Notes: a model not told the origin generated them from the letters alone. Counted from the first letter of the stretch, positions 1 to 64,000 are shown. The stretch is 64,000 bases of DNA from Camelus dromedarius (GCF_036321535.1 NC_087436.1:26290001-26354000), one strand, 5' to 3'. Translations and numbers: made by a program.

Positions 1-565
1 CATCAATGGATGAATGGATAAAGAAGATGTGGTATGTGTGTGTTTACAATGGAATATTATTAAGCCATGGGAAAGAAGGAAATCCTGACACTAAGACACT
101 GTAGATGGACCTTGAGGACATCATGCTGAGTAAAATAAGCCAAATAAAGAAAGGCAAATACTGCATGGTGTTATATATGGAATCTTAAAAAAAAAAAAAG
201 TCAAATTCGTAGAAATACAGAGTAGAAAAGTGGTTGCCAGGGGCTAGGCAGGAGGTAGGGAGGAAATTAGGGAGAGATCAGTAAAAGAGTACAGACTTTA
301 GCTATAAGATGAATAAACTCTAAAGATCTAATGTAAAATATGGCAACTGTAGTTGATAACACTGTATATATAATTTAAATTTGCTGAGAGAGTAGAACTT
401 AGGTGTTCTCATCAAAAAACAAAAAGGTAAATATGTGAGGTGATAAATATGTTAATTAACTAGATGATAGGAGTTCTTGCACAGTGTATATATGTATAAA
501 ATCACTATGACATACACTTTAAATATCTTACAATTTTATGTCAATTTTATCTCAATAAAGAAAAA
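1..565 (+). mobile_element. L1 3' end (ORF2 C-terminus remnant + 3'UTR), L1MA9-like
   Basis: Starts CATCAATGGATGAATGGATAAAGAAGATGTGG (ORF2 'STDEWIKKMW' region), continues through an L1MA-type 3'UTR, ends CTCAATAAAGAAAAA. Confidence 0.85.
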
Positions 566-1213
566 TATTTTATATTACAGTATAATTTCCAAATTATTTA
601 TAATTTTAGAAAGTTAAAATAAGTTGTATACACAAAATTAATGGGATATTATTGTTGAAATAAAATATTTATAGAAATTTTCTAATATAATGAAAAATGC
701 CTATGTTAAATTAGATTCAATAATTATCATGAACTTTCAAAAATGTAATTGCTGTCTTAAAGCAATTAAGTAAATATTGAGGACATTTACTTTCCATTAT
801 TATAAAACTAAAAAAATGTTATGTGGATAATTCACATTTTGTTTTCTGAATTGTGACAAAGAAGGGTTATTTTCAAAAGAATCTTTTCCACTATGCATCA
901 GGGACAATTCAGACAAAGGTATTATAAAAGATAAGAATCCTAAAGGCTGATATTCAGATTTCATTTAGCCCTTAGAATGTTATTATGAATAAAATTATTT
1001 TTTTAATTCTAGGTTTAAAAAAATAGTGCATGAATTTAAATCAGTGTCATCTACAAAAATGGAAGAGAAGTTTTCTATGCTTGCTTCAGTATACTTGATA
1101 ATTCAGTATTTTAGAATATGGAATACACAAAAAGAGAATTAAGAGAACATAGATGTAAGAGATAATGAGAAAGAGAGAGAGAGAAAATGAGGGAAAATGA
1201 CAGAGAGGAAAAA

Positions 1214-1241
1214 TGTGTGTGTGTGTGTGTATATATATATA
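1214..1241. repeat. (TG)n(TA)n microsatellite
   Basis: Directly visible. Confidence 0.9.
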
Positions 1242-2492
1242 TTTAGTAACAAAAAAGAAATAAACAGTTCTTATCAAAGATTTAAGTACCATGTAGTGCA
1301 TGAAACATATTTGTGGGAAATGTGGGCTTTTGCTTTGTTAAAGGAAAATTAAAATTTAAGCAAGTGTACAAAAAAAATCTCTGATGAGGCAATCTATTTG
1401 ATTAAGGATTCAAGGGTAGAAACATTAAAGCTAGGTATGGTTCAAAGCACTCACACCGTCTCAGTGTGGCTTTGCTCTGAGAGCAAGCACAGAAGTTATT
1501 TGATTGATGCACCCTTTCCTTCTCCAGTGTCTACAATTTGCGTTCCAAATGAAAGTCAGGAAACATACACAAGATCATTTTTTGGAATGAAGTGTGGAAT
1601 ACAAATTAAGGTAGCTTAATTTTTTTAAATGCTTGATTTCTATTTTCCCGTCCATTTTTGTTTTCAATTGCCTTATGGGTATGAAGAGTTACTGTTAGTT
1701 TAAAAAAAGAAGTGCTGGTTTTGGATGTGACAAATTTCAAAAGAATAAGATTCATATCAAAGGACCGCATTATCACACAGTTAGGGGGTGAGGCATAAAT
1801 TCAGCAACGTGATTCACTGCCAGTGTATAATAGCAGGATAGCACCTTAAAAACTGCACACACTGCTATGCCTTTTCTAACAAAAATAAAAAGAGCAGATG
1901 AACAAATGGCTACTTTTCTCAGCAGCTCTGTGAGATGCTTAGGTGCTAATGTTTCTAAATGAAGAGAATAGAAGTGCCACAGCTATTTTAGAGACCTTAG
2001 TAGTCAAAAAAAAAAAAAAACCAGTACATTGTTAACTTTTACATGACTCACTTTTAACATAGCTAGTCATTAACCAAGACTTACTTTGGGGTTTTCCTTT
2101 TTTTAAGGCAGTTTATCTTTTGGCTTCTAAAATTAAGTGCTTTGTTTCTGGGAGTGCCAGAAAATGTTGTTGTTACTGTAAAAGAATAGAATACTATAAC
2201 ATTGATCAGTGTATCAATGATGTTTTCCCCCTAGAAAAGCCATGAAAAATATGTTAGATTATCATTAGCTAAGACACCTTGAAAATAGCAGTATTGTTTG
2301 GGTTATAATAAATACAGAAATCTATATAGAATTTTACCCATGTATTGTTTTAAATGAATGCCCACTTATTTTTATAATCCTCATTTTAGAATGCAACGAC
2401 TCTATTAAGACCCTGGGTCATATCGCTCTTTCTTTCTTTTTCTTTTTTTTTTTTTAAAGAATTGCGACATTTTTTTGGTTCTGACTACTTAA

Positions 2493-2508
2493 CCAGAAGG
2501 TGGCAGCA
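2493..2508 (+). promoter_or_regulatory. Candidate CTCF core motif
   Basis: CCAGAAGGTGGCAGCA vs CCASYAGRKGGCRS: one mismatch; lies in apparently unique sequence. Confidence 0.35.
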
Positions 2509-2769
2509 TAGCTCTTTGGTTGCTTGGAAGAAATGTTCTGAAATTTTAAGTAATCAAAAGAACTCCTTTATGGTGATTTAAAAAAAAAAAAGTTTTTCTG
2601 TATGCTTCATGTATTTCTTTTTTTCCATACGATATTTATGCATAGGCATATAATATTTAGGTATTAGTTTTACAGAAGATTAGAAATTGCCTTTTCAGAT
2701 AGATTCTGTGATATATAAGCTGTATTTACAACATCATTTTCATTTTTAAATCATAACATTGTAGACCAA

Positions 2770-2890
2770 TAAAGGGACACTTCTAAATTCACTGCCTCAC
2801 CCTTACCATTTTACACGTTGAAAAAACATAGAGTCCTAGAAAGATAAAGTGATGTGTCCAAGATCAATGTCAGGTAGTTTCAGAAATCAG
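2770..2890 (-). mobile_element. MIR SINE fragment
   Basis: CCATTTTACA...AAAACATAGAGTCCTAGAAAGATAAAGTGATGTGTCCAAGATCA resembles the reverse-complement MIR core. Confidence 0.55.
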
Positions 2891-3249
2891 TTCATCATCT
2901 CAATAAAAACTTACTTGGAACTTTTTTTTTTGTTTGTTTGCACAAATGTTGAAATCTGAACTAGAGAGTATTGACAACTACCCATATTTTATTTTGTTTA
3001 TATTTTATAGTGAAATCTCTCTCTCTTCGTTTATTTGGTAAGTTTATGTTAAACTGTATGGAAAGACCATTGGTAAACAGCTGTATTTTTTTCCTGACCA
3101 TTGACATTCTGAAACCAATAAAAAACATCAGATTAGGTGACTAGTCAATGCCAGTTGATATGACAATTTTAAATGAGGAGATGTCACCTTTGTAACCACT
3201 TGTCTCCAATTTTTCAGAATTGTTATAATTGTTCTTTAGAAGATATCTC

Positions 3250-3810
3250 TCTAAGCTTAAAGCCAAAGTTGTTACAGTGGGCAAGGACCCTAACAAACTG
3301 TCCCTCTAACCTCTTTGGACTCCCCTGGAGCTGCTCCCTCTGGTGCTCATTTCACTCCCAGCACACAGTCTCCAAGCTGTTCTAGACACTGTGGAACATA
3401 TTCCAGGCCAGGCCTAATCTTTTGAATTTACTAAAACACTCTGGTTTCAAATATTTTCAAGGATTGTTTCTTTAGATTTTGGCACAGATATCACCATTAT
3501 GTGAAAATAAGTGATCATTTTATAAAATTACAACTGCCCCCTTGTCATTTTTCCTATCCATAATCTCTGATTTATTTAGTAGTTCATTTGGCTACCTTAA
3601 ATCTGAGAATATTTTGTTTCCAGCAACCAAAGGACTATGCTATTATCAAAATAGGCAAACAATATATTTTGCTTATTAGTTAATTTATTGTCATCCTACT
3701 AGACTATAAGCCTCAAGAAGCCCCAGATTTTGGCTCTCTTGTTTTCTTCCATATCTCTAATACCTAGAATAGTCCCTTGCAAATAGTAATTATTCAACAA
3801 ATTGAATGTT
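3250..3810 (+). mobile_element. L2 (L2a-like) 3' region
   Basis: Ends CTACTAGACTATAAGCCTCAAGAAG...ATACCTAGAATAGTCCCTTGCAAATAGTAATTATTCAACAAATTGAATG, a typical L2 3' terminus. Confidence 0.7.
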
Positions 3811-5789
3811 AGATTTTGCTCTTTTAAATAAAGCCCGTGGGGTCTTTAGAAGAAAGCTGTAAACAAAAGAGATTGCTACTTTTTAGGGTCTAATTAGCTT
3901 AAAGCTTATTTTCTTAATTATTTGTAATTCATACAAAGTATTATAAGCCTTGTTTTGGTGAGTTCTTACATCTTTGCTAGTAATTGATGACTATTGCAAG
4001 TAAAAATAAATGAAAACATTAATAGCATATTATGCTTTCCAGATACTCAGTGATTTTTCTTCTTCTTATTCTACTTTCTTCTTCCTTTTCTTCCCTTACT
4101 TTAATGATTATATAATAAAATACATGAGGTCAAACTAGTGAAGACTGATCTTAGAATTCTAATAATCTTAAGTTTAGATACAGAAAAATATAATACAGGG
4201 CTTATTTTAAATCTTGATTCACAGTATTTACCTTGACAAATATGTTAATGTGCTACCCAGCCTGAGATGAGCAAGTCTACAGTTTTTGTGTGCCCACACT
4301 TATATGATTAGAGTGCTCCTTGGTAGTAAGAAGGCTTCTTTTCATGACTAATCACATATCATCGGTACCTTGTGGCTTTGTGACTATAAACCACCTCAGC
4401 TAGGCTACAAATCAGTGACAAGTGATGTCAGAAGAGATAATGCTAATGATATGTGTGGCATTTTCCCTGTTAAGTGAATATTGATCCAGGATTCTCACAT
4501 TCAGTTTGTAGGGAGAATTTTATTACATAAAACACCTTCTTTTGAAAAACAGACAGTAGATCCTTTGCTTTGGGGTTATTCAAGATTCTCTGAAGTATAG
4601 AATGCTATAATCTATAGCGAGAAAAATACATTAAACAAGCCAGATCAGTTCATATTAAGCTCATACTGCCCTTATTCATTTAAAATATGAATTTTTTTTA
4701 TGAAAGAATGAAACTTTATATTCCACAAACTACCTATGAACACATTAATTGCTCCAGTAATGGGCTTGTTTATGATGTTATCCCCAACAAAGAACTGATA
4801 AAATGGAACTCTCATCACAAAAATAAAATTAAATAAAGCAAAATGTATATTTCCTCATTTAAATCATGCTATGTTTACTGTGACCTATTTTTCTTAAAAA
4901 TAGTAAGGAAGATGAAAATGTGAATCATGCGATGACAGGCAGTTTAACATCTATATGCAGACATAGACAGCTCCTTCAGAAAACAGTATCATGGAATAAG
5001 AAATGAAAGTTATCAAAATCTGTAAAATCATTGTTCTTGCCTTGAAATGAGATCTGGACACTTTATATAAGAATGCAAGTAGCCACTAGCCAGTGTCCAG
5101 AGATGTAGAAGAAATATGATGCAAACTGTAAAAATGCTTATATCAAAAATTTCCATTTTTATATAAAATTTGAAAGATGAATTCACAAAAAATGTTTGCA
5201 TTACAGAGTTTTTGTAGTGGTATTTACTATGTGAATGATCATATGGCATATTGTCACTTTAAATGTTTTAGAGAAAGGGTGTGGGTAAATTAACCATATG
5301 ATGAGGAAAGTAAGCCAATAAGCCACCTGTAGTTTTGTTTGTACAACAATAGCATACACATGTATTTGACACCTCTGATTTTAGACATCACAATCTGTAA
5401 CACCTCTAAACATAAAATGTATATCCATGGTAGACTTCGGTTCCAGCTATGCCAATTAAGTGTTTCCTGGGCGCAAAGCTTAAACGGCACGAGGACTCTG
5501 CATGACAGCAGTCGTGCAGAGAACACACTAAGGTTTTCTGAAAACTTAAAATATAGCCCCTGGCCTGAATAGTACCAATTTTCCTCATGAAATAAAGACA
5601 ATTATCTTTTCTCAGATTAGGAACTTTAAAATAAAGTCAATTTTGACTCTTCCATATTAAAATTATTATTGGACATTATAATCCTAAACAAATCTAGATA
5701 TAAAATTTGCTGAAGAAATGAATATTTTCATGTCATGTTTCAAAGCATGTTCTACAATCCTGCTGTATTATATTCCATTCACACTCATG

Positions 5790-5965
5790 TACCATTTTCC
5801 TCTTTTATACTGTGACTGACCTGTGTTTCTGTCTTCTCCCAGCCAGCTGTGAGGTCCTTGGGTAATGAAACTGTGGCTTTTTGCCATTTTGGCAGTTCAA
5901 GTAGCTAAGATAGTGGCTGGCATTAGATATTATTTGGTAAATGTTCATTAAATGGATAATAAATG
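5790..5965 (+). mobile_element. L2 3' end fragment
   Basis: CCAGCTGTGAGGTCCTTGGGTAATGAAACTGTG...TAGTGGCTGGCATTAG...TAAATGTTCATTAAATGGATAA. Confidence 0.6.
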
Positions 5966-6738
5966 TTCCACATTTTTTTCCTTTTTAAAGCTTTGTAAGG
6001 TGTATAAAAAGTGAACAAATCAAATACTATAACCATTCATATTATTCATATATTATTTTAATATATATGATAGTTATAAACTTCTGTAGAAAATTTTTTT
6101 CATTTATTTAGTCTTTCCATGCTTTTTTATTTCTCCTCTTTTTGTTTTTAATAATATATAAGAAAATGAAACTATTTTCATCAAGGCATGAAATTTAAAG
6201 GGCTTCTTTACAGTGATTTTGATAAACATTTATGAGAGAAATGTGAAACTACTAGACACTATCTCAGTACATTTTGAGAAAGTGATTTATAGTTGCTAGT
6301 TTTACTCCCTTTTTAATTCCTTGTGACTAGCAAGCAAGGACCTGAAATCAGTTTACGTCCTTTTTGATACATTTCATATTTGAATCCAAATACATATACA
6401 CTTTTATATTGCTTGTCAAAAATAATTCCGAGATAAAAATGATTCGCTTTTTCTATTTTTTTCCTAAAATCAAGACCCTTTGTCATTATCTTTCCATGTA
6501 ATATTCAGAATACAAAAGTCTGAGTATGGAAATGATTACATTTCTTTGTTAATATCTGTATTATTTGGTTAAAGTAAGACTTTTTTTAAGAAAAATAAGT
6601 GAAGAAACAGGGGCTTAAAAAGAAGATCTTGAGAAAATTAAAAAGGAACAGAATATATGCTTGTATCGTTGCATTACTTTCATGTCATTACAGTACTTTT
6701 AAATGCCATTAAAATGAGAAAGTTAAATTTATTTCTTG

Positions 6739-6975
6739 TTAAAATTGTTTTAAAACATCTTCTCTTTCTAAATCATTTTTGATGTGAGAACATATATACT
6801 TGTGTGCCTCGCAGGACACTGTCTCACAAGTTGATATCTGCATGTTATAAGGATCTATCTTGGGCTTCCTGGGTATAAAAGGAACCAGCCTGTGAGGCAT
6901 GGTGTTCTTCATTCTGCTCCCTTTGGCCACCAGTACTGGATTGCAATTTTCTGTGGATTCATCAGGCATAGGCAC
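6739..6975 (-). CDS. Candidate orphan coding exon of an unidentified gene (VPMPDESTENCNPVLVAKGSRMKNTMPHRLVPFIPRKPKIDPYNMQISTCETVSCEAHK...)
   Basis: GC-richer unique island in AT-rich DNA; acceptor aaaacatag|GTG at 6976/6975; only one minus frame stays open; weak donor AA|gtatat at 6800/6799, or read-through to TAA at 6739; no homolog recognised. Confidence 0.3.
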   Translation of the reverse strand: MPMPDESTENCNPVLVAKGSRMKNTMPHRLVPFIPRKPKIDPYNMQISTCETVSCEAHKYICSHIKNDLEREDVLKQF

Positions 6976-7155
6976 CTATGTTTTCAAATATACTAAGTAG
7001 ATAAATTTTAACATCAAATATAAAGTTAATAGAAAGGATTTGGTAAGAAAATAATTAAAACATACTAACTAGTAAAATTCTATGTATTTGAAATTTAAAC
7101 TTAAAGATGAATGAAACTATAAGTTATATATATACATAAAACTACAAGTTTTATA

Positions 7156-7178
7156 CACACACACACACACACACACAC
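7156..7178. repeat. (CA)n microsatellite
   Basis: Directly visible. Confidence 0.9.
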
Positions 7179-8844
7179 GTACAAAACCACAGTGCATGTG
7201 TGATGTTAACTTATAATTCTCCCTCTCTAAATGTTAGTATGGCTCTTAGTATGGTTTGATGCAGTATCATTATGTCCTCATTCAGCCCATCCACTGCTTT
7301 CATCTTTTACTGATCCTTTCTCATCTCCTTATGCCAATCTGTATCTTCTTGCATCTGTACAGAAATTATTACTTTTGTTAAGTCTATCTGCTGTCACCTA
7401 GAAGACATTTAAAAACAGAGTCATTCATTTTATTTTTAAATTGTTTTCTCATAATAGTCTTAATTTTATAGCAGATACCCAAGAAATTCTAGAAAATAAG
7501 AAGATGCTTTATAGATTATAGTAAATTCTTCCTTTTGGAAATTTTAAGTTGCATTTCTTGCAAGTGTTTTGGGGATATAGTACTTGTACAAAAATATGAA
7601 TTTTTAAACCACTGCTCTTATCATTATCCTCATCTCATCTAGATTGACTTGTTTTGATAATGAAGATATTGATTGAGAAAAATAAAATATTATTAAACCA
7701 GTAATATTTATAGCATAGCTATCCAAAGCCTACCAATAAGATAAGAACTTATTCAAGTGTGAAAGAACTCTTCCAGGTCTTCTTAGGAAACAAAATTAAT
7801 TGAGACTGTAGTATGTTAAAACTACTCTGGGATTTAAATAGTTAATGTATTATGCGGGGGAAAATAGGCAAAGCTTTACAGGCTTCATGTCCTTAAAATA
7901 CAAGTGTTTAAAATAAGAGTATTTGGGCCATGTCTTCTCAGTGTGCAGCCTAGTTGCTGATTTTATTTCTTTTTTTCCCTGTATTTTTAAAAGATATATT
8001 TACTTAGCCATTTCATCTCTTTATTTGGTGTTGCATGGGTGATTGATTGATGGTTGGTGACATCGCACAAATTGCAACTTATGTCAAACTAGGGCAAAGG
8101 AAATGAGAGGGATCTTGTCATCGTTAAGTGAAGTTTGCTTTAATGCAACTCTTATCAGACTGCCACTTAGTTTTGGGACTATACTGAGAAATGTAGTGCC
8201 TGCCCTAAAATTATATTAAGGAAAAAAGAGCACTGTGTTAGCATACTTAATGTTCTTTTGTAAGTAATGGTTATTCTAATACTGTTGTTTCTCTTTGTGA
8301 TCATATAAAATAATTATCCTTGTCTCTGAGTTTCTCCACCTGTAGTAATGATTCTTACATACTAGTGTGTAAATGCAGGAATATACCTTGACTCATTGTT
8401 GGTTAAAATAGTAGGAAGTACCTAGGAAACAGTCACTATGATGTAAAAATGATTTGCCAGTTGGCCCAGTGCTAAAAAGTACAAATGTTTTACCTTTCAC
8501 ATGTAAAAATATAGTTGCAATTAGATTCATGTATTCACTTTAAAATGATTAAAATGTACCAATTCATTGCAATGTATTACAAAAAGGGAAGTCATCATTG
8601 GGTTAATTTTGTTGGTAGCAGATTATTAGAGTATCTAATAAATATAAATATATTTAATTTACATTATTTATGATAGTAACAATTGATGCCATATATTTCT
8701 ATCAGTTTATTTTCAAAGAGATAAAGATAGAAATTTTTATTTAAAACTGAAGAATTAAAAATTTCTCTTATAGCCATTGTATGTTAAATGGAACCAAACT
8801 TGCTATTTCAGTTTAAACAATATTAAATTTCAAAAAAGATATAA

Positions 8845-10555
8845 GACAAATGTTTCCAGGCTTTGGAAGACAGGTCATGAATGATCATGATTTTGAGAAA
8901 AGGAGAACAAACAAGGCAAACCCCACATGCACTCAGGCTTTCTGTCTAGGGAGACCTTCTCTCACCACAGTGCAGTAAGTTGAAGGCCGGAGTACCGCAG
9001 CCTCACTGAGCTGAGGAGGAGCACTGGAGTTGAGGGCAGCTAACGTGGCTGAAATTAGTAAGGCAGGTAGTAGAGAGAAGAGAGTGTGAAGAGGGAAGTC
9101 TCAGAAATCTGCAGGGCATTCTCCATGTTTCCATGACTGAGGGACAATCTGCACATGTGCAGAAGAGATTACTAGGAGGTTGTAGAGAGTCACTGCTGCA
9201 AGGGGACCAAGAGCTGAGAAAAATACCAGAAACTGTGAAGTGCTGAAACACGTTGGGGTTCTAGCCCAGTCAGATGATAGAGTCCTCCTCGAACTCATAC
9301 ATTTAGTTGAGACTGTAGACTCTTCAAGCTTGGGAGAAAAAAAATATGTCTTTGAATATGAAGCATATCCTGGGGTTAAGGGAAAAACTAAAATAGCTGT
9401 ATTCTAACAAAGAATAAAACCAAGCCTGGGAGCCTGGAAATAATGTGTCAGTACTTTAACTGCCTACTAGCACAACAAACCTAAACACCTTTAAAAGTGT
9501 TGCAGTTTCACTGACATTATTATCCATAGCATCTAACATACAAGAAAAAAATTGCTGGATCTAAAGGGAGCAGTAAATTGTAATCAACAATTGAAAAATT
9601 AACAAGCATACAAAGAGGCAAGAAAATAACCAAAAACTAGGAGAAAAATCAATCAATAGAAACAGAAAAAATCATGACTAAGATGATAGAATTAGCACAG
9701 TGATCTTAAAATAGCTATGGTAATTTCACTGCATATGTTCAAGACTATATGATGAATAAAGATACAGCGGATGTAAAAAAAATCAATCAAACTACTAGAG
9801 ATTTAAAAAAAAAAACATGCAAACTGAAATGAAAAATACACCAAATTTGATTAAGAGCAGATTGGACACTTCACAAGATAAGATTAGTGAAGATGCAAAG
9901 AGAAAAAAGACTAACAAAGTAAACAGAATTTCATATTTTCTGTGAAGTATTATCAGTGAATCCAACATTAATGTAATTTGAGTATCAAAAGTTGAAGAGG
10001 CAGGAAAAAAATTAAATAATGGCATTTTTTGTCAAATTTGATGACAACTACGTACTCACAGATCCAAGAAGCTCAACAAATTTGAAGCAGAAAAAATCAG
10101 GAAAGAAACTGCACTAGGAATAGGAATAGCTTATCTGAATAACAAAAAAAGAGAAAATGCAAGTTTCTGATATTAGTAATGAAAGCAGAAATGTCACTAA
10201 AAATCCTACATTCATTTAAAGTATGAGAAGTGATTATTATAAATAACTTGTGCTAACAGATTTGATGTTAGATGAAATAGAAAAACTCATTGAAAGGCAC
10301 TACCAAAGTTCATCCAAGAAGAAACAGACATTCTGAATCGCTCTAGATCTATTCTTTAAATTAGATTATTAGCTTAAAATGTTCCCACAAATAAAATTCC
10401 AAGTCTAGGTACATTGAATGATGAATTCTACCAAATATCTTAAAAAGAAATAAAGTGCACCTATGAAAACCTTACAACTAGTATGATGCTTAATGTTGAA
10501 TGATATGCTTTCCCTCTAGTATCAGGGAAAGAATAGGTATTATTCACTTAAAACT
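8845..10555 (+). mobile_element. Ancient L1M (L1MC/MD/ME-like) remnant: 5'UTR, decayed ORF1 and discontinuous ORF2 pieces
   Basis: GC-richer 5'UTR-like block (8850-9330); A-rich ORF1-like text (AAGAGCAGATTGGACACT, CAGATCCAAGAAGCTCAAC); ORF2-like text (GATGAATTCTACCAAATATCTTAAAAAGAAATAA, GCTTTCCCTCTAGTATCAGGGAAAG). Confidence 0.75.
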
Positions 10556-11159
10556 ATCAATAAAATATTCTTGATTTTGGTATTTTGTTATACCTTGTAT
10601 AGTATATTGATTATTAACATTTTCATTATTATACCATAAAAAAGAACACAAAAATAGTTCTAACTAGTTAATGGGTGATCTAACTGTACTTAGTTTAGTA
10701 TTTTGGGTCAATTTAGAAAAGACATTCAAGAAAGGAAAGAGATTTTTGTTCCAGTGACTGGGATTAACATTCATATACATTACATATTTAAGTTTTTCTC
10801 AGGCTTATATTTGTATACATTTTGTTCAAATTTTTATATCCTAGTACTACATAATTCTTTGAAGATCAGTGAGTATTCATGTTTAACATTATGTGTAATT
10901 CTGTACCACATTCTATTTAGATCTGGTCGATATTCTGTCAGTGTCTCAAATAAAAATGGAAAACAGAGAAAGAAGAAGGAAAAAACAAAAACCCAGAAGC
11001 CAAAAAATGAATAGAAAGTAATCTAATTTATAGACTACACAGGTGAAGGTAAAGATATACTTGGACCAGCAAGTTCCAGCTGGACAATGGGAATTTGAGG
11101 AATGGGAATTAGGTTCCTGGAAGACATGTAGGCACAGAAATAGGATGAATGATAGGATA

Positions 11160-11590
11160 GTGCATTTGGTGGTGTTTCACCCAGGTCCCTTCTTCAGCTT
11201 CAAGTCACCCATCCTCCAACTGCTGAGCATATAATCTTGATTTCTAATTGTTCACAGCTGTATTCCTCTCTGCAGATCACCTTAGTCACAGGAAACCACT
11301 GCACTCAAGGCTGTTCACCTTTCCAGCAGTGACTAGAGATTGGCTGGTGGGGGAATACTAAGGCCTAATCCTTTGCCTAAATTTGGAACCACCCTGCAGG
11401 TCATCCCAGCTACAGAGCTCCATGTAGGATTAGCTGGAAGCTTGGTTACAAAGGGTTACAATAGTCTCTCTATCTAGTCCTGCTTTTCTCACTTCCTGAC
11501 AGGTCTGTCTCCCAAGACTACTGCCCAGTAAGCATTCTGCACAGAACTTCCTGTTTTAGAACCTGTTTCCACGGAACCCAATGTAAAACG
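11160..11590 (+). mobile_element. ERVL solo LTR, LTR16-like
   Basis: GGTCATCCCAGCTACAGAGCTCCATGTAGGATTAGCTG and 3' end CTGTTTCCACGGAACCCAATGTAAAAC resemble the LTR16 family. Confidence 0.7.
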
Positions 11591-12084
11591 AATGGCCATT
11601 GAATTCAGGCCTGTGGGAGTGCAGCTATTTAAATACACGGCGCTATTTGAAAGGGCCAACTTTTCAGTGGATTGAGTGGTGGACCTGAGAGTGTGACAGA
11701 AGTGTGTGAAATGGACAGGATCACCAGAAACATAGTGGAATGGCTGAATTTAAGTAATAAATACTTGAATGAAAAATATTCCTCGGAAATTCACTTTAAA
11801 TTACTAAATAGGAAGTAAAGTTAGCTTGCAAAAATCATTGATTTAAAAAGAAAGTGGAACAAAATCATTTCACAATTTGACACCTAGATCCTGTGACTGC
11901 CAAGTACATCCTGGCAGTATTGGCACTGAAGCCAGGGCAAGTTTAAAGAATGCCAATGGGAAAAGCTGGTGCCAAGCTAATGCTGAAAATTGCTTAAACG
12001 GAACGCTAATGCCAATTTGCTTTTGCATCATAATAAGGTAAAAAAAAAAGTTAAAATTCAACTTTTACATGATAAACATTTTTT

Positions 12085-12670
12085 GGTGTCCACATCTAGT
12101 TATTTCTGAACTCGTCATCCATCCGTGCTCACTGACCCTTCCTCCCGTATATCTTCTGGGAATGATTCCAACCATCTAGTTTCTAAAACAGGAAATCTGA
12201 TAGCCAATTTAGAATCTTACTCACATAATCCTCACATGCATTCCGTACATAATTCCCAAGCTGGCTGATACCTCTTACTAATGTTTGAATTCATTCTTCT
12301 CTCTCTCCAAATCCATTATTACTTTTGTGATTCTGATCAATATTGGCCAGATTATTTCACAGCTTTCTTAAAGTTAGTATCTTCCAAACCATACTCAAAA
12401 CTATTCCCAGAATGAAAATTTTACATGTAAATTTAATTACGCTATCCTTGTATAACATGTTCAGTGTACTCTCTCTTTAAGACACATCTCAGGCTCCTTA
12501 GCACAGCATAGAAGGCTCCAGTATTCTGTGTATATGTTACCTTTCCAGACATTTATTTTCCCATCAAATCTTATGGCCCAACTACATGATACTACTTTCA
12601 GTTTCCTCAAATGTGGGCCTGCTCACATGATAACTCTTCTTCCTGGAAAACCCATTACTTTTTGTCTCAA
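12085..12670 (+). mobile_element. L2 fragment
   Basis: Pyrimidine-rich degenerate L2 3' region (CTCCTTAGCACAGCATAGAAGGCTCC, CAGTTTCCTCAAATGTG). Confidence 0.6.
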
Positions 12671-12702
12671 AATGATGTGCTTAAGAGTGTGATTTGGAAG
12701 AG

Positions 12703-12703
12703 A

Positions 12704-12779
<76 letters not shown>
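12703..12779. repeat. Compound (TA)n(GA)n microsatellite
   Basis: Directly visible. Confidence 0.95.
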
Positions 12780-13670
12780 CTGACTTTATTTTTTGTTTTA
12801 TTTTTGAGAATGAGCTAGTAACTATGTATGTATATATGCATTTTCTCCTTTTTCAGTTTTATTAGGTAGATCTATTATAGTTTGACTGCAATACACATTA
12901 TATTGCATGTAAATACATATATACAGTATGCTGCATTTTTTAAGTTTACATATATATACTAATTATTATTTCTAAGAACAGATTTGATCTTTAGCTTTTT
13001 TAACATACATAGTTATCAAAGGAATAAAGCCAACTACAAAATAAGAAGCAACAGATAAATAGCTGACTTAAAAAAATGAATTTGAATGGCTTTAGAGGGG
13101 ACATGTACTCTCCAACTGACTTTGGGAACCCCCTGGCTTTTATGATATCTAGGCAAGTTTGGTTTATCAGTATTTGTCCTGGAAAACTCTGCTCCTCTGA
13201 TGTACTGTCTGAAACTTCTCTGCTGTATTTGTCTTAATTGTTTCCCTCTTCTTAGGGACTACTTAAAGTACCATTAAAAATTTTAGAATAGCATTTTTAA
13301 ATTAGTATCTTATATTACCTTCACTTTTCTCCTTACTGACATTTTTTTTTACATTTTTTTATTGAATAATAGTTATTTTACAATGTTGTGGCAAATTCTA
13401 TTGTAGAGCACAATTTTTCAGTCATACATGAACATGTATATATTCATTGTCACATTTTTTTTTGCTATGAGCTACCACAAGATCTTGTATATTTTTCCCT
13501 GTGCTATACAGTATAATCTTGTTTATCTAGTTTATCTAGTCTGCATTTTAAAATCCTAGTCTGTCCCTTCTACCCCCACCCACTTGGCAACCACAACTTT
13601 GTATTCTGTGTCTGTGAGTCTGTTTCTGTTTTGTATTTATGTTTTTGTTTGTTTGTTTGTTTGTTTGTTT

Positions 13671-14039
13671 TTAGATTCCTCATATGAGCGATCTCATATG
13701 GTATTTTTCTTTCTTTTTCTGGCTTACTTCTCTTAGAATGACATTCTCCAGGAACATCCATGTTGCTGCAAATGGCATTATGTTGTCAGTTTTTGTGGCT
13801 GAATAGTATTCCATCATATAAATATACCACATCTTCTTTATTCAATCATCTGTTGATGGGCATCTAGGCTGCTTCCATGTCTTCGCTATTGCAGATAGTG
13901 CTGCTATGAACATTGGGGTGCAGGTGTCATTTTGAAGTAGGGTTCCTTCTGGATATATGCCCAGGAGTGGGATTCCTGGGTCATATGGTAAGTCTATTCC
14001 TAGTCTTTTGAGGAATCTCCATACTGTTTTCCACAGTGG
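13671..14039 (-). pseudogene. L1 ORF2p C-terminal remnant (~123 codons), with in-frame stops
   Basis: PLWKTVWRFLKRLGIDLPYDPGIPLLGIYP...TPMFIAAL...WKQPRCPSTDD*IKKMWYIYMMEYYSA; terminal TAA at 13673-13671. Confidence 0.92.
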
Positions 14040-14180
14040 CTTTCCTTGCTTCCCTCTCCCACTCAATGATTTAGATGTCTTCTTTTACAATTTTGTGTTT
14101 ATTCTTTTTGTAATTCATGGCAGTTATCTCCTTTCCAGTTATGAGTTTCTCATTTTTGTAGCATCCTGCTTCTTTTCTAT

Positions 14181-15081
14181 TTAGAGTAGACCTGTGAATA
14201 TTCCTTTTAGCATGGATTTAGTGTTGCTAAACTCTTTGAGTTTTTGCTTGTCTGTGAAGTTCTTTATCTCTCCCTCTATTCTAAAGGATAACCTTGCTGG
14301 ATAGCGTATCCTTGGCTGCATCCTTTTTTCATTCAGGACTTTGCATATATCTTGCCCACTCCCTTCTGGCCTGTAGTGTTTGTGTAGAGAAATCAGCTGA
14401 GAGCCTTATGGGGGTTCCCTTGTAACTCACTCTTTGTTTTTCTCTTGCTGCCTTTAGGATCGTTTCTTTATCCTTGACTCTGGCCATCTTGATTATGATA
14501 TGTCTTGGTGTGGGTCTGTGTGGGTTCTTCCTGTTTGGGACCCTCTGAGCCTCCTGTACTTGGATATCTGATTCCTTTAGATTTGGGAAGTCTTCAGTCA
14601 TGATTTCTTCAAATACCTTTTCAATCCCCTTTGTTCTTTCTCCCCCTTCTGGAACCCCTATTATGCATAGATTGGCATGCTTTATATTATCCCATAGGTC
14701 CCTTATATTGTTTTCATTGTTTTTTATTTGTATTTCTCTCAGCTGTTCTGATTGGGTGCTTTCTATTGTCCTGTCTTCTAGGTCACTTATTCGTTCCTCT
14801 GCATTATCTAGCCTGCTTTGTACAGCCTTTAGGTCAGCTCTCATCTCAGCAAATGAGTTTACTAATTCTACTTGGTTCTTCTTTATAGCTTCTATTTCAT
14901 TTTTGACATATTTTATATCTCTAAACACTGTTTCTTTAAGTTCCTTCAGTACTTTGATCAGTCCTTTTTTGGAATCTTGATCTAGTAGGCCATCAATGTC
15001 TATTTCCTTGATCATGCTTTCAGGGGATTTCTCTTGATCTTTTAATTGGGAGTGGTTCCTTGGCTTCTTCATATTGCTCAT
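14181..15081 (-). pseudogene. L1 ORF1p (coiled coil, RRM, CTD), ~299 aa after correcting one frameshift
   Basis: 250-aa ORF with SRLDNAEERISDLED, NLCIIGVPE, TPRHIIIKM, ILKAAREKQ, PIRLSADFS, ARREW; removing one extra G at 14355-14357 restores QDICKVLNEKRMQPRIRYPARLSFRIEGEIKNFTDKQKLKEF...GLL* ending at 14181. Confidence 0.93.
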
Positions 15082-16422
15082 ATCTCTCTGGCACTGTGGC
15101 TTAAGGAGTATCAGTTATCTAGTTCTCCTGGAGATGGTGTGCTCTTAATGATTTTATCGAGAGCTCTTTGTGTCTTCGCCCTGTTTCGCGAACTCAGCTT
15201 GCTGTTTCCAGAGGCCCTCTGTTGGTGCCCTCATCTGTGCTGCTCCCAGTGGCTGTGGGCTAGCAGATCGCACCCCCTCCTAACACTGGGTCAGGACCTG
15301 AACTCTTACCTGGTGGGTGGGCGGGTCACTCCCCTTCCTGATGCCGCAGTCAGATGCTGCGCTTGGCGGGGAGGCCGGTGGGCGTATTGCACCCTCTCCC
15401 GGCACCGTGGTCAGGTGCTGCATAACTGCCATGAAGGTGAGTGGCTGCCCGCCCTCTCCTGGCACCGGTTGCTCTGCTCCTCTGTGCAGCTGCCCACTCC
15501 GCCTCCGGTTGACACTCCAAAGGCAAGCTCGGGGAAGACCACGGAACGGCCCCGCCCCTGCTCCGTGCCAAATCTCAGCTCCTTGTTTGTCTTGGCGGCA
15601 CAAGTTCTCTGAGGTGCAAGGGCAGAAAGATCCTATCTGCCTTGGGCTAAAAAACAAGTCTCAGCTCTGCCCAGGAGGTTGTGGAGTCCCCTGGTGTGAA
15701 TTCAGGTCTCGGCCCTGCCCCCACCCAGGCTACACACAGGAGGAGATGGTGGCTGTGGCAGAGCCCCGCCTCTCTTCTCGTGAGATGCACCAGTAATGGC
15801 GGCACAAGTCTGAGGTTACAAAGGCTACGGCGCCCCTCCCCCCAGGGCATACCAGCCGTGTTGCTTTGCTTTTTTCGCAGCTTATGGGGGACCAAGGTTG
15901 TTCTGCTCCGTATCCACTCCCAGCCATGGCACACAGCCTCCTGCGGTCCCCCGGGGCTGCCTCAGTGCAGCCGCCCCAGTCCTTCACCCGGCTCAGGCAG
16001 CCTGTCCCGGTCCCCGCTGCCGGCTGGCATCTCAGGCTCGGTGTCGTGGGGACCCTTTGTGCCTGTTTAATTCAGTTCTGTCGGTCAAGGGGTGCTTGGG
16101 GCAGATCTGAGCCTCAGAGGCTCCCTCTCCATCCCGCTGGCCTCTCCGTTGGAGAGGGGAGACCCAGCAAACGAGCGCCAGTCCTCCTTTGCCGCTCCCT
16201 CCCCATGGGACTGGTCCCATACTGTTTTGCTTTTTCTTCTTTCTTTTTTCCTTTTCTCCTACCAGATGTTTTGGTGTCCTTGTCTTTCGAAGAGGGCAAT
16301 GCTCTGTTGGAGTTCGGTAGGTGCTCTGGTTGGCTGAGTAGGTCCGTAGATGTGAGTTTTGGTGTATTTGTGGGAGAGGGTGAGCTACAAGCGTCCTTCT
16401 ACTCCACCATCTTGCTTCTCTC
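15082..16422 (-). promoter_or_regulatory. L1 5'UTR internal promoter, CpG-island-like
   Basis: 1.34-kb GC/CpG-rich block, by far the most GC-rich part of the window; 5' end GAGAGAAGCAAGATGGTGG carries the YY1-type CAAGATGG motif typical of L1 starts. Confidence 0.85.
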
Positions 16423-16581
16423 CCTTACTGACATTTTAAATATAAGAATGTGATATATCTGATAAACTAAGTTCTTGATAACTCAATTTTCTCTTTATAT
16501 TTTCATATCAAGCCCATCTATATAGCATCTTATTTTAAGTTACTAAAATGACTGTTAAAGATAGAACAGATAAATCTATAT

Positions 16582-16799
16582 CATCAGTTCTCCATTGGGG
16601 GTGACTTTGCCTTCCGGGGAGCATTTGCAACGCCTGAAAACATTTTTGGTTACCACAATGAGGAGTGGAGGGAACTACTGGCATCTAATGGATGGAGGCC
16701 AGGGATGCTGCTACACACCCTACAATGCACAGGACAGACTTCCGCAGTGAAGAATTATCCATCCCAGTATGTCCAGAGTGCTTAGATCGAGAAATCCTT
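16582..16799 (+). mobile_element. MER20 (hAT-Charlie) DNA transposon
   Basis: GGGGGTGACTTTGCC...CTACTGGCATCTAATGGATGGAGGCCAGGGATGCTGCTACACACCCTACAATGCACAGGACAG...GAGAAATCCT. Confidence 0.9.
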
Positions 16800-16814
16800 A
16801 TCTATGTAAAAACA

Positions 16815-17030
16815 AATGTGTCAGTCTCAGGAGTCAAACTATTCCAGTTCAAATTCTGGCTCCATATGGGAAGTGTCTGATGTGATGTTGTCCAGTTTAC
16901 TTGTTCCTCAGTTTTTTATTTTTTTAAATGGAGGTGATGATTCATGCATAAAGGGTTATCATCAGAATTAAACTAAATGCTTAGAACAGTACCTGTACAT
17001 AGGTAAAATTTTAGATGTTAGTTATTCTCA
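16815..17030 (+). mobile_element. MIR SINE
   Basis: GGAGTCAAACT...GTTCAAATTCTGGCTCC...CCTCAGTTT...AAATGGAGGTGATGA...TGCTTAGAACAGTACCTG. Confidence 0.75.
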
Positions 17031-18364
17031 TCAAATATTTTATACGTAGTTTTATTGATTGTGAGTGTACATGATTTTTCAATCACAAAATTGTTAAGTC
17101 AAAGTAATTTTGCCAGAATCCATTTATTTGTTGCAAAATTCATTTATATCTGGTTGTCTTTTCCTTTTGTTTTAATTAAATACCACCCAAGTTAGCCATA
17201 GGATGACACTAAGTATGCTTTGTTTTCTTTTTCTCTTCTCTCTAGCCACGCCATAACCGGGTCTAAATTGTTAGCACTTCAGTCATATAACAAGAGGAAA
17301 TTGTACCAAACAAATTAAAAGTGGTAGTGTTCACAGAAGGCAAAAATGACATATAATTTGAGCCAGGCTGACAGCTGGAGATAGTTGTCTTAACTCTGAT
17401 GACTATCATGAGATTACTGCACTTTTTAACAGTAACAACAATCTAAATAACCAAGGAAAGGAACCATTTACAGTCTTAGTTAAAAAATCTAAAAAATCAG
17501 AGTGTATGCCCAGCATATTTTCAAAATTATAATTTCTGTCTTATTTTCCCAGTAATATTAAAAATCTTGTAATTTATTGGCAAATACTTGCATTTTCTGA
17601 TATGAACAAATAAACTGTTACAAAATAAATACTTTTGCACTCACACAGGTAGTTACTAAGTTAATATAAACTTTAAGTTGAAGCCCTCCTCCCTGCAAAT
17701 AGTGGACTTTATGGACTTCTCTAGCTTCCTACCTATTTGTAAGCTTTTAGATAAAATATTTATTGACTATTGAAGCACTAGATACTAAGATGAAAAAAAA
17801 TAGAACTCTTTTCTTAATAAAATGCAATTCATCACATTTAGGGAATTTCCAGGGAACATATACATCCTTCTTAATAGTCAATAACACAAAAGCAGTGAAA
17901 ACCATAACTTATCTTTGAGTGAAGCTTATTGAGGGCTGTGTGGGAAAAATGTGGTTCGTTCCTCAATCGGTATTAGACTGTGTTGATTTAAAGAAGCTTT
18001 ACCCCACTAGGAAAGAAACAACAACAATGTGTTCTAAAAGTGATATAATATGTCAGACCAAAATATCGGTTTGAAAAACTTTAGATAGAAAATCACAAGA
18101 CTATCTAGTATATTCACAAGACTGTCTAGTACATAGATAGATATGGCTAGATACTTGATGTGATAAATTTTTCATCTTTAATGTTGATTTTCCAAAATCA
18201 TAAAACTTTATAGATATATAAGACAGAGAACAACATTTGGAATCAGAATGAGAAAAAAGAAACAGCTTAATAGAATTAAGGTTTTGTTTTGTTTTGGTCC
18301 AGACCTCAGTATGTTAACACATAAATTTATCTCTTCTGTTTCCCCAACCACACTACAATTAAAT

Positions 18365-18724
18365 TAAAGAATCACTTGCTCTGAGGAAAGCTAGTTGCCA
18401 TGTTGTAGAGACTCTCAAGCAGTCTAATGAAAGGTCCATGCAGCAATGAACTGAGGCTTCTTGTGCGTTGCCTTTGAGGTGTTGGGGTTTCCTGCCAACA
18501 GCTGTGTAAATGAACCATCTTAAAATTGGATTCTTCAGCCCACTCAGGACAACTGCAGCACTGGCCAAGATGTCGACCACAAACTCATGAGACACACTGA
18601 GCCAAAATCACCCAGTTAAGCTACTTCTGAATTTCTGACCCACAGAAACTTAGAGATGTTTGCTGTTTTAACTTGCTAACATTTGAACTAATTTGTGACA
18701 TGGTAGTAATAGTGATCCAATACA
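18365..18724 (+). mobile_element. MaLR LTR (MLT1F-like), 3' part
   Basis: CACTTGCTCTGAGGAAAGCTAGTTGCCATGTTG...CACCCAGTTAAGCTACTTCTGAATTTCTGACCCACAGAAACT...AATACA. Confidence 0.8.
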
Positions 18725-19830
18725 AGAATAAAAGAGAAGAAAGAGCATCATAGCAGATGGAAGCTGGTAACAATTTGAAAACTATAGGGCAAGTGGACAA
18801 GTGATATGAGACAGAATGTAGGTGGGATTGAAAACAGGTGGATGAATAATAGAAAGTCAGTAAAAGGAGAACTTAAATTCTAAAATGTCCTCTCCCACTC
18901 CTACTCAAAAACAAAATAGAACAAAACAACAATAACCTCTTGCCATTTTGGCAAAGATAGACAGCTTACTCTGGAATGTTGGTAAATTCTGATACACAAG
19001 GCACAGCTGTGGAAAGGAGTGGCCAATTTAATAAGATCAATTAAATGGAAGTTTCTTGGTGATTAGCAGGAAACTAGCCAGAGTTTCCTGAAAACCTCCC
19101 AGAATTTTTAAAGTTAGAGTTACAACTCCCACCCCTCAAGAAGCAAAATTGAATTATTGCTTCCTTTAACTAATCAGCACAAGAGAAAGTATACTCTCAG
19201 TGGAGTATACCATCCCATAGTGAAATGGCCTTGATTGTTGGCTTACTATACCACTGTGGTCCACACTGAGGTAGGCAGAGTTCTAACATGACTCCTGATG
19301 ACCCACAGCCTCATATAATCCCCTCCTCTGAGTATGGGAGGGACCTGTGAATAGGATGGGATATCACTTCAGTTATAAGGTCACTTTATATGTTAAAAGT
19401 GGAAGGATTTTACAGATGTAATTTAGATGTTTAATCAGTTGACTCTGAGTTTATAAAAAGGGAGATTATCCAGGGTGGGCATGACCTAAACAGATGAGCC
19501 CTTAAAAGAGACTTAAAACAACAGCAGACATATTCCTTTGAGTCTTGAAATAGAAAACTGTCATGTTATCTAGGGTTTGATAACAACCCCTGGCCAGCTA
19601 TCAGGAAGAGAACATGGACCTCAGTCCTGAAACAGTGAGAATTTCTGCAATTAAAATTCTGCTAACGATCTGAATGAAGCTGGAAATGGATTCTTACCCA
19701 GTAGAGCCTCTGGCTGAGAATGCAGCCTGGCCAACCCTTTCATCTCAGCCTTGTGAAACCCTGAGCAGAAAACTCCTCTGAGCCATGCCCAGACTTCTCA
19801 CCTACAGAAGTGTGAGATTAAAATGGATTT

Positions 19831-19934
19831 TTTATTGAAGTATAGTTAGTTTACAATGTTGTGTCAGTTTCTGGTGTACAGCATAATAGTTCAGTTATAC
19901 ATATACATACATATTTTAGTTTGCATATTATTTT
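19831..19934 (-). mobile_element. 5'-truncated L1 3'UTR end (~100 bp)
   Basis: TTTATTGAAGTATAGTTAGTTTACAATGTTGTGTCAGTTTCTGGTGTACAGCATAA; homologous to the 3' end of the 13346-16422 element. Confidence 0.85.
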
Positions 19935-20066
19935 GGGTATAGCTCAGTCATAGAGCACATGCTTAGCATGAATGAGGGCCTGGGTTCAATCCCCAGTAGC
20001 TCAATTAAATAAACAAACAAACAAACAAACAAGCCTAACTACCTCCCCCCAAAATAAAAAAATAAA
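19935..20066 (+). mobile_element. tRNA-Ala-derived SINE (camelid vic-1 type)
   Basis: GGGTATAGCTCAGTCATAGAGCACATGCTTAGCATG...GGGTTCAATCCCCAGTA (A and B boxes), then (AAAC)n-CCTAACTACCTCCCCCC-A-rich tail. Confidence 0.88.
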
Positions 20067-21519
20067 TAAAGTGGATTTTTTTTAAAGCCGCTAAACTTGT
20101 GGTGATTTGCTGTGTGGCAGTAAGAAACAAAAACTAACATACACACCATTAGACAAACTCTGCCACTTTAAGCTGAACTGTCATTTAGCACTTTCTTTTT
20201 AACATGAATAGGTAACCAAAAATAATTAAACATTGAGGGAAGATATTAGTCATAGACAAGGAAATTTTTTTTCAGAATAGAAGGATATGAGTTTTCATGT
20301 TAATGGGGCCATTGAGTATACATCAAAAATGAAAAAGACTCAAAATAAAACTGCATTATAAAATTTCAGAACATAGTGGATAAGAATATGATCAAGCTGA
20401 ACTACATTCAGCTGTGAGTAATATATGGAAGTTAGAAGAGAGTAATACCTTTGCATACCAAGAAAAAGGGTGATCCCTCTCCCCTGAGTTCTATACCAAG
20501 GCAAAATAACGTTTTATTATGATACAACAAATACGTTTTTGGTGGGCATGCGTCTTCTCAAAATATTGCTTCCTATGCCTTTTATGGAAACTACTGGGGG
20601 CTGTGATCCCTAAAAGTCTAGAGAGTACGCCAAGAAAAAAAAGAAGCCCTCTGCTCCAGAACATAGAAGATTCAGAGTTAGTTCTAGCAAAAGGATGTTA
20701 GTGAAAGGAAGTCCCAGGGAGAACTGTATAGTAGGCATGGCGAACAGCAGCAACACCCACATGGGGTGGGTGTGGAAGGAGGATGGCTTTAGGATAGAGG
20801 TCACCTTGAAAATAATTAATTGATAGATATTTTGATGGGTTTAAACATGCGGAAAATGCCACTGAGAGACTTTTTAGAATCTCATGGACTGTTTCAGAAG
20901 AAGGAACTGTATTAGAAAACAATACAGATTTTTAAATGGGCAACTACTTATTTCAGAAAAGTTAAAAGATTTTTAAGAGTGCTTACTTGGCTCAGCATTG
21001 AATGATAAGTGTAATTGCATAGTAATATATACTGAGTATTTAAACCAATGTTGTGGTATGGGCTTATTATAAGAATGGAGAAGAGAGAGAACAATGGGAA
21101 GGGCTTCTGTTGTTAGAGATAAGATCTTACATACCATAATAGAAAACAGTATATACTTTCTAAAAATTGTGTATCTAGTTATAGCAGTATAGGTATACAT
21201 TTTATGTATACACAGGTAAATATAAGGAGACATAGCTAAAAACAACAACAACAACAACAACAAAACCTCACAAACAAATAGGATTAAGGAGCCTAGGAAA
21301 TAATGGAAGAAAGACTGCTCTTCATTACCAGTCATTTTGGTCCGTTGGCTCTTTTTGAAATGGAGTGTATGTACTACTCTTATAAAATTAAATTCATTAA
21401 AAGGATCATAGTAAACTAATTAAAATGTAAATGTAAGGTGAAATGTGGGAGAACATTTCCAACTAATGTGACAGTCAATAAGATGATATTCATTATTCAA
21501 AGAATTCATTTTTTACTAG

Positions 21520-21745
21520 GAAAAAGTATAATATGCTGTCATGGTTGAGAGAAATTTGGAGACAGACTCCATTTTCGAGTCTCAGCTCTTTTGACAGACT
21601 CTCATTCCTGGACTAGATATATAATTTCCTCATCTCTAAAAAATAATACTTATACAACATGGTTCTTGGAAAAAATAAATATGAGAAAGCTTATAAAGTA
21701 TTTTGATAGTACCTGGTAAATAGTAAGTCAATAAATATTAGCTAT
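21520..21745 (+). mobile_element. MIR SINE
   Basis: TTTGGAGACAGAC...TTTCCTCATCTCTAAAAAATAATAC...TAGTACCTGGTAAATAGTAAGTCAATAAATATTAGCTAT. Confidence 0.7.
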
Positions 21746-22123
21746 ACAAATAACTGGGAAATACTTACTAAGAAGATCAATATACACAGCACTGTATTAA
21801 GTCTGAGTATAAAGAAACATGAACGAAACACGAATGATTTCTGCATGTTAAACTGGCAGTCTAGTTGACAGTCTAGATAAAAGACAAATGAGAAAATAAA
21901 GCTACAAATTTATAAAAGCTAAAAAATATTATAAAATCCAAATCCTAGTAAGTGAACAGCGTTTCTCTGAAAGAAACAGAGTAGTGAGCAACATTGGAGA
22001 GTGTGTGTGTGCGCGCGTGAGTGTGTGTATATGTAGGGTAGAAGTTGTACTTCCTTACAAAGTACAACTTAAAAAGGTTATCATTGGTTGTCTCATGAGA
22101 AGATGGTGTTTAAGTCCCAGCCT

Positions 22124-22230
22124 TCATTGATCTGCTCAGGCTGCCATAACAAAATACCACACTGGGTGTCTTAAACAACAAATTTATTTCTCACAGTCCT
22201 CAAGTGTAGAATTCTAAGATCAAGATTCTG
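22124..22230 (-). mobile_element. MaLR LTR (MLT1A-C) 3' fragment
   Basis: CTGCTCAGGCTGCCATAACAAAATACCACACTGGGTGTCTTAAACAACAAATTTATTTCTCACAGT. Confidence 0.8.
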
Positions 22231-22689
22231 TGCTTTTCATCAGAGTAATTTTTGGTGTCAAAATGCCCTTGCAAGTTTCTTCTGACAATTATTTGGGCAG
22301 GGGTGGAAGAGATGGTCTGGCCAGTTCCACACAAGGAAGAACAGCCACACTGTAGTGCCGACAGAGCCCTAATTGAGGGTGTTAGACATGAATGATAAGA
22401 CCACATAGCAATCACTCTTTTCTTTCCTCCTCCCTAAGAGACAGTCTCTCCAGAGCAGCAAAAACCAGAAGTAGTCACATTCCAGAAGCAGGAAGAAGAC
22501 ATACTTTTAAAGAGAGAAAATGCTTACCAAACAGACTATGAAGAATTATTGAGGTATTAATGACTGCAAGATCTACCCAAGGCAGGCATAAGGCTTAGAG
22601 AAACAGAAAATACTAACTCTTATAAAATTGATTTCCATTTTGTGGTGGAGGTTTTTGAATTTGATTTTTGACAGTCACATTCATATTTG

Positions 22690-23115
22690 ATACACTATCC
22701 TCAGTCAAGCAAAACAGCAAACGTTAAAATAACCTTTTCAAGAGTTAATATCCTATAATTTCAGTGCATGGAAACTGACCTAAGAAAATTGTTGGAAACT
22801 CCACGAATCTTCCATAAATTAGTACAGTGTTACTTATATTAAGAAAAGAGTGGAAATGATTACATATTATATAGCTATCTACACTGTGTTTTTCAAAAAT
22901 ACCTTATTTACATGGACACCTCACAATACAATGATAGGAGAAAGTATGTTGCATATTTACATGCAGTTTAGAAAACATCATATGTATACATGTATATATT
23001 AAAAGGAAACCTGCTAAAATATTACCAATGATTATCTCTGGTGGATAGTATTACTAGGGTCACTTAAAAAAAATCTCTTTACATTTTTGAAACTTCTATT
23101 AACAGTCACTTTGCT
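22690..23115 (+). mobile_element. Old L1ME-like 3' fragment
   Basis: AAAATATTACCAATGATTATCTCTGGTGGATAGTATTAC-type L1ME 3'UTR text. Confidence 0.5.
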
Positions 23116-26100
23116 TTCCTTCTTCATTGTTATTTGCAAAATAAAATAGTGCTTTCTCATCGAATGATTCCAACAACATTGAGATATGGGAAGGATGTGT
23201 TTTATTTTAAGAGAGGCATTTCTGGGATATTACCTAATTGAAAGTTTGCATAATGCAAGTCTGAAATAATTCAAGAGTATTTTTCCTATAGAAAAGTCAA
23301 TAGAGAAATGCAGTCTTGGAATACAGACATTTCTAATCATAGCACATACATCTCCTAGATGTACTTTTTCTCTAATTATGTTTTTAATTTTATCTAAAAT
23401 AAAGCTATCTAAATTATAACCTTGACCTTCTTTATAGAAATTTAACATACCTAATTGAATTCCAAGGTTTGTGTCGCCTGGCAGCACTTTTCTGAACTAG
23501 CACTGATTCTGCCATTTAATTAATTCTTAGATGACATTGTCATAAGATAAAAAATACTTTCAGGTTATAAAAACATTGAATGTCAAAATAACAGCACAGG
23601 TGTTATAATAAAAAATCCTGGAAATTCCAGTGCACGTTAAAAACAGTATGGTTTAAGAGACATACTGAAAAAAAAGGAGGGAAATAGATATTGCTGTTTA
23701 CCAGGTAAGGTGACACTAGCTGTGGCAATCATAAAAACACAGTATACACTGAAGCTAGTCTGCTAGTTTTTACATTTAAAAAATCTTGGTAATAAAAAAG
23801 TCAGCATTTTATATATTATTGTTTCATAAAATGCAATTATACTACTTATATAATACAACACAACACTCACCTCTACCCACCCCCTTCACACACACATTTT
23901 ATTACTTTCTGTTCTCAATCACATATTCCTCCCCAGAGTTAACCATTTAACAGTTTGTGTGGTTGCTTCCAATAATTGATTTTATGATTTTATATGTGCA
24001 TAGTATATTATATTACCTATGAACAATAAAAATATATTTAAATGTACATAAATCAGTTTTCATTTAACTTATGTGTTAAAAACTCACTGTTGTAATACGC
24101 AGAAGAAAACAATCCATCCCTCTGTACTCTATAATTGATTAGCTCATAAATCAGGTCTTATGAGTGAAAATTTCAGAATTTAGTGACAAAAAAATTCTCC
24201 TTAGAATCTGTTCTGCAGATCTGCATGATTATTTCTATTTGTTTTACCTAAATACGGATAGAAACATGTTACAAGTATGCAATTAAATAAATTCTTGTTA
24301 CTTGGTAATATTTCTCCTAAAAGTAAGAAAGATGAGAAAAGAGAGAAAAGCCAGCTTTTCCTCTTGAGTTAGTACAGTGTGAAATACTCATTAGCATACT
24401 GTTCTTGAAAAATAAGGGCCAGCTACTGAGCTATGCTTACGTCTCCTTACAAGCAATTTAAAGGAAATTTATGAAAAATACTTACATTGGATTAGGGCTA
24501 AATTATTATCTTTGTGAAATAAGGGTGGATTTTTTTTTCTTTTTAAAAAATAAACAAACGGGAAAAAACACCAATTAAACTATTAGCTAAGTAGTTATAG
24601 AAGGCTTAATTACAAATTTCTCCCCAAAAAAGCAATTTTAAAACTTGTAGTTCCACTGCCTCTCCTATGTCTCTCCTCTTATCTGAACTAGGTACTTTTT
24701 AGCTAATTTTTCCTATATTCAGTATAATTCAAATTAGTAAACTATCAGGCAACTGCTGTTTCAACAATTAATAATTTCCCGTCTACCCTTGCAATTTTCC
24801 ACAATCATTATAGTTAAAATGCAGTGATTCTACCAACAAAGGTATGTCATGGAGAGAACACAAAATTATTAAAAGCATCCAAAGGGTTTCTAATGATCAA
24901 AAAAAATGAATTTCGCTATGGAGATGTTTATTGCTATCAGAGATTGACACTGATGGCAAATTCTTATATCCATTTTCACAATTTTATATTATTTATTTTT
25001 GGCTTTTCTAATGATGGTCAAGTAATTCAAATTACATCGGCTTTTTAAGAACTAGATATTATCTTTAAGAAATAGGCCTTTTAAGAAATAGAAGAATTTG
25101 CATTTATAATTAAAATTGATCTGGGTTGATGTCATCATGTTTTTCAGTGTCAACGCACAATGACTCAGTACTTAAATAGGAATGATATGCATGTGTGTAT
25201 TTACAGTTTTTGTATTTCTAGAAGAAAAAGGTGCTTAACAGATGGAGCAATATTGAACTTTACCCAGAGTTACATTCATCTTATGCACAAGTCTATGCAG
25301 CAAGCAAGCCAACTTGACAGTTTAATTCCACATTAGGATAATGCTTGGAAGGGTAATCCTATTCGCACTGCGGGATAAGGATGCCTGCGTCGTGGCTTTG
25401 GCCTATAAAATTGTTAGCTATAAATTCTGAGTTGGCATTATGAGCTTCTTAACTTTTAAACCATCCTTTTCTTAGCATCCTATTGCCAACAGTAAGTTAT
25501 TTGCCCCATAAATCCATCTAACCCATTATATTTTTCTTTCAAAAATCATTTGGCAAATATACCAAAAGCAATAAAATCTGCTTTTCATATGGATTATCTT
25601 ATTCTAGACATAATAATTTTGTGTATGTGAAACACACGGAATGAGTTATAAATGGAATAATTTTGTTTACGAGAGTAGATTTAAAAAGAACCAGAAGAGT
25701 TTTATTTTTGCTGTATTTAAGGATAAAAAAATCAATCAACTGTGAGTCGAGATAAATGTTCACAATATTTTATAAGGAAAATCAAAGAAATGAAAATACC
25801 TTGTTTACTTAGTTTTTAGAAACTAGCACTCAAATTTGATTGTTCAGCTGTGTACCTAGTCTGTGAGTTTATGTAATAAAAATAGTTCATGCTTATACTT
25901 TACCGTTGTGGAGTGACCAGATATGAACACAGAGAGGTGAGCTCTGAGGACACCTGAGAGGTGTCTGCCCTGCCTTCTCCATTTACATGTTGGCTGGAAG
26001 TCTGAAGTTTCAAGCTAACAAATGTGAACATAAGGGTTTTAAAGGCCAAACATTTTTGCTCTTACCTCTTTACTTTTCCAGTTGGAGAAAAATCTGCTTT

Positions 26101-26429
26101 CAACCTTAAGTCTTGGGTAGAATCTAATCTCAAAGCCTACAGATCCTGCCATTTCTTTTAGTGTAAAAGGGTCTGGTGTCGCTGAGAAAAAGTTTGAAGC
26201 CCTTGATTCCTGTCCCATTTCCAACTATGACTGCCTCTTTGAGATTGTCTTTTTAAAAATTTCTCAGTGTCTTTGTTATTTTACTCATTTTATTATAGCT
26301 CAACTACCCATGACCCATCTTTCTTCTACGTTATCCTTTTCAATTAATTATAATTTATCTTAGTTTGACACAAAGTTATCTCTTTTTTTGTTTGGTTATG
26401 CGTATAATTTACACCTTGATTGTATTAAA

Positions 26430-26530
26430 ATTTTTTAACCAACAGACTGTTTTTAGAGCAGTTTTAGGTTTATAGCAAAATTGAGTAGAAAGTAGAGAGT
26501 TCTCAGATACCCCTTCTCCTCCACACATAA
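26430..26530 (-). mobile_element. L1MC-like 3' terminal fragment
   Basis: TTTTTAGAGCAGTTTTAGGTTTATAGCAAAATTGAGTAGAAAGTAGAGAGTTCTC; matches the start of the 50385 element. Confidence 0.8.
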
Positions 26531-27199
26531 AGTATATTATTTTTCACTCTTGTTGTTTTCATTGTATTTTTCAATCTAAAAATTATTGGATGTTGTTTTC
26601 ACATTTATATCAACAGAGGCAAGAATGTTTATAATGATTATAGCTATAAGGATCATCTATATCCATCTATAGCAAATTTATCAGAAATATCAACTTCAAT
26701 AGAAGGGGCAGCCTAGAGCTTTCAAATAAGAAAGATTCTTAGACTCTCTGAAGACACAGTAGGACAGTTTCATGATCTATTAGATGTCTACCAAGGGCAG
26801 AGGGGATAATGGCAGTATGCCTGGCTTGTTTTTGCCAACCTTGACCTATTGCCTCAGTATGGGAGACCAGATTTCCCTACACAAGCTTTGTAAGTCTTTT
26901 TATTGAAAGCAGAACTTCCTCCTCCAATATTGCAAACTTGTAATAATATATTTTTAGATCTAAAAGACTATCTTTTCTCCATTAGTTGGAGTAATATTAA
27001 ATGGTTGTACATTGTCATCTTATTTGTATAGGTATAGTTCTTGTTTTACCATACCATATGTGAATTTAGGTGATATAAAAGTCACTGTCTCTGCCTTGTA
27101 TGATCATTAATAAGGGACAAATTTTGAAATATAATAAGATTAATGGTACTCAAAACTTATTTTAATTTAAAATTGCTAGGCAAGTTACATACATTAATT

Positions 27200-27345
27200 C
27201 AATTAATGGTCACATTATCCAATAGCAAGTATTTTTATCCAAGATTACTAATGAAGTCCAGAGAGATGGGTTTATTTGCACTTAGTAAGTGATGGAGGTA
27301 AGATGTCTGGCTCCAAAGCCCAAACTCTTAGCTATGACACAGGCA
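27200..27345 (-). mobile_element. MIR SINE fragment
   Basis: AGTCCAGAGAGATGGG...TAGTAAGTGATGGAG...GTCTGGCTCCAAAGCCCAAACTCTTAGC. Confidence 0.55.
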
Positions 27346-27994
27346 GCAATGGTAAGAAAGAAAGAAGAGGCATCAGTCAATGTTGAATCTTCTAATCTTC
27401 TGGAAGGAGACAATCCATAATCGGATTTGTCTACTCTTTGTTACTTCAATATGTCTCCCGCATGTTTATTTTATTGATCATTTTTGCTCAATGCATGGTC
27501 CATGACAACTGAGAGTCCATGGACAAATTTTCATTGAGACACTGATATTCTTTCTTCTTTCAGACATTTTTTTTAGAATGTGCACATTAATTCTATTGTT
27601 ATCTGTTTGAAATATTTTTGAGTACAACAGGCTGTGTAAAAACTAGTTAAATAAATCAGCCCCTCTTATAAAATGTTTGCTACCATTGTTTTGGAATTAT
27701 CTCTAGGAAAGTTAAAAGAAGAATATCCCTTGTATGAAAGTGTATGAACATTTTTTCTTTTTCTTTTCTTTTTTTTTTTTTTTTGAGTCAAAGGTGATGT
27801 TCTGACTGCTAAGGTTATCATCAGGAGACTTTTATAATGAAGTAGTTTCATCTTTGGTGAATTAGGTCTAGGAACATACAAACAAAACAAAACAAAATAA
27901 AATCGACAATTACATCCCTTACTAGTAAGTGAGACAGGCAGGACACTAGAAGTCTATAAGAATGACACCTTCATTTCCATTAAACAAGATATTT

Positions 27995-28110
27995 TAAACA
28001 TTGCCTACACATTAGAATTTCCCCCAGAAGCTTTGTAGAAAATACTGATGCACAGATTCTTATTTAATTGTTCTAGGACAGAGCTTGAGCATTATTTTAT
28101 TTAGCTGTTG
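27995..28110. mobile_element. MER5-like hAT fragment
   Basis: CCTACACATTAGAATTTCCCCCAGAAGCTTTGTAGAAAATACTGATGCACAGATTC. Confidence 0.5.
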
Positions 28111-28114
28111 CAAT

Positions 28115-30420
28115 TTGCTTTTTAAATCTACTTAATTTTGATACAAGATATATATGATAAAATACACTCATTTTTAATTTTTAGTTCATATATTTTAACG
28201 TATTAGTATCTGTGTAATCACACATCAGGATGTACATAGACATTTCATTTTCCATTAGTGCTTTGCACTAGACCCACCCATCCATCCCTGGCTCCAGGAC
28301 ATCACATTTTGGCTCTTGGTCACTGTCATTAATTTTGCCTGACATAGAATTTCACATAAATAGAATAATTCAGTATGTTTTTCTTTTTTCCTGTCTAGCT
28401 TTTTTGGTTTAGCAAAATACTTTTGATATTTATCCATGTTCTTGTGTTATCCATGGTTCGTTCTTTCTTACTGCACAGTGTTATATTGTGGGCTTATACC
28501 AAACTCCTGTGTGTGTGTGCGCACGCGTGTGTGTGTGTATACACCGGGAGATGACTGTATATATGTATGGGGGATTGGTTCCAGAACCCCTGTGGATACC
28601 AAAATCCATGGATACTCAAGGCCCTTATGTAAAATGGAGTAGTATTTGCATAAAATCTACACACATTCTATGTAAATACAATGTAAATAGTAGCCATTGT
28701 GCAGCAATTTTTGCCATTGCAACAAGTTTTCCTTTTTGGAACTTCTGGATTTTTTAAAATATTTTTGAGCCACAGTTGGTTGAATTCACAAATATGGAAC
28801 CTGTGGAATATAGAGGGCCAACTGTACAGATATAAATACATATGTATATATATACACATACACATACACACATACATATATATACGCATGTAAATATATA
28901 TGTGTGTAGATTATGCCTTGTGTTTTTTGAGTTCTTTCAAAAATCTTTGCCTACCCCTGTCTATTTTATGTTGGGGAAATTTTTTTCTTACATTTCTTTC
29001 CAGAACTTTTACACCTTATCTTTTTTATGCTTAAGTGTATGACTGCATTTGAGTTAATAACCATTTGGAAAGAGAAATTGTTAAGATATATTTCTTGGGA
29101 TACCCATTCTACCATTTCACCACTATTTAGTAAAAAGATTATTTTTTTTCCATAGCAGCACTGAAAAATTAATTAACATGATTTGGGAAAGATTCATTTT
29201 TTAGTGAACTGAGCAAATGACACACGTGGATTTTAGTAGAGGTGAATAGTATATTTCTCTATTTTTTGAATTGCTTCATTTGACCTAAATCTGTCCTTAA
29301 GTGAATACCACACCCTTTTAAGACTTTGAGAGTAGGTCTTAAAATGCATTAGTGTAACTCTTCCAATTTTGTTCTATTTTATTTTTATTTTAGCTTTTTT
29401 TTGTGACTTTGTAGTTTCATACAAATTTTAGAATCAATTTGTCATCTACCAAAACAAAACCAAATAAAAAATTTTTTGAGGACTTTTGATTGAGATTATG
29501 CTGAATATATGGACCCACTTTGGGAAAACTAAGACCTTTACAGTATCATTTATTTCAATACATGAAATTGGCATGTCTTTCCAAATTTTATGTAGTCTTA
29601 AATTATTGGCAGAAATGTAATATTTGTAATTATTTATAAATTTTTTTTCTTATATTGTGTTGAATTTATCCTAAATTATTTTGCCTTTTTAATGCTAGTT
29701 TAAATGATATTTTTATTTCATTTACTGATTATTTCCCAGTGTACAAAACACAATTGATATTTCCCAGGTGTCTTTGGGTATTCCATCAACTATAAAATAA
29801 AATATTTTTACATCATCTTTTGTAATAAACATGCTTTGAACTTTTTTTTTCTTTATTGTACTAGATAGAACCTCCAGGAAAAAAAAAATGTTATAAAGAA
29901 GTAGTAAGAATGGGCATCCTTGCCTCCCTAATCTTAGAGGGAAAGCAATCAGTCATTCACCACTAAGTATAAAGTTAGAAGTAGGTTTTTCAAAGATTTT
30001 TCAAATAAGTAGGTTTATCAGAATGGAAATTTTCCCTTTTAATCCTATTTGTATGACAGTTCTTATGACTGGATGTTGAATTTTATCGTGTTATTTCTGT
30101 ATCTAATGGTACCATCCTATACTTTTCTCCTTTATTCTATTAATATGATTAATTATACATTTTTTTAACTTTAAAACGTTAAACTTGCTTTCCTGGGGTG
30201 GGTGGAGACCTTTTCATGGAATATTGTTTTTATATATTACTCAAATGAATTTCTAATCATTTTGTTAAATATTTTTATTTTTATATTTACTTTCATGATG
30301 ATCTCCCCAAATGCAGTGCTCTCAACTCTGTGTGACCACCATGTTCTGATCTGGTTATGTCTTTTCTGCACTGAGTCCCAGAAAATGCCACCAGGCAGAA
30401 AGCCTGGCACTGTCAGTGGA
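28115..30420 (-). mobile_element. Old L1M (MC/ME) remnant: 3'UTR plus decayed ORF2 segments
   Basis: TTTTAGAATCAATTTGTCATC, GAAGTAGTAAGAATGGGCATCCTTGCCTCCCTAATCTTAGAGGGAAAGC, GGATGTTGAATTTTATC are reverse-complement ORF2 text. Confidence 0.8.
28541..28826 (+). mobile_element. MER2-like Tc1/mariner (Tigger) MITE nested in L1
   Basis: GGGGGATTGGTTCCAGAACCCCTGTGGATACCAAAATCCATGGATACTCAAG...GAGGGCCAACTGTA; flanked by (TG)/(TA) repeats. Confidence 0.85.
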
Positions 30421-30914
30421 AATATTTGGTCCTGCTGAGATGATCGGGAATAATCATTTTAAATGGAATCAGTTCTATCTTTGTTGTCTCATGTCTATAA
30501 ATAAACACACTATGTCACTTACTGGGCAACCAAGACTAAATTGAAAAGACAAGAGTTCATAAGAATATCTCTATTTCCATTACATGGAATGTTTTCAACA
30601 CTGCCTGCATATGCTGTGAAAAAATCACAGTTGCCCAGTTTTATCACTAGTTTTGACTTAATTGTTCTATTTTACTTAATTTTTTCTCTATTTTTGTTAT
30701 TAATCTCTTCAGCTAATTCTAATGTAAAGCTACAGTTGAAACTACTGCTCTAAGTAGCATAAGTACAACCATATTCTTGCATGGCACTTCTGGAGAGTTA
30801 TCTCTCCCCTATGGAGGAGATTAAATAACTTGCCCAAGTATTCATAATATCAAGTGAAAAAATAATCCTTATAATCTGCTGATTGCCAATGTGTTGTATT
30901 CTTTTATGATATGG

Positions 30915-31446
30915 TCAGACAGGTGAAGCCACAGAGAAGATAGGGGTGTGGCTCAGGAAAAAACAAAGTTTTTATATTCAGAGTTCCTAGAAACAGGAGG
31001 TATGGCTCACCACACAGAGCTACGTAGGAAAGACATCAGGTCAGGCAGTAGAAGACAGAAACAAGGGGAAGGTTTCAGCAACCGTCTTTATTGGAGTTTT
31101 CACAGGAAAGGCAAGGCAAGGCAGGGCAGGATGGACAGTTTAGAATTGGCTTGTTTGAATAATTTCTGTGGGTTTTGGGCTGTAAGAGCGGTCCCCAATT
31201 GCCTGCACCTGGCCCTAGGATGATTAAGGCAGAAGAATATTGCCTCCTGGGGTGCCCAGGCCAGATAGATGAGGAATGGCTCTGAATTGATTAGTTTACA
31301 TATCAAAGACATGCTCCAGGCTAGGCCCTTTGCCATCTCTAAGAATTGCTTAACCCAAGGAGGGGCAGTTTCTCCCTAGCCAGAAAAGTTTTTTTACGAA
31401 GTCAAAATATCACAATATACAACTAATTAAAAATATATACAATACA
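30915..31446 (-). mobile_element. ERVL solo LTR, MER74-like
   Basis: TAGTTTACATATCAAAGACATGCTCCAGGCTAGGCCCTTTGCCATCTCTAAGAATTG...GGAGGGGCAGTTTCTCCCTAGCCAG...ATATATACAATACA. Confidence 0.75.
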
Positions 31447-32090
31447 ACCAACATTCCTATTCTTTGTACTTTAAAGTATTGCCTTCTCAGGCCAATATTT
31501 TGATATTTTATTTTCTTAGCTTAGTGAAATTTTTATTTTTGAACCTCTTAGTTATATTAATTGAATGATCTTTCAAAGGTGAACACTGTATAACTGATAT
31601 CCCAACACCTGACCATGGTCCACACTACATCATACAATGATTCCTCTCAAATTTTTTCCAAAGAATTTAAATCCTATAATGTATAACTGAAATAATTATT
31701 TAATATTGTTGAAATAAATTTATAGGCTCAAGAGGGACCCCGTCCTACCCAGGGTGCCACATCAGCAAACCTAAACCTAGATAGCTTTCCTGTTCCTGTC
31801 AATACTTTATTTGACCAGAAACACAGTCTAGTCAGTCAGCTAATTCCCAGGTGCCAGATCAACTCTGGGCCTCCTCACCCCAAACAAGGTTGATTATTTG
31901 GCTCTCACTAATCAGATATTTTGTATTTGTCCCTTCCTTGTACTTTATTCTTTACCCTATAAAAGTTTTTGCCTTCCACCCCTTTTTGCAATTCCCCAAA
32001 AGGTGACTGTCTACTTTATGAAGTGTTAAAGTTTTTTTGTATTACCTAAATTGTCTTCTTTAATCTTTTTTTTTTTTCTTTTATAGTTTT

Positions 32091-32109
32091 TGGTGAGGAG
32101 GAATGAGAT
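32091..32109 (+). promoter_or_regulatory. Primer-binding site, tRNA-Ser(GCT)-like
   Basis: TGGTGAGGAGGAATGAGAT just after the LTR, a degenerate match to TGGCGACGAGGATGGGAT. Confidence 0.55.
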
Positions 32110-32290
32110 CCTAAGCTGACTGCCAGTGGTCTATAGAACAAGAAGACACACAAGGGAGACACTTGCTGATTCCTTTGAGTTCACTGTTCCTCTCACCATT
32201 ACTGAAAGCCATGGGTAAGTCACTCTGGGATTTGAGCTCTAATCCCTTGCATACAGCTCTTCAGTCCAAGCAAACTTTATTTAAAAGATT

Positions 32291-32304
32291 ACATATATAT
32301 GTAT

Positions 32305-32361
<57 letters not shown>

Positions 32362-32416
32362 GAGAGAGAAAGTGAGAGAGAGACAGACACACACACGCAC
32401 ATATATACATATATAT
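32291..32416. repeat. Compound (TA)n/(GA)n/(CA)n microsatellite within the ERV leader
   Basis: Directly visible. Confidence 0.9.
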
Positions 32417-33099
32417 TCTTTATCCAGGCCTTGTGTCTCTCAGAGCCAAATTAATACCTAAGAGGAATGGGCTGCTGGGCAAGGGTTTTGTGATGTTTTG
32501 CATGTACCTCTTTACACAGAAATTTTCCTGGGATTGATGGATAGTATACATCAGAGAGCTTCCAGGGTTTATTAAAGTTCCCAGAAATGTTCTGGGGTCC
32601 CAGAAAATTTCCAGGATAACTTTATTGGAAGTCCACATCAGGTGGTATCCATCATGGGGCTCACAAAGCCTTAAGGTAAGCCTACAGCATAAACCACTAG
32701 GGGACTTGGGGAAATAAGATAAGAAATTCAGACTGTTTTGATCATCAAAATCAAAATCTAAGTAGGCATAAGACACACTATTAAAAGCCATTAGGGTGTT
32801 CACCACTATAGAGAAATTTTCTCCTGAAGGGAACGATAGATCTATTGCTAACAGGAACCTCGGAAGCCAAAGCTTCAAAACTGATGCATGAGGTGGAGCA
32901 TTTAAAAGCTGTTACAGTGCTCACCACTTTAACTCTAAGACTCCTGTGCGACGATAAGTTAACTTGACACTAGATCACTACCAACCTCAAGGAAGGTTCT
33001 GTGCAACAAAGTACACTGTAAAACACCACACAGTCCCCAACCCAGTGGCACACCCCTCTTAGGTATTAATTTGGCTCTGAGAGAACCAAGGCTTGCTAC

Positions 33100-33860
33100 A
33101 GAAATGGAATCTTCAAGTTTCAAAGAATCGTGTCACTTTCTGGCACATCTGCTTATTTTATGTCTAAGAACTGTGGTTTTGGAAACTCTAGTTATCTACA
33201 AAAATGGCAAAGCCTTACTAAGACAACCCACAGTTACAGTGAACATTATGGGGAGAATTCCAATTAGGAATGTCATTCATTGAAGAGATGCACTTGAAAG
33301 CAAGGATTTCCAAATCAAACAGAATGGGCTACCTATTTTAACTGGTATGCAGAAGCCTCCAAAAAACTTCAAACTTCCGAAACAGCTTCATTAAAAGATT
33401 CATTGCAAAAGACTAAAGAGAAATTAAAGACACAGGAGATAGCTAAAACGAAAGACTGTAAGACTGATGTGCTGTCTGCTACTGCCCTCTATCTTTATTT
33501 ACCTGAATATTTAGTCTACTAATTCTCTGTCTTAATTGCCTTTCCACTTGGAAAAAGCTACAATACTATAGACAAAAATCAAAGCTTTCCGCACTAACTC
33601 CGACACCCCCATATCTACCCTTGAAAGCAGGCCCCACAGAGCCCCTCTTGTGGTCGATGGGACTCCGAGGGATTCTCTGGGAAAATGCTACCAATTATAC
33701 CCTCAAATAGCTAAGGAGAAACCAAAATTAAAATTAATGGAAGACCTTCAAAATAATTCTAATAGATATGGGGCTACACTCTCTACTTTAAACCCAGTAA
33801 CTCTGGAGCCTGCAGATGGGATCCAGGGAAAACTGGCAGAAATCAACAAAGGATGAGAAT
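33100..33860 (+). pseudogene. Decayed gag (matrix-region) remnant
   Basis: AAATGGCAAAGCCTTACT...CAGTTACAGTGAACATTATGGGGAGAATTC resembles the ERV1 MA 'KW..LT....LQWP.WG.F' motif; multiple stops and frameshifts. Confidence 0.5.
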
Positions 33861-34033
33861 TCTTACCAGAGTGAGCTCTCTTGGATCTCTGTAGTGCCCC
33901 GTTGAGAGGAAAGTAAAATTTTATGTTGTCCTTTATTGGTTACCAATCCTTTTCTCTCCCAGAGACAGCTATTGCCTTCTTATTGGTCTCATTTTGTGTC
34001 CTGAGAATTTGACTTGGCTTTCTGCCATTCTGG

Positions 34034-34527
34034 TGTCGACTGAAATAAATGCACAGCCTAAAAGTTAAGAGTTATGTTTTATTTGGCGGGAGGACTTGAG
34101 CTGGGATGACAGCCTCTCAGATCGCTCTGAGGGACTGCTCCAAAGAGGTAGGGGAGGAGCAAGGATATATAGGAGCTTTACAACAAAAACCGGGTAGTTG
34201 GAACAATAGAAGATTGCTTGTAATCTAAAGAAGGCCAGGCATCTCAAGTTAAAGAATTTAGCGCTTTTCTGTGTATGGGAGGAAGCAAACATTTGGGCTC
34301 ACTGAATTCATTCATTTGACAAGCACCTAGCTATCTAGGGCCAGTATCCTGTCCTTTCTTATTCTGAGTCCACTCAGAGTGCACCATTGTGAGTGGCTGC
34401 AGAGGCTGGGCTACAGGCCCGTCCACACTGGGGGGTGGCTGCAACCGCTGATGACTTGGTTTCAGCATTCTTTGTTTACTGATATGTTTGCAGTATTTTC
34501 ACTCACATTGCAGTATTTTCGTTCACA
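34034..34527 (-). mobile_element. Younger ERV1-type solo LTR nested in the provirus
   Basis: TG...CA termini, TSD CTGG/TTGG, TTTATT (AATAAA on -) near 34078, retained CpGs. Confidence 0.85.
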
Positions 34528-37229
34528 TTGGGACATGTAGATTGTTGGTTCTTACATATGCAGGCAGCCCAACTGTCAGGTTGGAGGCCCCAAAATACGG
34601 CCAGACAGAAATGTGAGTTGCATCCCATCTTGGGTTAGATACTGCCAGACGAAATTGAGCGCACTGCATTCACAGCTGGGGTCCTCCTGACTATTGCCAG
34701 TGCTCAGGAAATTGCCTAAGTCTTTCTTTGAGCTATCTTGGAGAGTGTCTCTTGGTGTTGGGAAGATAGTTTCTTTTTTACAACTTCTTTGGGGATGCCT
34801 CTTGGTTCCATGAGGTTGTTCAATATTTCCAGGAATACTTACTGTTTGTCTCAGCTGAAACCTGACAAGAAATTTGAAAGGATGTATTTTTTAAAGTATT
34901 TCTATGGTCAGAAGTTGGCAAAATTGGAAACTGACATTCAGAGCTTGACAGGAACTTTTTTGTTAAGGCCTTCTCTCCTAAGCTAAATGAAACTATATAC
35001 CCAGAGGGAAAGAAAAACATTTCAAAGAAAAACAGCTCTAAATCTAGAATATATGAATCTTTTGATTTCTACCTTAATTGAAGATCTCCTCCTTGATATA
35101 AAGAAGCAAATTGATAATAATGTACTTTGATGAGTAGATCAGTCCCCTTTTATCATTCCCATTGCAATTCAATTCTTTGAGAAATTAAAAACAACCATTC
35201 TACAAATTGAGGACAACTTGTACAACTTGTCTTATAAGTTGAGTCTTTACAAGGACAGAAAAAAGCCTTATCCTTTTTACCAATCCCAAAACCTCCCCTA
35301 TTCATCTCAAAATACTTGTATGCATTGTAGAAAATTTTGGGTTTAGGAAACAAAAATCCTTCTTGCAGGAACTCACATTCTTTCTCTGAACCTTTAAGTT
35401 GTAAATATTCTACCTGGTCTTCTCTAAGACCTAAAGGCCATCTCCTTGAAATGTAAACTTCAGAGAGGTAGTACTTCTTCTGTTAGGAAGAAAGAAAAAG
35501 GGAAAAGCTATTTGAAAACTAGGTGCAAGAAAATTTTAGAAGTCTCTACAAATAATAATAAAAAGTTTAAGCCATCTGAGCAAGTACCTTAACTTATTTA
35601 ATCTGCCAGAAACTCAATTTGGATCTAACTGTTCTTTCATAAATTAGTGAGTTTTGCATTATCATACCCAGCTCATGGCAAAAATTTTAAAGCAAAAGCT
35701 ATAGATCTGTGTCTGTCTGTATATTTATGTATTCCTTTGTATGTATGTTATAAATGTGTGATTTTTTTCTATGTTTCAATGGTACTATATGTAAAGAGCT
35801 CTGGTCAGGTTCACAAGATAATCTTCAGTAAATAAAAGCTGGTTTAAGTTTGTTGATTTAATAAAAATAATCATGTTTTTAGAGTTATCAGCATTGAATA
35901 TAATACTTTTATTTTACCTAGGTTAACTGAAAGTCAAATAAGCTTATGTTATCTCTGTTATAGACTATGTCAGCAAGAAAGATAACTGAGATGATGGTTA
36001 GCTGTTTAATGTCTCATAAAAATTTCATGAATAATCTAAACATAGGGGTTAAGAACAAGTAAATTTAATAGATCTGAGTAATGTAAAAGTTAACAAATGG
36101 ATTTTTCGACAATAAGTATGCTTTATGGTATGTCTACTTAAAAATAGTTTCCAAAATTGTTTTGGCAACTTGTGTTCTTCAAGTTATATTGAGATAAATT
36201 AAATGATGGATATTCATTTTATATCTAAATCATTTTCAAGTAAGATAAAATATTGAAATATTAGTTGCTGAACATACATTTATCCACTTTAACTTCCTTT
36301 TACAGATAAAATATTTGGGTATATTAGTGAATATGTTTTGTACCACATTGAAAAATTTACTATGAGTAAAAGTATACTTACTCATAGTATATTTTTACTA
36401 GTACTATGATATGTAAACATATCACAGTGTATGATGTTTTACATATCTTGTAAAAAAAATACTTCTAGAACTTCTGAAATGTATTTATAAATTTGCCAAT
36501 CCACAGAATGCTAGTGTAATAGGTCACAAATTGCTTTCTTCTTAGTTTTCACTAGGAATTAAGGATTTTAATGTTAAACATTCTAATTAACATAAATAAA
36601 TAAAACTACTAGAAATAAGGGAAACATGTCTGTGCAAGGGAATTGCATTGTATTTTTGGTAAGAAAAAGGATGAGGTATGGGGAGATGTGCTTTTGTTAA
36701 GGGAAAAAGAGAGTAATTTTTTTCTAAACTAAAATAACTGATTGTTCCATAAAGAGAAAGATAGAAAAAAATGGACAATATCTGAATGAATATAAAAAGT
36801 TGTAGAAGGTTTGTGGAAAGAGTTTCTTAGGAAAGGAATTTTACATATGGTCAAACTGGCTAAGGTTAGAATAGACATAGATAAGTTTTTTTTTTTCTTA
36901 AAGAGTTTTAATATCAAAAGTACACTGGTGCAATTTTAGTACTGGGTTTTCTTTCTGTTAAAAGGAAAATTTTTTTAGATTATTGGTCTGCTCTTAATAA
37001 AAATGTTAAACAATGTGGCCCCCACCAATCAGATATTTTCTATTTTTCTCATCCTTATTTATTTATTTTTTTAGTTAAATTAAAGTTTTTTTTTCCTTCT
37101 GGCCATTTTGCAGTTCCTTAAAAGGAATCTGTCCACTTTATGAAGTGTTAAATAAAGTTTGTAGCACATAAATTGTCTTCTTTAATCATTTTTTTAAAGA
37201 ATACTAGCTACTATAAAGTTAAATTCACT

Positions 37230-37790
37230 GCTATCTTAAATTAAGTGAAATTACTTCTCAGCAACGTCTACCCCTTTCTCATAAGCAACAAAAACTAATT
37301 CCCAGTCATTTAAAAGAAAAATGCATTTATTGAAAGAATATTGACTGACCTACAGAACTGATGGGTGTGGTAGAGAGTCAGACTCAGAAAATACCCATGC
37401 ACCAATGGAGACTAAGAAGCAAGTATCATAGCCAGACTCACACCATAGGAAGTGACTCAACAAGGAAAGTGCCACTAACATTGGACACTGGACACTAGTG
37501 TTATCCTCACTGCCCCTATTAGCACTGGGAAATATTCCTCCAATGTATCTTCATCCAGATACTTTTTTTTTTCTGCCATGGTGACCACATACCTGATTAA
37601 TTCTCTGTTGTTCTTGCATCACAAACTTTTAATTCTCTGTCTCAGACTGGCCAATCTCAATCATAGGCAAATGCCCAAGCTGCTAAGTAGGCAGAGAAAG
37701 TGAGAGCCAGGCTATTCAGCTTCTTTGTTGCAGTGGTCAGTTCTCCCAAAATTGGATGGGAGATCAGATATTGGTTTGGATTGAAAAGAT
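37230..37790 (-). mobile_element. Old MaLR LTR (MLT1K-O-like)
   Basis: ATAAGCAACAAAAACTAATT...TTTATTGAAAGAATATTG...ACAGAACTGATGGG; CAAATGCCCAAGCTGCTAAG. Confidence 0.5.
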
Positions 37791-38329
37791 AAAAACTCCT
37801 CTTTCACTTATCTTGGTTGTCACAATGTAGTACATTAGGACCTTGGCTCCTTGAATAAGAAATTAATCTTAATGTATCTTAATGTGCCTGTTTTCTAACT
37901 CCTATCAAAGGCCCAGGTCAAAGAGAAGTAAAATAATTTTTTTTTTTTACTGTTTTTACTGTTTTTCAGATTTTTTAAAATGTTTTAGTGTTTTTCAGAA
38001 TTCTTACACCTAAATAGTTATATATAAGGCTAAAAAACAAATGTCTTCTAATTTTTATTTTCATATTTCAATAATCATTTGTATTGATTATTTCATAATT
38101 ATGTGTTGTAAGAGATTAAGATCAAGTCCAAAATAGAAATGAGAGGGAAAGAAATAGGGAGAGAGGGAAGGAAGTAAGAGAGGGAGTGAGAAACTGAGAG
38201 AGAGAGAAATTGATTGTTGAATGTGAAGTCTTTAAAATATATATTTGCTTCTTTTATATATAAAGACTGTTTATGGAATGAGGTTGACCAACTATAACTC
38301 AAGCCCAAAGGTGTTGCTCTCTTATGGAA

Positions 38330-39190
38330 AAAGATTAAAGTTTATTAAGAAACTGCATTACATATATGAATATGGCATCACAAATCGGTGTTCATTTCTC
38401 TGGTTTTAGAGAGTTCTCATTGAGGAATGTAATTTTTAGTAAATGATGTTGTGACAATTAGGTAATCATTTGGAAAAAAAGAGAAATTACATCCATACTT
38501 CACTGCACATAAGAGAATATTACGAAATGAGTAAGAGACTCAGAAAGCAAGGACATACACCAGAACTAATGGGAACATATCAAATTGCACAGGATCTAGC
38601 AAGAAAGGGGCCCTCAAGGGCCAAATTAGAGACAAATAAACATCATTAAAAATACGAGTAATCAATTATAACACAACTAATTATAACATATTATGCATGA
38701 ATCCGTAGTGCTACCTAAAAGAAAAGGGGGGAAGAAAAAAGCTCTTTTTTAACAGAAGAATACTAACATATACATGTACTAGGAAAACAGAAATTCATCA
38801 TTTGTGACTACTAAAATAATTTCTTAATCAAGCAAAGGTTGTTAATAAATGTTAAAAATCACTGACACATGTTTTAAGCAACACCTCGTGTATTATTTAC
38901 CTAATACTAAAGGAAAATATTTTCCTTTCTGATACAAGGATCTAGAAGACAAGAGCATGTATAATAATCAAACTTGGCATCAGTGATAAGGAGAAAATGG
39001 CATTCTTATATGTGTCATAATGTTGTTGTGCAACAGGAAATCACCCATCTAGTATTTTTGACACACGTACAAAAATGTTTAACTTAAATCTGATTTATGA
39101 GGAAAGAATTAGAAAGATCTTTATTATATGATTTTCTATGTTATATGATTATATAATATCTGGCTGGAACTCTTAAGAAGTATCTTGTGT
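38330..39190 (+). mobile_element. L1MC4/5-like fragments
   Basis: AAATGATGTTGTGACAATTAGGTAATCATTTGGAAAAAAA (ORF2) and AAAAATGTTTAACTTAAATCTGATTTATGAGGAAA (L1MC 3'UTR). Confidence 0.65.
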
Positions 39191-39624
39191 TACATATCCT
39201 ACCTGGCTAGAGGAAACCTCCAGCATTATTGTGACCCCTCCCATTATGACTGATCACCATAAATCATTGTTTTCCTTTCTAAGGAAAAAAATACCTTTGA
39301 GGCTTAGGCTATCTGGATACATCTACTTGGCTTCTCACCTTGGCTTTCAGGTTCAGAGACTTTGCAACAATTTCTACAAGCACCTTGAATGTGTAAATTA
39401 CATGTCAGGTTCAATAGCCACATTCTTTCACTTCAATTCCAATGATTTCAGTTTCACCCCACTCAGTACCCTATTTCTATACAGTTCTGTGGACCACAGC
39501 ATCAAACAGAAGTATAAACATAGTTTACTATTCATCCTTTAGTAAAGTTATTTCTGCTAATGCCCTCTTTCCTTTAAAGCAAGCACATCTGTTCCTTGGT
39601 ATTTTTAATCTAAAATAAACAGAC

Positions 39625-39944
39625 TGTCACCTATTTCTCCCAGCCTTCCCCCCTAAAAATGGGTTTATTCAGGATCAGCAGAAAACTGTTGTTCAGGGTC
39701 TGGAACTACGGCAAACCCTGTGCAAGTCTGCCCTGCGCAGAAAGGAGAACACTCTATAGGGCAGAAAAGGAAGTTGGGAGGGCTGGAGTAAGCAGATTCC
39801 ATGACTTTTCACTGGCTGAGTTGTTGCCAGGAAAGAAGTCTTTCTTCTTCCTTTGGGCTCTGCTATCCTCACAGGACATGAGAGCTCTCCTCTCTGGTCT
39901 CCTGACTCCATTTAATATAGGTTTTTATTAATTAATTTTTTATA
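39625..39944 (-). mobile_element. Short ERV solo-LTR-like element
   Basis: Abrupt GC-richer block starting TG, with GGGTTTATTC polyA-signal complement and CTCTATAGG TATA-like complement. Confidence 0.55.
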
Positions 39945-39949
39945 TTAAA

Positions 39950-40125
39950 ATCGGGATCCTCAGTCCCTTGGACCATTCTCTTTTTCTCAGTCTATGAGCC
40001 TCAAACTCTTCTCATTTTCACAACTTCTTAGCAGAAGTCTCAGAACTTTCACTTCAACTTTTATTTTCCCCAAACCCTCAACTCCTCCTTTCCCTGAATT
40101 TTACACTTACATGTCCAATTGTGGA
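39950..40125 (+). mobile_element. L2 fragment
   Basis: CCTCAGTCCCTTGGACCATTCTCTTTTTCTC...TCCCTGAATTTTACACTTACATGTCCAATTG. Confidence 0.5.
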
Positions 40126-40189
40126 TTAGTCCATCCTATGAAGTAGGCATCATTAAGGGCGTTTTAAATGTCAGATAAATAAATAGATA

Positions 40190-40790
40190 ATATTGCAAGG
40201 TTTTAGAATGTATATCATCAAGGAAAATGCAATGTTCAGTGCAAACAGTAAAATACTATCTTACCAAAATAAAATGTGAATTTAATGAGACCAGCAATAG
40301 GCAATTAATTGAGGACAAAGAGAACCATGCAGACTTTTGCATGATAAGCAGGAATTTAAACTGGATCTATATTAGGGGAAAATTTGCATTATCAAGATTC
40401 ATTTAAATTTTTATGTATTTGAGTAATTCTACTTCTGAGAGCATATACCAAGGAAAAATTCTGAAATATTATAAAAATGCATTGCATGTTTATAATAGTT
40501 TAATTAATTACCTAAATTTCAACACTAAGACATTTATATAAATTAATTTGCTGGCATATGATGGATATTGTGAAAGTATTGCAACTATTTTTACAGTTTA
40601 TACAATTGGAAAAATGACCATGCATATTTAAATGAAAATAGGTTTTTTCTACATCTCTATCAGATCAAATAAATTTAAAATTTTCAAAGAAAAAGCACCA
40701 AAATATTAATAGTAATAGTTCTGAGCAGCAAGAGAATGGGAGATCTGTATTTGATTCATTACATTTTTTAAATCTCTTAATTATAATGAG
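40190..40790 (+). mobile_element. Old L1ME-like 3' fragment
   Basis: GAGTAATTCTACTTCTGAGAGCATATACCAAGGAAA, GCACCAAAATATTAATAGTAATAGTTCTGAG. Confidence 0.55.
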
Positions 40791-41449
40791 TAGAGGCAAA
40801 ACATTTGTTGTGGTTACCCATATGCTTGACTATTTAGAAAAATCTTTTAAGTGTTATTCTAGGAATGCTCAGATATTTCAGATATTCTCTTTGTCAATTC
40901 AAAAAATCCAGTATATTATGCACTTCCAGCTTTACCCTCAATGTTATTTGTCTAGGAATCCCCAACTACTTTAGTTTATGTGGGCATAATATGTACATGG
41001 AGGGATGGGGGTGGGGGTGCTGTTCGTCACTGTTCTTGTCTCCTGACCATGGATTCATAGATTCAAATGCATCTCTTTGAAGGCTTCAAAGCAGTAGCCA
41101 CACAGTTTGATTCCTTTGGTTCTAGCCACAGGGCCACCATGTTTCTGGACAGGAGTGATGGTGACAGGAGAGGAGGAGGATTCCTCTACTCTTTCATTAC
41201 TTTCTGGCAAGGGATTGTAATAATTTGATGTCAAAATTTGCCCAGGCTCCGGAAGCATTATAGGTTACTTATTTTTCCACTTACAGGCATAGAAACAAAT
41301 TTAGTTTCTACAATCTGACTCACCATACCCCACCTCACATATAGATAGAAATATAAAATTTATATAAAAATATAATTTTAAATGTCTATAAAAACCCATT
41401 TTGATTTTTACCTCTCCCTCTTTATTTCTTTATTTGTCTACATATGTAA

Positions 41450-41880
41450 GAAATTTTCTCCCATTAGAAAACTAACCAATCCACACTCAAACCAGCCCCT
41501 TTCCTCCATTTGCCTCTTTTCTTTCACACCTGAATTTACTGTCTTGTTCACACTTCTTACTTCAGCCACATCTATTCACTCTAACTGTTTTTACTTTCTT
41601 GCTGAACCAATTGCTGTCTAATTGCCATAGTGACTGGTATTTTCCAGCTCTTCCCTTTCTCTTTAGCATTTGACTTTCTTACCTCACCTTCCTTGTCACA
41701 ACACTCCTCTTCACTGGCTTCCTTGGCCATCATTCTGACCCTCCCGCCTTCTGTGTTCGCCCTTCTTCCTTCACCCGTAATTTGAAACCTATGGTCTCCC
41801 AGAGTCTATCTTGACTTCTTTCGTCACTTTCATCAACCTCGTGGGTGATAACATTTACTTCAATAATGTAAACAATCCCT
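41450..41880 (+). mobile_element. L2 ORF2-region fragment
   Basis: CTCTTTAGCATTTGAC...CCTTCCTTGTCACAACACTCCTCTTCACTGGCTTCC. Confidence 0.6.
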
Positions 41881-43270
41881 AGCCCTACCTATAATGGTCC
41901 CAGGTAGTTTGACATCCTGAATCCATCATATGCTAGCCAATTACCAAGCAATAAAGGACGATGACTTGCATTTGAATCATTGGTTTTTTGTCCTTGTTTA
42001 TACACATTTTTCTAACTTGTTCATACTTCCATATGACTTATAACTTGCAACTTTTTTGCTGTACCCTGTTGGTTTCTGGATTTTTTTGCTTATCATTTTC
42101 AGTTCCTGAGCTGTATCATATGGGTTCTCCATATAGATTTTCATCTCTTTGAATCTCTCTCATGACATACCTGCCTTGCAGTTTCCTCAGAACCTGATAT
42201 ACTAGCCCTCGTGAGATTAAGACAAGTTCAAATGGGAGAAAGTTTGGGGGAAATTTTTACATTTTGCCAAAGACAAAGAATATGTCCCTGACCAAAACTG
42301 ATGAGCTTGTTGACATTTTCCAGCCCCTGTGACTTAAGACTGTGGCACTAAAGAGAAAAACAGCATGCATGCAATATCATATTTTTCTTAACTGTGGATA
42401 AACTGCTCTCCAAACTCACAGACTCACAGATCTCACCTCTCAGAGCTGTGAAAGCCCACTTTCTCCAGCAATGCCTTTTTGTGTATGTTTCAGAGAAGCA
42501 TTGGGCAGCCTATTAAAAAGCCATTTGGATTTCACATGAAGCTGTATATTTTTTGTGATTCAAGATAGGATTCTACTGAAGAAATCAGGAAGATCTCATT
42601 TCTTGCATCCTGCTGGCCAGACAGGAGAGACAGATTAACTAGCTCGTGCAGATTGGCTGGCTTTCCAGCAATGATTACAGATGTTTTCTAATCACCCTTC
42701 TGAGAAAGTTTCACAATGCTGCTTTAAAATGATACAGGAGAATTTGCAATCCATTTTCTCACATAACAGGAAGACATAGGTGGCCAGTGTGCTATAGAAT
42801 AAGGCACCCTCATTTCTTCTTTTCTAGAATGATTCACAATCAGAAAATGATTTGAAAGACTCTCAGCTAAGTGCTGCACAATAAGCTAACACATGCTCTA
42901 CAACCAACCAGCGGGTATATACATTTTTATATTTGCATAAAGACACAGATTAGAACACTTACTGGTCATTACTCAGGTTGAATCAATTAGTTGAAGTGGA
43001 GCCAGGGAGTGGGGTGAAAGGTAGGAAAGTAAATGGTGGAGCACAGCCATTGCTTTTCTTGCCAATATCAGAAGAAGCACAAATAAAACAGGTAGCTTAG
43101 TTTTCTTATAGTGAAACCAACCACTTTATTGTGGAAATAAGGTTTTATGGTATAAAGCCTGTTGCTAAAGACACTATATTCTGCCCTCCTCAAAAGCCCA
43201 AAAGTGAGGACCCTCAAAAACTACAGAGAACAGGAATTCCTTAGTGAAATGGGAGTTCTCCAAACCCTCC

Positions 43271-43633
43271 TGTCTTAGTCTGCTTGGACTGCTATAACAA
43301 CAACAACAAAAAACCGAATGGCTTATAAACAATAGAATTTTATTTCTCACTGTTCTAGAGGCTAGAAAGTCCAAGATCATGGTGATGGATAATTCGGTAC
43401 CTGGTGAGAGTCCACTTCCTGGTTCATAAATAGTTGTCTTTTTGCTGTAACATCACTTGATGGAAGAGGCTAAGGAGCTCCATGGGGTCTCTTATAAGGA
43501 CATTAATCCCATTCAGGAGGGCTTCACCCTCATGACCTAATGAGTACCTCCTAAAGGCCCCACCTCTTAATACCATCATTTTAGGCATTAGGGTTTCAAC
43601 AGATGAATTTTAAGGGGACAGAAACATATAACA
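43271..43633 (-). mobile_element. MaLR solo LTR (MLT1A-like)
   Basis: TGTCTTAGTCTGCTTGGACTGCTATAAC...TTTATTTCTCACTGTTCTAGAGGCTAG...CCCTCATGACCTAA...GGCCCCACCTCTTAATACCATCA...ACA. Confidence 0.9.
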
Positions 43634-44282
43634 TTTCCAATAGTAAACCCTAGAGTACCGGGCAATGATGCTGTTCTTGCAAATGCGGCTACAATCTTGG
43701 CCTGGGTTCATACTAAAGTGGGTGGACCAAACCAAGAGTTCTGACTTCCACTATGCAATCTAGCATGGAAGAACTCTGCTTGAGTGTATTTCTTCTCAGC
43801 CTATGGAAAAAAAAGAAAGATTGGCATTGATCCATTGGCAGATGTTTAATAATGACTTCTCTCTTCTGTATTGTAGTACACAATGTAATGATATTTATAA
43901 TCTCCTCAAAATGCACAGGCCAGTGGTCTCAGCATGCTTAAGTCCTCCAGAACAGCCACACCTCTAGGTTAGCAGGTATCTCTGAAAGGCAGATTTGAAT
44001 TCTGTGGCTACATTTGTCTAGCTCTTTTAATCATAAATCAACAAGCACTGGGACCATGCACAAATATATGCTTTTTTTTTAGAGGAAACTAAATTATTCC
44101 TCATTCAAGGAAGTCTTTTGTGTTATGTTTCTCTGATTTGAGCACCATATTTGAAACTATTCAAACAACAATAGTGACTAGGAACTTCAGATATTTCCAG
44201 ATGAAGCTGATGCTGTTTGTTCTGTTTATTGAAGTCCAGAAGTGTTATTTACCAGAAAGTCATATATATCTTATAATTTCAG

Positions 44283-44351
44283 GGAACAGGAGAAATCGCC
44301 CCATACCGGAAGATCCTCTGAGTAATTCTACAACAGTTGGAATTAGTCAAG
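44283..44351 (+). other. Candidate 69-nt symmetric (phase 1-1) cassette exon, unidentified gene
   Basis: Acceptor tcttataatttcag|G, donor AAG|gtaatc, one open frame NRRNRPIPEDPLSNSTTVGISQ, two retained CpGs. Confidence 0.22.
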
Positions 44352-45354
44352 GTAATCAGTTCAAAATAAATGACCAGTTACTAAATATAGTAGGGCCTGT
44401 TGCTCCTCTGTTCTCCGTACATTAGCTTTCCCCTTCAAATTCATGTATTAATTATATATACCTCTCTGACATAGCTGTAAAATAGTTTTAAATCTAGATA
44501 ATACTGCCACTGACTACTTTGAACTCATATGTTTGGTCTCTTTCAGTCCTTAAAAATCAGTAAGAAATTTTTAAAAATAATTTTCATTAAAATTACATAA
44601 AACAGATTTTCAAAAAAGGAAACAAAATAAATAGTATTGCATATGTATGCTAGGCAATTTTACAAGTAATAATGGTTTTTAAATGAGAAAATGTTTCCAG
44701 TGCTGTGATATATGACTCAGACTTGGTCAAGTAATTAGCATATCCTTACCTAAATTAGCATCAGGGCGGATGTGATGTCACAGGGTTTATTTCTAATTTA
44801 TTAATTATTTCTCTATGTATTACAGTATATCTGAATACAACATTTCAGTATAAGTTGATTTCTGTCAAAATACCGAGGTTTTTAAAAAATTCTGTTGACT
44901 AATGATTCGGAAATAGATAATCCACAATTATTTGCCATGATTGCTGTGCTTGCGTGAATGCACCCTGCAAATACAAAGAACTTTGGCATTGAGGCTATTT
45001 TTATATGAGCCCAGTTGTCTGGTTTTGTTTGGTTTGATTTGGTTTGGTGGGGGGATATAGGAGAATGATTATTAATACTTTTTTATTTAAAGATTCTTCA
45101 TGGTGAGAACCTAAGATAGTAAACTCCTGCTAAACCATTGTAAGAACATCTGATAATCATAATTCTAAACATAAGTTTATTAGAAGGAAAATTCCAAGGC
45201 TGCCTTGACCTAGTGTAAGGAAATGATGCCTTTGGTTTAACAGTCTCAGAGCACTTTCTCAGAAGTTTAATGTCTCCAGATATTATAAGATTATTCTGTG
45301 ATGAAAACAAAACATATTTTCTAGCACCTTTTGTTAACTATCTCCACATTTAAA

Positions 45355-45600
45355 AAGTAGTGCAGTATAATTGTTATAGAATGGGTTCTGAGGTTAGACA
45401 CCCTGGGTTTAAAACCCATCTGTACTGTGTTAATGTTAACACCTTTTTAAGCCTTTTCTTCCTCTGTAAAATGGGAATAATAATAGTACTAACTTCTTAG
45501 GGCTGCTATGATAACTAAGTGGAATGATCGATTTTAAGAGCTTGAAAAGGGTCTAGTGATTTTTTTTTAAGCTCAAAATAATTATTGGTTATTCTCATAA
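45355..45600 (+). mobile_element. MIR SINE
   Basis: GGGTTCTGAGGTTAGACACCCTGGGTTTAAAACCC...CTTCCTCTGTAAAATGGGAATAATAATAGTAC. Confidence 0.8.
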
Positions 45601-46033
45601 CAGTTCTATTCATTTGATATCTGTTGAGTACTTGTTGTGGCACATGTTATACTTAGTCTTGCAGAGAGTGCTATGTAAGCACGGTAAGTTTAGCCACAAA
45701 GGAAAACAATAAGTGAGGGTCTAAAAATTAAAATTCTTTTAGCACTAGGGTAGATATTTTTCTTAAAAATTATTTCATGAATATGAACTCCCAATGCTAT
45801 AAATGACCTTAATTCCTGCCAATCCACTTCCAAAAACAAAAGTTAGTTTAAAAAAATAAAAAAGCATGATAGGAGGACTTTACAAATGTATAAAACTCTC
45901 ATGTAAGTTACACTATTATAGTTGCTGCTTCAGGTTGGCCAACGTGGTCAGCTTTCGTCATAATACAGTGCATTAAAATCTCATTTGACTAAACACAGGC
46001 AAACGGCATAGCAGCTGGTTATACAATATTTTA

Positions 46034-46276
46034 TTTTATTTTATTTATTTTTTTAACATTTTTATTGATTTATAATCATTTACAATGTTGTGTCAAATTC
46101 CAGCATGGAGCACAATTTTTCAGTTATACATGGACATACATATATTCATTGTCACATTTTTTTCTCTGTGAGCTACCATAAGATCTTGTATATATTTCCC
46201 TGTGCTATACAGTATAATCTTGTTTATCTATCATACAATTTTGAAATCCTAGTCTATCCCTTCCCACCCGCCACCC
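46034..46276 (-). mobile_element. 5'-truncated young L1 (3'UTR only), same family as 13346-16422
   Basis: Colinear with ~13350-13580; TSD TACAATATTTTA at 46022-46033 and 46277-46288; T-rich tail. Confidence 0.92.
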
Positions 46277-47393
46277 TACAATATTTTAGAAAAACTTTAA
46301 AGTTCTGGAGAATAAATGAGTTGCTAAATGATGTGATTGAATCAAGGTTTTCTTGTCGAACATAATTAGCTGAAAATAGGAGTAGGTCAGTGGTCAGACT
46401 TCCCTGTCAGTACCCAACCACTGGAAATAGCCTTAGGGAGGCAAGAATCCCATATTTTAAACCCAGATTGAAGGAAAACTACGAAGAAGGGAATAAGTCT
46501 TCCACAGAATAAATCTTTGCATTGCCAAATAAATAAATAAACAAATAAATAAAATAAAGAGAAAAACAAGCCTTTGTTACTCAAGCTGTTTCAATAACAG
46601 TTTTCTAGTAGGATAACTGTCAATCCTAGGACACATGGGTGGTGTGGAAACCAAATGTGTTTGTGAGATATGTCCAATATGGTCACTGATGATTGAAAGC
46701 ATTATCATGTTCACATTGACATTTACCACCTATAAAGTGAAAAATAACCCTTGTAATAATCATTCTTGCAGTGACCTTATAACAATAGAGATGTTACATG
46801 GCTTGTGAAAATTAAAATATGATCCTTTTATGGTCAGTATCGACACATGCTATGTTAATTCTTTTTGACAGTGTTCTTCCTTCTGATGAAAATTTTATTT
46901 GCTCACAGAGGTACCATGTATATCTTTAAGAGTTACTCTTCACTCCAGAACCTACATGTGATGCTTTTATTCACATAACAAAATTTTAAAAAAATAATTG
47001 CATGTTTTATGTCTGCTAGAAGGTGAAAAGACCTACTGAGTACAAAATTTACCCAGAAAGGATAAAGTGTGCCTTCTGTTTCAGGGGTTCTGTTAGTCTT
47101 CTTACTAAACTGCATGTCCTGCCTCTGATTAGCTTTAAACTTTCAACATCAAGGTAACTTTGGTTTCTTCATGTAAAAAATGGAGTTACAGAGCTATCGT
47201 TCAATGACCCTATCTTTACAAATAGTACAACAAAAAAGTTTTAATCTACAAATATTTCAGAAAGCTTTAATATATACATATTTCCATTTTCTGCACCTTG
47301 CAAACTTTTTGATAAGTGTATGTTTCATCCCTCAATCAAACTTTAAATTATTTTAGCTATATGTTGAAAATCCAGCTTACTATTTGTCAGTCA

Positions 47394-48344
47394 CGTTGCT
47401 GGTTGAATTCTGTGTCTCCCTACCCTACTCCAAGTTGCTGTGTTGGAGTCCTAACCCTCAGCATCTCAGAACATGGTTTTATTTGGAGATAGGATCTCTT
47501 TCAGATATAATCAAGTTAAAATGAGGTCATTAAGGTGGCCCTGATCCCATATGAGTGGATTCCTTGTAAAATAGGGGAATTTATAGATAGACATACAAAC
47601 AGAAAAAAAGCCATGTGAATATGAAGGGAGAGATGGGTGATATTTCTACATGACGAAGATTGCCAACAACCTTCAGAAGTCAGAGGGGATGCATGGAGCT
47701 GATTCTTTTCTCAGCCTTCGAAAAGATCTAAACCCACTTGTTACTGAGTCCAAGCTCATACCGCTCAACACATGACAGACCAGTAAATTGAGAGATGAGT
47801 TATTGGGGCAAGGCATAGCAAATTTACTGGGGAAGCTAGCATATTGAGAAGATGGTGAAATATCCCAAAGAACAGCCTTACCCAAGTTAGAATTCAGGCT
47901 TCTTTTGTACTAAAGGGAATAGAGGCGTGGTTGGTTGTTGCAAACTTCTTGGTGCCAGAATCCTTTGTTCTTACAGCTGGTCACAATATTCCTATAAACG
48001 TCCAACAAGACCATTGTTCTTTTCTGTTCTGCAACTTTTTATCTCTACATGAATAGAAAAATGTTATCTTTCAAGGTAAGAGCCTCAAGAATGCGCTGTC
48101 ATGTATATTCAGGCTATAGGCAGCATTCTTCTACAAAGGTAAAGAACCAGCATGACTAAGCACAGGCAAGGGTTAGATTTAAAAGAATAGATCCAATATG
48201 GAGTCAGGTTTGTTCTTCTCCATTACATGCTGACACATTGATTTGGCACTTCTAGAGTCCAGAACTGTGAAACAATAAATTTCTGTTTGTTTAAGCCACT
48301 TTGTTTATGGTACTTTGTTGAGGCAGCTCTAGCAAACTAATATA
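47394..48344 (+). mobile_element. MaLR LTR (MLT1B/C-like) interrupted by an ERV1 LTR
   Basis: TTATTTGGAGATAGGATCT...AAGTTAAAATGAGGTCAT; resumes GACACATTGATTTGGCACTTCTAGAGTCCAGAACTGTGA...AGCAAACTAATATA. Confidence 0.88.
47739..48227 (-). mobile_element. ERV1-type solo LTR nested in MLT1
   Basis: TGTTACTGAGTCCAAGCTC...ATGGAGTCAGGTTTGTTCTTCTCCATTACA; 4-bp TSD CACT/TGCT. Confidence 0.85.
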
Positions 48345-50384
48345 AATTAGATGCAGAGCTTTAAAGAAGAAAATAGAGATGGACTAATTTTGTTGTTGAT
48401 TTTCCTTTAACATAATCACTTGTTCCCTCCAAGAATTTTGTTTCTTACCTCTAATTGATTCAAGTAAAAAATTAATCAATGATTTGGGTCACCTTCGATT
48501 TTACTTAACATTACCTTTCACACTGACTTTGGAAGGTGGGGGGCGGGGTAATTCCTCTTTGGCCCCGTGTTGACACGTTCACTAACTGGAGCTTTTGATG
48601 ATTAACACCACTCATCAGGGTGCCTCCTTCCTGCTCAGGTATCATAAAGGTCTCCTGCAGCTCGCAGCAGTGACATACTAATTCAGTACCTTAGCAAAAT
48701 TAGCAGCAGGAAACAAACCTTTTGTAATTTTCTTCCTTTATAAATAGCATTGTTCATTCAGTAAAGGATAGCAGTTCCTGCTGTAATTGTTTCTCCACTG
48801 AAAAGTCACATTTTTCCATCAGTCTTAAAAATCAATCAAAATGAATGCACATACAATTAGCCAGCCTACTGAGAAAGGGAACATTCCTTTTACTTCGGAA
48901 CTTTTCTGATTTCATCTCAGAGTGGGTCTATTGTGCAGGCATTTTTTAGGAAGCATTCAATACATCTTATGTGCCATTGGAGAGGGTGGAACAACAGATG
49001 TAGCATGGGTGAGCCTATGCCACTGTCTTATTTATCTCAAAAAATGATTTTTTTCCTCAATGAAACAGTTAATTTTAATACCATTTGAATGTGGAATTTG
49101 GGAATTTGTTTCCCAAAGGTGAATACAAAAATTACAAACCAAAACTAGTGTTATGCATAGAAGGCAAGTGTATAGAAATGGTAAATTCTTAGTATAGAAG
49201 GAACTTCACCTCAAGCATCCTCTGAAGTAGTGTAATACATCATCTTCAAAACTGACTGAAAGTTTAATGGACATAGACCTTAGTAATTTAAGAGCATAGC
49301 AATTTTTATGATTTTGCAGTTGCTGTGGGGAAAAAATTATCAAATTTGTTGTCATTTCTCCTTAATCATAATTCCAAGTAAATAAAATTGGGAAAAAAGT
49401 GTGTCTGTATATAGACAATAATAAAGTGATCAAAATAATTTTTATACAAATAACAAGGAAAACATTCAGAACAAAACATAGAAACACAAAATTTGGAGAT
49501 GAGGGAGAAAATAAATGACAACATGTATCAGGATACTTAATGCTATATATAGAATTACGAAATGTTATGTTGTATAATTTCACGGTATAGCAGAAGTCCA
49601 TCATGAGTCTTAATTGAGCTCTTTGCTGCGTTGCAAACATGTCTGGACTTCTGGAAGTGAACTGACAATGTGACTGGGCAGAAGTTCCAGCAAAAGAGAT
49701 TGGAAGCCCCTTGGAAAGAAATAGTCTGTCTTGGGGAAAAAAATTTCTCTCCAAGGGAGTGTGTCTTGTACACCTGCCTATAATGACATTATAGATTATA
49801 GATTTCAAATTCCTTCGGTTTTATACATGCCAGCTGTTAATTAAAATTCACATTTGTTCCCTACCTTGAATATACTGTGCCCAGCCTCCTATGGGCTCAT
49901 GATTAACTTTAAAATTGAGTCAAGTTTATTTTAAAAACAATGAAAAATGTATTTTTTATTTCAGTGATATATCTAGAGAAAAATTAATATTGTTTTGCAA
50001 GTCATATAACAGTATAACTGCAAAATATAAGATAAATAATTTCCATATATTGACATGGAACACAACACTGTATTCAAGACTAGTCTGTTGGTTGGGGGTC
50101 CAAGGTGCAGAGGTCAGTCTAATTGTAGCACTTCCTGGTAATGATACTGTCCCTGGTAATGATAGTGTCCCTGATATCCTAGAAGCAAACATCACCAAAC
50201 AATGGAGTTTATGTTTTGTAGAAAGCAGTTCAGAGACAGTCTTCAAGAACATTCAGGGACCAGTTGCTTTGATAAATGGGAGTGGCCAAGAAACAAATAC
50301 TTGTGTTGTGAAACAAGTATTTTTTTCTTTACAATTGATTTTTAAATTGCTGCATTCAATTTTATAATTTCTAATCTTCTGTAA

Positions 50385-52300
50385 GCTTACCTTTAGGAAA
50401 AAAAAAATTCTTAGAGTGGTTTTAGGTTTACAACAAAATTGAGAGAAACATACAGATACTTCCATATAACCCCTGCCCCAACACATGCATACCCACCCCC
50501 AATTATCAATTTTACTCGCCAAAATGATGCTTTTGTTTTTTTTAAACCAAAGATGAACTGAAATGACACATCATCACTAAAGTCTATAGTTCATCTTAGG
50601 GTTCACTCTTGGTGTTGTACATTCTATGGGTTTGGAGAAATGTATAACGTACATCAATTACTATAATGTCAGAAATTAGAGTGTTTTGCCCTAAAAATCC
50701 TCTGAGCTGCACCTGTTCATCTCTGCTCATCACCTCCACCAAACCCTTGCAAACACTGATCTTTTTATTGTCTCCATATTTTTGCCTTTTCCAGAAAGCT
50801 ATACAGTTGGAGTATGTAGGCCTTTTCAGATTGACTTATTTCACTTACTAATATGCATTTAGGTTTCCTGCTTGGTTTTTCATGGCTTGATAGCTCATTT
50901 CTTTTTAGCTCTGAATGATATTCATTGTCTGGATACACCACATTTTATCTGTATACCTACTGAAGGATATCTTGATTGCTTCCAAGTTTTGGCAATTAGG
51001 AATAAAGTTGCTATAGACATCTGTGGGCAGGTTTTTGTGTGGACATAAGTTTTCACCTCCTTTTGGTAAACAAGTGTCAAAGAGCATGATTGCTAGAATG
51101 CATGGAGTTGGTGAGTTGTGTAAGAAATCACCAAACTGTCTTCCAAAATAGCTGTATTGTTTGCATTCTCACCCATTCTTATTCTCAGCAATGAATGAAA
51201 GTTCCTATTGTTGCACATACTTGCCAGCATTTGATGTTGTCAGTGTTCCAGATTTGGTCATTATAATAAGTATTTAATGGTATCTTATCTTGTCTTAATT
51301 TGCATTTTCCTGATGTCATATGATATGATCTTTCCATGTGCTCATTTTTCTTCCCTAGCTTTTCTTTGGTGAGGCATCTGTTAAGTTCTTTGGCCCATTT
51401 TAAAATCAGTTTTCTGTTTTAGTATTGTTGAGTTTTAAGAGTTCTTTGTGTAATTTGAATAACAGTCCTTTATCAAAAGTGTCTTTTGCAAATATTTTCT
51501 ACCATTATGTGTCTTGTCTTCTTATTCTCTTGACATTATCTCTCAGAGAGAAAAGGTTTTGTTTGTTTTGTTTTGTTTTTCATGACATCCAATGTATCAA
51601 TTATTTCTTTCATAGATTTTGTCTTTACTGTGTTTTATCTAAAAAAAATCATTGCTATAGCCAAGGTCATCTAGGTTTCCTCCTGTTATCTTGTTATCTT
51701 CTGGGGGTTTTATAGTTTTGTCTTCATTTATGTCTAGGTCCATTTGGAGTTAATTTTTGTGAAGAGTGTAAGGTCTCTGTCCAAATTCTTTTTTGGGGGA
51801 GATGTAGATATTCAGTTATGCCAGCACTATTTGTTGAAAAGACTGACTATCTTTGCTCCATTGTATTGCTTTTGCTCCTTTTATCATATTTACGGAGTTC
51901 TATTTCTGGGTTCTCTACTCTGTTTTACTAACAGTCTATTCTTTTGCCAGCACAACACTTTCTTGATTATAATAGCTATATAGTAAATTTTGAAGTCAAA
52001 TAGCATCAGTTCTCCAACTTTGTTCTTCTTAATATTCTTCATCCTCATCATCTCAGGCTTTATACACGGAATCCCCCAAATGGAGGGGGTGAGGGTTTTC
52101 TACTCCTCCCTAGAATGGGTGGGTGTAGGAGAAAGGTTTGTATTAAGGAAAATTAAATTTCATAACAAGTTTCTCTTAAACAAAACAAAACAAAACAAAA
52201 CAAAAAGAGCATCTACTTTTTGCCTCTCCATATGAACCTTAGCATTGATTGTTTGATATCCATAAATTAACTTGCTGGGGTTTTGATTGGGATTGCATGA
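50385..52300 (-). mobile_element. L1MC1-like 3'UTR and ORF2 3' part
   Basis: AGGGTTCACTCTTGGTGTTGTACATTCTATGGGTTTGG, GCCCTAAAAATCCTCTG, TTGCTTCCAAGTTTTGGCAATT, CCAGCACTATTTGTTGAAAAGACT. Confidence 0.9.
52037..52206 (+). pseudogene. Short polyadenylated non-L1 insert (probable retrocopied mRNA 3' end)
   Basis: Interrupts L1MC1; ATTAAA at 52152-52157, 20 nt before an (AAAAC)n tail at 52178-52206. Confidence 0.55.
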
Positions 52301-52350
52301 CTTACCTTACTTTTATGCTTAAAAAAACAATCAATAAAGGCAATATTATA

Positions 52351-52562
52351 CAGTTGACTCTTGTACAGCATGAGTTTGAACTGTGCATTTCCACTTATAT
52401 GAAGATGTTTTCAACAATAAATACTACGATACTACATGATCTGAGGTTGGTTCAGTAGGATGCAGAACTGTAAATATGGAGCATAACTACAAGTTATGCT
52501 CGGATTTTCTACTGCCCAGGGAGTCAGCACCCCTAAACCCCACGTTGTTCAAGGGCCAACAG
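52351..52562 (+). mobile_element. Tigger2/MER8-like MITE
   Basis: TIRs CAGTTGACTCTTGTACAGCATG / CACGTTGTTCAAGGGCCAACAG with TA duplications at 52349-50 and 52563-64. Confidence 0.88.
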
Positions 52563-55339
52563 TACTAGAAGACTTTCAGAAAGAATAGTTGAATCTTACT
52601 GCTGAGTTGAGAAGAAATGAAAGAACTGCTCTATGACAATAAACTCTCTTCTTCATAGAATATCATCTAAAATTAGAAAATACGGCTACATTCCAGAACT
52701 ATTTGGTGAATGTCAACTGAAAACCTTCAAAACATTGAGACTGTTCAGGATCAGTATAGTATTATTCCATTGTGTTTGTATCATGTATTTCTGGATTATG
52801 CCAAAATAGGTAATTCCTCTGAACTACATGGTTGTTTTGGTTTCATGCAAACTTACCTTGCTAAAGGGACCCCCTGTATATGCTCTCTTGTGATTAAGTT
52901 GGATTGTTATTTACTAGTACTAAAGGCATATTAAATTCTAAAAACAGATTTTACCTATCAAGTTAAGAGAAATGATATCATGCATTTAAAATAGGGGAGT
53001 AGACATGCAATTTTTTGTTCAAACTTGACACATATATTTTAACTGTCATTTCTTGCTCATAAATGATACCCTCTAACGGAGGCAATTTACTTCATCAAGG
53101 CAATAGTGTAACTACTAATGTGTTTAAACTCCAATGATCAAATTTACCAAAGAGAAAAAGTACCTACGAAGGTTGCAAACAAGCCTTCTTATAGACTAAG
53201 TAAGAATGACTTGCTATTAATATTATTTTTATTTTGTTTTGGACCTGTTGAATTGAGCAAAATAACATGAATGAGGTTCTAGCTGAGATTATTTATTCAA
53301 GCAAAAACAGAATTAGAAAGGGCGGTGACACATACATCATTGCCACTGTTAGAAACAGCTTTGAAAATTCAGTCTCAGTTGAGTATATTAAACTCTATGA
53401 ATGACTGGGCAGACAAAATTATAGTCCACTCAGATAATTATAGTTCACAGTCATATCTAATGGGATCTGCATAAATCAGTGTATTGTTGGCCACAAAGTA
53501 TATTTATACTTGTCAAATTATTGTAATTGGACATTTATAAAGGACCATTTCAATTCATAAACATGACTTATTAAATGAATATTTATAAAGTACTTGTTAA
53601 AGAAAATAAATTTACTCAGGTAATTTTGAACTGTGATTTTACAGCATCTAATATAAAACCATCTCTTACTAAGGAAACCTCTACTAAGTATCTGTTGATG
53701 ACAAAGCTTAAAATTAGATAGAGAAATGTAGGAACCTTTAAGCAGCTCACAGGGTAAAATATTTCATAACATCTATGTAACACAAAAGACATTAATGTAA
53801 ATTTAAATTCTAAACTGTGGGACTAATTTTTGTGGAAGGAATAGAATCAAGATGATACACATTGGTACACAGATGCATACTCCATACTTCTACTTACATA
53901 AAGCCTGACGGAGAATGCTGCCTATATTGTAGAACCTCCCCCCAAATTTGAGTAATAATTTATTATAAAAACTATTAGGAATTATGAATTTAAATAAAGC
54001 TTTTAGACTACCACATATTCTTCTTTGGAAACCTCATTTTTTGAACATGAATTCTTTTTCATCTTATTCAGTATTACTCTATTAGTCAAATTAATATTAC
54101 AAAACAGATGCTTTTCAAAGAGTCTTTGACTGTTACGGGCATTACTTGTTTTGGAGTGTAAGTAGTCAATATAAAGACCCAATTCCTTATTCTTTGATTA
54201 GCTGTCTTTATGCTGCATCTATTTCTGTTCATCTGATGATTATTCTGTATGCCGTGGACAACATTACTGGAAAATGCATTCTCATTTACTGCCAGGACAG
54301 GAACCACAAAACTCTTCCTAGCTTCTGCATCTGTTGAGTTGGGCTAGACCACCAGAAGCTAAGATGTCTCCCATAAAAATAAACCCATGACAGAGAAGAT
54401 TTTGTGGCCTATTTATTCCTGCTTTCTTTCCAGCATGGGGTCAACTTTATTCTCCTTTGGTCTTCCAAGGCTAACTATCTCCTCTAGGTTGCTCAGGATT
54501 GCAGTAACCTAGCAGCTGGTTGAGAAGGAACAAGGGCATCCAAGGGCAAGTTATGTGAGTCAGAAGAACATATACCCCTTTTAGTTCTGGGTATAACCCA
54601 TTTATTCTTATTGACAAAACTTACTCTTCTACTCAACTCTACCTGAGTAGAGTGGTCCAGTTGTGTTGTTGAGAAATACATTTTCTCCTACATGTACAAC
54701 AAAGCTAACCTCTTCAGGAGGAAATACAGTTTTGACTTCCCTCTAGAGACTGGAAAGTCATCCTAACAACCTACTTAAATTAGGAATTCCTTGTTCTTCC
54801 CTGATAGGAGCATATGCTTTCACAGTTGTAATTACTACCTACTCTGTCTTAGAACATCTTTCCCATTTTTCTTCAACTGCTTAATTTTTTCTTATCCTTC
54901 AAGAGTCAATTAAACCAATAATGGTCTTTAAGTCTTTTTCTCTTACAGTTTGTATCAGATACTCTTCTCTGAAAGGTTTGCATGTTAGTAATGAAACTTT
55001 TTATAGTATTTTAAAAAAACTACATTCCCAACTTAACTGTGGGATCCTGTGTCCAGAAGCCTAGGTCATTAAACACTATATTCTCAATGCCTACATCTAA
55101 TCAACACATCTTTAGTATATGAAGGGATTATGATAACTCTTACAAAAACCTTGATTCCTAAGAAAAATATTTCACCTATTCTAAAACTTGAATATAGTTC
55201 CGATGTTGCATCAGCCAATTAAGACAAATTGTCTAAATCTGCAGGTGATGAAAGAGAAGCAATTGATTCAGAAAAGGACACATGGGCAGAGGACTAGAAG
55301 GGAAAGTTAGATCATGTTATCTATCAGGACAAAAATCTC

Positions 55340-56880
55340 TCAGTGCCTTCCTGTATTTCAATCTGTAGTTACCTGTACACTTCCCTATACTCTATCCTGT
55401 ATTGTAAGGGATAGAAGGCCAAGTACTATTTTTATCACTCTCTTTCTTCAAGGATTCTCAATGTGATAAACATTCTGCCAACCCGATTTATTCATATTAG
55501 ATTTTGAGATAGAAAAAAAATTTTAAATACATTGCTTTCTTTCACAGTGGCAGCACACAAATACATGGGCTTCACAGAGATGGCATTTTGCAGCAACTTC
55601 TAGATCTTTCCCCTTTGAGTGCCCTGGAACCCTATTAAAATAAAACATTCAGGATGTGAAAGAAGTTGGTTTTTGCAGAAGCATTGCAAGCATTGAGGGA
55701 AATAATAATCCATATCCAGGAGGTTTATTTTTATCAGGATGAATCTCTGGCCTCTCCATACTGAAAAGAATCTCCTATAATTATCCTGCTACCAGGTGAC
55801 TGTCTGGTTTCCCTGGGACATAAAGCCCTATTAATGAGTCAGTGTTGACCTTTGCTGTTGTCTGGTTAGACACTCAGCAGCAGTGGTGGTGGCAGCAGGT
55901 GAGCCTTGCTGAGGGAAAGTTCACATTTAAAGCCCGTGTAAAACCTCCACCTGGACTGTCATGGCCACACTGAATATGAGCCAACTGAGCACACCCCAGG
56001 GTGGCAAAGAAGTTACCAGTGAATTCAGACACTGTCAGCTCTGAAAACTCATCTCAGATGTTTCCATTTTGGGTCTGTTTCTCACTGCTTTTGTTGAAAC
56101 ACTGTATTATCTAGTATCCAGCAAAATGTCCAACACAGTATTGTTTAACAATGGGAAAAAGAGGCATAGATCTGAATCATGGGAGATTCTCTCCTTAGAG
56201 AGAATTTTAATACCTCTTAGAGAACTATAAGCACTCACTACAGATGGGATCTACAAAGCCTGACTGAAGATTTAAACCCACCAGCTAAATGCTAGCTGAG
56301 AGAAAAGAAACAAGGAATGATTAGTTGAAGGAGAAAGTAAAATATGCAAACTACAACCCTGTGACCCACTGGAGAAAAGAGAACTTTAAAAAACTATATA
56401 TATTTATATTTTCTTACTTATGTTGTTATGTATATCTTTGTCTATTTAAGTCAACTTCTCTTCACTTAATAATTTACATAGTGTTGTTGTGGTTCATATA
56501 AATTAGTTTTTAGGAACTAAATATATCAAAAAGAAGTTGCAACTGAATTTAAGGAAATCCATCACTCAGGGTTGGATTTGGTGATTGATGATACTTTTGG
56601 TCTCTGTTTGGGGGGAAAAGATTGGGACATCTTTGTATGAAGAAAAGCTCCATTATATTAGAAAGAATCATTTGTTTTTAGCATTGCTGTAGGTTGAAAT
56701 TTTAAATCTTGGCCAAAGTGGCATATACTCTGCTGCCTATTATCTCTTTTGGCACCCAGCATTTGTTCCCAAGTTCTCCTCTGCTCTTCTTTCAATCACA
56801 AGAGATAAAAAGCCTGGTAACTAGATTTTTTTTTTAGACTCCTTTATATCCAGGCTTCAGTGTATGATTTATGTTTGGCA
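55340..56880. mobile_element. Rearranged ERVL remnant (LTR33/41-like flanks, integrase fragments)
   Basis: 55690-56005 on - gives AQLAHIQCGH...AECLTRQQQR...TW*QD...WRGQRFIL (ERVL IN N-terminus/core); 56240-56390 on + gives LAERK...LQPCDPLEKREL* (ERVL IN C-terminus). Confidence 0.7.
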
Positions 56881-56899
56881 CTAGGAGTCTATGTTTTGA

Positions 56900-57112
56900 T
56901 TTGAATCTTTAGTGCATCTCATTATCTAGCATACAATGTATTTTACTTACATATTTTCAGTCTCCCACTCAAGAATGGCAGTTCAAGTTCAACATAAAGA
57001 AAATTTTGTCAGTATCTTTCACTACTACACCTTCAGTACCTAAAACAGTATCTGTCACATATTAGGGGCTCAATAATATTTGCTGATTAAATGATTAATA
57101 AGTGAATGAATA
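56900..57112 (+). mobile_element. L2a 3' end
   Basis: CAGTACCTAAAACAGTATCTGTCACATATTAGGGGCTCAATAATATTTGCTGATTAAATG. Confidence 0.75.
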
Positions 57113-60100
57113 TTAAAGCTAAGAGGAAATATAAGAGAGAAACAATGATTTTATGTGGGATTGCACATTGAACTATTTTAAATAGAACAAGGATCATCTC
57201 AATCTTTTGGTTACTAACGCATATTGAGACATGAACTTGGCTAATTTTTCAGCTCATAATTTCACAAGAATATTCAAATTGTATCAGAATCTATAGCATT
57301 CAAAAAAAAACAAAAAAAGAGAAGAAAAACTGAGATCTTAGGTGAATGTGAAAATAAATTTTTTAAAATTTGCGAAAAAAAGAACGAGGAAATGAAACAC
57401 ATGATTAGAAAAATGGCCAGTGGTTGCATCACTGAATAAGAAGTCATTGATTGCACGGGTTAAACTGAATATAACTAATATCTGTACTAAAGAAAAACGA
57501 CAGTGCAATTCATTACCTGCAATTTTCTTATCCTAAACATTAGATGTTTAAATATTTTACTTTTGCCCTTCTACCTACATCAGAGATGATCCCCTATTAC
57601 TGGTGTTTATGTCTGATTCTCCAAAGGAATTATCAATTCCCAGAGGCAAAGTCTATATATTGGTTATCTTTGTATTTCTCAGGAAACAGTATAGCCCTTC
57701 CTACAGAAGAGGAAAAATACATTTTATTGAACCAAAATGAAAGGAAACATTTGATGTGGCTGAATAGCTAACTAGAAATCCTTTACATTTACAGAATTCA
57801 ATTTCATACCTGCTAATAGCACATTGACAAAGGCCTTATAAAAGTAGCGCAAACAATTAAAAGGGCAAACTTTCAAAACAGCATCATAATTAATGGGTTA
57901 ATAAGTGATTCTTCCTTATGAAGGACATTTGATACTATTTGGTATTCCCATTCAACCGAACACATCCTTGCAAAATAAGCATCAGAATCATCTCTTTCAA
58001 ATTATTTAAATAATTCTTAAATCAAACCATTTTATATTTGAAAATTCTAATATCAAAGTCAATATATATCATTTCAACAAAAATTAACCCCGAAACTGTT
58101 GTCCAGACTTCATGTAATATTCTTTATTTAGACTTGAGAGAGGAAAAGAGTACACACCTGTCTATAGCTTATTATTCAACTTTTGACCTCATTTCTTATT
58201 TTATTTAATTATATATTTTATGTTTATTATGAATCTCTTTTAATATAGATGAGTCTCTTCTCTGCTGTAGTGGCTCATTGAACTGATAGTTTTGACATTT
58301 ATTCCTCAAAAAGCATGCATAAAGTGTCATCATAAAATCTAATTTACAACTGTCCTACATTTGAATACAACTGTTTCCATACACTCGACTTAGTTATACC
58401 ACTTGTTAAATAAATGAGCATGGCATATGTGAGATTTTGTTGATGAAATGTATTCCATGAGAGGCTCAATTGTCAAAGTGTTATCTTCATCAACTTGAGA
58501 TTTCAAAAGCAAAAATCAACAACCTCTTTCATTTTACTTTTTCTGAAGAACAATTTTTGAATACTCATTGTTAGTGAGGATTATACTCTTCATTTCAGAA
58601 AAACAGCATTACTAAAACTGTGCATTTTCAGTATCAGACTCAAGGCTCTTACTTGTTATTGAAATACAACTCTAAATATTATCTATCTATCTATCTGTTA
58701 AATGCTTGCAATCTATATTTATAATGCTAAAATGCCAGGAATTATTGTATCATTATGAACTTTATTAAGTGGCACAAATTTCACTTAAAATATTTCTATC
58801 ACTTGCTAAATATGTTACCAAAAATTTTGAAATGACTGTTGGGTAATTCAGTAAACTGTGTTCTAATTACCTACAATATATTAGAAACACCACAAAAGTT
58901 CTGGTCATCCTGGAGAGACTGAGAAAAAGAGGAAAGAATGCTTGCTTAGGAGCAGAACAGGCTTCTAGTATTGGATCTATTTCTAATAATTTAAAATTGT
59001 GAAGCCTTTATTTACTCTTCTGCAAAATGTAGAGTATAACATTTATCGCTACGCTCTGGGTTATGGTAAGCAGAGATGCTTTCCATATTGTGAGGTGTAC
59101 AAAATGTGTAAAGTAGCATTGCTATGTCATACTTATCTCTGGAGGAGAGCAGGTCAAGTATTGAAGCCCTGCAATGGAATTCTATGCAGCCAAAGGGTAG
59201 AGCAAGGCTTTGGGCAGTTGAAGAAGAGAGCCTGCAATTGGGATTCAGAGGAATGGGAAAGATGTGTACTTAGAGTGGACCTCCAGACAAATTTTCTCCT
59301 TCTCTTTCTTATGCGCACATGCTTCTGACCTGGATGTACCTAACTTCCCACCTTCCGTTCAGATGTTTCAAACCAGAAATCTCTGGACATTTCACAGCAT
59401 TTCTCTTTATCTTACTACCACGTTGAATCATTTACCAAGTCCTATCAATTTTATCTCTTGGAAGTTGATTTTTACTATTTAATACAAAAACACTTGTAAA
59501 GCCTATATTATTTTAATATCTTATATTATTATTTACCATGATGTTAACCTAATTTAATCATGTATATGTGTGCAGCGTATTGTTTTAATCCATTGATCTA
59601 AGTTCTCCCCCAAACTCCGCAGCTCAAATATTAGTCTTGCTGTGAAAATAAAATACACAAATCATTTCATTTCATAATGCAATGTTGTCAGGTATATGTT
59701 TATATATATAAAAGACAAAGTAATTTAAAACTGAAATAGAAGCAGCACTTTATAAAAGCACATTTTACTTAAAAGAGAATATTTGTTCACTGTCAAGAGG
59801 CTGGCATAGATGAATTAATATATTTTTGTATATTTAATTTCTGTGATCCTGTGAGGTCTGACAGTTATTAAACAAGTAATTAAGAGGCATTACATAATAA
59901 CATTTAACTTACACTCACATATGATGTTTAGCTTAAAATGTAATTGCATCATGGTTATCATAAAGACATTTAGAGTCCAATTTCAGGAAATAGTATGTAT
60001 GTGAACTTAAAATATGGCAATTTTTAAGACAGCTTTTTTAACATAAAAAACCTGAATATATTTATAATTAGTGCTGTGGTGAAACCCTGTTAGTATTTTT

Positions 60101-60489
60101 ATCCTAAATCAAATGTATTAATTAGTCTAAATTTACAATAAAAACCTCCTAAATTTTGAATTTTTAAGCCCTTAATAACTTTTTAGAGAATTGTAATCAG
60201 AGCCTTATTATGTGTCTGTTGAAGCTAATGCAACATCAGTGTAACATACTCTGTTCATTTAGCTTGTTTTCATGATAAAAGCATCTAACTATATTTTGAG
60301 CTCTTGGTGCTAGGAATTCAAAAGACTATAAAAATATTTGCAATATAATCATCTGTTTTAAAAGTTATGGGCCATTTAAACTTCCAGCGTCATTTTTGAA
60401 TTTGTTGTTTTTTCAATTGTTGTGATGCATTCAGTATCAATGAATTGTAGTAGCGGATTTTAATAATTTAGTTTACATCATGTGCTATA

Positions 60490-60871
60490 CTGAAGGAGAA
60501 TCACAAGAGAAGTGCCCATGCTATTTCCTAAAGCTCCTCCTCTGTATTCCTCAATTCTGTCACTGAAACTTAAAATTAGAGAGTATCTTTCATATGCCTC
60601 ATTTGATTTTATTTCTGGAATATGTCTTGTGTCTGTTTTGAACTTACCCTCCTCTTTAATTTGGATCTCATCACTTCTCAATTCTACTCTTGTCTGAGCT
60701 TCAAAGCTTCTTTTCTTCAATCCATCCTTCCTCTGCCACTTTCTTATTAGAGCTTTAATACTTTTATGTCAGTCTTTTGCTCAAAATCTCTTTTAAGCTT
60801 TCCTCCAAGCCTTACTGGAAAACAAGTAAATAAATAAAGCTCATAGTCTAACCCCGATGCTCCCTGCCCCT

Positions 60872-60922
<51 letters not shown>

Positions 60923-61390
60923 TACACAGCATCTGAACTCAGTGGACATTTATAGCCTTACCTCTGTGTACCTCTGTGTCCCTTCCTCTAGGAACAGTAG
61001 CATATTAGCCAATTACACAGATATTTAAATTTCACCAAGGTTGTGTTTTACTACCAGAGTCCTAATACTGAGATGGCTTTCTTCCTCATTCTCACCTTCC
61101 ATCTGGCTCAGACTGTTCAGTTTCTAGGTAAAATTAATGGACTTGTTGATTGTCTCCACAGAAGCTTTCTTTCCTTCCTCTGTTAGGAGTTAACTTTATC
61201 TGGTTCTTTCTTGCATAGTACTTAGCCTCTTCTGCCTGAATTAGTATTTACAGTCCAGCATTATTTTCTCCACTATATAAGAGTGTTTGTCGGCAGAAAA
61301 GATTTCATATACATTTTCGTCTTTCTCCTTAGTGCTCAGAAGAAGAGTTTTCATGGAGTTTAACATCAATAAATATTTATTGAAAAAAAT
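60490..61390 (+). mobile_element. L2 fragment(s)
   Basis: Pyrimidine-rich L2 text; ends CACTATATAAG...TAGTGCTCAGAAGAAGAG...CATCAATAAATATTTATTGAA. Confidence 0.6.
60874..60919. repeat. (CA)n microsatellite
   Basis: About 23 uninterrupted CA units. Confidence 0.95.
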
Positions 61391-61800
61391 GAAAGAAAGG
61401 AGGGAGGAAGGAAAGATGATTTCCTGATTTTCCTTTGCTCAGTATTTCCTTTCTGAATTAACAGACATACTTTAAAGTTCTGATAGTTAATACACAAGTC
61501 CATTACATATACATCATATTTCAATAATGAATTTATAAGGAACCACATAGTCTGTCTGCACTCACTCTTTGCTCTCTGGAAGTTTGGTATTTATGGGCAA
61601 GGCTTGCTTAGTGATCCCATCTACTTATGTGTCAAGGGTTGAATCATAAGCAGATAACCAATATCCATAGCCCTCTCATCTAAACTAAGCTTACAAATGT
61701 CCTTCAACTTGTCCTGCACAGCATTCAATCCAAAATCCACTTTTATCTGAAGAATCAATGAAAATATTCCTTATTTCCTCATACATAGTTTCATTTAATC

Positions 61801-61890
61801 TTTTTTTTTTTTTTAATGAAGTTCCTGGGGATTGAACCAGGACCTCAAGCACACTAACCACGCATTCTGCCACTGAGCTATACCCCCACT
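61801..61890 (-). mobile_element. tRNA-Ala-derived SINE (camelid vic-1 type)
   Basis: Reverse complement GGGGGTATAGCTCAGTGGCAGAATGCGTGGTTAGTGTGCTTGAGGTCCTGGTTCAATCCCCAGGAACTTCATT(A)n. Confidence 0.85.
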
Positions 61891-62441
61891 GCCGCTGCTT
61901 AACCTTGATTCAAACATTCTTCCACTTAGAATTTCTTTGTTAATTACAGAGAGACTCTGGGAATCATTCTCTCACATGTTGCTTTCAGGTGGTTCCTGAG
62001 TTATTTTCCTAAATATACAATTTTGCTACTTAATAAGAGTTAAAATAGGCCTTTTTCTGCTTCTATGTTTACTGCAATATATATTAAAGTAAGTGAAAAT
62101 AAGGTAGCAACTTAATAAATGCTTCTTCTCCAAAATTCAAGTAACCTCTGCAATTTATGCAAGAGATCTAAATTTATTGCTTGACTCTCTTAAGATTCTG
62201 ACTTTTTTATTTTTGGCTATCATTATAGAACCAATTAATTTTTTAAAATCACTTTATTAAAAATGATATCTTAAGAAATACAACAGTTGTTTCTTTCCTT
62301 TCCTTTCCTTTTGTTAAGAAGTCCCCATTTAACCTGAAAAGAGCTAGTAGTGACCGCAGTTACTAAGAATTCCAAGCAATAATTGCATGAGTTCGGTAGT
62401 TATTGGCATGAACAGCTTATCGTACTCACATTCACTGGGCA

Positions 62442-62472
<31 letters not shown>

Positions 62473-62659
62473 CTTTGTTTTAGTACTGCCAGGATGATTA
62501 CATGTACTAGTAGAATTCTAATATAGTTTTTTTAATTAAAAAAAATAGTTTTGCCAGATGATAGCAGCAAACAGAACTCTATCTGCCAGAGGAAAAAAAA
62601 TTACAGAATCTAAAATAACCACCTCATTTCTGGCAAAGAATAGTTATATCAAGAATCAG

Positions 62660-62915
62660 GTGTGACAGAGTAAAACTGCAAAAGGACAGTGTCATCCTCA
62701 CTTGCCAGGTTTGGAGTCCCTGATAAGCCAAACCTGCTGTGTGATGTTGGCAAAGCACTTTTCAATATAGTGACCGTCTGATTATCTATCTTCTAAAATG
62801 CAAACAACAGTTCATGCCTTGTTAGATTGCTGATAGGGTTACATAAAGTAGTGTATGTGAAAACCCATAGGACAATGCTAGCATTTTACAACAATAACTA
62901 CAGTGTAATGAGTGC
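62660..62915 (+). mobile_element. MIR SINE
   Basis: CTGCTGTGTGATGTTGGCAAAGCACTT...ATCTTCTAAAATG...GATAGGGTTACATAAAGTAGTGTATGTGAAAAC. Confidence 0.65.
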
Positions 62916-63234
62916 TTTCTATATACCATTTGCTCTTCTGAGAATTTGGTATGAATTTTCACAGTGATTTGCAAACTTCATTTTCATTATTTTGCTACAT
63001 TAAGGATGCACCTGTTTTTTGCTCATTCTCTTTATAATGAACTCATTTTTAATTCTTTCTTGTTCTCTAGAATTATGGGTCGACTAATAATACATTTTTT
63101 CCTGTCACACACACTCACATACACACGTTTATATTCAGATATGCCTCTATTATAATATATTAACAATACTTTTCCAATACCAGCTTAATACACTTCATTA
63201 CTTCTGATGTTACACATTTCTGCTTTGAGAAATG

Positions 63235-63460
63235 CTGCCCTGCCTTATATATTATAATTCTTATCACAACCCACAACCTCAGAGGGGAAATCACAGATAT
63301 TATTAATTTTTAAAAATTTTTTGCAAATAAGAAAACCAAAGCAAAGAAAATGTAAGTTGTTTTTTCAAAGTAACACTGAAATTTAATGTGACAGAGCCAG
63401 GTTTCAACCCCAGGACCCCCTATATTCAAATTCTGTTCTCCTAACAACTCTATTATGGCA
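63235..63460 (-). mobile_element. MIR SINE
   Basis: TCTTATCACAACC...TTTGCAAATAAGAAAACCAAAGC...GTGACAGAGCCAGGTTTCAACCCCAGG. Confidence 0.7.
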
Positions 63461-64000
63461 TATTTCTCATGAGTAAATCAATGGATGTTTCTACAGCAAT
63501 TATGCTTCATTTTTTCTTTTGATCTTAAGCTCACACAGTTCAGATATATGTTTAATTCATATTATTATATGCCTCAAGAATAGAAAGTGTTGTCCTATCT
63601 AACTTGTAATTAATAGAGATATGCAAGAAGTAGTGATTTAACATCTTTGCATTGTCAATCAAGACACTTTCCTCCTGGCAAGAGCCTTAATATCAATAAA
63701 GGGCAAACCCAAATTCAATTATTTTCTTTAACTGCCTCAAGATCTTTTCTCTAATATTCTGTCACCACTAAATTATCCTAAATAGAATTTGGTTAATTTC
63801 CAAGTAAGAAAACTAGCCTGGGATACCTCAGAAGGAGATTTTCAGGTATAGCTTTATCTGCCAGGTTCTTTCTGATGTTTTAACCTTGGCGTATGAACAG
63901 AAGCTCTGACCTCATCTAGAACATGTTACTATCTCTCTTCTTCTCCACTTCCTGATATCTACAGCCCCTCAGGAGCAGCAAAGGAAAAACTCACAAACAG

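Follow-up and report, generated by a model that had tools for sequence, protein, structure and literature searches.

An ORF1-only L1 copy in the dromedary genome as a candidate member of a small HAL1-like family

The minus strand of a 64,000-nucleotide stretch of Camelus dromedarius DNA (GCF_036321535.1 NC_087436.1:26290001-26354000; the window) carries an L1 element in which the 5' untranslated region, ORF1 and part of the inter-ORF spacer are joined directly to the end of ORF2. This raises the question of whether the locus is a single damaged full-length L1 or a copy of an ORF1-only lineage that spread in this shortened form, and of how the junction between spacer and ORF2 was made.

Structure and insertion of the element

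The element spans 3077 bp between exact 15-bp TSDs at 13331-13345 (3' copy) and 16423-16437 (5' copy), exactly where a preliminary description of this DNA had placed them, and lies on the minus strand, as do the features given below for it. At up to one mismatch, the 15-mer has only these two matches in the window, against a chance expectation of 0.05. TTT precedes the 5' copy on the element strand, which makes this an L1 endonuclease-type target site (TT/AAAA type), and a short, degenerate A-tail is present at 13346-13360. Target site, duplication and tail together show that the element was inserted by target-primed reverse transcription.

The L1 5'UTR (15082-16422) extends for 1341 nt up to the ATG at 15081, is G+C-rich and presumably contains the internal promoter. 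Over its first 1200 nt the G+C content is 53-64% and the observed/expected ratio of CpG is 0.39-0.49, compared with only 0.07-0.12 over element positions 1501-3000, in agreement with the earlier account of a 1.34-kb CpG-rich 5'UTR; its CpGs have partly decayed. The same 5'UTR type is translated in two gene models, dromedary KAB1270384.1 and alpaca XP_072828304.1, the match of the alpaca model beginning at 16398, 24 nt inside the element. ORF1 (14181-15081; about 299 codons) has the REKQ, ARR and YPARLS motifs and encodes an L1-type ORF1p that has the full Pfam set of three ORF1 domains, Tnp_22_trimer (PF17489) and Transposase_22 (PF02994) being found in 14332-15081 and Tnp_22_dsRBD (PF17490) in the next frame. 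The frame is broken in this copy by one extra base near 14355, the single +1 frameshift described previously, and neither part contains a stop codon. Weak matches of ORF1 to the Pfam entries FPP, HBL and ACBP4_C are below the cut-off, fall on the coiled coil and were rejected. The ORF1p sequence is 86-89% identical to two ORF1 proteins of the same lineage and 60% identical to the best pig-like one.

Downstream of ORF1, the 5' part of the inter-ORF spacer occupies 14040-14180. This segment is 141 nt long when its last bases, AG at 14041-14040, are counted and 139 nt when they are excluded, the latter being the length reported earlier. The junction with ORF2 lies at 14039-14046, of which 14046-14040 are the bases that the second locus discussed below appears to have in common with the element. 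ORF2 then begins with PLWKTVW and continues through its last 122 codons and stop (13671-14039), all 3' of the CCHC knuckle and interrupted by two premature stops. Before PLWKTVW, full-length camelid models read HCWWECSLVQ, and the endonuclease (EN), the reverse transcriptase (RT) and the CCHC knuckle are indeed missing from the element; we take the missing part of ORF2 to be about 3.5 kb by the length of mammalian ORF2p, and the rest of the spacer is missing too. The L1 3'UTR (13361-13670) contains a run of (CAAA)n, with AATAAA at 13363-13358. The copy accordingly has the structural features of a HAL1 family member: the L1 5'UTR, ORF1 and 3' end are retained with the A-tail and TSD of an L1-type insertion, and of ORF2 only the last 122 codons are left, so that the HAL1-like design first proposed for this locus is the one that we find.

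The named models that match the ORF2 remnant best come from C. dromedarius and C. bactrianus, with protein identities reaching 94% (84-94% for the named dromedary models among the matches listed). Set against the majority residues of 25 camelid-type models, the remnant has 1 difference in 48. Because the best named matches of the tail are from camels and the same type of 5'UTR is translated in an alpaca model, the element is, by these sequence comparisons, a camelid L1, which upholds its earlier assignment. The copy itself is dead, moderately decayed and without evident function. Since insertion it has acquired one ORF1 frameshift, two premature stops in the tail and a loss of CpG; the two stops in the ORF2 remnant mean that the copy is decayed rather than young, and the preliminary description overstated its case in calling it young. 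ORF1 has no stops in 299 codons and the tail has two in 122 (P=0.08), so that ORF1 is not significantly better kept.

Several other L1 pieces were met in the course of this work. On the minus strand at 46030-46280, a copy of this L1 3'UTR that has lost its 5' part is 84% identical over 241 nt (46048-46276) and has an A-rich tail and a 12-bp TSD read by eye, and a third, older L1 3'-end fragment at 19828-19934 is 78% identical. Adjoining that fragment on the plus strand is a tRNA-Ala-like sequence (19933-20005) that resembles 61801-61885 and is probably a tRNA-derived SINE. Old L1 ORF2 3' fragments lie at 1-198 and at 50500-52300 (minus strand), the latter of which contains a site homologous to the junction. 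Among proteins, P0001 (UniRef A0A8C3H5B0), which is labelled painted turtle, is a camelid-type L1 ORF2 tail (92% identical over 49 residues), likely through contamination or mislabelling. An L1 ORF2 C-terminal stretch also stands at the end of a Bactrian camel GTF2F2 isoform model (P0249, XP_074234302.1), possibly as a result of exonisation or as a prediction artefact.

A probable second locus with the same junction

Evidence on whether the junction recurs comes from the dromedary model KAB1270384.1 (P0254; 941 aa). Residues 417-663 of this protein map to the element's 5'UTR (16200-15195), from which the model runs straight on through ENSKL-R-K-PLWKTVW. Joining GT at 15193 to AG at 14046 on the element's own sequence reproduces this joint, which was given by only one of the eight donor-acceptor pairs that we tried on the element, and the R and K derive from the last five spacer bases. 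KAB1270384.1 differs from the element tail at 7 of 48 residues and carries a 14-residue duplication of its own. The parts of it outside L1 match the window nowhere at a significant level, and their GARP values of 0.38-0.39 are of the GC-rich type whereas those of the window flanks are 0.15-0.16. Given the tail differences, the duplication and the unmatched, GC-rich-type non-L1 parts, we assign KAB1270384.1 to another locus; its 5'UTR is also closer to the element than is that of the alpaca model (45/67 versus 40/67). On the strength of this protein model, it is quite probable that the junction exists at a second dromedary locus. The recurrence that the preliminary description had raised is thus borne out indirectly at one further locus, although no second copy was found at the DNA level in the collections that we scanned, and it is on this one predicted locus that the putative multi-copy status of the element depends.

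What marks the second locus as junction-type is a pair of residues in a protein predicted ab initio. K alone before the tail motif is common, occurring in 15 of 240 motif occurrences among the matches listed, and one such case sits in a full-length-type camelid copy. Should the joint in KAB1270384.1 be a gene-prediction coincidence on a mutated full-length copy, then the element in the window might be an ordinary full-length L1 that underwent a one-off internal deletion at the AG microhomology, either during integration or later. Internal deletions are described as an ordinary form of decay of L1 inserts (PMC5872511), and Gln-to-Lys changes do occur at the site before the tail motif. Moreover, a census of 26 named camelid models, from which P0369 and P0372 were left out as they begin inside the tail, gave 25 informative tail segments in the remaining 24 models, and ordinary ORF2 lies upstream in 24 of these segments and the junction type in one, a share that says little about copy number because predicted genes are biased towards long ORF2 frames. 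In P0376, the first L1 piece shows K ahead of the tail and was counted as full-length type because its upstream sequence reads as off-frame ORF2. Nevertheless, the joint of KAB1270384.1 requires no substitution when derived from a junction-type locus, as opposed to at least two specific substitutions in a full-length copy, or three should the Leu be encoded by TTG, which an off-frame model suggests. In addition, the codon at which KAB1270384.1 resumes after the 5'UTR is precisely that of the junction. We consider a one-off deletion distinctly unlikely for these reasons.

Searches for additional copies were made in proteins and in DNA. Among the 120 and 120 best matches and the best 150 representatives, several residues of spacer origin stand ahead of PLW in no protein. 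When the junction peptide was compared with proteins of 34-111 residues, the best 120 of 2839 matches included only one of camelid type, which has ordinary ORF2 upstream. Similarly, no further junction-type protein appears among the best 150 of 2845 matches of the KAB1270384.1 joint region to 1.84 billion representatives, one of these matches being an alpaca model derived from the 5'UTR. At the DNA level, no camelid L1 sequence was found among candidate stretches of GTDB genomes (0 of 121; 0 of 599) or in viral contigs (0 of 6, 0 of 281 and 0 pattern matches), and the metagenome contigs gave one locus, L001, a short-spacer L1 of 62% identity with a different spacer; as none of these collections yielded any camelid L1 DNA, the metagenome, GTDB and viral scans have no power against recurrence. 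L001 (1-1149) combines a mammalian L1 ORF1 end and a short spacer with SINE-like inserts, and is host DNA.

The junction might instead have arisen once and been spread to the second locus by DNA-level duplication or gene conversion rather than by retrotransposition. Copying of this kind is very unlikely in view of the flanking parts of KAB1270384.1, which are unmatched in the window and sharply different in composition, and of the 7 of 48 tail residues at which the two copies differ. A junction of this type could also be produced by assembly collapse across a full-length L1. In 14 sequencing runs from 8 studies under one species label, we found 0.63-0.69 of the words sampled from a 4.1-kb stretch, a share that reports the presence of the stretch and not its copy number; RNA runs, with shares of 0.11-0.30, were left out of account. 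That not all of the sampled words were found is compatible with a collapse, but most of the stretch is present in these runs and the joint is also seen in the model from another locus, and we hold such an error to be extremely improbable.

The two copies have no family-specific substitution in common in 48 residues, and the one change that is found in both, D to N, occurs also in full-length models. Their divergence from the majority is unequal (1/48 for the element and 8/48 for KAB1270384.1, P=0.03), perhaps implying repeated formation or a long-lived source, which these residues would favour. The unequal departure and the lack of a family-specific shared change argue against a single burst.

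Formation of the junction

The AG at the junction fits splicing and microhomology alike. A spliced L1 retrocopy would have formed by use of a donor in the spacer and of the AG of the ORF2 Gln codon as acceptor, followed by retrotransposition of the spliced RNA, and this might have happened afresh each time from full-length masters or once, in the founder of a family. The 5' side of the junction ends in AAG, resembling an exon end, and Gln (CAG or CAA) stands directly before PLW in nearly all full-length camelid models, which is compatible with CAG. CAG is found at the homologous position in the old in-window L1, where we read TACAG followed, after the breakpoint, by CTATTTTGG, so that the earlier observation of an AG before the breakpoint in that copy is correct. 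Splicing would also account for one and the same junction being present in copies that have diverged unequally and have no substitutions in common, and it has a precedent in the SpIREs, which are reported to make up about 2% of full-length primate L1s (PMC5860796).

The GT donor, however, is hypothetical, and the acceptor tract is a poor one. Purines are dictated by the ORF2 codons at 7 of its 16 positions, leaving 5-9 pyrimidines of 16, and the tract in the old in-window L1 has 4 of 16. The polypyrimidine tract expected of a usable acceptor in a SpIRE is lacking, though the site may be a weak acceptor. A spliced RNA without ORF2 would, in addition, need ORF2p in trans, contrary to the cis preference, and the SpIREs described in PMC5860796 are of the intra-5'UTR or 5'UTR/ORF1 type, unlike the ORF2 deletion seen here. 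The end of the spacer, on the other hand, matches back-translated upstream ORF2 in a 7-nt, 13-bit run that is one base out of register. Of the 2320 positions upstream, 20 give a score as large, and so does 1 of the 248 that end in AG, although the match is a hint only because the test was chosen after the alignment had been seen. As a hint, the near in-register match would favour a template jump or deletion. With a poor acceptor tract and an upstream match that points to a homology-guided jump, the splicing origin put forward in the preliminary description is so far not supported, and we regard a spliced retrocopy as possible but doubtful.

On balance, and with a confidence only slightly better than even, we take the locus to hold one decayed member of a small HAL1-like family that has ORF1 only, exists in multiple copies, derives from the camelid L1 lineage and was born by a jump or deletion. 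The hallmarks of target-primed reverse transcription and the ORF1-only anatomy support this explanation. Its history would have begun with the removal, in a single event, of the remaining spacer and some 3.5 kb of ORF2 from a full-length L1, most likely by an RT template jump or deletion that was guided by the AG and the short upstream match. With its promoter retained, the shortened element would have been transcribed from its own 5'UTR and have produced its ORF1p in cis, and an L1 3' end followed by poly(A) would have allowed the ORF2p of full-length L1s to copy it in trans. Such an element likely works as HAL1 does, with putative supply of ORF2p in trans. Insertion at the present site then took place by target-primed reverse transcription, presumably of a donor RNA that was already shortened, and was followed by decay. 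It is rather improbable that a HAL1-type parasite was born here by splicing, with removal of a spacer-to-Gln intron that spared the promoter and ORF1 and with subsequent copying in trans; were this true, splicing would not have been a dead end for this L1, and the element would make visible how HAL1 can arise from L1.

Comparison with HAL1, SpIREs and other L1 derivatives

HAL1s encode ORF1p only and are described as having several independent origins in mammals (PMC5753468, PMC13756887, PMC3183009), examples being HAL1-1H_Cpo in guinea pig, HAL1-1C_Cja in marmoset and HAL1-3_ML in a bat (PMC5753468, PMC5786205, PMC3627910). Their way of life combines ORF1p made in cis with ORF2p borrowed in trans (PMC3627910, PMC5786205). 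The camel element is like them in having an L1 5'UTR, ORF1 only, an L1 3' end and a TSD, and in its predicted need of ORF2p in trans; it differs in keeping 122 ORF2 codons and in being still near the L1 from which it derives, its tail departing from the majority at 1/48. Guinea pig and marmoset are listed as having HAL1 families of less than 1% divergence, and none is listed for alpaca in that source (PMC3183009). Counts of ORF1-only L1s are 677, 494 and 519 in camelids, compared with an excess in sloth (7898), hyrax (2926) and Myotis lucifugus (3031) (PMC5203782, supplementary table 6); because these counts give no large ORF1-only excess in camelids, any family there would have to be small or else old. 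The term HAL1 does not occur in the main text of a camel survey of transposable elements (PMC8605555), and a bat HAL1 fragment is the only one named in the relevant text of PMC6726744, which has Repbase names such as L1-2_Vpa. We found no camelid HAL1 in the literature that we searched, and the family may already have a name in Repbase or Dfam.

Human SpIREs resemble the camel element in that a precise internal deletion, probably with AG at its 3' breakpoint in the camel, is found in a TSD-flanked L1, and they recur at independent loci, as the camel junction would by our reading of KAB1270384.1 (PMC5860796). SpIREs, however, are dead ends in which part of the promoter or of ORF1 has gone (PMC5860796), whereas the camel deletion takes ORF2 and spares both, the 1341-nt 5'UTR and a full-length ORF1 being retained. 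Twin-priming internal deletions are reported to be short and to come with inversion (bioRxiv 10.1101/2024.08.27.596794), which is absent from the camel element. Autonomous camelid L1s, represented by the dromedary KAB12... models, are close to it in the tail (84-94% identical in protein), in ORF1p (86-89% to same-lineage proteins) and in the 3'UTR, which is as in the 46048-46276 copy, but the element is without EN, RT and the CCHC knuckle. The joining of 5' and 3' parts of a parent with retention of ORF1 places it beside the bipartite non-autonomous LINEs of the ORF1-present type, HeT-A, HAL1 and Ag-Sponge (PMC5786205), from which it differs in having a camelid L1 as parent. If confirmed, the family would add camelids to the mammals in which L1 gave rise to an ORF1-only parasite and would supply lineage markers for camelids. 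Moreover, because the element is still near its parent L1 and its breakpoint is precise to the base, it offers a simple test of whether a HAL1 is born by splicing or by a template jump.
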